From sequence record PV889368.1: a stretch of DNA of 40,015 nt; one strand, written 5' to 3'. Below are positions 1 to 40,015 of this stretch, in pieces. Below the pieces are notes generated by a model, which worked only from the letters and a program-made list of their open reading frames with translations, was not told the origin of the DNA and made no database searches. The translations under genes and the position numbers were made by a program. This DNA is from a phage. Position 1 is the first letter of the stretch; each line of letters begins with the position of its first letter.

Positions 1-1483
1 GGCCTAATCCGACGCTTCCAAAATACTTGTTTCTAATAACCTTGATAGTACCAGCATGACTATAACGACAGTCAAAGCCACCCCCGCTTGCACCAGAGTT
101 CTCTACGTTAGCATACAGTAGGTTATTGTAGTCACCGGAGAATTGGAAACCGCTGTACTCCTGCCCGTTGGAACTAGGATCGCCTAACGCTAAACCTAGA
201 GCCATTACGGAGTAGTTAGTCTTATTAGCCATAATACCTTCCCGACCCCAATTCTCAATTCGGTCAGCGATGAATTGCGAGTAGTGGCATTCATGGAAGA
301 ACAGGGCACCCGCAGATTCAGTACGGAACCCATCGGGGGACAGTACAGGCGTATAGGTACGGCTGAAGTAGTTACTGTGCGCGTACTTAACGTATACATT
401 CACTTTCGGGCATTGTATTAAATACAATAAGTGCGTACCTACGTTAGCGCCGGACTGGCCAGCCTTATTACCGTCCACTTCATTAATATACACCTGAAGA
501 CCCCGCGTGTTGTTGTACGCATACAGGGCCCGGTCAAAGTCAACGCAACCATCTGGTAAGCTCATCTTGCCATAGATGAATACTTCTTTTGCATTAGATA
601 AATTAATATTCTTGGCTACCAAATTAAATCCGGCAGGCACAATTAAAGTCCCTGTTTCATCAACCATAGCCTGAGCAGCAGCAGAAGATTCTACCCCATT
701 TACTGCACCCCAATCTGCAACAGTAGGCTGCTCTTCATTTTTATCATGCTGAGTACGTGGTACCGCGCTATAAGATGACAGTCTTACACCAACTATCCTA
801 TCTCCTAACATTTCGTCTTGAGTTGATGACAGATCTGAACGCAACGATGCGTCGCCAACACTAACCCACGCGCCTAACCCAATGCCACCAGACGTTTCAG
901 GTGTTGAACCAGCAGGAACGTTCTTTGGAAGAGTACCATCCCAGCGGTAATACTCACCATCCTCTTCCCATAGCAGTACCTCGTTCAATTTTGTAACGTT
1001 GAAGCCTTTTTCAAAGGATCGACGGGTCATATAGCCAAGTTTACTGGCTGCCTTGATATTCTCAGCGATTCGTCGTGCTTCGTCCTCACTATCCTTAGCG
1101 TTGCTAGCATAGCTACCAGCAGCATCGGAATATTCCTTCGCTAAGTCAACAGTTTGGTCTCGACCTTCTTCTGCAATATGGATAGCCTGAAGCTCTGCAT
1201 TTGTCAGGTCACTAGCTGTCAACACTGAGCCATTCCTGAAGTCTACCACTAAGTCAGTTCCAGTCTGACGGTGAATACGAACGATGTCGAAACCTGATTG
1301 GTCAACCAACATCTCAATCTTCGTTGGATCAAGGAATCGGTAATCTCTACCAGCTTCCAGTACCCGGTTCAGGGCAGGGTTAGAGCTATTCACCAGCGTA
1401 ACAACAACAAACGTTCTGGCTAGGTAGTCGAACTCAATCCTGTACTGAGTGTTTCCTGAAGGGAATTGTGTAATCGTGGACAT
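1..1483 (-). CDS. Tail fiber/tailspike gp17, 5' portion (N-terminal ~494 aa). The ORF runs off the window start and continues at 39888..39320 through the end overlap, about 683 aa in total
   Basis: ATG at 1483..1481 preceded by AAGGAGG; N-terminus [30 protein letters not shown] resembles the T7 gp17 N-terminal adaptor domain; no stop before the window edge; the frame continues exactly into the 39320..39862 ORF. Confidence 0.85.
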
Positions 1484-1529
1484 TATGCCTCCTTTGTGAT
1501 TTAAATGGAGACCTATGGTAGCGCCTCCC

Positions 1530-1552
1530 GTTTCCTATAGTGATAGTTTAGT
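1530..1552 (-). promoter_or_regulatory. Phage RNAP promoter (phi17-like) upstream of the tail fiber gene
   Basis: Minus strand reads CTAAACTATCACTATAGGAAA; one of 11 copies of the motif, each placed upstream of a gene block. Confidence 0.8.
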
Positions 1553-4500
1553 CCTTGATGTGGATACCTTGCTCCTCAAACGTTCCAAGTAATAGCTTCT
1601 GGGTAATTGGGTCGTTCGGAACCAGTTCACGGAACGTATTATACATCCCGGTCATGTAGTCACGCTCGTTGACACGAGTATCAGCCTTGAGGTAGCCAGC
1701 CAAGTTGTAAGCCGAAGCACCAACGTTAGCAGCATATCCGAAAGCTGGAACCTGCTCCAAGAAGTTACCAACAACATTCATCACAGGGTCGCTTGTAGCT
1801 GCACCATACGCGATGGCACGTTCAGTCTTCTCTGTAGGTGAACGAGGTAGTATAGACGAACGGAGCATCTTAGTGTCCTCATACCCAGCGATGCCACCCA
1901 GAATGTTAGCGACCCCAAGTGGGCCACCCAGATGTGAACTACGGGACAGGGCAGCATACCCAATCATCGTCGGGTTTAGAGCTTGCTTGAGGTAGTCACG
2001 GTCTCGACCATCCTGCATAGCGTAAGCCTTGACGTGCGCCTGAGCCATGTAGTAGATACCAGCTAGACCCATAGACATCACAGTGGACAGAGCAGCGTCC
2101 ATCGCTCGGTTGTTCTTCGTGGCGTTATAGAAGGTTCGCATGGTTCGCCCATTGATGGACTTGATGACGAAGTTCTTAAACTGAAGGACAGTCTTAGCGA
2201 GAGGGCCGTAAGCCTTGGCATCCATGTTAGACAGCTTATAAGGTCGTAGTAACGTTTCATCAGCGATGGTGTCACCCATACGCCACAGGTCCATAGCCCT
2301 TGGGTCCTGACTGAACGCCTTCTTATCCTTGATGGTGTACTTACCGTCTGGACCACGAGTCACTGACTCACGGATTAGGGACTTAATTCCCTTCCACTGC
2401 TCGTCAGAGATACCAGCGGTCTTCAGCCATCGGTCATCGAACTTACGCTTACTACCAGTCAGACTATGCTCCACGATGTCAGACAGGAATCCCTGACGTC
2501 CAGCATCTAACAGGTAGTTGGTCGTACCGTTGAGGACTTTAGTGAACGGAGAGCGTACTGCAAGTTCACCAGTGTAATACTTGGCAGTCCCCAGAGCTGT
2601 AGCCGTACCACGACCGAGGTCACTGTAAGACCGCAGACGGTCGATGACATCCTGTTTAGACGGACGGATTGAGTCATCAAGTTCCTTACCGAAGAGAACA
2701 TTGTGAAGGTCCTTAATCTCTGAGGCGCCTACCTTCTTGTTACGGAAGGCTAGGTCACGGAACATCGGGACTCCATGAAGCAGCGCACGAACGTTACCAC
2801 GAGCCAGCATACCACCAATCTCCGTTAAGTTCTGAACACCCATGTAGGCATTCTTAGCGAAGAACGATAGGTCTGTCATTGTGCGCATCACGGTAGCGAA
2901 GGCTGCATCATCAGCACCATCACGTCGAGCACGACCAGTGAGAATCTTCAAGGTGTCACGTAAGGTAGATACTTCACCTTTCAACTTACCGTCATCCCCA
3001 GCCTTGTTCATCATGGTCTCAACCAAGTCCTTCATGTCCTTCGTGGTTTTGCCTGTACCAGCCATGATAGCAATATCGCCATTAACTCGACGGTTGTAGG
3101 CCGGGACAATCTTGTCCATGTCCCACTCACGAAGGTTGTTGACACTGAAGGTCTGACCGTTAGGCAGGACGATTGACATGTCACTATCGAATAGGTTACG
3201 AGCCTCAAGGAAGCTGTTGTTCTCCAGACCAACCAGACCGTTGATATTCTCTTCCATTACGGATGAGCGTTCGAACTTCTCGGTGTGAGAGATACCGTAA
3301 GCCTTATCGTTGGCGTACTTATCGACCGCAGCCGCAAGTCCTTCTGGAGTCAACGTAGGGTCAGCCTCTGAGAGTGCCTCGTCCACACGTTTCTTGACTT
3401 CAGGTCGAGACGCATAGCTTGTCAACCATGACTTCTTGATGGCCTCCTGCAACGCCTCTGGACTCCCAAGCTCCTTGATATACAGCTCCTTCATCTGTTT
3501 GCTATACACATGAGGGACGTAGGTCCCCTTGAATCGGCTACCCGGAAAGATAGACTTAGCGTCTGGGCGACCAAACATAGCTGGGTTCTCCATCATCTCA
3601 CGCTTGGCGTCAAACTGGTTCTTCAGCAGGTCATAGACTTTCAGTTCTCCCGGAGTCAGTTCAGCCTTAAGGTTTCCGCTACCATCTTCGATAGCCATAG
3701 ACACACGCTGGTAGATGTCCTGACGGAATGCTCCGGAGTCTCGCCAGAATGCTGTCTGGAAGTACGGGTCCTTTAGTGCCTCAGTAACCGCATCGTCGAT
3801 GTCATTGTAGAACCGATGGTCCACTGCACGAAGTCGCTCGAACACGTCTGACGCTGTAGTCCCAATCTTCCCGCTCGCACCTGACTGCATACCTGTGGGG
3901 GAACGCACCAAGTCAGCGGCAAGTCCGCGAATCTCAGGGTTCTCAGACCTCAAGAGCTTCAAGCCAATCTCGGTAAGTCCACCAAGGTTTACACCAGCAG
4001 CAGCACGTTCAGGCTCAATCACCTCGTCGAAGACTTGGCGTGTCTTAGGGTTTAGTGGGTTCTCGCCAATCAGGATTGAACCATCTTCCAGTCGTACACT
4101 ACCCGGCTCATTCGGAACTTCAGCGAACTTAACACCTTGATGACTAAATGTCTGCTCACCTTCCTGAATAGGGAGACGAGACAGGTCCTGACCATCAACG
4201 TTACGAGCGGTCTCACGAGCTTCCAGACGTGTAGCTGGGCCAGCGAACTCATTAGAGTTGCGGCCTAAGGCTCTGCCTAATCCATCAGCGATAGCAGTCA
4301 TACCTGCACCGAATAGAGCACCACCAAGGATAGCTTCAGCCACATGAGCATCACCACCAGCCACTGAGGTACGGGCAACCTCAGACACACCAGATAGTGC
4401 TCCAGCTTGGGCAGCCACTGTGAACATCTTGTTGACCAGTTTACCGCCTTTACCCACCTGTCCAGCGATAGGAACGTAGGTCAGTGGGTCCACGCCAGCA

Positions 4501-5435
4501 CCAATAACACCAGCCGCCAGTTGAGCGCCAGTCCCAGCCTTGGCCTTCTCTTGGTCCAACTTCTGGTTCTCCAGCGCCAAGTTAATAAGCTCGGTCAGGT
4601 TCTGAGGAGAGCCGCCAGTAATGACTCCGTAATACTGAGGCAGAACCCCAGCGTTACGAATCTGGTCCAGCTCCTCGCGAGTCCACTTATGGTTGTTCCA
4701 TCTGGTAGGGTTGAACACGTCACCAATGACATCCAGTGAGTCCTCGGTCTTACCAGCGCGGATAGCAACGCCGACCATAGAGTTCTTCACTTCAGCTTCT
4801 GTAGCCGCACCGAAACCGAACCACGTAGAGCGGCCCTCTCGTTCCTGCATGGTCTCTCCAGTAGCCTTATAGAACATCTCACCGAACGATTCGTTGGGAG
4901 CTTCAGGTGCTTGACCCTCAATGTTAAGACCAGCAGCGGTCGGAAGGTTCTCACCAAGAGCTACTTTAGGTTTAGCCTTGAGTCCTTCCGTGAGTGCGTC
5001 AAATACGTTTGCGCTTACTGGTGGAGTCTTTGGGCTGATACCGTTAAGTGCTCTTTCGACTCCCTTCTGATAGACTTCAGGGTCGTACCGGGAGCCTGTC
5101 TCATGGAAGCCGATAGCTTGCGCCAGAGAAGACAGGGTGTCAGGGTCCGTCAGGTCGAGACTCTGGGTAGCTGGAATACCAGTAGCAGATACAACCGAGT
5201 CGATGTAGGACTTAGTGTCGTTCTCGTTCGGAGGTGCCCAACGGTTGATAATCTTCTCGATGGAGTCATAACCTTGGCGACCGTAGCTTTGAAGGTTTTT
5301 CGCTAATGCTCTTACTCCTGATTCAGGACTATCGAAGATAACGAATGCACCATCATCTCCCACAGCACCTTCCCATTGGTCCTTACTTACCCGGAGGTTA
5401 CCCAGATTATTATTGCGAATACCACGAGTCGCCAT
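1548..5435 (-). CDS. Internal virion protein D (gp16-like, ~1295 aa)
   Basis: Large ORF in the T7 gene 16 position; C-terminal two thirds resemble T7 gp16 from memory (e.g. VRSPTGMQSGASGK, NPAMFG, KGTYVPHVY); start moved to ATG 5435..5433 with AAGGAG RBS. Confidence 0.85.
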   Translation of the reverse strand: MATRGIRNNNLGNLRVSKDQWEGAVGDDGAFVIFDSPESGVRALAKNLQSYGRQGYDSIEKIINRWAPPNENDTKSYIDSVVSATGIPATQSLDLTDPDTLSSLAQAIGFHETGSRYDPEVYQKGVERALNGISPKTPPVSANVFDALTEGLKAKPKVALGENLPTAAGLNIEGQAPEAPNESFGEMFYKATGETMQEREGRSTWFGFGAATEAEVKNSMVGVAIRAGKTEDSLDVIGDVFNPTRWNNHKWTREELDQIRNAGVLPQYYGVITGGSPQNLTELINLALENQKLDQEKAKAGTGAQLAAGVIGAGVDPLTYVPIAGQVGKGGKLVNKMFTVAAQAGALSGVSEVARTSVAGGDAHVAEAILGGALFGAGMTAIADGLGRALGRNSNEFAGPATRLEARETARNVDGQDLSRLPIQEGEQTFSHQGVKFAEVPNEPGSVRLEDGSILIGENPLNPKTRQVFDEVIEPERAAAGVNLGGLTEIGLKLLRSENPEIRGLAADLVRSPTGMQSGASGKIGTTASDVFERLRAVDHRFYNDIDDAVTEALKDPYFQTAFWRDSGAFRQDIYQRVSMAIEDGSGNLKAELTPGELKVYDLLKNQFDAKREMMENPAMFGRPDAKSIFPGSRFKGTYVPHVYSKQMKELYIKELGSPEALQEAIKKSWLTSYASRPEVKKRVDEALSEADPTLTPEGLAAAVDKYANDKAYGISHTEKFERSSVMEENINGLVGLENNSFLEARNLFDSDMSIVLPNGQTFSVNNLREWDMDKIVPAYNRRVNGDIAIMAGTGKTTKDMKDLVETMMNKAGDDGKLKGEVSTLRDTLKILTGRARRDGADDAAFATVMRTMTDLSFFAKNAYMGVQNLTEIGGMLARGNVRALLHGVPMFRDLAFRNKKVGASEIKDLHNVLFGKELDDSIRPSKQDVIDRLRSYSDLGRGTATALGTAKYYTGELAVRSPFTKVLNGTTNYLLDAGRQGFLSDIVEHSLTGSKRKFDDRWLKTAGISDEQWKGIKSLIRESVTRGPDGKYTIKDKKAFSQDPRAMDLWRMGDTIADETLLRPYKLSNMDAKAYGPLAKTVLQFKNFVIKSINGRTMRTFYNATKNNRAMDAALSTVMSMGLAGIYYMAQAHVKAYAMQDGRDRDYLKQALNPTMIGYAALSRSSHLGGPLGVANILGGIAGYEDTKMLRSSILPRSPTEKTERAIAYGAATSDPVMNVVGNFLEQVPAFGYAANVGASAYNLAGYLKADTRVNERDYMTGMYNTFRELVPNDPITQKLLLGTFEEQGIHIKD

Positions 5436-5439
5436 TATG

Positions 5440-7722
5440 TTACTCCTTACCAATTAGTGCGTTTGCGATACCCTCCAGTGATACGTCATTGTACATCCCA
5501 CCGCGCTTCTCGATGTTGGCCTCTCGGTCAGCTCGACGTTTGTCACCAGCAGCTTTAGTCCCGACGATACGCGCTCGCTTGTTGGCGTCACGTTCTGCCT
5601 GAGCATATGCGGCATCTTGTGCCTTCTGCTGTTGTTCGCGGTAGAGTTTACCTACAAGTTCTTTATCGTAGCGAATACGAATAGTCCCTGTAGCGTCTTG
5701 GAGGAAGATAGAGCCGTTCTGTTCAACAACGGACAACTGAGAGTTCACTACCCAAGGGTTGGCCTTAACGAGCTGCTTACGAGCGGTGTCGATAATGTCT
5801 CGACCTACCTGCCACGACTCTGGGTTATCCCCGACCATAAGCTGGTGCTTGGACACCATGCCGATGGACTTACCGTCAGAGCCTTCAGACTGGAACGTTA
5901 CAGTGTTCTCATTCAGCCAGCGTTGAGTCTGCTGAGTTGCAGCGTCAGCGTTACCTGTACGATAGTACCATGAGTCCCAGACCTTACGAGCACTTGAATC
6001 CAGAGACGTTGGGAGGCGAGACAACTGGGTGTTCTTGGAGTCGTTCTTCAACTCCTGCCACGCCTTGTCTGACTCAATGCGCATCTCACGGCTTTGACTT
6101 GCAGCTTGCTTATCAGCTTCAATCATCGTCTGAGGGTCCAGACCCATCTTGTCCATCTGGTCGAACGTAGAGAACAACTGAGCTTGGTCAGGATACAGAG
6201 CAGCAAAACTTGAAGGGTCCTGAGTGTAGGCACGACGAAGAGATTCGAAGCGTTGCATCTTTTCTGGGTCGTACTGCCCACGGATGACCGCAGCTTGCCA
6301 CTCACCAGCAGCGTCCTGAGTCAGAGTCTGGAAGGCATTACGGAACGGACCGTTGTTAGTGTCGGCTCTTAACAATGCCACCTTCTGAGCGTCTTTAGCA
6401 GCCTCAGGGATGTCCATCTGGTCAATCTGCTGTAGCTTGGCAGACGCATAGTTGTTCATGTCTGAACGCTTGAACTCTCCTGTAGCTTCAGAGACCGGAA
6501 GGTCCTCATAGTTGGTGGACACGTTGTCCCCAGCCAGACGTCGCTGATAAACTTGGTCAATGACCAATTGCTTGTTCTGGGTCTGGATTAACTTAGTGTT
6601 CTCCTTCGCCTGTTCAGCTGACTTACGCTTGACCGCTTCCAGTAAGCTGGCTTCGGCATTAATAAGCATCTGACGCTGAGGCGTGAGTTCTTCGCCGGGT
6701 TGAAGCTGGTTGTTCTGCTCCTTGAGTTTTTGAATCTGGGCCAGACCGATGGTTGGGTCATCCTGAAGAATCGCAGACTGGACGCCTAACGCTAAGTCTT
6801 CCTGATACTTAGCCACCAGCTTGTACTCAGTTCCTTGTGCCTCAACAATAGCAGCGTTGAAGACATCAGGTCCTACAATCTCTTCGACTGTAGCGTCCAC
6901 ACCGTTAAGGGTGATTCTCTCGCCTCGTACTTGCTGTAGGAAGTTTGAGCCGCCAGACTTCTGGATTGCGTCACGGACCGTCTGGGTAATGACCTCTCGT
7001 GCTCGCTGGTCCGAAGGGATAGCAGCAGTCGTCAGTCCATCCCGAAGGTAGGCCATGAAGGTCTTTCCAGACTCAGGCGAGCGCATCAAGTCCCCATCGT
7101 TAAGGAACGAGTTCATCTCAATACGAGTGTTCAACATTGCTGTCTCTTCAGACTGCTTGCTGAAATACTTATTGAAGGACCCGTAGATAGCGATGTTTCG
7201 GTCCGTGATGTTATCGTTGAATCCCCGCTGGAAGAACTCGTCGGTAGGGTTGATACCCGCCTCTTCAGCATAGGACTTAGCGGCATCCTGAAGTCGCTGG
7301 TGGCGATACTCTTCCATGTCCTGACGTGTTCGGAACTCACCGTTCTGAATCTTAACGTTAATCTCGTCGTCTACGGCAAAGGCAGCATTACGACCAGTCT
7401 TGACTCGAAGTGCTTCCATAGCGTAAGGGTCATCCTGATACAGCAATGTGCCGTTCTGGATAGCCTCACGTCTTTGCTGAGGTGTCAGCTTACGGATAAT
7501 CTCGTTAGACCTCTCGTCAGCTCTGGTCTTCTCCTCGTCCTTGAACTGCTTGTACAATCCAGTCCCAGACTCAACGAAGTTGGTTAATGCACGAGCCAGA
7601 CCGGAGTCACCAGTCGGAGCCTGAACGTTGGCTGCTTGATAGTTGACGGCGATAGTTTTACCCGGCGCTCTGCCACGACCTATAGTCCGATTAGCAAGAG
7701 CTGATTCAATATTACTAGCCAT
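5440..7722 (-). CDS. Internal core protein C (gp15-like, 760 aa)
   Basis: Large ORF between gp14 and gp16 homologs, ATG with RBS; positional and size match to T7 gp15. Confidence 0.75.
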   Translation of the reverse strand: MASNIESALANRTIGRGRAPGKTIAVNYQAANVQAPTGDSGLARALTNFVESGTGLYKQFKDEEKTRADERSNEIIRKLTPQQRREAIQNGTLLYQDDPYAMEALRVKTGRNAAFAVDDEINVKIQNGEFRTRQDMEEYRHQRLQDAAKSYAEEAGINPTDEFFQRGFNDNITDRNIAIYGSFNKYFSKQSEETAMLNTRIEMNSFLNDGDLMRSPESGKTFMAYLRDGLTTAAIPSDQRAREVITQTVRDAIQKSGGSNFLQQVRGERITLNGVDATVEEIVGPDVFNAAIVEAQGTEYKLVAKYQEDLALGVQSAILQDDPTIGLAQIQKLKEQNNQLQPGEELTPQRQMLINAEASLLEAVKRKSAEQAKENTKLIQTQNKQLVIDQVYQRRLAGDNVSTNYEDLPVSEATGEFKRSDMNNYASAKLQQIDQMDIPEAAKDAQKVALLRADTNNGPFRNAFQTLTQDAAGEWQAAVIRGQYDPEKMQRFESLRRAYTQDPSSFAALYPDQAQLFSTFDQMDKMGLDPQTMIEADKQAASQSREMRIESDKAWQELKNDSKNTQLSRLPTSLDSSARKVWDSWYYRTGNADAATQQTQRWLNENTVTFQSEGSDGKSIGMVSKHQLMVGDNPESWQVGRDIIDTARKQLVKANPWVVNSQLSVVEQNGSIFLQDATGTIRIRYDKELVGKLYREQQQKAQDAAYAQAERDANKRARIVGTKAAGDKRRADREANIEKRGGMYNDVSLEGIANALIGKE

Positions 7723-7733
7723 TAGTCCTCCTC

Positions 7734-8321
7734 TTAGCTATGACCTGTAGGTGTACCTTTAGCAGCACTAATTGGTGCAGAACCACCAGAGCTGGACTCT
7801 CCCGAGATTGACTTACCAGCGGCGTAGCCCATCGCCCCGGCGTTAGCAACATTAAGTGCATGAGCCAGTGGGCTGGTCTTAATGATTTTACCTTGACCAC
7901 GGATAGCAGACTTGGTGTTCTCAATGTTGGCTATACGGTTCCCGAAGATAGCCGCATAGTCTCGGTTGTAACTTTCGGTAATCCCTGCTCGCTCCTTGAC
8001 TGTATCTCCTTTGACCTGACGTTCAATCCTGTCCATAGAGTTACCTTCCAGACCCGACTCAGCCACCGCAGCTCGGACCATACCCTGATTGCGTATACCG
8101 TTGAGCGTTGTCTCTGTCAGTTCAGCCATCTGCTGCTCCTTCAGGTCTCGCTCCTGCATCCTCAGGTTGGCGTCAGAGTAGTTCATCTGCTTAACCATTT
8201 CCTGAGCCTGTCGGTTCTGAGCGTCAATTGCTGCACCTTCGGCTTTGGCCTGCTGGGATGCGGACATAGTGGCCCCGGCTACAGCCATGATACCCATGCC
8301 GATACTTACGGGTTCACACAT
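7734..8321 (-). CDS. Internal virion protein B (gp14-like)
   Basis: Begins MCEP..., contains EGNSMDRIERQVKG and ends with AAKGTPTGHS, similar to T7 gp14 (MCWAA..., EGSSMDRIKR, VAAKGTKTGR). Confidence 0.8.
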   Translation of the reverse strand: MCEPVSIGMGIMAVAGATMSASQQAKAEGAAIDAQNRQAQEMVKQMNYSDANLRMQERDLKEQQMAELTETTLNGIRNQGMVRAAVAESGLEGNSMDRIERQVKGDTVKERAGITESYNRDYAAIFGNRIANIENTKSAIRGQGKIIKTSPLAHALNVANAGAMGYAAGKSISGESSSGGSAPISAAKGTPTGHS

Positions 8322-8776
8322 ACGTCCTCCTTAGAGATAGTGAATAATTGAAAACGCTCACCAGTTACCGGGCTGATAGTCCAATCATCATGGAACTTAG
8401 CGCCAAGCAACTTCAAGAATTTAATGTGAGACTTATTGCCTGACCACACGTAGTTCCAGATGGTCCCGTATTGGTCTAACATTAAGTCCCTGTACTCAGA
8501 GATACGCTTTATGAACTCTCGCTTCTCTTTAGGTCTCAGCTTGTGGACCAGACCTGAAGTCAAGAACCATACGCTATCCCCTTTGTTTCCACCATAGGCA
8601 AACACTTCGCCTACACCGTTCGTTAAAACCACAGATGACGGTGATAAATGCTTAAGCAGTCTTTCAGATAGACCCACGGTTGACCCATAGTTTGCTTTGC
8701 ACTCATTAACATCATCTGCTGAAAGATGCCACAGAAAGTAGTGGACATCTGGTTCAGTAGCCTTGCGAATATACAT
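8306..8776 (-). CDS. Internal virion protein A (gp13-position, 156 aa)
   Basis: ATG with AAGGAGA RBS, located between gp12 and gp14 homologs directly downstream of a phi13-like promoter; assignment is positional. Confidence 0.5.
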   Translation of the reverse strand: MYIRKATEPDVHYFLWHLSADDVNECKANYGSTVGLSERLLKHLSPSSVVLTNGVGEVFAYGGNKGDSVWFLTSGLVHKLRPKEKREFIKRISEYRDLMLDQYGTIWNYVWSGNKSHIKFLKLLGAKFHDDWTISPVTGERFQLFTISKEDVCVNP

Positions 8777-8805
8777 AAAGTCTCCTTATAACCTTAAGGG
8801 CCTAT

Positions 8806-8828
8806 AGTCCCTATAGTGATAGTTAAGG
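8806..8828 (-). promoter_or_regulatory. Phage RNAP promoter (phi13-like)
   Basis: Minus strand CTTAACTATCACTATAGGGACTATAGG. Confidence 0.8.
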
Positions 8829-8852
8829 TAAATCTATAGGCCCTTCAATAAG

Positions 8853-11210
8853 TTAGACGGAACGAGCTTTCTTAGCGTATGACGCCTCCCAGCCACACCC
8901 AACGATGGACACTGGGGTAGGATAGTCTGACTCTAAGGTTAGACTCGTGGTTAATGCGTTACCATTCATAGCGAAGCGATACTGACCATCCCCAATGTTG
9001 GTAGTCCCGATGGTTTGCTGACCAAGGGTGTACCCGTTGAAGGTATTCACGAACTCCCGCTCACCGTTTCTGACAATGAGTCTCAGAGCGCCAGTGTCCC
9101 TGTAGTTGACCCAAGCCCGACGAAGCTGTAGACGACCAGTGTCTTCAGACTGAGTGCCACTATCATCTTCAATCTTAATCAGGAACCGTGAGAACTTGTA
9201 GGACATCAGATAGGACCGTCCGATGAACACTGTATGTCCTGACCAATCGCCGTTGAGGGTAATCACAGTAGAGATACTGGTCAAGTCCCCAAGGTCCACA
9301 TAAGCACCCTGACTGTCAATCAGATAGTACCGACCGGGAGACGGAGCGTTGCCACCATAAGCAGAACCAATGTCAACCGTAGTCTTATAGGTGTCAACGT
9401 TGTATGAGCCAATTGGTATTACCATAGACACCTTGGAGTCAACGTGGAGTCTATACGGCTCTAATGGAAAGTCAGTTGCCTCCTTGATGAACTTAAGGTG
9501 CTCAAGGTCCACTCCGCCTTGGTGCTGACGAACAATGAACATGGTAGAGCCAATCGACGCAGACGCCAGAATCTTATCAGCTTTAGGGAACTCCCAGTGC
9601 GACCAAGAGGCTTGAAGCTGTACGCCGTCCTTAAACAAGAACTTGTAGATGTAGATTCGGTTGTATGCACCTGTAGAGTTGACGCAGATGTAGTTCTCAG
9701 TTCCTGTACCTTGAATGTCAAAAACCCCGTTAGGAATATAGGACAGTACGTGGCCAGTGGTATCATCAGCATCCTTCACATCAGACACATCCGCTACAGC
9801 GAAGTATCGCTTAATGCTGGTGAATGATCCACGAGGCGCTGAGAAGAAGACTGAGCGTCCTACAGCGAATGGTCTGGCATTATCGCCTAAGGCAAACTCT
9901 GAGCCTACATCAAGCTGGATAGACTTCGAGGTAAGGACCCCAGAGCTTGTCATTACGAACTGAACCTCATCCGACCAAAGTAGTAGCTGCTCGCTAAACG
10001 GAACGGCATACTTAAGGATTGAGATTCTAGGGTGACTTACAGCTACATCAATAGGGTCATCATCACTCAGTGTCGCCACACTCTTAGGGAAGAACGCAAA
10101 GTAGCTGGCTGAACGGCTCATGATTACATTCTCACCAGACAAGAACCCAAGTCTGTTCCTGTAGAAGAACACATCATTAATCGCAGCATCCACGAAGCTA
10201 GGCATAGGGTTTGTGTCATCGTTACCAGCACCACGCTTGGACCAATCCAGAGTCTTGAACTCAAAGGAGCCATCAGACTGTCTTACCAGAGCATGTGGCA
10301 TTGTGGTTACATCGAACCCAGTGACAACTCCCGGCTCCACTGTCTCCTTCCACGTCTTAGTGTTGGAGTCATACATCACGTAGTATTCATCGGCGCTACT
10401 GTTTGTCTCACCTTGAATCTTAATGATATACCCATTAGGAGCTGCAAGAGGTAGCTTAGAGATTGTCTGCACAGTGTCTAGGACTGGGCTTATTAGCTGG
10501 TTAGCGTACCCATCCTCCGTCTCCACTGAGTTAATGTCGGTCCCTGAAGGAGCTGTGATTAGCAGGAAGCCAGACCCAAGGTCAAACGTGAAGGTCGGAT
10601 AGGAAGCAACAAGAAGGTCTCTCAGAGCTGCACCAATGGCTTGAGCGTCCACCTTAGGTGGGTCATTCTCGGCATCATTACCTGCTGGTAGCTTATGCAC
10701 GACCTTAACGCCACCGTTGATTCCCACCTTAAGGGTTCGACCATACTGTCCACCACGCAGGTTAATTAAAGCTCGTGATTTGCGGTTATAACCAGAGTGT
10801 GACTTCTCGCTTCCACCTTTGACGACAACCTTACGGTTAACGACGAACGTATAGTCTGCCACGGTAACGACACGGATGTCATCTCGTGGGTTGGAGGACT
10901 TAACGTAATCTACCGAACCTGACACTGAGTATTGATTGCCACTCAAGTCAACTACCTGAACGTTGGACCCGTTGAACACGATGTAATACTGCTCATGCTC
11001 GTCACGGTTAATCAGGTGGAACTTAGGGTTGCTCCCAACGTCGATGTTAAGACGTCGCTTGAAGACTGTAGGTGGGCGCTTCTGGAGGCCATCACTCTCG
11101 GATGACCAGCAGTTAACCTGTGCCTCGCCTTGGTCTGAGAACCTCAGTATATCAGGCTGCTGGCTAATGCCACCTTTAAGATTTTTTATGCTTTGCGTGA
11201 TAAGCGGCAT
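8853..11210 (-). CDS. Tail tubular protein B (gp12)
   Basis: N-terminus MPLITQSIKNLKGGISQQPDILRF matches T7 gp12 MALISQSIKNLKGGISQQPDILRY; also GRLQLRRAWVNY and IVGCGWE near the C-terminus. Confidence 0.93.
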   Translation of the reverse strand: MPLITQSIKNLKGGISQQPDILRFSDQGEAQVNCWSSESDGLQKRPPTVFKRRLNIDVGSNPKFHLINRDEHEQYYIVFNGSNVQVVDLSGNQYSVSGSVDYVKSSNPRDDIRVVTVADYTFVVNRKVVVKGGSEKSHSGYNRKSRALINLRGGQYGRTLKVGINGGVKVVHKLPAGNDAENDPPKVDAQAIGAALRDLLVASYPTFTFDLGSGFLLITAPSGTDINSVETEDGYANQLISPVLDTVQTISKLPLAAPNGYIIKIQGETNSSADEYYVMYDSNTKTWKETVEPGVVTGFDVTTMPHALVRQSDGSFEFKTLDWSKRGAGNDDTNPMPSFVDAAINDVFFYRNRLGFLSGENVIMSRSASYFAFFPKSVATLSDDDPIDVAVSHPRISILKYAVPFSEQLLLWSDEVQFVMTSSGVLTSKSIQLDVGSEFALGDNARPFAVGRSVFFSAPRGSFTSIKRYFAVADVSDVKDADDTTGHVLSYIPNGVFDIQGTGTENYICVNSTGAYNRIYIYKFLFKDGVQLQASWSHWEFPKADKILASASIGSTMFIVRQHQGGVDLEHLKFIKEATDFPLEPYRLHVDSKVSMVIPIGSYNVDTYKTTVDIGSAYGGNAPSPGRYYLIDSQGAYVDLGDLTSISTVITLNGDWSGHTVFIGRSYLMSYKFSRFLIKIEDDSGTQSEDTGRLQLRRAWVNYRDTGALRLIVRNGEREFVNTFNGYTLGQQTIGTTNIGDGQYRFAMNGNALTTSLTLESDYPTPVSIVGCGWEASYAKKARSV

Positions 11211-11219
11211 GTGCCCTCC

Positions 11220-11447
11220 TTAAATCATACTCATTAGGACGTATCCTTCAGCGATGTCACCAACGTCAGCAATGTGGACAACCTTACGAGCTACCTGCTG
11301 CCCCGTATACCCGTTGTCCCACTCATTCAGGATAAGCCAGTCGCCAACCTTAAAGTCCCGGTCGTTAAGTCTCAGCTCTGCTGTCTTTAGACCTAGCTGT
11401 ACCGGACCAAAGTGCTGGCGGTGAATCTTCAGGTTGTGACTAGCCAT
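11220..11447 (-). CDS. Small ASCH/PUA-like (DUF3850-like) protein, 75 aa, with no T7 counterpart
   Basis: ATG overlapping the gp11 stop (TAATG) with GGGAGG RBS; pattern HxLKIxxxxFxxVxxGxKTxExRxNDRDFxVGD...GYTG is typical of short ASCH-like proteins (recalled, not searched). Confidence 0.55.
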   Translation of the reverse strand: MASHNLKIHRQHFGPVQLGLKTAELRLNDRDFKVGDWLILNEWDNGYTGQQVARKVVHIADVGDIAEGYVLMSMI

Positions 11448-12013
11448 TAGTCCCTCCCGATGTCAGACATCATGTTGTAGCGACCAGTGTCCATCTCGTA
11501 CTCCATAACCTGCTGATAGAGTTCTGCTTCCTGCTCACGAAGGTATAGCTCTGACTCTGGGCTGCCGAAGAACTTAGCGTTGAACTCACGGCTAGCTTTA
11601 GTGACGATGTAGTCCCTGAAGACCACAGGCATCTCGGAGAATGGCTTCATCTCCACAAGCTCTACCGTGATAGGGTCGGTGAAAGTGGTTGACTGGGTGG
11701 ACAGGTCGTACAGGTATCCCCCCATGTTGCTGTAGTAGCTGGTGGCCCCAGCGGTCATTACACGAAGGTATGACGGCAAGAATCGAATCCTGTTGTCTTG
11801 GATATCGGGTGTCAGTACAGCAGCTTCGTTGATGTTAAAGTTCCAGCCTTTAGCTTGGACCTGACGATTGACACGATGCAGGATACGTTGAGCATTCGAG
11901 ACGTCAGCATTGCCTTCGTCAAGCTGTAGGACTGCTGGTTCACCGATAGCAGCTAACATATCGTTGATGGCATCTAAGTCATCGTTAGCATTCAGTGGAA
12001 TGTATTGAGCCAT
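11447..12013 (-). CDS. Tail tubular protein A (gp11)
   Basis: Start moved to ATG 12013..12011 (GGAGGA RBS); AINDMLAAIGEP, GWNFNI, IVTKASREFNAKFFG and MEYEMD match T7 gp11. Confidence 0.9.
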   Translation of the reverse strand: MAQYIPLNANDDLDAINDMLAAIGEPAVLQLDEGNADVSNAQRILHRVNRQVQAKGWNFNINEAAVLTPDIQDNRIRFLPSYLRVMTAGATSYYSNMGGYLYDLSTQSTTFTDPITVELVEMKPFSEMPVVFRDYIVTKASREFNAKFFGSPESELYLREQEAELYQQVMEYEMDTGRYNMMSDIGRD

Positions 12014-12026
12014 AATTAATCCTCCG

Positions 12027-12068
12027 AAAAAAAACCCCTCAAGCACCCGAAGGCACCCAAGGGGTTTC
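12027..12068 (-). terminator. Tphi-like terminator for the phage RNAP downstream of the capsid gene
   Basis: Minus strand AACCCCTTGGGTGCC-TTCG-GGTGCTTGAGGGGTT hairpin followed by TTTTTTTT, closely resembling the T7 Tphi sequence. Confidence 0.8.
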
Positions 12069-12070
12069 AA

Positions 12071-12223
12071 TTAGTTGTTGGACTCAGCCAGTTTAGCGGC
12101 CCTGTTCGCAGCACGAGTACGCGCAGCTTTCTGTTGAGGAGTTAGAGTCTCCTCTTCAGGTACAGCCGCTACTGTAGCGACGTTAGGTTGGCTAAAGGTG
12201 CTTACGCCGCTGGGCTGAAAACC
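12071..12223 (-). CDS. Capsid 10B C-terminal extension reached by a -1 programmed frameshift
   Basis: Slippery heptamer G GTT TTC sits five codons before the 10A stop; the -1 frame stays open for ~50 codons (GFQPSGVSTF...AAKLAESNN) up to TAA at 12073..12071. Confidence 0.7.
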   Translation of the reverse strand, partial: GFQPSGVSTFSQPNVATVAAVPEEETLTPQQKAARTRAANRAAKLAESNN

Positions 12224-13245
12224 AGTGCGCCAGCCGCTTCAGGACGCAGACCACCATGACCCATAGCGTATTTACCAACAATCAGGTCGCCCTGAGCATC
12301 GACGTCACGGTCACGTTCCAGCGCCAAGTCACGCAGCTTAACGGTACCCACAGCAGAACGGTGAGAGAACAGACCAACAACGTTGTCCAGAGCAACTTTA
12401 ACGTCACCAGTAGCAGTAGCTGGGAAGGCGTGCTTCTGACCAGTCGCAATAGTGATACCATCATCACCACGAGTTTCACCAGCACCACCCTGAGTCAAGT
12501 GTGGAACTTCAACAACCACGAAGCCCATTACGTTACGGATGTTACCAGTCTCTGGGTCAATCAGCGCAGCATAGTTAGCAGCGTTCGGCATCAGAGCAGC
12601 GAGGATTGCAGAGTAGTTGTCCGGCGTTGTATAGAAATAACGGTCGCCAGCAGGAACGTAGTTGGAGGTCAGCTTCGCACGAGCAATGGTCAATTGACCG
12701 ATGATTGCTTCACCCAGTTTAGCCGGGGTGTCGAGGTCAGCTTTCTTACCAACTTCCAGTACGGACGCAGTACCCAGACCAGCGATGTTCTCGTTGGATG
12801 CAGCCGGTAGGTTACACAGGATAGCCATTTCAGCTAAAACCGCACCATCGGCAGCGATAGCCAGAGCTTCACCCAACTGGTTGGAATACTCGCCAGCCAC
12901 GTCATAGTGGTTCATCGCGTCTTCAATGTCGAAAATCATCACATCGGCAGTCAGCAGACCATCAATGGTAATCACTTTCTCGGTATGTTTAATACCTTTA
13001 CGCTTATCGGACAGTCGCTCGCCAGGAGCCAGATACACACCAGAGGTGCGACCCATGACCGGGAACTGAGCAGACTTACCGTTCTGAATGGTACGGACAA
13101 TATGCTTGTCAGCAGTTACAGAGCGGCGAGTGAATGCGGTCAGGACTTCACCAGCAAATACCTTCAGGAACAACGCAAGAGCGTCGGAACTGGATTTGCC
13201 TTTACCTTGGTCTGTACCAATTTTCTGACCCGGAACGTTTGCCAT
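12202..13245 (-). CDS. Major capsid protein 10A
   Basis: LALFLKVFAGEVLTAFTRRSVT, EKVITIDGLLTADV, DIEDAMNHYDV, ALMPNAANYAALIDPE and YAMGHGGLRPEAAGA match T7 gp10A. Confidence 0.95.
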   Translation of the reverse strand: MANVPGQKIGTDQGKGKSSSDALALFLKVFAGEVLTAFTRRSVTADKHIVRTIQNGKSAQFPVMGRTSGVYLAPGERLSDKRKGIKHTEKVITIDGLLTADVMIFDIEDAMNHYDVAGEYSNQLGEALAIAADGAVLAEMAILCNLPAASNENIAGLGTASVLEVGKKADLDTPAKLGEAIIGQLTIARAKLTSNYVPAGDRYFYTTPDNYSAILAALMPNAANYAALIDPETGNIRNVMGFVVVEVPHLTQGGAGETRGDDGITIATGQKHAFPATATGDVKVALDNVVGLFSHRSAVGTVKLRDLALERDRDVDAQGDLIVGKYAMGHGGLRPEAAGALVFSPAA

Positions 13246-13357
13246 ATGATAATTCTCCTATTCAATTGAAAGATAAAGTTTATTACTTACTGTACGCCCA
13301 ATCCGTATGGACTGAAGTAATAGGGAAACCTTGAGTCTTTCTCTTGGTCTCCCTATA

Positions 13358-13380
13358 GTGATAGTTTAGTCCTACAGGCT
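13358..13380 (-). promoter_or_regulatory. Phage RNAP promoter (phi10-like)
   Basis: Minus strand CTAAACTATCACTATAGGGAGACC upstream of the capsid gene. Confidence 0.85.
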
Positions 13381-14256
13381 TGAGGCAGCTACCTTAGCGC
13401 GAACTTCCATCGTGTACTTAGCGTCACGCAGGTATCGCGGGTCACTCATAGCCTTAATCATGTCAGCCTTGGAGCTGAATGCTTCTGTCTGAGGAGCCTT
13501 AGGTGCGACCACAGGTTTAGCTTGAGTGGTGATGGTACGCTGAGGTTTAACACCCACAGCTTTACCCAGAGTCTTGCCAGCCAGATTCAGAAGAGCCTTG
13601 GTAGTCGCAATGTCCTTACGAACGATAGCAGCTTCCAGTGCTTCACGAGTTGACGGGTCGTTGGACTCAAGGTGTGACAGGATGCGATTAAACTGTTCAG
13701 CACCCCCAGCGTAGCGAACCACACCAGCAGCATACTGTTCAGCCAGAGCTTCCTGACCACGGACAAACGAATCTACGAAACGCTTGGTGTAACCTGCTTC
13801 CTGCAACTTAGCGTAGGATGCGTCAGACAGCTTACCGTCCTTGGCGTATTCAGCCTTGATAGCGGTAATTTCATCAGCAGTGACCTTGCCAGCTTCTACA
13901 GCAGAAGACACCATGTCGTCGAATGCAGCTTCGTTTTCATCCAGAGCAGTGACACTTTCAGTCAGCTCTTTCGGTGCATCACCTAGTTCGATGAACTCCG
14001 GCTGCTCACCATCGGTATCAGACTCTTCGTCATCTGACTCGTGGTCTTCTTCACCTTCAGTCTCTTCGACGTTCTCGTCTTCTTCGGTCGCCTCTTCGTT
14101 TTCGGCTTCCAGTTGCTTGAAGGTAATAGCGTCATCGCCATCGCGAACAGCTACGTCCTGTTCAAGCATAGACTTCTGGTGTTCGTTCAGGTCCTCAACG
14201 GAACCAGTGATTGCATTAGAGCTAACGCCAAACTCGGCATAAACTGATTGAGACAT
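13372..14256 (-). CDS. Scaffolding protein (gp9)
   Basis: Start moved to ATG 14256..14254 (AAGGAG RBS); acidic protein with VAVRDGDDAI and C-terminal IKAMSDPRY matching T7 gp9. Confidence 0.88.
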   Translation of the reverse strand: MSQSVYAEFGVSSNAITGSVEDLNEHQKSMLEQDVAVRDGDDAITFKQLEAENEEATEEDENVEETEGEEDHESDDEESDTDGEQPEFIELGDAPKELTESVTALDENEAAFDDMVSSAVEAGKVTADEITAIKAEYAKDGKLSDASYAKLQEAGYTKRFVDSFVRGQEALAEQYAAGVVRYAGGAEQFNRILSHLESNDPSTREALEAAIVRKDIATTKALLNLAGKTLGKAVGVKPQRTITTQAKPVVAPKAPQTEAFSSKADMIKAMSDPRYLRDAKYTMEVRAKVAASSL

Positions 14257-14346
14257 TGAGTCATTCTCCTTTAAGTCGTTAATAGGTAACACAGCAACCT
14301 GCCCGCCAGTTACGGCTGGTTGTGCTTTCTCTCACCCAAGCTGTGT

Positions 14347-14369
14347 TGTTCCTATAGTGATAGTTTAGG
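14347..14369 (-). promoter_or_regulatory. Phage RNAP promoter (phi9-like), overlapping the portal gene 3' end
   Basis: Minus strand CTAAACTATCACTATAGGAACAAC. Confidence 0.8.
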
Positions 14370-15933
14370 CTTGAGCCATGTCCTCACCAGCTCCCTGACC
14401 TACAGCAGCGCCCATGTTAGCACCAGCAGCAGACGCACCGTTGACCACAGCTCCTTGAGCGGATTGTTCAGCAATACGTTGCATCTTCTCGTCCTGAGTC
14501 AGCAGAAGACCAGCAGTGTCAATGCCTAAGGCATTCAGCAGTCGCAGCTTCAGGGTCGGCAAGTTAATGTCTGGGTCCTGAGCGAGAGGCTGAAGACCAG
14601 TCATCATGTTGACTGCCTGAGTCAGCTTCTCCAAGTCCTGACCACGACCTAACGCTTCAAGACCAGTGGATACCGTAGGCTCTACCGCTTCTTTCGGAAG
14701 GTCAGGAATCATGCCAGCAGACTGAAGTTGGTTCATCAGTACACGGACGATAGGTAACTGAAGCTCTTGTGACTGTACTGAGTACACGCCACCTAAGGTC
14801 GCCTCCAGTTCGCCAGCAACATAACGAATCTCTTCAGCAGTTACTCGCTCGGCATTACGCTGAACAGCACTATTAAGAAGGAAGGCCCAGCCTAAACGTT
14901 GCTCGATAGCGTCAGCCACCGACTTGGCAATCGTAAAGTCCTGACCTTTCGTCAGTTGCAGGAAGTTGATGTCCTCGACGCGACCAGCCACGAACTCACC
15001 TGTAGCCGCCTTGTTCAGACGACGAGGTTGCGTGATACCGTTCGGGTTAACGAGGCCCACCACCTTGGAGGCTACCTTAGCCATTTTGGTGATAGCTTCT
15101 GTAATCGTCTCCAGCGAGTTCAGGTCTCCCAGATACTCCTCGCAATAAGAACGACCATAGTCTTCACCATCCAGTCGAACCATTCGTACCGGGATGTATG
15201 GACATGCAGTCAGTGGGTAAGAACCCTCGGTCCCTGCTACCTCAATGCCTTCCACTTCCTCGTAGCGCAGATACTCGTCGTCCTGACGATAGATGTGCGT
15301 ATACACTTCCAGCTCGGTGTCAGGCTCATAGTCGTCTGCGTTGAGTTGTGACTTCACGTCTTCCGGTAGAGCACTAAACGCTACCTTGTCGAGAGTCACA
15401 ATCTGCAAGATGTTGCCGAAAGCATCACGCTGAACAACGTATGACACTAAGCGGTACATTCGCATAGGACTGTAAGTACCTTGTTCAGGCTCTGGAATGT
15501 AGAGCAGACAGTTACCGGAGACGATAAGCTGCTTCAGAGCTTCGAACAGTGGCACACGGAAACTGTTAGTCTCCATGTAGGCCATCAACACACGCTCGAC
15601 CATAGCCAGCCCTTCATCAACACGAGCAGCAGCCTCTGAGTCCTGACTCAAGGTCTTGGCCTCATATTCTGAGACTGTCAGTCGCATCCACGGTGACTGA
15701 GGGAATAGTGCCAACATCAGCTTTGCAGCCAAGTTGTTCAAGCAGCGAGCACCTACAGCTTGCCACGGAGTTGTGTACTCAGTAGACGAGTTATCGGACT
15801 CCTTAGGAAACAGTGACGGGATAGTGACAGCAGCACAGTTCTGAGCGCGTGTCTCATATGGCTGTCTACCGTTCTTCAGTCGGTCATAGACCGCTTTGGC
15901 TCCTTCAGCAGCGAACCCTTCACGTTCAGCCAT
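14365..15933 (-). CDS. Portal / head-to-tail connector (gp8)
   Basis: RLKNGRQPYETRAQNCA, TIPSLFPK and TPWQAVGAR match the T7 gp8 N-terminus. Confidence 0.93.
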   Translation of the reverse strand: MAEREGFAAEGAKAVYDRLKNGRQPYETRAQNCAAVTIPSLFPKESDNSSTEYTTPWQAVGARCLNNLAAKLMLALFPQSPWMRLTVSEYEAKTLSQDSEAAARVDEGLAMVERVLMAYMETNSFRVPLFEALKQLIVSGNCLLYIPEPEQGTYSPMRMYRLVSYVVQRDAFGNILQIVTLDKVAFSALPEDVKSQLNADDYEPDTELEVYTHIYRQDDEYLRYEEVEGIEVAGTEGSYPLTACPYIPVRMVRLDGEDYGRSYCEEYLGDLNSLETITEAITKMAKVASKVVGLVNPNGITQPRRLNKAATGEFVAGRVEDINFLQLTKGQDFTIAKSVADAIEQRLGWAFLLNSAVQRNAERVTAEEIRYVAGELEATLGGVYSVQSQELQLPIVRVLMNQLQSAGMIPDLPKEAVEPTVSTGLEALGRGQDLEKLTQAVNMMTGLQPLAQDPDINLPTLKLRLLNALGIDTAGLLLTQDEKMQRIAEQSAQGAVVNGASAAGANMGAAVGQGAGEDMAQA

Positions 15934-15944
15934 TCGTCACCTCC

Positions 15945-16193
15945 TTAAATAGAAATACCGCCACCAGAGGTACGAGAGACCTGAAGGCTACGCTTACCGG
16001 AACGCTTCACTTTCTTCTCGTCAGATGCGGTTGATTCAGTATCCACATCCTCCACTTTTTCGTTCGGTACTTCCACTGGTGCTGCTGGGGTCTGAGCCTC
16101 AACAACCTTAGGCGCATCGTCAGAGCCAAGGCCAACGGTCCCTAATGTACTTTTCACCACTTTCTTGAAAGCCTTACTGATTGATTTACCCAC
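15945..16193 (-). CDS. gp7.3-like virion protein
   Basis: GTG start with AAGGAG RBS; MGKSISKAFKK... and C-terminal SGGGISI resemble T7 gp7.3 (MGKKVKK... SGGGINI). Confidence 0.7.
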   Translation of the reverse strand: MGKSISKAFKKVVKSTLGTVGLGSDDAPKVVEAQTPAAPVEVPNEKVEDVDTESTASDEKKVKRSGKRSLQVSRTSGGGISI

Positions 16194-16608
16194 GATTAAT
16201 CTCCTTGTTCGTGCTAACGCACTTGGTTGTTACGATATCTACCGACCCAGAAACATGCTTGACACGAGAATACCAGCCAAGACCCCAACGCTTGCACTCT
16301 TCGTCTATGATGTGTCTGACAGTCTCAAGAACCTTGCGGGAGGACTGCGAGTCACGACGAATAGCGATGATTGAAAGGTCAAGACCGGGAGTCGGTCGGT
16401 GCCAAGATGCGGTAGCCAGCATGTAGAGATACGCTACTGGTTGACCTGAGACATCGTAGATTGTGTACTCTTCACCATCGAACTCGTCAGCCATACGGTA
16501 AGTATGAGCCTTGAAGTCCTCGAATGACTTGAAGTTAGACTGCCCGTCTTCCCAGAGGCGACAAGCGCACATGTGGCGACCTTCGCGTGAGTTGAGATAT
16601 GGTAGCAT
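16186..16608 (-). CDS. Hypothetical protein in the gene 7 position (140 aa)
   Basis: ATG start, located between gp6.7 and gp7.3 homologs; positional only. Confidence 0.45.
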   Translation of the reverse strand: MLPYLNSREGRHMCACRLWEDGQSNFKSFEDFKAHTYRMADEFDGEEYTIYDVSGQPVAYLYMLATASWHRPTPGLDLSIIAIRRDSQSSRKVLETVRHIIDEECKRWGLGWYSRVKHVSGSVDIVTTKCVSTNKEINRG

Positions 16609-16612
16609 TGTC

Positions 16613-16837
16613 TTACCCCATGTTGACGCCAGAGGCTCGCATAGCGCGGCTAACTGACGATTTATCTTTAGGTGCAGACTCCTTCTTGACCTTCAGGTCT
16701 TTGATACCTTTGGTCTCGTTGGTGTCCACATCCGATTCAGCCCCGATGTCAACTGACGCAACTTCCTCACTCAGTGGTGCTGGTTCAGGTGCTTGGACCG
16801 AAGGCTTCGGAGTGCTAATCTTTGGACTGAAACACAT
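16613..16837 (-). CDS. gp6.7-like protein
   Basis: N-terminus MCFSPKI identical to the T7 gp6.7 start; GGAGGG RBS. Confidence 0.75.
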   Translation of the reverse strand: MCFSPKISTPKPSVQAPEPAPLSEEVASVDIGAESDVDTNETKGIKDLKVKKESAPKDKSSVSRAMRASGVNMG

Positions 16838-16851
16838 AGTCCCTCCTACAG

Positions 16852-17124
16852 TTAATCGAACTGAACGGTATCTTTCAGCTCACGACGCATAGCAATCGCA
16901 GAGTCGAGAGTGTCAGAGCAATACTGGAGACCCTTGATAAACCCGGCAATGAACGCATCGCTGTAGCCCTGCTGCTTGAGGAGACTGATAGCTCCCATCT
17001 TCTCAGCGTAGCTTGCGTTGAACAGTACGTGCAGAAACTGGATGGCAGACTGGGAGATGTTAGGGACATCAAGTCTTTCTTCCTGTAACTGCTTAACAAC
17101 GTTTTCAATAGCATTAATCGCCAT
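16852..17124 (-). CDS. gp6.5-position protein (90 aa)
   Basis: ATG start directly downstream of the phi6.5-like promoter; positional. Confidence 0.5.
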   Translation of the reverse strand: MAINAIENVVKQLQEERLDVPNISQSAIQFLHVLFNASYAEKMGAISLLKQQGYSDAFIAGFIKGLQYCSDTLDSAIAMRRELKDTVQFD

Positions 17125-17185
17125 CTTGAATCTCCTCTTTAAGTTAAGACTAAAGTCTATCTTATAGTCATATCTTAGGGCCTAA

Positions 17186-17208
17186 AGTCCCTATAGTGAT
17201 AGTTTAGT
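17186..17208 (-). promoter_or_regulatory. Phage RNAP promoter (phi6.5-like)
   Basis: Minus strand CACTAAACTATCACTATAGGGACTTTAGG. Confidence 0.85.
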
Positions 17209-17334
17209 GTTTCACCTATGGATGACTGTTGGATTGATAGGATATGACTATCGGTTAGACTCAGTGTTTAGGGCGGTTGTTCGACCCGAACCACTTGTAC
17301 ATGCAGTAAAGGGCCAGAAGTCCGGCCCAGTAGA

Positions 17335-18204
17335 TCACATGGATGGTGTCCACAGGATGACCTCCTTGGACTTAGGGTCATAGTCAGAGGCTCGACAAAT
17401 ACGAGCGACCTGAGCTTGGACCAGAAGTTCCTCCTCGGTCATGCCAGCCTTAGCAGCCAGTGTAACCATGCAGTCCCACAGCGTCATGTCTTCACGCTTA
17501 GGATACTTCTTCCACTCAGTCTTAATCTGTCCTTTGTTCTTGCCAGTCTTAAGCTCACGGCTCTCCTGCACGAAGTAGTACGGATCGTTAAGGAATGCAC
17601 GAGTGGTGTCCTCACCCATTCCCGGAATGCCACCGTAGCCATCTGTAGTATCACCCTTGATGGTCTGCTCCATGTGCCAGTAGTCTGCCTCGGCAGTCGT
17701 ATGACTCAGGATTTCACCAGTGGTTAACCAGAAGAACTCACAGTTCGGGATTGTCTTGAAGTCCTTGTCACAGGACACCAGAACCGCATGGTCGCAACCT
17801 ACAATCTGAGGTCGTGTCCCGATGATACCCATACAGTCATCACCCTCAAGCGTAGGACGCAGGAAGCTGTTGAACCGTGGGTCAGCCATTACTTCGGCTA
17901 CGAACTTCTTGTAACCTACAGGCTTGCGAGAACCTTTACGGTTGGCCTTATAGGTAGGCAGAACGTCCTTACGCCAGTTGTTATCGTCCGTAAAGCACAT
18001 CACAATCTTAGCGTCTTTCCACGCCTTGCGCTTCTTAACGATTTCAGCGATGGTGTTCTCAAGGATACGGCGAGCCTTCTCGTGGTCGCAGATAAGGGTC
18101 CAGATGTCATCTCCCCAGTCTGTCTCGTCCTCGGCAGCAGCCATAGAAGAGAAGACCAGATAGTCACCATCCAGAACCAGAGCTATCTTCTTATTCGAAG
18201 TCAT
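17335..18204 (-). CDS. 5'-3' exonuclease (gp6)
   Basis: DGDYLVFSSMAAAE, CDHEKARRILE, SCDKDFKTIPNC, TIKGDTTDGYGGI and KAGMTEE match T7 gp6. Confidence 0.93.
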   Translation of the reverse strand: MTSNKKIALVLDGDYLVFSSMAAAEDETDWGDDIWTLICDHEKARRILENTIAEIVKKRKAWKDAKIVMCFTDDNNWRKDVLPTYKANRKGSRKPVGYKKFVAEVMADPRFNSFLRPTLEGDDCMGIIGTRPQIVGCDHAVLVSCDKDFKTIPNCEFFWLTTGEILSHTTAEADYWHMEQTIKGDTTDGYGGIPGMGEDTTRAFLNDPYYFVQESRELKTGKNKGQIKTEWKKYPKREDMTLWDCMVTLAAKAGMTEEELLVQAQVARICRASDYDPKSKEVILWTPSM

Positions 18205-18631
18205 CGTCCAGACCTCCAGTAGCCATAGCGACCGTAGCTGGCATCACGGAAACTTTCGGCTCCTTAATACGTTCGAGAGTCACCTCAGGCTTCAGCCATT
18301 TGTTGGCGAACTCATGGGCCATGTCGTTGTCCTCTGAGTTGAGGTGTGACATCAGGTTCCAGAAGTTTGAAGACATCTCAGTCTCCTTCTCAACCGGGCG
18401 ATATACGCCCCAGTCATTTACCTCTGAACCATAGCGGTCACTCCACATGCCACTGGCTACGATGGTCAGCCCGATGAACGGACGCCACTCATAAGCCTCA
18501 GCGGGAGACTCGGTGCATGACTCAACGTCCTTCTCGGTCAAGGTGTATGACCAAGATGCGTAGAACTCAGCGTACTTGCGGCACTCACCCATTTCAAGGA
18601 CCAGCTCTTTCAGACTTTCAGGTATCTTCAT
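18191..18631 (-). CDS. Hypothetical acidic protein in the gene 5.9 position (146 aa), not similar to T7 gp5.9
   Basis: ATG 18631..18629 with GGAGG RBS, ATGA overlap with the gp5.7 stop; ends LDDDFE. Confidence 0.55.
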   Translation of the reverse strand: MKIPESLKELVLEMGECRKYAEFYASWSYTLTEKDVESCTESPAEAYEWRPFIGLTIVASGMWSDRYGSEVNDWGVYRPVEKETEMSSNFWNLMSHLNSEDNDMAHEFANKWLKPEVTLERIKEPKVSVMPATVAMATGGLDDDFE

Positions 18632-18837
18632 AGACAGCCTCCGTGTTGGTTCAGGAACTTGGTGCCAGCAGCGGTAATCTCCCACGCACCGTTGTTACGC
18701 CCATCCATAGACAGGCAGCTTAGATGTCCACGACTCGCAGCCTCAGCCACCAGTGCTGCATTATTGCGCACGTAGTTGGACTGAAAGGTCTTCGGGCAGG
18801 ACTTAAGGGCCGCTAGGACCCGTAAGTATTCACTCAT
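18628..18837 (-). CDS. gp5.7
   Basis: MSEYLRVLAALKSCPKTFQSNYVRNNAALVAEAASRGHLSCLS... is near-identical in pattern to T7 gp5.7. Confidence 0.9.
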   Translation of the reverse strand: MSEYLRVLAALKSCPKTFQSNYVRNNAALVAEAASRGHLSCLSMDGRNNGAWEITAAGTKFLNQHGGCL

Positions 18838-19118
18838 TGCTTGACCTCGAATCTCAGGTTGGACACGCCGAACTGGCCATCACCAAAGGTGTCTACCAGC
18901 TCCTCTTTGATGCTCTTCTTGGCGACAATTTCAAGGGCAGACTCAGGGCCTGACTCGATTGCTGCTTTGACCAGAGCCAACTGAAGCCCATCCAGCTTCT
19001 CACCATCAGCGTAGGCTTTAGTCATCTCAGCCAGTTGGCGACACATGGTCTCTTCTTCATTTGAGTTGACAACCATCTTCAGGTCGAAACTTACACGAAT
19101 ACGTTTAGTAATAGCCAT
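18834..19118 (-). CDS. gp5.5-like (H-NS-binding protein family)
   Basis: Start moved to ATG 19118 (AAGGAG RBS); MAITKRIRVSFDL resembles T7 gp5.5 MAMTKKFKVSFDV. Confidence 0.7.
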   Translation of the reverse strand: MAITKRIRVSFDLKMVVNSNEEETMCRQLAEMTKAYADGEKLDGLQLALVKAAIESGPESALEIVAKKSIKEELVDTFGDGQFGVSNLRFEVKQ

Positions 19119-19135
19119 TAGTGTTACTCCTTTCG

Positions 19136-19291
19136 TTAATGACATTCTTTCCACGTGGGTCCAATCTTACCCTCAGTATCAAGAACACATTTAAAGTTAT
19201 AGAACTCACCCACCTTACGCATAGCAAGTTGAGCAATCTTGACGACTTCTTCGGCAATCTCCTGAGTACGACACGCAATTTGTAACTCATC
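19136..19291 (-). CDS. DNA polymerase gp5, exon 2 (C-terminal 51 aa)
   Basis: Translates to DELQIACRTQEIAEEVVKIAQLAMRKVGEFYNFKCVLDTEGKIGPTWKECH, matching the T7 DNAP C-terminus DEIQVGCRTEEIAQ...NFRCLLDTEGKMGPNWAICH; in frame with exon 1 once the intron is removed. Confidence 0.8.
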   Translation of the reverse strand, partial: DELQIACRTQEIAEEVVKIAQLAMRKVGEFYNFKCVLDTEGKIGPTWKECH

Positions 19292-19641
19292 CTTTCTGTA
19301 TTCTCCCATTACTGGAAGTGTCGGACTATATCATCAGTCTTTGAGGTGACTGTCTGGCGCTTCGGGTTACGTGGGAATCTCACCCACGGCCCTACTCCTT
19401 TCGGATAGTCTCTACGCCTTCCACTCTCTAATCCACCCACAGGCGGCTGAGAACGCCACATTGAATATTTCGGAAGTATCCATCCTGATTCAATTTATGT
19501 GACGTAGGGATTATGCAGCCAGTCTCAGTGGCCTCAAGAATTAACTTCTTGCCTCTCATACATCCTCCCTATGGCTTGGCTCGGTATTGTCCCATTAGGA
19601 GTTCACCGAGTTCACCAGATTTAATGTGCACCATGATGTTA
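19292..19641 (-). ncRNA. Candidate ORF-less group I intron (350 nt) interrupting the DNA polymerase gene
   Basis: Exon 1 ends in U (..GUGCAU); the intron contains GUGCAC able to pair with it including a terminal U-G wobble (P1); the last intron base is G; R-like GUAGAGACUAUCC and S-like GAUAUAGUCC elements occur in that order ~30 nt from the 3' end; no ORF inside. Confidence 0.7.
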
Positions 19642-21657
19642 ATGCACCCATGCCATGTACGCAAAGTCACCTTCCCAGCCGTGAACATACCCTGCCTCTT
19701 CGAGCATACGTTCAGTCTCCACAATCCAGTGCTTACAGACTACCGCACCATCACCTTGAAGTAAGGCGTTCAGTGCTGAGTGTGGAGACCGGATGTGGAT
19801 ACGGCGACCATCAAGTCCACGCAACCAACGGCGCTTCCACTTGACGATATTCTCACCGTCCACCCACTTAGAGTCCGAGATTAACGTATTACTCACAGCT
19901 TCCCTGAGGTCCTTGATGGCTGGTGTACCCTCAATGAATTTCTTCATGAGAGCTGAACCTTCCTTCTTACCACCTCCTACTATCAGTCCAATCTTAGCGG
20001 CCCCTGCACCATACAGGAACGCATAGATGAACGTCTTAGCGTTGTTACGGAAAGCCTCATGGTCGTGGTTAGACTTATCGCGTGGGACGTTAGGTGCTAA
20101 CCCAGCGTTTACTGCGTTGGCCCAGTGGATGTCACCTTCGACCACAGTCTTCGCATAGTCACCACCATCAAACGGAGCCGCTCGGTTCCCCAGACAACGA
20201 AGCTCAAGACCTGAGGCATCCACACCCACTTGAATCCAAGGGTCTGGCTTACCATCCGTCTTGTTCCAAGCTGCACCGAAAGCACCACGGCAAGTCTCAC
20301 CATATGGAGCACCGTTAGCCGGGACCTGAGCCATGTTTGGTGCGCTATGAGTCGCACGTCCGGTTACTGCCCCGCATGGGTTGATTGAACCGTGCATACG
20401 TCCGTCTGGACCTACAAGTTTCAACCATGCGTTCTTACCTTCAGCCGCCTGACCGATTCGCTTCTGTACTACCAGATACTCACGGACCAGCTCTACGCAA
20501 GCCTGAGCCTCTGCGTCTGGTAGCTTAACGTGTTCTAACGTCTCGTCATCGACTACAGGTTTCCCGGTGTCAGTGAAGTCAACAGGCTCCCAGCCACGCT
20601 CCATCAAGACTTTTGCCAAGTGGTCTCCGCTTCCCGGATTAAACTCAACGTAAATGATTGGCGTGAATGGTGCTCCCTCCATCGTGTCTCGCGTATCGAG
20701 TTCACAAGGTTCAAGACCTAAGCGTTGAGCTTTGTTCTTCGGCTTCTTAAATATGCCACCGACCTTAGGATACACGACTCGCGGATACTTCGGAAGGTCC
20801 TTACCTGTCCGTGGATGCCTGAAGAACTCCTTGCCACCCTTCGGTGCGTACCAGCTACCGAAAGTCGAACGCAGCTTGTCAAGCAACTCCGCACGCTTGA
20901 CGGTGAGTTCACGATATAAGCCTTCGACCATCTCGGTGTTCATCGGATAGCCATTACGTTCCATCTTCGCACAGGTCCACGCAGCATCATGTTCCAGACG
21001 CAACGCATAAATCTGGTCGAAAGCGAACTGTTCAGACTGGAAGTAATACTTGTCAGTCAGGAACTTCTTGAACAACGCCAGTGTGACCACAACGTCTTGA
21101 ACGTTATAGTCCAGCATCTCCTGAGACGGGAACAACCATTCGTCCCCAGCCTTATATTCGATACCTTCAGCCTTGCACTTGGCAATGTAATCGTGTTTGT
21201 ACTCACCTTTCATCTCACCGAGACGATAACCCCAAGCCTCAAGAGATTGACGTCCCATCATATTAGGTGGCAGACGACCAGCTTTCACCGCGCCCATGTC
21301 GGAGAACTTAATGTTTGGATACATCAAGCGGCCCAGCACCAAGGTATCAATCATCTTGTGTTTCGGGAAGTTAAAGCGTTTCCCAAAGTACAGACGCTTC
21401 AGCTTGTCAATAGCCGGGACGTCGTAGTTGATACCGTTGTGGAATACCAGCATACCATCAGGTGATGCGGCAATCTCTTCCACCTTCTGCACATACTCTT
21501 TGAAGCCCCCGACGATACCGACCATCGGAGCTACCCCATACTTAAGGGTCTCATTCGACTCGGCGTTAATCAGGACCCCACAGTGGAACTGGGATACTGT
21601 ATCAAGGAGACCGTTTGTCTCGATGTCAGAACCCCAGATACTCTTAAGGTCAAACAT
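19642..21657 (-). CDS. DNA polymerase gp5, exon 1 (672 aa)
   Basis: Start moved to ATG 21657 (GGAGGA RBS); GSDIETNGLL, FHNG..YDVPA, EAWGYRLGEMKGEYK, GRATHSAPNMAQVP, GLELRCL, NAKTFIYAFLYGAG and GDFAYMAWVH match T7 gp5; TAA follows WVH where T7 continues. Confidence 0.92.
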
Positions 21658-21679
21658 GGTTAATCCTCCGTTTAGTCTA

Positions 21680-21720
21680 ATCATAAAGGCCACTCGATGT
21701 GAATGACCTTGAGTCTAGAC
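21680..21720 (-). promoter_or_regulatory. Conserved late intergenic element, copy 1 (candidate RNase III site, R4.7-like position)
   Basis: Plus strand aatcataaaggccac-N-gaatgaccttgagtcta; near-identical copies at 28685..28727 and 38668..38715. Confidence 0.4.
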
Positions 21721-23600
<1,880 letters not shown>

Positions 23601-23646
23601 TCACTCCTTAATCATAAATGCGAACAAAGGGACAGGACTCATTGTC

Positions 23647-23669
23647 CCATCCCTAAGGTGATAGTTTAG
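23647..23669 (-). promoter_or_regulatory. Phage RNAP promoter variant (phi4-like)
   Basis: Minus strand CTAAACTATCACCTTAGGGATGGG; differs from the consensus at two positions. Confidence 0.6.
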
Positions 23670-23881
23670 GCTTTGAAGAACTGAGCCAATTGGTCAGCTT
23701 TGGTGTCAGCTTGACGTGCCTTCATGCCAGCTTCCAGTGACGCGATGGTCAGCTTGTCAGCCAGAGCAGCAGCATCAGCCGCACCATCAGCAGTCTTCTT
23801 TTCTACCTTTCGTTCCAGTACCGCAGCACGACGATAACCACGCACCACCAGACGACCAAGAAATTCGATAAGTTTAATCAC
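23666..23881 (-). CDS. Hypothetical protein (71 aa) in the gene 3.8 position
   Basis: The ORF track entry 23666..23971 overlaps lysozyme by 66 nt; trimmed to GTG 23881 with AAGGAG RBS 9 nt upstream. Confidence 0.45.
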   Translation of the reverse strand: MIKLIEFLGRLVVRGYRRAAVLERKVEKKTADGAADAAALADKLTIASLEAGMKARQADTKADQLAQFFKA

Positions 23882-23904
23882 TGAGTTGTTCTCCTTATAG
23901 TTTA

Positions 23905-24363
23905 TTAGCCTCGGTCGGAAGTGACCAGTTCGTTGGTAGTCAACCAGCGTTGCAAGTCGAAACTTGGACACGCCTTCGGTGCTATGTCATGATGTGCTTT
24001 GATTTCTGCCTGAGGATACAGGGCCTTCAGGTCAGCCAGCTTGTTGCGCAGGGAGTCCATCTGGGCTGGAGTGAAGTTAGCTTCAAACTGACCCTTAGCG
24101 TTGATTCCACCTACAAGGCAGACGCCTACAGACCGTGAGTTCCAGTCCTTAACGTGTGACCCTACGACATTTACCGGACGTCCCTCTTCCACAGTCCCAT
24201 CGCGTTTGATGATAAAGTGGTAGCCAATTGCCAGCCAGCCCTGCTGCTTATGCCACATCTCAATGGTCTCACGACCAATGTCCATAGTCGGCGGGGTCGC
24301 TGAACAGTGGACGAAGATTGCGTCTGTAGCTTGACGCGGTTTGAATTGTACCTTACTTCCCAT
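23905..24363 (-). CDS. N-acetylmuramoyl-L-alanine amidase / T7 lysozyme (gp3.5)
   Basis: VQFKPRQATDAIFVHCSAT, GYHFIIKRDGTVEEGR, GVCLVGGI, FTPAQM and C-terminal HHDIAPKACPSFDLQRW..NELVTSDRG match T7 gp3.5. Confidence 0.95.
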   Translation of the reverse strand: MGSKVQFKPRQATDAIFVHCSATPPTMDIGRETIEMWHKQQGWLAIGYHFIIKRDGTVEEGRPVNVVGSHVKDWNSRSVGVCLVGGINAKGQFEANFTPAQMDSLRNKLADLKALYPQAEIKAHHDIAPKACPSFDLQRWLTTNELVTSDRG

Positions 24364-24826
24364 TGTAAACCACCAGTTCTACTACCACCAGATTCAGATG
24401 TGACTGGAAGCGCTGTGCGTCAGTCGTGTGCATCTGGAGCAACTTATGGTTGAAGACGTGAGAGTTGCTAATCTTCACGTACACTTCGTCAGGCTTACCG
24501 TGGACGATGAACGTCTGACCTACACCAATCTTGTTGATGGTCAGGACTTCACGTTTAACGGTGACAGGAGGGACACTAGAGGCTGGCAGGACTTGAGGTT
24601 TATCCTCTACGATTTCCTCAAGATTTCTTTCTAAAACCCACGCCCCCCACATACCGTCAGGCTGAGTGTCATGACCTGCTGCTCCGTGTTTGTAGGCTCC
24701 ACGCTCAGTGGATTCCACCAGAACAAGTCCAGGTGATGGTGCAGGGTCTTTCGCACATTTCGTAACGATAGTACCTTTGGGCCACCCGTAGCCACTAACC
24801 TTAAGTCTATATTTCTGAGTCATCAT
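24353..24826 (-). CDS. Hypothetical protein (157 aa) inserted between endonuclease I and lysozyme; no T7 counterpart
   Basis: ATG with AAGGAG RBS, ATGA overlap with the gp3 stop and overlap with the gp3.5 start, i.e. tightly embedded in the operon. Confidence 0.6.
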   Translation of the reverse strand: MMTQKYRLKVSGYGWPKGTIVTKCAKDPAPSPGLVLVESTERGAYKHGAAGHDTQPDGMWGAWVLERNLEEIVEDKPQVLPASSVPPVTVKREVLTINKIGVGQTFIVHGKPDEVYVKISNSHVFNHKLLQMHTTDAQRFQSHLNLVVVELVVYNGK

Positions 24827-25275
24827 TTAACTCCTTTCTTCTTGGGAATGAGTATACCTGAAGGCAGACGTACAGTCTCCTCCCGCAGCCACTCAACCGG
24901 GATGAACTTATCGGCATACTTATAGCCGTTCTTTTCGCACCATGCGCCATACGTGGTCGGAGACCCTTTGTATAGCTTGGAGCGGGAACTTGAGAACACG
25001 AACCGAATGTCTAACTCGGGGTGCTGTTCTCGTACCAGAAGGTGCTTCTTCCTGTCATCTGAGTCGAAGATACCTTTGGTCTCCACGATGATACCGTTAG
25101 GAAGGATAAAGTCTGGTGTGTACTTGTGGTCGGAAGCCGGAATCACATAGTTGATATAATGGCTTTCGTACTCCGCTTTGACGCCGTTCTGTTCCAGCCA
25201 CTGCTGGTTCTTGGCTTCAAGTCCAGAGCGGTAGGCACCCACAGAGTGCCCCCGTTTTGCAGACCATTGGGCCAT
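24823..25275 (-). CDS. Endonuclease I (gp3), Holliday junction resolvase
   Basis: VGAYRSGLE, YVIPASDHKYTPDF, LPNGIIVETKG, SDDRKKHLLVREQHPELDIRFVFSSSRSKLYKGSPTTYG match T7 gp3. Confidence 0.95.
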   Translation of the reverse strand: MAQWSAKRGHSVGAYRSGLEAKNQQWLEQNGVKAEYESHYINYVIPASDHKYTPDFILPNGIIVETKGIFDSDDRKKHLLVREQHPELDIRFVFSSSRSKLYKGSPTTYGAWCEKNGYKYADKFIPVEWLREETVRLPSGILIPKKKGVK

Positions 25276-25973
25276 TAGAAGTCGTAATCGCCACCAGAGT
25301 TGGAGTCGTCACCGCCTTCGGAACCATCGTCACCAAAGTCATCAGACCCGAAGTCACCATCGGTTGACGCTTTGTAGCCAGTACCGAGGTCTTCATCATC
25401 ACCCCAGCCGCCATCGCCACCAGCACCATCACCTTTCCACTCCTTCAGTTCTACCAGAAGGCAGGACTCAAGCTGGAGCTTAACGCTTGCACCAGTCGCA
25501 GCGTTCCACTTGAACGGCAGGACTTTAAACTTGACCTTCAGTTTGGAGCCAGCGCCAATATTCGGGACGTCACGGATTAACTTAGCATCGGTGTCGTAGA
25601 ACCGTAATATGATAGGCTCTGACTTACCATCCTTCAGGTAAGACGCGAAGCATTTAAACTTCAGGGTAACAGTACCATCACCATTCTCAATCCACGGCAT
25701 ATCGCCTTCTCGTGGTTCAATAGGCTTCTTGCCACGCTGAACCTGAGGTGGGTTCTTCTCGTGGTCTGCGAGTGCTTTCGCATACGCATCGTCGTGAATC
25801 TTCTGTAAGACATCAATCATCTTACGGACCTTCGGGTTGCTCAGGTCGAATGTCAGGTTAACCTTATGCTCACCACGCTCGTTAAACTTGGTGTCTGCTT
25901 TGTTCAGCCATGCGTAAGGCTCAACGATACCAGCTACCGGAGTGGTGAAAGTCTTCAGTTGCTCTTTAGCCAT
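25275..25973 (-). CDS. ssDNA-binding protein (gp2.5)
   Basis: EPYAWL, NPPQVQRGKKP, EGDMPW, NGDGT, GAGSKLKVKFKVLPFKWNAATGASVKLQLES and acidic C-terminus ending DYDF match T7 gp2.5. Confidence 0.95.
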   Translation of the reverse strand: MAKEQLKTFTTPVAGIVEPYAWLNKADTKFNERGEHKVNLTFDLSNPKVRKMIDVLQKIHDDAYAKALADHEKNPPQVQRGKKPIEPREGDMPWIENGDGTVTLKFKCFASYLKDGKSEPIILRFYDTDAKLIRDVPNIGAGSKLKVKFKVLPFKWNAATGASVKLQLESCLLVELKEWKGDGAGGDGGWGDDEDLGTGYKASTDGDFGSDDFGDDGSEGGDDSNSGGDYDF

Positions 25974-26013
25974 CGGTGTAAATCTCCTAATTTAAAAGTT
26001 ACGAACTGGACGT

Positions 26014-26036
26014 CTGTCCTACAGTGATAGTTTAGG
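26014..26036 (-). promoter_or_regulatory. Phage RNAP promoter variant (phi2.5-like)
   Basis: Minus strand CTAAACTATCACTGTAGGACAG. Confidence 0.65.
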
Positions 26037-26190
26037 CCTCAGGACGAATCCGTCCGACAACAAAACCAGCGTCCTCATACTCTTGGGACTTCAGGGTAGC
26101 CTCTTCAAGAGACTTTGCGTACACCGGAACCTCGAAGGACTGAACGCGACCCTCAAGCTCCACGATGTATTTCTTCTCAACCTCAGTCAT
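26032..26190 (-). CDS. gp2-like inhibitor of host RNA polymerase (52 aa)
   Basis: Not in the ORF track (<60 aa); ATG 26190 with AAGGAG RBS; [16 protein letters not shown]...[10 protein letters not shown] resembles T7 gp2 SFEVPIYAETLDEALE...AGFEVTRVRP. Confidence 0.7.
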
Positions 26191-26268
26191 AAACCGCGCT
26201 CCTTCCATAAGTTGTAGAGCTGAAGGTAATCGACGTTACCTGTCTCCTCAAATTTACGCTCGCACCAC

Positions 26269-26709
26269 TCACTTGGGAGCATAGCACTTACCTTTATGTA
26301 GGTCGAACAGCTCCTGATAGAAGGCTGCTTTGTTCAGGTCCTTCTCCATAGTGGCCAGCTCGGACTTCTTACCAGCTCGGAGTCGATACTTCAGGACGTT
26401 ACCCATGCAGAAGCCACGGAACTCAATGACAGTCATGGACCGGGCGATAATCTCAATGGATTCCACACCATCAAAGACCTGATAGTGGGACGGCTTGCGT
26501 ACACCATCGTCACGGACTTCTGGTTTATCCTGAACACGATTGGTGATAATTAGTGCGGCTTTACCGTGTCTAACTGGCTGCATAATCCCCGGCCATTCCA
26601 CCTCTACTGAGTCATCTGATGTACATACGCTAAGAACCTTACCATCACAGCGGCCACTAAATTGACCATGAGTCCCAACGTAGCGCACAACATCCCCGAC
26701 CTTAATCAT
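26269..26709 (-). CDS. gp1.7-like nucleotide kinase
   Basis: C-terminal KPSHYQVFDGVESIEIIARSMTVIEFRGFCMGNVLKYRLRAGKKSELA..EKDLNKAAFYQELFDLHKGKCYA matches T7 gp1.7; N-terminal part differs. Confidence 0.85.
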   Translation of the reverse strand: MIKVGDVVRYVGTHGQFSGRCDGKVLSVCTSDDSVEVEWPGIMQPVRHGKAALIITNRVQDKPEVRDDGVRKPSHYQVFDGVESIEIIARSMTVIEFRGFCMGNVLKYRLRAGKKSELATMEKDLNKAAFYQELFDLHKGKCYAPK

Positions 26710-26962
26710 TGAACACCTCCTTCACGAACTCAACGAACAGACGAACGCGAGGCCACTTGGTGTAGACCACAGGTACGTTGGTCTCACGCTTCTGGCGAGC
26801 CTCTTCAGCTTTGCCAGGAGTAATCAGAGCGAAGACTGTAGGTGACAGCTTAACGGCCTTCCCGAAGTAGCCCAGCTTCTCGTTGCGCTTAATGCAAGCG
26901 AACGGGTTGTTGGACAGGTGGAATGTACTGGTATAACGATTGAACATTAAGTTCTTAAACAT
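26702..26962 (-). CDS. gp1.6-position protein (86 aa)
   Basis: ATG with AAGGAGG RBS downstream of a phage promoter; positional. Confidence 0.45.
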   Translation of the reverse strand: MFKNLMFNRYTSTFHLSNNPFACIKRNEKLGYFGKAVKLSPTVFALITPGKAEEARQKRETNVPVVYTKWPRVRLFVEFVKEVFND

Positions 26963-26989
26963 GTCGGCCTCCTTAGGTCGAATTTATGG

Positions 26990-27012
26990 TTGTCCTATAG
27001 TGATAGCTTAGG
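26990..27012 (-). promoter_or_regulatory. Phage RNAP promoter (phi1.5/1.6-like)
   Basis: Minus strand CTAAGCTATCACTATAGGACAACC. Confidence 0.7.
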
Positions 27013-27049
27013 GTCAGACTGATGGCCCAGACGATAGCTTGCTAGCATA

Positions 27050-27083
27050 AGCAAAGAAACCCAGCAGTCCGAAGACCACTGGG
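27050..27083 (-). terminator. Intrinsic terminator (TE-like) for host RNAP after the ligase gene
   Basis: Minus strand CCCAGUGGUC-UUCG-GACUGCUGGG (10-bp stem, UUCG loop) followed by UUUCUUUGCUU; same position as T7 TE. Confidence 0.75.
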
Positions 27084-27094
27084 TTGACGTCTAG

Positions 27095-28159
27095 TTAGCT
27101 CTTAACGGTTGGATTGTCTTCCGTTCCACGCCAGCACTTGAAGCTAGGGTGACGTAGTGATCCATCCGGGAAGCGCTCCATGAATAGGACTTCCACCTGA
27201 TTACCCGCAAACGGGTTTCCATAAATAGTGCTTGAGCATAACCCCTTACGCCAGTTTAGAACGGAAGCGGTGAACTCATCCTTCTGCTCCTCAGTAAGAC
27301 CGCAGGCGTTAACCACCATGCCGTCTTCCAAGAGAACCTCGAAGCCAATGACCTTACCTTCGTTGGCCTTACCCGGAGTCCCCCACACGAGGCCGCACAC
27401 TGTCCCGTCGATGGTCTCCTCAGGCTTCATTTTCCACATGCCAGACTTCTTGCCACGCTTGTATTTGCCAAGCGGGTCCTTGACTACCAGACCCTCGTGT
27501 CCTTCCAGACGCTTCTGTTCGTACAGGGAGTTGAGCGACTCAAGGTCATAGACCGTGTGTGACTCAGACAGAACCCAGTCGATTTCCGGGAAGTATTTCT
27601 GGAGGAGAGGGACGATAGCTTCTGCCTTCAGGCGTGTGACGCTATGGATAGGACCTTCGGCTTTCGGGTCAAGGATGACGTTAAGGTCGATGACCCCGTA
27701 TACGACAACTTTGATGAACCTCTGGTCCAGACAGAATGGTAGCTTCTCTTTCTTCCTGTCCTTACCCCAGTGCTCACCAGTTGAAAACTCAAAGTTCTTT
27801 TGCTTCAACCACTTCGTTCGGATGAGACCTGAGGAGGTGTTGAAATCCACACCTTTGATCATGACCTCGCCATCGATCATCAGGCCGATACCTTCATAGC
27901 CAGCTTTACGAAGGAACCACCGCCAGTCAGCCTGAGTCCATGCATTGCCTAACTCAGAGTTCATCCACTCCAGTGCTGGAAGTGGTTTAGACTCACGGCT
28001 TAACCAATAAGTCTCACCCTCTCGCAGCACTAGAAGGTTCAACCGGACACCATCGTACTTCACTTCAGCTTCGAGAGACCCGGCAGCATCCAGTGCCTTC
28101 TTAACGCCAGCCTCAGAGTAATCTACAGCGCGGTGCGGGTTAGTTTTAATAGTTGTCAT
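27095..28159 (-). CDS. ATP-dependent DNA ligase (gp1.3)
   Basis: IKTNP, adenylation motif KYDGVR, WLSR.SK..PALE, DGE.MIKGVDFNTSSGL.RTKW, EGHEGLVVKDP, YKRGKKSGMWKMKPE, GKVIGFEVLLE and PDGSLRHPSF match T7 ligase. Confidence 0.95.
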   Translation of the reverse strand: MTTIKTNPHRAVDYSEAGVKKALDAAGSLEAEVKYDGVRLNLLVLREGETYWLSRESKPLPALEWMNSELGNAWTQADWRWFLRKAGYEGIGLMIDGEVMIKGVDFNTSSGLIRTKWLKQKNFEFSTGEHWGKDRKKEKLPFCLDQRFIKVVVYGVIDLNVILDPKAEGPIHSVTRLKAEAIVPLLQKYFPEIDWVLSESHTVYDLESLNSLYEQKRLEGHEGLVVKDPLGKYKRGKKSGMWKMKPEETIDGTVCGLVWGTPGKANEGKVIGFEVLLEDGMVVNACGLTEEQKDEFTASVLNWRKGLCSSTIYGNPFAGNQVEVLFMERFPDGSLRHPSFKCWRGTEDNPTVKS

Positions 28160-28176
28160 CGTTAGTGTCTCCAGAA

Positions 28177-28464
28177 TTAAAGGAATCGACCAGTGTAGTC
28201 GTTGAACTGTTTGTTAAACCAAGTGGCAACCGCTACTGTCTGCACATCTTCGTCATGAATATTCGGGTACTCCGTGAAGTCCTTCTCGATGAGGACCTCT
28301 TGCGTATGACTGTGGACGATAACCGCCCGGACGCAGTTCCTGTTCATCACCGGGTCAAACCAAGTGCTGACCTCTGCATTGTAGCCCGTCTCGGTCTGCC
28401 AGTTGTGGATGGCTGTACGCAGAGTGTTCATGTTGCCACTATGCGCTCTTGAGAACATGCCCAT
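28177..28464 (-). CDS. gp1.2-like (dGTPase inhibitor family)
   Basis: Position after gp1.1; weak similarity to T7 gp1.2 including HDEDV. Confidence 0.6.
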   Translation of the reverse strand: MGMFSRAHSGNMNTLRTAIHNWQTETGYNAEVSTWFDPVMNRNCVRAVIVHSHTQEVLIEKDFTEYPNIHDEDVQTVAVATWFNKQFNDYTGRFL

Positions 28465-28466
28465 GT

Positions 28467-28646
28467 TTACGCTCCTACGAAGTATTTCTCTTGGTTGACC
28501 ATAGAGTCTTTGCCTTCAGCGTTACGGAAAGCACCCTTGACACCACCGCCACGCTTGGTCTTGTTCAGCTTGCGGCCCTTCGGAATGTAATCTTCAGTCT
28601 GCTGACGTTCACGGATGCGCTCGAAGTTGATAGTGTTCTGATACAT
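28467..28646 (-). CDS. gp1.1-like small basic protein (59 aa)
   Basis: Not in the ORF track; ATG 28646 with GGAG RBS; KGRKLNKTKRG matches T7 gp1.1 KGRKLNKTKRD. Confidence 0.65.
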   Translation of the reverse strand: MYQNTINFERIRERQQTEDYIPKGRKLNKTKRGGGVKGAFRNAEGKDSMVNQEKYFVGA

Positions 28647-28684
28647 GTGGTTGAATCTCCAGTAGTTTACGTTAGGTTAGGGTT

Positions 28685-28727
28685 AATCATGAAGGCCACG
28701 ACTTTGAGTCATGACCTTGAGTCTAAT
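28685..28727 (-). promoter_or_regulatory. Conserved late intergenic element, copy 2 (candidate RNase III site, R1.1-like position)
   Basis: aatcatgaaggccac-N-catgaccttgagtctaatc; see copies at 21680 and 38668. Confidence 0.4.
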
Positions 28728-28746
28728 CCTATAGTGATAGTTTAGG
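28724..28746 (-). promoter_or_regulatory. Phage RNAP promoter (phi1.1-like)
   Basis: Minus strand CCTAAACTATCACTATAGGATTAGAC. Confidence 0.8.
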
Positions 28747-28820
28747 TTAACCTCTTCTGCGTTGGGTTAAAGTGAATACTGCGAGTGCTCCCAGCCACAG
28801 GGCCAGTAACTGTAGGTCTG

Positions 28821-29036
28821 TCATTTGGTCTGCTCCAGCTCGGACACTGCGTCTTTCAGGTATTTCTCGTGGCTAGATTCCACAAGATAGACGAGGGTCT
28901 TGAATGGGACGTTAAGCTGCTTTGACATTTCGGTAGGAATGACCGTGGTCTTCACCAGACCCTTGCCGTTGTGTTCTGTTACGGTCACGATTTGAGTCCC
29001 GCCCTTAACGCCAGCCTGCTTGTGTGCAAATTTCAT
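28821..29036 (-). CDS. Hypothetical protein (71 aa) directly after the RNAP gene; no T7 counterpart
   Basis: ATG with AGGAGAG RBS, 12 nt after the RNAP stop. Confidence 0.6.
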   Translation of the reverse strand: MKFAHKQAGVKGGTQIVTVTEHNGKGLVKTTVIPTEMSKQLNVPFKTLVYLVESSHEKYLKDAVSELEQTK

Positions 29037-29048
29037 AACTCTCTCCTG

Positions 29049-31730
29049 TTAAGCGAATGCAAAGTCTGAAGACAAGATGTCTTCGATATTCAGTTCACCT
29101 TTCTTCGGAAGCTCAGGCAACTTGTCGCGCTGACTCTCGTGAAGCTGGTATTCAAACTGCTCGTAGAAGTCAAGCAGCACATCGTTGTCGCGGTATGTCT
29201 CTACCATCGTCTCACGGACACCACGGAACAGATACTCAGCGTCAGCCGGGATGGTCCCGAAGCTATCGTGAATCACTGCGAATGACATCACACCATACTT
29301 GCGGTGCGTGTGGACTACAGTCTTGCGGAGGTGGCTACCATCTTGTGAGTGGACGAAGTTCGGGCTAATGCCTGACTCCTGCTTGTGTTTGTCCAGCTCT
29401 TTCTTTGTGCCTTTGTTGACTGTAGGCTGAAGGTTGAATGACCCTAAGAACATCAGGTTCAGACGAGTGGTATCCTTCTTGCGGTATTCCTGCCATACCG
29501 GGAAACCATCAGGTGTGACCCAGTGTACCGGAAGGCAAGGCTTCAGGATTTCACCAGTCTTCTTGTCCTTCACTTCAGCAGCCAGCAGCTTGGCAGCGCC
29601 TTGAAGCCACTTCATCGCGTCAACCGCAGCAACTACGGTCACACTCACAGCCTCCCAAATCATCTTGGCCATGAAGCGAGACGCTTGGCTTGGCTCAGTG
29701 AACATAGCGCCAGACCCTGAGTCAATCGCTGGCATTACGATGTCCTCGTAAACTTGGTCTGCGAAGCCGTACTCTTTCGACCCGTAGGCCAGAGTCATGA
29801 CCGAACGCTTAGTGACCTTGCGTGACATACCGTAAGTCAGCCACTGACGGGCCAGCTCTCGTGTCCCCAGCTTGAGACGCTCGGTAATCTCACCTGTTTT
29901 CTTGTCCTCGTGAGTCACCACCTCGTTGTCCGTACCGTTAACCAGCAGGACTTTAAGTTCCTCCTCAATGCGGTCGGACACAATGCGGTAGATGTCTTGG
30001 ACCTTACCGGATGGCGTCAGGTTTACTGCATGTCCACCGATGTGGTCACGAAGCATCGCGCTGAAGTGCTGAATCCCAGAGCATGACCCATCGAACGCTA
30101 TCGGAAGCGAGCATGAGTAAGACAATCCGTGGTGCATTACGCCAGCATACTCGAAGCAGAACGCAAGGAAGCAGAACGGAGAGTCTAACTTGCCCCACCA
30201 CTCAATGCTATCCATCGGTGCTTTGGCAGCAGCCATGATGTTGTCGTGGTTGTCTTCCACCCATTTGATGCGCTCCTCGAAGGTGACTTTATCGACACCA
30301 GCACAGTTTGCACCGTGGACCTTCAGCCATTTAAAACCATCAGCGCCAATAGGCTTGCCGACTGCCAGAGTCAGGAGACCCTTCTGCATGTCGTTGCCCT
30401 GAGGGTTGAACATCGGTACAGCGTAGACGCGGCCGCGCCAATCCATGTTATATGGGAACCATATGGCCTTGAACTGAGAGAACTTGTTTGCTTGGTTAAC
30501 GATAAAGCTCAGTGATAATCTGCGTGACTGTCTGGCCTTCTCGCGGCGATAGATACCAGCAGCAGCCTTCTTCCATGCCTTGAGTTCTTCTTCAGTCTCA
30601 CCCGCATAGTCCTCAGGCTTCAGTGGTTCCATCTGAGGGATGTCATCAATAGGCGTGTTGTTCAGCTTCTCGACCATGTTCACAACGTCCAGGACCTTCT
30701 TGTTCACTTTCCAAGGTGTACTCTGAATGATGTTCACAGCGTCGTAGACTTCAGGCATGTACACGTCTTCGTAACGTGCTACCGCAGACTTAGACCCTAA
30801 GCGAATCAGTGGTAATGGTCTGCGACCTTTGGCCCAATACCCACCACCTACGACACCCGTCCACGGCTTAGGTGGAACGACGCAAGGCTGATAGACTGGT
30901 GCGATACCCGCAAGGCTGAATCCACGTTGTGCCATCTTCTTTACCCAGAAGTCTGACAGGTGGACCATCTCAACGTCAGCCGCCGCATTGCCAGCACCAT
31001 AACGCTTAAGCTCAACCAGTTGTGTAGACTGAATGACAATCTCAAGCATCTTGATGCCAACGTGTACCGCCTCGGTAGGACTCCAAGTTCCCCAAGCATC
31101 TTCCAGTTGGCCCTGCTCCAGCATGGATGTCTCAACCGCTTGCATGTAGGCTTTCTTGTAGGATGCCCCGGCTCGCTTGTTCAGGTTCTCAGCTATCGCC
31201 TTCTTGAAGTGCTCCTGCTCCTTGTCACGGATGCGACCGAAGCGGATTTCATCTTCAAGAGTGCGACCTATCGCGGAGGCCATAGGTGTAATCGGTATCC
31301 CTTCAGGCTTGACCAGCTTAGAGAGAATGACCTTCAGTATGATAACCGCAGCAGACTCGCAGGAGATGCGCAGAGAGCGGTCCTTGACAGCCTTCCCTTC
31401 AGTGCTCAACATGGTGAACGCTACGCTCGGACGAGAGATTGACAGCTTCCCGTCTGTGCCTTCATGCCACTCCTTGACGGCTTGCGCAATCTTAGGGACC
31501 AGAGTCTGCATCAAAGGCTTGGCGACCTGATTGTCTGCCAGTTCCCCGCGCTCCGTCTGGCGCTCAAGGTTCTTGATGAAACGTCGCTCGCCTTCAGTGT
31601 ATGCCTCATGCTCAAGCTGAAGCTGTTTGACTGCAAGGTCTTGCCCGTAGTGGTCAGCCAGCAGGTTAAACGGCTCAATGGCGTTCGACACATCAGAGAA
31701 GTCGTGTTTGTCAATAGAGATGACGCTCAT
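29049..31730 (-). CDS. Single-subunit DNA-dependent RNA polymerase (gp1)
   Basis: Collinear with T7 RNAP across 893 aa, e.g. FSDV...PFN.LADHYG, RFGRIRD, PCVVPPKPWTG, AIWFPYNMDWRGRVYA, DGSCSGIQHFSAMLRD, VTKRSVMTLAYGSKE, HDSFGT, C-terminal FAFA. Confidence 0.97.
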   Translation of the reverse strand: MSVISIDKHDFSDVSNAIEPFNLLADHYGQDLAVKQLQLEHEAYTEGERRFIKNLERQTERGELADNQVAKPLMQTLVPKIAQAVKEWHEGTDGKLSISRPSVAFTMLSTEGKAVKDRSLRISCESAAVIILKVILSKLVKPEGIPITPMASAIGRTLEDEIRFGRIRDKEQEHFKKAIAENLNKRAGASYKKAYMQAVETSMLEQGQLEDAWGTWSPTEAVHVGIKMLEIVIQSTQLVELKRYGAGNAAADVEMVHLSDFWVKKMAQRGFSLAGIAPVYQPCVVPPKPWTGVVGGGYWAKGRRPLPLIRLGSKSAVARYEDVYMPEVYDAVNIIQSTPWKVNKKVLDVVNMVEKLNNTPIDDIPQMEPLKPEDYAGETEEELKAWKKAAAGIYRREKARQSRRLSLSFIVNQANKFSQFKAIWFPYNMDWRGRVYAVPMFNPQGNDMQKGLLTLAVGKPIGADGFKWLKVHGANCAGVDKVTFEERIKWVEDNHDNIMAAAKAPMDSIEWWGKLDSPFCFLAFCFEYAGVMHHGLSYSCSLPIAFDGSCSGIQHFSAMLRDHIGGHAVNLTPSGKVQDIYRIVSDRIEEELKVLLVNGTDNEVVTHEDKKTGEITERLKLGTRELARQWLTYGMSRKVTKRSVMTLAYGSKEYGFADQVYEDIVMPAIDSGSGAMFTEPSQASRFMAKMIWEAVSVTVVAAVDAMKWLQGAAKLLAAEVKDKKTGEILKPCLPVHWVTPDGFPVWQEYRKKDTTRLNLMFLGSFNLQPTVNKGTKKELDKHKQESGISPNFVHSQDGSHLRKTVVHTHRKYGVMSFAVIHDSFGTIPADAEYLFRGVRETMVETYRDNDVLLDFYEQFEYQLHESQRDKLPELPKKGELNIEDILSSDFAFA

Positions 31731-31799
31731 ACTTAAAGTCCTTGTTATTAGTCTTTCACTTAGAGTCTCTTTGGTCTTTCACTTGGAGTCTTAGACCTT

Positions 31800-31822
31800 G
31801 AGTCCTATAGTGATAGTTAAGT
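31800..31822 (-). promoter_or_regulatory. Phage RNAP promoter immediately upstream of the RNAP gene
   Basis: Minus strand GACTTAACTATCACTATAGGACTCAAGG, about 75 nt upstream of the gene 1 ATG; the leader carries a duplicated AAGTGAAAGAC. Confidence 0.7.
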
Positions 31823-31827
31823 CAGAA

Positions 31828-32220
31828 TTACTTGCATATCAGAGGGTTAGCGTGAAGATGACTGAAGTCACCGTGAGTCGTGTGCTTGATGGTCGACCGT
31901 TGGTCTATCGCCTTCCAGCCTGAGACCAGAAGTTTACCGTCGTCTGTGATTGGTCGTCCACCATACGCCAGATACATCAGCTCGGACTTATGGCCCTCGG
32001 CCCGGAGTCGTGCCTGAAGTACACGGTCTCGCTCCTGCTGTTGACGCTTAGTGTGTGATGAGTGGCGGTGTACATAAGTGCCCTTTCTCCCGGTCTTCTC
32101 CCAGTAGTTGCGGCCACGCGAGTCAGTTCCAACATACTTCCACTCTACGCCGTTCTTATCAGTGAATTTGCGAAACGCTAGGGTTGAGTCCATTGCGTGT
32201 ACCAGATTTAACATATTCAT
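31828..32220 (-). CDS. Hypothetical early protein (130 aa) where T7 has the gp0.7 kinase; no kinase motifs seen
   Basis: ATG with GGGAG RBS; TAATG overlap with the upstream ORF. Confidence 0.6.
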   Translation of the reverse strand: MNMLNLVHAMDSTLAFRKFTDKNGVEWKYVGTDSRGRNYWEKTGRKGTYVHRHSSHTKRQQQERDRVLQARLRAEGHKSELMYLAYGGRPITDDGKLLVSGWKAIDQRSTIKHTTHGDFSHLHANPLICK

Positions 32221-32417
32221 TACAGTTTACTCCCAAGTGTTGCTATATCCCAGACGTTCGCTAAGTTACGCGTGAATCGTCCGTTAGGTTGACGCACAGT
32301 CCAGCGACCCAGACGTGCATAGTTGAATTTATAGACTTTACATGCCTTGTTGATGTCTCTCACCAGCACGTAGGCGATAAGTCCATAGCCTATGGCTATC
32401 AATAGTGCAGATATCAT
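32220..32417 (-). CDS. Small early protein with an N-terminal transmembrane helix (65 aa)
   Basis: ATG start; hydrophobic N-terminus MISALLIAIGYGLIAYVLV. Confidence 0.5.
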   Translation of the reverse strand: MISALLIAIGYGLIAYVLVRDINKACKVYKFNYARLGRWTVRQPNGRFTRNLANVWDIATLGSKL

Positions 32418-32420
32418 AGC

Positions 32421-32588
32421 TTACCCCGCCAGTCCAATCCATATCAGTAGACCGCGCACGACCCCTACCGGAGAGAATATTATATCCACTGCCAGCCAGC
32501 CAAGACGCAGTGCATTCCCATCAGCTATGACCGCAGTCAGCCAAGACAGAATGATGGTGACGTAAAGTGCGATGACTGTAAGTTTCAT
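32421..32588 (-). CDS. Small early membrane protein (55 aa, two predicted TM helices)
   Basis: Not in the ORF track; ATG 32588 with AGGAG RBS; MKLTVIALYVTIILSWLTAVIADG...VGVVRGLLIWIGLAG. Confidence 0.45.
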   Translation of the reverse strand: MKLTVIALYVTIILSWLTAVIADGNALRLGWLAVDIIFSPVGVVRGLLIWIGLAG

Positions 32589-32594
32589 AGTTAA

Positions 32595-32660
32595 CTCCTA
32601 TCAATTTAAGTGATAATCTTTGAGGCCACATATCAGTTAGATGACCTCTCGTCTATCACT
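32595..32660 (-). promoter_or_regulatory. Conserved early intergenic element, copy D
   Basis: Shares ...gaggccac...atcagt...gacct...tctatcactc... with copies at 33045, 33785 and 34375; lies in the 5' leader of the downstream ORF. Confidence 0.4.
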
Positions 32661-32661
32661 C

Positions 32662-33039
32662 CTACACTTCCACTGCGATGGTTGTCATCTTGGTCACAGT
32701 AAGACCACCAGCAAGCTCAACAGCATAGCGTATCGCCTCGTCTTTGGACCTGAAATCTTTTCCAGCAAGGTGGTAAATATCGCCGTTTATTACTTTGGTC
32801 GGCTTGCGGCTGACTGCTATGGCGTTGCTGAGGGAAAGCTCGCCTTTCGACCACTGAGAGTGCCAGCGAAGCACGCTCTTACTGGATACGTTGAAGTCAC
32901 TTGCCACCATCTCAAGCATGGAGTCAAGTCGAGAGGTGCCATATTGAGGCTGGCGCACCAAGTCGTATGCCTGTGCTACTCGGATTTTAAACTCTACAGA
33001 ATACTGATTGCGGGTCTTAGGTTGTGCTGGTGTAAACAT
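32662..33039 (-). CDS. Early protein with a transposase-type helix-turn-helix-like N-terminus (125 aa)
   Basis: ATG with AAGGA RBS; YSVEFKIRVAQAY....YGTS......VSSKSVLRWHSQW resembles IS3-OrfA-type HTH (from memory, unverified). Confidence 0.55.
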   Translation of the reverse strand: MFTPAQPKTRNQYSVEFKIRVAQAYDLVRQPQYGTSRLDSMLEMVASDFNVSSKSVLRWHSQWSKGELSLSNAIAVSRKPTKVINGDIYHLAGKDFRSKDEAIRYAVELAGGLTVTKMTTIAVEV

Positions 33040-33044
33040 TTGGC

Positions 33045-33125
33045 ATTCCTTCTGGTTAATTTAAATTAAGTGACAATCAGTCAGGCCACCAGCATTGATG
33101 ACCTGTAGTCTATCACTCAGCGTGC
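33045..33125 (-). promoter_or_regulatory. Conserved early intergenic element, copy C
   Basis: ttaatttaaattaagtgacaatcagtcaggccacc...gacctgtagtctatcactcag. Confidence 0.4.
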
Positions 33126-33262
33126 AAGCTGCCGAGTATACTCTTGCGGCCCTTATAGACCGCTTTCAGGAGACGCATAGCCACATCGTGGTTTAACTGC
33201 CCGGTCTTGACCATAAGCCGGGCGTTGTTGACGTGATGCTGGCAGAGACCATAAGTTACCAT
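33116..33262 (-). CDS. gp0.4-like small protein (48 aa; T7 gp0.4 is an FtsZ inhibitor)
   Basis: Not in the ORF track; ATG overlaps the ocr stop (TAATG); MVTYGLCQHH...AMRLLKAVYKG..SILGSLHG resembles T7 gp0.4 ..VQYGLTAQ...AMAQLKELYEN..AIALESAE. Confidence 0.55.
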
Positions 33263-33771
33263 TACTCGCAGTCCTCTTCAGCAGCCGCAGGGTCGAACAC
33301 TACGTTATCGTTGACGTCTTCGACCTTCAGGTGGCGACCAATCGCATAGTGGTCTTTGGCACATGCGGTAGCGACCTCAAGAGACACAGCTTGCTCAATT
33401 ATTGCTCCTGTTTTAGCGTCAACTACCCAATACTCAGCCTCTTCGTCGCTCTCTTCAGCCTCAAACCATACCACATCCGAGCTATTAGACACATCGTTAT
33501 ACAGTGCCTCATAGATACGAGCTTGCAGTATACGCGTCACATCCTTGGTCTCAGGCATCAGCCCAGAGTCTTCAAACTCATGGTCAATACCATCAGCAGC
33601 CATCACCGTGAAAATCTCGTGGTAATAGTGCGGTACCTGACCGTCTACGACCTCATGCAGCGCATCATGGTAGTCGTCACCTTCAGCTATTTCGTCGTAC
33701 TGAATGCGCTCGTTAAATGCTTCAACAGTTGCAGCCAGCAGGTCATAGTATGCGCTAGCGTTACGTTCCAT
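33262..33771 (-). CDS. ocr: Ocr-like DNA mimic (gp0.3 family), 169 aa with an extended C-terminus
   Basis: [53 protein letters not shown] closely matches T7 Ocr [53 protein letters not shown]; about 50 aa longer than T7 Ocr (117 aa). Confidence 0.9.
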   Translation of the reverse strand: [169 protein letters not shown]

Positions 33772-33784
33772 AGTTATATCCTCT

Positions 33785-33860
33785 CAAAGTTAATTATGTG
33801 TGTGTTAGTGACTATCAGTCAGGCCGCTATGAGTCTAACGACCTGTAGTTAATCACTAGA
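33785..33860 (-). promoter_or_regulatory. Conserved early intergenic element, copy B (ocr leader)
   Basis: ctctcaaagttaattatgtgtgtgttagtgactatcagtcaggcc...gacctgtagttaatcact; near-identical to copy A. Confidence 0.45.
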
Positions 33861-34134
33861 AGGCTACATCTTTAAGCGCGTTCTTGAGCATGGTCTCTAT
33901 GTTTGAATCATTCACGTTGGTCATATACCCACCCACCTCTTGCACTTCCGCATTGTTGCTGGTGATTAATTCCTGCGCCTTTTTATGGCCCACTCCATGA
34001 TAGCAATCCCACACGAAGCGCTTGAACGTTAGACCCTTCTCTTTGTAGAGCGCGGCGGAGTCCGCCACTCCACGCAATAATCTTGATTCTAACTCCTTGC
34101 GGAAGGCGTCTGCTGTAGCTTTGTTCAGTCTCAT
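33856..34134 (-). CDS. Hypothetical early protein (92 aa) upstream of ocr
   Basis: ATG with AAGAGGA RBS, 12 nt after the upstream ORF. Confidence 0.6.
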   Translation of the reverse strand: MRLNKATADAFRKELESRLLRGVADSAALYKEKGLTFKRFVWDCYHGVGHKKAQELITSNNAEVQEVGGYMTNVNDSNIETMLKNALKDVAF

Positions 34135-34145
34135 AATGAATCCTC

Positions 34146-34352
34146 TTAGTAAATGTAAGTTTCGACACTATCAATGATTACGAAATGCTGTGGGCGGCGA
34201 CTATTGAAGTCTACAAGCATTACTTGCAACCACTTACCGTTAATCTTAACTTTGTAGTTAGAGTAAGCCTGGCCTTTAACCATATCTTCAGTAGTTACTT
34301 TAACCTTGCGGCATTCCAGTTTAACAGTCTTCTCTTTATCTGCGTAGAACAT
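34146..34352 (-). CDS. Hypothetical early protein (68 aa), first gene of the early operon
   Basis: Start moved to ATG 34352 (MFYADKEK...) with GAGAGGA RBS inside conserved element A. Confidence 0.55.
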   Translation of the reverse strand: MFYADKEKTVKLECRKVKVTTEDMVKGQAYSNYKVKINGKWLQVMLVDFNSRRPQHFVIIDSVETYIY

Positions 34353-34374
34353 ACTAAATCCTCTCAAAGTTAAT

Positions 34375-34450
34375 TGTGTGTTAGTGACTATCAGTCAGGG
34401 CCTTCAGATGTAGACTCAAAGACCCTGTAGTTAGTCGCTATCGGCGCACA
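34375..34450 (-). promoter_or_regulatory. Conserved early intergenic element, copy A
   Basis: cctctcaaagttaattgtgtgttagtgactatcagtcagggcc...gaccctgtagttagtcgct. Confidence 0.45.
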
Positions 34451-34550
34451 TTAAGAGTTTATCCAGATTGTTAAAGAGCATTCGCGTTGGCTGTCGTCGC
34501 CGTGCTATCCCGTTTCAGTGTTGGGACTCACCGTCGTTTCAGTGTGGTAC

Positions 34551-34579
34551 AGCTTACAGCTTTTAAAGGAGGCTGTCAA
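34551..34579 (-). promoter_or_regulatory. Candidate host sigma70 early promoter (A-type), proximal
   Basis: Minus strand TTGACA, 17-nt spacer, TAAGCT, then GTACCAC; resembles T7 A2/A3 (TTGACA...TAAGAT). Confidence 0.5.
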
Positions 34580-34697
34580 CCTGTTATTCTTTTATGCGGT
34601 GAGTGACCGAATTCGACTCACAGCTGGTGCCTTATCCTTGGCTGGTCTCGGGCAGGCTTCTCGGTTCCTATCCCTACGCCATCTTGCTACGTGGTAC

Positions 34698-34727
34698 ATA
34701 CTACTTTAAGTCGGTACTACTTGTCAA
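34698..34727 (-). promoter_or_regulatory. Candidate host sigma70 early promoter (A-type), distal
   Basis: Minus strand TTGACA, 18-nt spacer, TAGTAT, then GTACCAC; same downstream GTACCAC as the proximal copy. Confidence 0.5.
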
Positions 34728-34939
34728 CTACTTTCTGTCATCTGCCTGTTGTTCGTATGACTTATCAGGCTGTCTACTTAACCGGGATGACCCGGCGTCT
34801 TCACTATCCGGTTGTTGCCGTGTCGTGTTGACGGAAGCTATTAAGCCACAGTCGATACCTATAGTCAATAGTCAATTTGAAATAATATTGATTAAGCTAT
34901 CGTCGGCCTCATAGTGACTAAGAAGATAGTCTTTGACTA

Positions 34940-35460
34940 ACATGTATTTGACCTTAAGTCTATAGCTTTGTGTCTATTAACTGTAGGTCTTTGACTGTAG
35001 GTTAATCGGATTAACTGGTAGATGACGTAAGGTTGATGACTTGAGGTGATAGGTTGATACAGATAGAGACTCAGAGAAGACAAATAGTCCCAACCTATCG
35101 TCTCAGCCCCAACCGATAGTCATGACCTATCGTTGACCTGAAGTCTTGACCATCGGTCCAACCTTATGATAGACTGGGGTGGGCCTTTGGTCTGGACTAA
35201 AAGAGGGCCTATGGGGAGACTTGAGGTTCTTGAACTGTGAGATGTGGTCTCAAACTTTTGGTCCAAAACTCATCGAAGACTGTAGGTGGCAGCTACTGTA
35301 GGTCAAGGACCGTAGGTCAGGCGACACTAGGATAGACCAATAAGTAGGATGACCCTAAGTGAGCTTCTATTAAGGTGTTACCTAAAGTCCTTGACTACAG
35401 TAGCTAAGGTCAGTAGAGTGAGTCTTTATCCACGTACTGACCTTAGGTCTTCAGCCTTCG
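34940..35460. repeat. Non-coding region rich in short dispersed repeats; likely contains the genome termini / concatemer junction
   Basis: Many copies of CTGTAGGTC, ACCGTAGGTC, CCTTAGGTC, CCTAAAGTCC and similar within ~500 bp lacking ORFs, placed between the phiOR/19.5 end and the early promoters, as with T7 terminal short repeats. Confidence 0.5.
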
Positions 35461-35509
35461 CCATAACCGATCATACTACCTCCTTTCATGAATCGTTACC
35501 ATGATTGCG

Positions 35510-35668
35510 TTAATTACACTGAGAGACCAGAGAACATACGAGAGTCTCGACCCTCCCGACCCACTGACTTCCAGCAGTAACGCCAGCAGCAAGTAGAACA
35601 GCAGCAAGAAACCTGTATGTAGCTCGATTGGTCGCCAGAGCTTTAAGTACAGCTTTGGTCTTTGCCAT
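35510..35668 (-). CDS. gp19.5-position small protein (52 aa)
   Basis: Not in the ORF track; ATG 35668 with AGGAGG RBS, downstream of the phiOR-like promoter; hydrophobic middle segment. Confidence 0.4.
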   Translation of the reverse strand: MAKTKAVLKALATNRATYRFLAAVLLAAGVTAGSQWVGRVETLVCSLVSQCN

Positions 35669-35816
35669 ATGCTACATACCTCCTGTATCTATGGTCGGTG
35701 ACTATCTGTATTGGAGGGTGATATTAATCATAATCCCTCCGACTATATGGAGACCTAGAGTCCTTACCTATATGCTAACTTTTAGTCGGCATACTATAAG
35801 GTCCCCCCGGTCCCCC

Positions 35817-35839
35817 CATCCCTATAGTGATAGTTAAGT
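35817..35839 (-). promoter_or_regulatory. Phage RNAP promoter (phiOR-like) near the right genome end
   Basis: Minus strand CTTAACTATCACTATAGGGATGGGGGG, flanked by the direct repeat GGGGGGACCGGGGGGACC. Confidence 0.8.
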
Positions 35840-35852
35840 TAACCTATTGAAT

Positions 35853-36395
35853 TTACTTGTGGTTTCTATGGGTCCTATCACGCTTAGGGGACCGTCGGTT
35901 TACTGCGTATTCCTTGTGCTTCTCAGTGCGTAGAGCATCAAGCCACACCTCTAGTTCCTCTATTGAATCTGAGGTCTTCGTGAAGCACTTACCTTGTAGG
36001 CGCAACTGAGCGCGATACTTTCCGGTAGGCTTGAAAAAGCTGATACCTTTGGGTAGACCATTAGTCTCGCCACCTCCTGAGTTCCATCTGTTCTCTAATG
36101 CTGTTACTAACCTGTAGTTATCTGGCCTGTCGTCAAGTCTATCACCATTGATATGGTCAACCATCATGCCAGAAGGTATACGACCCACTACTAGGCTGTA
36201 GATGATTCTGGCACGCCTATAGCGGCTACCAAGAACCTTCACGATTGCGTACCCAGACGGATGGACTGAATGTCCCATGACCTCGCCTGGCTTCTTGTTA
36301 GAGCCTTTATAGGGCTTCTTGCACACCAACTCACCATCTACATAAGCATAGTGATTAAAGAGGGCCACCCTGTCGATGGCCTTCTGTTTACTCAT
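35853..36395 (-). CDS. HNH homing endonuclease with an AP2-like DNA-binding domain (180 aa)
   Basis: HNH motif region VDHINGDRLDDRPDNYRLVTALENRWN; GISFFKPTGKYRAQLRLQGK resembles an AP2 domain; ATG with GGAGGA RBS 14 nt after the terminase stop. Confidence 0.8.
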   Translation of the reverse strand: MSKQKAIDRVALFNHYAYVDGELVCKKPYKGSNKKPGEVMGHSVHPSGYAIVKVLGSRYRRARIIYSLVVGRIPSGMMVDHINGDRLDDRPDNYRLVTALENRWNSGGGETNGLPKGISFFKPTGKYRAQLRLQGKCFTKTSDSIEELEVWLDALRTEKHKEYAVNRRSPKRDRTHRNHK

Positions 36396-36408
36396 GTTTC
36401 TCCTCCTA

Positions 36409-38172
36409 TTAGTGGAACGTAACGTATGACCCTAGTCCCATCTCGTCGTCCGTATCGTGAGTTACCCGGACCCCATTGTCCCAGAACTCAGTGTGGATGG
36501 ACTCGAATCCTTTACGTGGGTTCTCCATCTGTTCCTCCAGCCATTCCTCAGTGACTTCACGTTCGCCTTTGTTGGCATCCTTAGCCATAGACTCAACGAA
36601 GAACTGTACACCGATAGCCAGCGCATCAAGTCGGTCATCGTGTGCCAAGGCTCCACGTTCACGAGAGATACGGGTCATCTGGTAGAAGAGAGAGTAGATA
36701 GGGTTACGAACACCATCCTTATCAGAGGCTGACTGATAGTCTTGGACGATAGCAGCAGCGTTGACGATAAGTCGGTGAGACCCCATGATAGGCTCCAGAA
36801 CGTCGCAGATGCGGAGTTCCTTCTGACCCTTACTCTTCACTTCTGTTACAGCAGCAGGATGGATACGGGCCGCTACAGGCTTGAATAGCTCAAGGTACAT
36901 ACCATCACCGAAGTTACCCTCAATGACGTATTCGTTGACCTTCCACTTACGACCAATCTTAGCCAAGGCTTCCAGAGTAGAGTCTTCATAACCACCACGC
37001 ATACCACCCACTTCCATAGCGAAGATGTAGCCGTTGAGCTGATACAGTACCGCATATCCAGTTTCATCCTTACCACGACCACTGGGGTCAATGACCAGAA
37101 TCTTCTGGGTGTATGAACTGAAGGCAGAACCTACAGTCTGATACGTGTGGTACGAGTCACCCATAAGTCCAACGTTAGGAACGTCCTCACGCTTGTTCTG
37201 AGGGTTCGGCAACCATTGGTAGACCATTGGGCTGGACTCTGGGTCCAAGTCTGCTACGATAAGGTCACGTAGCTTCAGAGGGTACTTCTCAGCATCACTC
37301 AGGTTCGGGTTAAGCATGAACTGTAGAGCGAAGCCAGCTTTACCGTATGACAGCTCACGTTCCTTCAGGTCCGTATCATCAAATCGTACCTCATCGGTCG
37401 GACGCCAGTAGAAGGACTCAGGGTCCTCTTCTAGTTCTGCCTGAAGCATAGGAGCCAGACGGTCGCCGTAAGACTGCCAGTCCTTCCTGTCGCGTGGATA
37501 ACGAGCGGGCCAAATAGTAGTGGTATACCCACGACCTTCCAGCTCACGATACAGGGTCATCTCGTTCTGAGGAGTACCCAGATAGATGATTGTACCTCCC
37601 GGCTTCAGGATAGCGTCGAACTCTTTCACAAGCTCTGACAGTCGGTCTCGCGCAGCCTGAGTCGCAGAGTTGTTAGGAACCTCCACGTCATCGGCAATCA
37701 GGATGTCAGCACGGCTACCAGTCAACTGACCAGTGATACCAACTGACTTAACAGAAGGTGAGTGGTCTGGCTTGGCTGGCCCAACGTCGAAGCTGATAAC
37801 CGCATCCCGCTGTCCCTGCTTAGGTTTGAGTTCCTGAAGCTGAGGCATGAGGTCGATGATTCGCTTGATGAAGATGGAGTTAGCATCGGCTCGCTCCTTT
37901 GAGGCCGACACAATCATGAACTTCAAGTCTGGGTTGTTCCATAGCTTCCAGACCACGAAGGCACACGTAATGAAGGACTTCCCGATACCACGGAACGCCT
38001 GTAGGATGAAACGCCTGTTGTCCCCAGCCGATAGTTTCTTCGCCATGTCAATCTGACAGCGAGTCGGGACTGGGAGTGACAGAGCTTTCCATAGAACGAA
38101 CAGGAAGAACACGAAGTCTGCCTTCATACGGGCAGTCATTAGCGCCTGACGCGCCACTAAGTCTTTACTCAA
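36409..38172 (-). CDS. Terminase large subunit (gp19)
   Basis: [128 protein letters not shown] match T7 gp19; probable TTG start with AAGGAGG RBS. Confidence 0.95.
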
Positions 38173-38618
38173 TGCTTCACCTCCTTATCTTGCTGCAAGG
38201 CTCTAACGGTGTCCTGAAGGGCATTAATCCACTTGTCTCCTTTCAGTCCGATGGCGATAAGACGTTTAGCATCTCGTTCGTCAAGTTCGGCGTAACCATT
38301 AATGACGCATCTACCGTCACTTTGCGTGGTTCCACTCGTGGGTTTGACTCGGATGCGCAGCCGCTTATTGTCAGACTGAAGGTCAGAAATAATCCTATCA
38401 GTGCTGCCTTCCAGCGAGGACATTTCGTCCTGAAACCGCTTGGACACTTTGTTGACTTCAGCTTGGACAGCAAGCCTTGTATCTTCCGATGCCTTAAGAT
38501 TCGAGGTGTATTCTGCATTGACCTTAGCCTCCCACTTATTGTTAGCGGTGTGGTAGCCACCAGCAAACATCACTGCTGCAAGTAACCACGGAGCCGCTCT
38601 CTTTAAAAATTTGAGCAT
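38169..38618 (-). CDS. i-spanin (gp18.5, Rz-like)
   Basis: N-terminal TM segment [11 protein letters not shown] followed by a charged coiled-coil-like periplasmic domain; position as T7 18.5. Confidence 0.8.
38243..38518 (-). CDS. o-spanin (gp18.7, Rz1-like) embedded in +1 frame within gp18.5
   Basis: Lipobox LTISGC within [26 protein letters not shown], similar to T7 gp18.7; start ambiguous (ORF track begins at 38566). Confidence 0.65.
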   Translation of the reverse strand: MQNTPRILRHRKIQGLLSKLKSTKCPSGFRTKCPRWKAALIGLFLTFSLTISGCASESNPRVEPRKVTVDASLMVTPNLTNEMLNVLSPSD

Positions 38619-38667
38619 AGTTGCCCTCCCGGTTTATCAGATTTCACGTAGAGTCGCCTCCACTAGT

Positions 38668-38715
38668 TAGTGTTAACCATAAAGGCCACTACATATAGTA
38701 ATGACCTTGAGTCTA
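38668..38715 (-). promoter_or_regulatory. Conserved late intergenic element, copy 3 (candidate RNase III site, R18.5-like position)
   Basis: aaccataaaggccac-N-taatgaccttgagtctaaca. Confidence 0.4.
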
Positions 38716-38719
38716 ACAC

Positions 38720-38983
38720 TTATTGAACACCATACCCTGTGTCATTATCCTCAGTCGCTGAAAGCACCTTATCGTACTCTGCGTTAAGGGCCTCCATATC
38801 AGCCAGCGTCTTCTCGTCCACAGACACCTTGCTTAACACAAAGTTGTGACGAGCTAGTAGCTTCTCAATGGCGTTGTAGAGCTGAGGTGAACGCTTAGAG
38901 TCATCCCGCAGATCTTGCAGCATGAGTCGAGCACGTTCAGTATCTAGCATTAAGAGGAACTTCTCTAAGTCCATCTGCGTCAT
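38720..38983 (-). CDS. Terminase small subunit (gp18)
   Basis: FLLMLDTERARLMLQDLRDDSKRSPQLYNAIEKLLARH resembles T7 gp18 FLEMLDTAMAQRMLADLSDHERRSPQLYNAIKLLDRH. Confidence 0.85.
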   Translation of the reverse strand: MTQMDLEKFLLMLDTERARLMLQDLRDDSKRSPQLYNAIEKLLARHNFVLSKVSVDEKTLADMEALNAEYDKVLSATEDNDTGYGVQ

Positions 38984-39174
38984 GTTTTACCACCTCCTTT
39001 AATCGTTTTGTAGACTAGCACACCAATCTGGACAACGGTGTATGCAATAGCTGCAACGTAGAACCATTCGTTCAGTGTAAGTCCGAAGAAGAACCGACTG
39101 GCACCATCAGCCGCAGCGGTCCCGACTATAGGAGAGGCTTTAAGGACCTCATTCTTGAAGTCTAACTCAATCAT
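38980..39174 (-). CDS. Holin (gp17.5)
   Basis: MIELDFKNEVLKASPIVGTAAADGASRFFFGLTLNEWFYVAAIAYTVVQIG closely matches T7 gp17.5. Confidence 0.92.
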   Translation of the reverse strand: MIELDFKNEVLKASPIVGTAAADGASRFFFGLTLNEWFYVAAIAYTVVQIGVLVYKTIKGGGKT

Positions 39175-39298
39175 AAAACCTCCAGTTTAAAGCTGGTCGT
39201 CCGTGACCAAAAGTTGTTACCATACGTTGGTCAGCTTGTAGTTAGCCTCTACCTTCACAACCCTCGATGACGACATTCCGTTTTGATGATAGAACTAA

Positions 39299-39312
39299 CC
39301 CTCCGAAGAGGG
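39299..39312 (-). terminator. Stable UUCG-tetraloop hairpin just downstream of the tail fiber stop (possible RNA 3' stability element or weak terminator)
   Basis: Minus strand CCCUC-UUCG-GAGGG; no strong U-tract follows. Confidence 0.3.
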
Positions 39313-39319
39313 AAATAAA

Positions 39320-40015
39320 TTAAACCACCATATACCTAAAACTAGCCCCCGACCCAGCAGGAGAACCAGAAGCTGTAGCTATAGTACAAGAGCCGTTATT
39401 AACTGCTGATACGTAGGCATTTGCCAATGCCCCATTTGCATTAGCGGGTACAAGGATTATATGTGACCAAACATTTATGTTTGCGTCCACTATATTTGCC
39501 GTGGAGTTTCCGGCTAAGCCATTGAAGCCGCGCATATGGAGTGGTTTTTCGGGGTCCAATTGGACGTTTCTAAGTATGAACTTTCCTGTCCCTACGGCGT
39601 TTAGCCTGGTCTTGTTGTTGGCGTTGCTTGTTAAGTCGCCATTCGTTAGCGTTAACGTAGAGTTAAAAGCTGTTACGTGGGCGGAGCCGGGGTCTTTAAC
39701 TATGAAGTTGTCAACACTATTGTTATCAGCGCCGTCTGATTGGTTTATGCCTACACCCGCTGGATTTATTACGGTTGCCGATAGTACACGGTTGTTATTG
39801 CTGTTGGCTGCGAACTGGAAACCGTTAGCAGCGGAGTTAATGCTAATGATACAATCAATCACATTGTACTCGGAAGGTGAACTAGGACGGCCTAATCCGA
39901 CGCTTCCAAAATACTTGTTTCTAATAACCTTGATAGTACCAGCATGACTATAACGACAGTCAAAGCCACCCCCGCTTGCACCAGAGTTCTCTACGTTAGC
40001 ATACAGTAGGTTATT
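39320..40015 (-). CDS. Tail fiber/tailspike gp17, 3' portion (C-terminal Asn/Gly/Ser/Ala/Val-rich beta-helix-like domain); 39889..40015 duplicates 1..127
   Basis: Same frame as the ORF leaving the window at position 1; composition and repeated N.V.N / N-G-S patterns suggest a right-handed beta-helix tailspike domain (inference); stop at 39322..39320. Confidence 0.8.
   Translation of the reverse strand, partial: NNLLYANVENSGASGGGFDCRYSHAGTIKVIRNKYFGSVGLGRPSSPSEYNVIDCIISINSAANGFQFAANSNNNRVLSATVINPAGVGINQSDGADNNSVDNFIVKDPGSAHVTAFNSTLTLTNGDLTSNANNKTRLNAVGTGKFILRNVQLDPEKPLHMRGFNGLAGNSTANIVDANINVWSHIILVPANANGALANAYVSAVNNGSCTIATASGSPAGSGASFRYMVV
39889..40015. repeat. 127-bp exact duplicate of positions 1..127 (circular-assembly overlap, not a biological terminal repeat)
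   Basis: The text at 39889..40015 is identical to 1..127 and lies inside the gp17 coding sequence. Confidence 0.9.

What the first reader, a model, noticed from the sequence alone, without database searches (positions are those of the whole stretch)
39320..40015. Tail fiber with T7-type N-terminal adaptor fused to a beta-helix-like domain, split by the window boundary
The first ~150 residues of gp17 resemble the T7 tail-fiber N-terminal domain, but the remainder is Asn/Gly/Ser/Ala/Val-rich with repetitive short beta-strand-like motifs typical of right-handed beta-helix tailspikes, which often carry polysaccharide depolymerase activity. This points to a capsule- or O-antigen-specific host range. 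The gene is cut by the artificial linear breakpoint: it starts at 1483, leaves the window at position 1 and resumes at 39888.
Basis: partly seen in the sequence, partly recalled or inferred. Interest (0 to 1): 0.55.

Follow-up and report, generated by a model that had tools for sequence, protein, structure and literature searches.

The report
T7-like coliphage tailspike with swapped beta-helix
This is the ordinary receptor-binding tailspike gene of a K1F-like (Kayfunavirus) E. coli phage, with a standard T7-type tail anchor joined to a horizontally acquired sugar-cutting beta-helix domain that no deposited phage carries; the one oddity is an Arg where the domain family always has His.

Summary
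The window is a circularly assembled 39,888-nt T7-like genome: bases 1-127 repeat 39889-40015. Gene 17 runs on the minus strand from 1483 to 1 and continues at 39888 down to 39320, giving 683 aa.

The protein has four parts:
- Residues 6-117: T7 gp17 tail adaptor (Pfam PF03906).
- Residues 115-150: helical neck.
- Residues 227-683: the receptor-binding domain.

DNA homology to other Kayfunaviruses stops at codon ~215 and resumes just past the stop codon. The ~1.4-kb cassette has no full-length match in 50,697 phage records. The same domain does occur on siphovirus, myovirus and P22-like E. coli prophage tailspikes. In the prophages it lies next to an O-antigen-type acetyltransferase, so O-antigen is the likeliest receptor.

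This kind of modular swapping is already published, so this is a new member of a known kind. One curiosity remains. The family-invariant His495, in an AlgE4-like active-site region, is Arg here. That codon sits exactly at the contig break, which suggests a polymorphic site in the sample.

The parts
1..1483 (-). gene 17, 5' part: codons 1-494 plus the first base of codon 495 (ATG at 1483-1481)
39320..39888 (-). gene 17, 3' part: rest of codon 495 through codon 683, plus the stop codon (39320-39322)
39889..40015 (.). 127-nt duplicate of window 1-127: the overlap left by circular assembly, not biological sequence
1488..1494 (-). Shine-Dalgarno AAGGAGG, 4 nt upstream of the ATG
   Evidence: read directly from the sequence
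1133..1468 (-). T7 gp17-type tail adaptor, residues 6-117 (PF03906)
1034..1141 (-). helical neck, residues about 115-150
   Evidence: helices 112-123 and 133-149 in the model of orthologue P0003 (low pLDDT); region conserved with 9vvr_A
851..1048 (-). Tail_spike_N (TSP1/gp66-type) domain, residues 146-211 (PF18668)
823..855 (.). upstream recombination junction, where nucleotide homology to about 230 phage records ends (codons about 210-220, the 'LRSDL' linker)
   Evidence: protein-level break at residue 226
1..805 (-). beta-helix receptor-binding domain, residues 227-494 (cap similar to Sf6 gp14, then rungs)
39611..39888 (-). beta-helix, last rungs, residues 495-587
39887..39889 (-). codon 495, CGT (Arg), where 101 of 101 other family members have His (CAT in the four closest homologues). 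Its middle base, 39888, is the base immediately before the terminal 127-mer
39323..39610 (-). C-terminal beta-sandwich module, residues 588-683. It is separately mosaic: 55-58% identical to P0003/P0004 but 82-98% to P0001/P0002
39299..39312 (-). short hairpin CCCTC-TTCG-GAGGG, 8 nt after the stop; homology to other Kayfunaviruses resumes here

Best explanation
This is the single receptor-binding protein (gp17) of a Kayfunavirus, a K1F-like T7-family podophage of E. coli. By analogy with the closely related solved tail, six trimers attach to the tail through the conserved N-terminal module. That module is a T7-type adaptor, a helical neck and a Tail_spike_N domain. The C-terminal 457 residues are an exchangeable cassette: a right-handed beta-helix followed by a small beta-sandwich. 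The cassette binds, and most probably cleaves, a serotype-specific surface polysaccharide, so the virion can work its way down to the outer membrane before DNA ejection. The cassette was acquired by recombination at the linker after residue about 215 and at the gene's 3' end. The same cassette circulates among podo-, sipho-, myo- and P22-like temperate coliphages. The likeliest substrate is an E. coli O-antigen. The likeliest active centre includes Glu415, Asp471 and the residue at 495. Shown here: gene structure, domain content, fold, mosaic boundaries and distribution. Inferred: trimer and hexamer stoichiometry, enzymatic cleavage, O-antigen as substrate, and the catalytic residues.
For: - **Genome type.** The window is 92-94% identical in nucleotides over more than 80% of 20 kb to Kayfunaviruses such as P762, ZH4 and MT1B1P3.
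- **Gene order.** The order is gp15, gp16, gp17, T7 holin, small terminase, Rz-like protein, large terminase, HNH (orthologous contig).
- **N-terminal module.** Residues 1-226 match the tail spike of PDB 9vvr (phage E1004 tail; 18 chains, i.e. 6 x 3) at E 3.8e-127 and about 87% identity.
- **Fold.**
- **Cassette boundaries.** DNA homology stops at window 823-855 and resumes at about 39229-39302. No phage record covers more than 17% of the domain.
- **Same domain on other chassis.** It occurs on a Kayfunavirus (P0003), a siphovirus (P0001), a multi-tailspike myovirus (P0002) and P22-like prophages at argW with a head-binding domain (P0004, P0006, P0013).
- **O-antigen hint.** In those prophages the tailspike is followed by a 613-aa Acyl_transf_3+SGNH acyltransferase. 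This is the domain layout of OafA/OafB-type O-antigen acetyltransferases (my own knowledge), and it fits a seroconversion module.
- **Selection.** The beta-helix core is under purifying selection, with dN/dS 0.06-0.12 against three homologues.
- **Active centre.** Family-wide conservation is strongest at E415 (96/96), D471 (101/102), G494 and H495. The 'ASGxxFD471' motif aligns with the AlgE4 catalytic motif SGY149GFD152PH154 (catalytic residues per PMC7385640).
- **Precedent.** PMC10408124 documents Kayfunavirus/Lederbergvirus receptor-binding-domain swapping tied to E. coli O-serogroups.
Against: - No enzymatic or host data exist for any member of this domain family, and no solved structure matches beyond the first 54 residues at sequence level.
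- The type phage K1F and the best structural neighbours (APK16, K1 and K5 lyases) act on capsules, not O-antigen.
- P22-like prophages can carry capsule-specific spikes (CUS-3, from memory).
- The window's Arg495 replaces an otherwise universal His in the presumed active centre, so this particular copy might not cleave.
- The AlgE4 motif alignment is weak on sequence alone (domain E 0.5).
Confidence: 0.8

Rival explanations
1. The domain is a capsule (K-antigen) depolymerase rather than an O-antigen enzyme, as in phage K1F itself.
Against: The closest homologues sit in P22-like prophages directly upstream of a membrane Acyl_transf_3+SGNH acyltransferase, an O-antigen seroconversion layout. The N-terminal cap resembles that of the O-antigen endorhamnosidase Sf6 gp14. 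Fold neighbours at 9-15% identity say nothing about substrate.
Confidence: 0.22
2. Arg495 is not the true or dominant sequence. The base at 39888 is a minority allele or an error that the assembler kept when it resolved a bubble, and the functional phage has His495 like all relatives.
For: His occurs in 101 of 101 other family members, as CAT in the four closest homologues against CGT here, a single transition. Position 39888 is the base immediately before the terminal 127-mer. That is where the converging vertex of a SNP bubble lies in a k=127 de Bruijn graph, and a circular contig is cut at such a vertex. The chance that an arbitrary cut falls next to the only change at an invariant site is about 1 in 40,000 (inference).
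Against: The codon is read within contiguous sequence (39320-40015). Assemblers normally keep the better-covered branch. No reads are available. The window has 11 other private substitutions in the domain, so it is a somewhat diverged lineage.
Confidence: 0.35
3. Arg495 is real and this tailspike is catalytically impaired or altered: binding-only, or with changed chemistry. This does not exclude the main explanation of what the gene is.
For: The substitution hits the most conserved position of the family, on the rung after the AlgE4-like 'FD471' motif. The rest of the domain is under strong purifying selection, so the gene is not decaying.
Against: A lytic podophage with a single receptor-binding protein and no cleavage activity would be expected to infect smooth strains poorly (established for P22-type spikes; my own knowledge). 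The artefact or minority-allele reading is simpler.
Confidence: 0.15
4. It is a T7-like fibre with a pyramid/tip domain that binds LPS core or a protein receptor.
For: Only the N-terminal adaptor resembles T7 gp17.
Confidence: 0.02

Closest known systems
Tail spike of phage E1004 (PDB 9vvr) and gp17 of other Kayfunaviruses (K1F endosialidase, EcoDS1, ST31, CLB_P1)
   Same: The N-terminal 220-226 residues (T7 adaptor, neck, Tail_spike_N) are about 87% identical to 9vvr_A. The DNA is about 94% identical to many Kayfunaviruses up to codon about 215. The gene position is the same, and each phage has a single receptor-binding protein.
   Different: The receptor-binding domain is unrelated. K1F carries a beta-propeller endosialidase with a cleaved C-terminal chaperone. 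Here there is a beta-helix plus beta-sandwich and no chaperone domain (no Pfam hit). No deposited phage has this domain.
P22-like (Lederbergvirus) tailspikes: Sf6 gp14, HK620, P22 gp9
   Same: Same fold class and presumed mode of action, an O-antigen-cleaving trimeric beta-helix spike. The first ~60-85 residues of the domain are sequence-similar to the Sf6 gp14 cap (profile E about 1e-10). True homologues of the whole domain (50-86% identity) occur on P22-type head-binding adaptors in E. coli prophages.
   Different: The tail adaptor differs (T7-type instead of the P22 head-binding domain). The beta-helix body has no detectable sequence similarity to the solved spikes. The conserved residues (E415, D471, H495) differ from the Glu/Asp pairs of Sf6, HK620 and P22 (the latter from memory).
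Modular E. coli O-antigen receptor-binding-protein subtypes described in PMC10408124
   Same: A Kayfunavirus anchor carries a horizontally exchanged receptor-binding domain shared with Kaguna-, Justusliebig-like and Lederbergvirus phages. [quoted passage not shown]
   Different: This particular domain has no match among GenBank phages, so it is presumably not one of their 64 subtypes (not checked against their tables). Its serogroup is unknown.
AlgE4 mannuronan C-5 epimerase A-module (PDB 2pyg) and phi29 gp12 preneck appendage (PDB 3gq7)
   Different: AlgE4 Tyr149 and His154 are not conserved in place; the family His lies one rung later. Identity is only 13-15%. The substrate and chemistry of this family are unknown.

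Membership tests
T7-family gp17 tail fibre/tailspike (N-terminal adaptor) | PF03906 N-terminal domain above Pfam's gathering score | tested here: met
   59.2 bits against a cut-off of 25.2, residues 10-114; T7 gp17 PDB chains, E about 1e-15 to 1e-17
T7-family gp17 tail fibre/tailspike (N-terminal adaptor) | Gene lies between internal virion protein gp16 and the holin/small terminase of a T7-type late operon | tested here: met
   ORF order; Pfam on the neighbours gives T7 holin, DNA_Packaging_2, an Rz-like protein (22.4 bits, below Pfam's 25.4 cut-off) and T7 terminase; same order in orthologous contig L004
Genus Kayfunavirus | High nucleotide identity over most of the genome to recognised members | tested here: met
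   92-94% identity over 80-83% of window 20000-40015 to P762, ZH4, 'Kayfunavirus MT1B1P3' and others. Only half of the genome was queried.
Right-handed beta-helix tailspike depolymerases | Right-handed parallel beta-helix fold in the receptor-binding part | tested here: met
Right-handed beta-helix tailspike depolymerases | Homotrimer | not testable with these tools
   Only monomer prediction is available. 9vvr holds 18 copies of the homologous spike, consistent with 6 trimers.
Right-handed beta-helix tailspike depolymerases | Conserved catalytic acidic or basic residues in a groove | tested here: inconclusive
   E415, D471 and H495 are near-invariant in about 100 relatives, and D471 aligns with AlgE4 D152. 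No coordinates were available to check spatial clustering, and the window has R495.
Right-handed beta-helix tailspike depolymerases | Polysaccharide-degrading activity | not testable with these tools
   Needs biochemistry.
Branched two-spike systems (KP32/K11-type primary spike with a docking secondary spike) | A second tailspike gene with a docking peptide in the same genome | tested here: not met
   The 100-aa ORF table shows no second unassigned ORF of tailspike size outside gene 17; only seven of the ORFs were scanned against Pfam. The ORF after the terminase is a 180-aa HNH endonuclease.
Endosialidase-type spikes with a C-terminal intramolecular chaperone (K1F gp17) | Beta-propeller sialidase domain and a Peptidase_S74 chaperone domain | tested here: not met
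   No such Pfam hits at E up to 1. The tblastn match to K1F spans residues 1-384 at 59.6% identity overall, and by my estimate its identities lie mostly in the conserved N-terminal ~226 residues. The protein ends in a small beta-sandwich.

The most novel reading that the evidence does not exclude
The domain belongs to an uncharacterised beta-helix enzyme family of about 86 clusters at 50% identity. Its active centre would be AlgE4-like (Asp471 plus His495), that is, lyase/epimerase-type rather than the usual two-carboxylate hydrolase chemistry of O-antigen spikes. The phage population sampled here would be polymorphic for a His495Arg active-site change, so that cutting and non-cutting (binding-only) spikes coexist.
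Probability: 0.1. Interest if true: 0.55.

Novelty: new member of a known kind. Interest (0 to 1): 0.3.

Why it matters
In practice this adds one more exchangeable E. coli receptor-binding cassette, absent from deposited phages, to the catalogue used for host-range prediction and spike engineering. It also links that cassette to prophage copies from which the target serogroup could be read off. Conceptually it only re-illustrates tailspike modularity across podo-, sipho-, myo- and temperate phages, which is already published. The His495Arg site matters chiefly as a caution before anyone expresses this sequence as a depolymerase. It would be of modest mechanistic interest if it proved real.

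Tried and rejected
- **Structure of the exact joined protein.** I used the 683-aa orthologue P0003 instead, and the window's own last 136 residues.
- **E. coli complete genomes.** A search of 5,426 genomes with the domain DNA gave one weak hit only (68% over 222 nt, a prophage spike 52% identical in protein). No serogroup could be inferred.
- **Codon-495 context.** Scans of IMG/VR and JGI metagenome contigs with N at the variable base found nothing.
- **Source contig.** An exact-product lookup of the window's partial C-terminal product found nothing.
- **Phage E1004.** A paper search returned only noise.
- **T7-like fibre tip.** Rejected.
- **Second spike or branched system.** Rejected.
- **C-terminal chaperone or endosialidase.** Rejected.
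- **Composition.** The GC profile shows no clear compositional island for the cassette: 0.44-0.48 against 0.45-0.53 in the flanks. It was not used as evidence.
- **Plus-strand ORF 39477-39947 (156 aa).** It lies antisense within gene 17 and I regard it as spurious; it was not tested separately.

Full report
**1. Observation**

The two ends of the window repeat each other. Bases 1-127 equal 39889-40015, so the sequence is a circularly assembled unit of 39,888 nt cut at an arbitrary place.

On the minus strand an ORF starts at the ATG at 1483-1481, preceded by AAGGAGG, and runs off position 1. The minus-strand translation of 40015-39320 overlaps it by 42 residues and ends at a stop at 39320-39322. 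Joining 1483..1 to 39888..39320 gives one 683-aa protein. The 180-aa 'GTG ORF' at 39320-39862 in the ORF list is only the tail of this gene.

**2. Genome context**

Window 20000-40015 is 92-94% identical over 80-83% of its length to Kayfunavirus coliphages such as P762, ZH4, PSK1 and 'Kayfunavirus MT1B1P3'.

All genes lie on the minus strand in T7 order. The 760-aa gp15 and the 1301-aa gp16 come first, then this gene. After it come a T7-family holin, the small terminase (DNA_Packaging_2), an Rz-like protein, the T7-type large terminase and an HNH endonuclease. The orthologous metagenomic contig L004 has the same order. No other ORF of tailspike size is left unassigned in the ORF table, so this is the phage's only receptor-binding protein.

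**3. Anatomy of the protein**

- **Residues 6-117.** This is the T7 gp17 N-terminal adaptor (PF03906, E 4.9e-16; T7 gp17 chains, E about 1e-15 to 1e-17).
- **Residues about 115-150.** These are helical.
- **Residues 146-211.**
- **Residues 1-226 as a whole.** They match the tail spike in PDB 9vvr (tail of phage E1004) at E 3.8e-127 and about 87% identity. That entry contains 18 copies of the spike chain, consistent with six trimers.
- **Residues 227-683.** This is the variable part. G, N, A, S and V make up 47% of residues 151-683.

**4. Fold of the variable part**

I therefore modelled P0003, a 683-aa orthologue that is 89.5% identical and gap-free relative to the window protein.

- Residues 250-570 have pLDDT mostly 82-97 and consist of short strands in the three-strand-per-rung pattern.
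- Foldseek lists CBA120 TSP3, Sf6 and HK620.
- Pfam Beta_helix hits 8 of 20 close and 21 of 64 more distant relatives.

**5. Mosaic origin**

Nucleotide homology to about 230 phage records runs from gp16 into gene 17 and stops at window 823-855, that is codons about 210-220 in the 'LRSDL' linker. On the other side, homology to Kayfunaviruses resumes at about 39229-39302, just past the stop and at a small CCCTC-TTCG-GAGGG hairpin. The roughly 1.4-kb cassette between these points has no match in 50,697 phage records beyond its first 60-80 residues.

In the large protein collection it has 20 relatives, carried on four different chassis:
- another Kayfunavirus (P0003);
- a siphovirus with a tape-measure protein and DNA polymerase A (P0001);
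- a myovirus with several spikes (P0002);
- P22-like prophages of E. coli integrated at tRNA-Arg next to yfdC, with the P22 head-binding domain as adaptor (P0004, P0006, P0013).

The cassette is itself mosaic. Residues 247-560 are 95-100% identical to P0004 and P0003. Residues 570-683 are only 55-58% identical to those but 82-98% identical to P0001 and P0002. The beta-helix core is under purifying selection, with dN/dS 0.06-0.12 against three homologues.

**6. Likely receptor and mechanism**

In the prophages the spike gene is followed by a 613-aa Acyl_transf_3+SGNH membrane acyltransferase and the integrase. From my own knowledge, this is the domain layout of OafA/OafB-type O-antigen acetyltransferases and the classic spike-plus-seroconversion arrangement. 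PMC10408124 shows that Kayfunavirus and Lederbergvirus spikes swap receptor-binding domains and that subtypes track E. coli O-serogroups.

I therefore favour an O-antigen-specific depolymerase. A capsule substrate, as in K1F, remains possible at about 0.2.

A profile search of 1.84 billion representative proteins finds 86 clusters at E <= 1e-30. In an alignment of about 110 members the most conserved positions are E415 (96/96), D471 (101/102), G494 (102/102), H495, S444, G450, A465, S466, G517 and S545.

A profile of the wider family detects phi29 gp12 (E 8e-11) and AlgE4 (E 9e-9) in the PDB. It aligns the family motif 'ASGxxFD471' with AlgE4 'SGY149GFD152PH154', with the family 'GH495' on the following rung. 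Tyr149, Asp152, His154 and Asp178 are the AlgE catalytic residues (PMC7385640).

The active centre thus probably involves D471 and H495, with E415 nearby. Whether the chemistry is hydrolytic or lyase-like cannot be decided here.

**7. The one oddity**

The window has Arg (CGT) at 495, where every other family member has His (CAT in the four closest homologues). Of 12 window-private substitutions in the domain, this is the only one at an invariant site.

The changed base, 39888, is the base immediately before the terminal 127-mer. In a k=127 de Bruijn graph that is exactly where the converging vertex of a SNP bubble lies, and a circular contig is cut at a surviving vertex. An arbitrary cut would fall next to this site with a chance of about 1 in 40,000. 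I infer that the sample was polymorphic, or error-prone, at this base.

I cannot tell whether Arg495 is the true majority allele. Scans for other copies found none.

**8. Verdict**

It is a new member of a well-known and already published kind, a modular Kayfunavirus tailspike. It is of modest interest, apart from a cautionary and possibly informative active-site variant.

Noticed in passing
window 1-127 and 39889-40015: Exact 127-nt terminal duplication, the signature of a circular path in a k=127 assembly. The true unit is 39,888 nt. A T7-like genome is linear with its own terminal repeats, so the real genome ends lie elsewhere in the window.
   Followed up: partly
window 39887-39889 (codon 495 of gene 17): Arg (CGT) replaces a His that is present in 101 of 101 other family members. 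The changed base, 39888, is directly adjacent to the assembly overlap, which suggests a SNP bubble and so a within-sample polymorphism or an error.
   Followed up: partly
window 39323-39610 (residues 588-683): The C-terminal beta-sandwich has a different ancestry from the beta-helix body. It is about 59-61% identical in nucleotides to the P0003/P0004 genes but 94% to the P0001 gene, so a second recombination point lies inside the receptor-binding domain near residue 560-570.
   Followed up: yes
window 35853-36395 (minus strand): A 180-aa HNH_3 homing-endonuclease-like gene lies directly downstream of the large terminase. The orthologous contig L004 has it too, plus an additional 149-aa HNH gene between gp15 and gp16 (L004 1619-2068) that is absent from the window, where gp15 and gp16 abut.
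   Followed up: no
L002 9840-11681, L003 7461-9302, L001 7348-9189: In E. coli P22-like prophages at tRNA-Arg/yfdC, the homologous tailspike is followed on the opposite strand by a 613-aa Acyl_transf_3+SGNH acyltransferase and then the integrase. This is a likely O-antigen seroconversion module.
   Followed up: partly
window 39299-39312 (minus strand): Short GC hairpin with a UUCG loop, 8 nt after the gene 17 stop and without a clear T-run. It coincides with the point where homology to other Kayfunaviruses resumes, and it recalls the conserved post-gene terminator motif reported in PMC10408124.
   Followed up: partly
window 1548-5453 (minus strand): The gp16 ORF as listed starts at a TTG that overlaps the end of gp15. 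An in-frame ATG seven codons later (MATRGIRNN...) looks like the more plausible start. Pfam finds no domain in gp16 or gp15 at E <= 0.001, although relatives are annotated as transglycosylase/ejectosome proteins.
   Followed up: no
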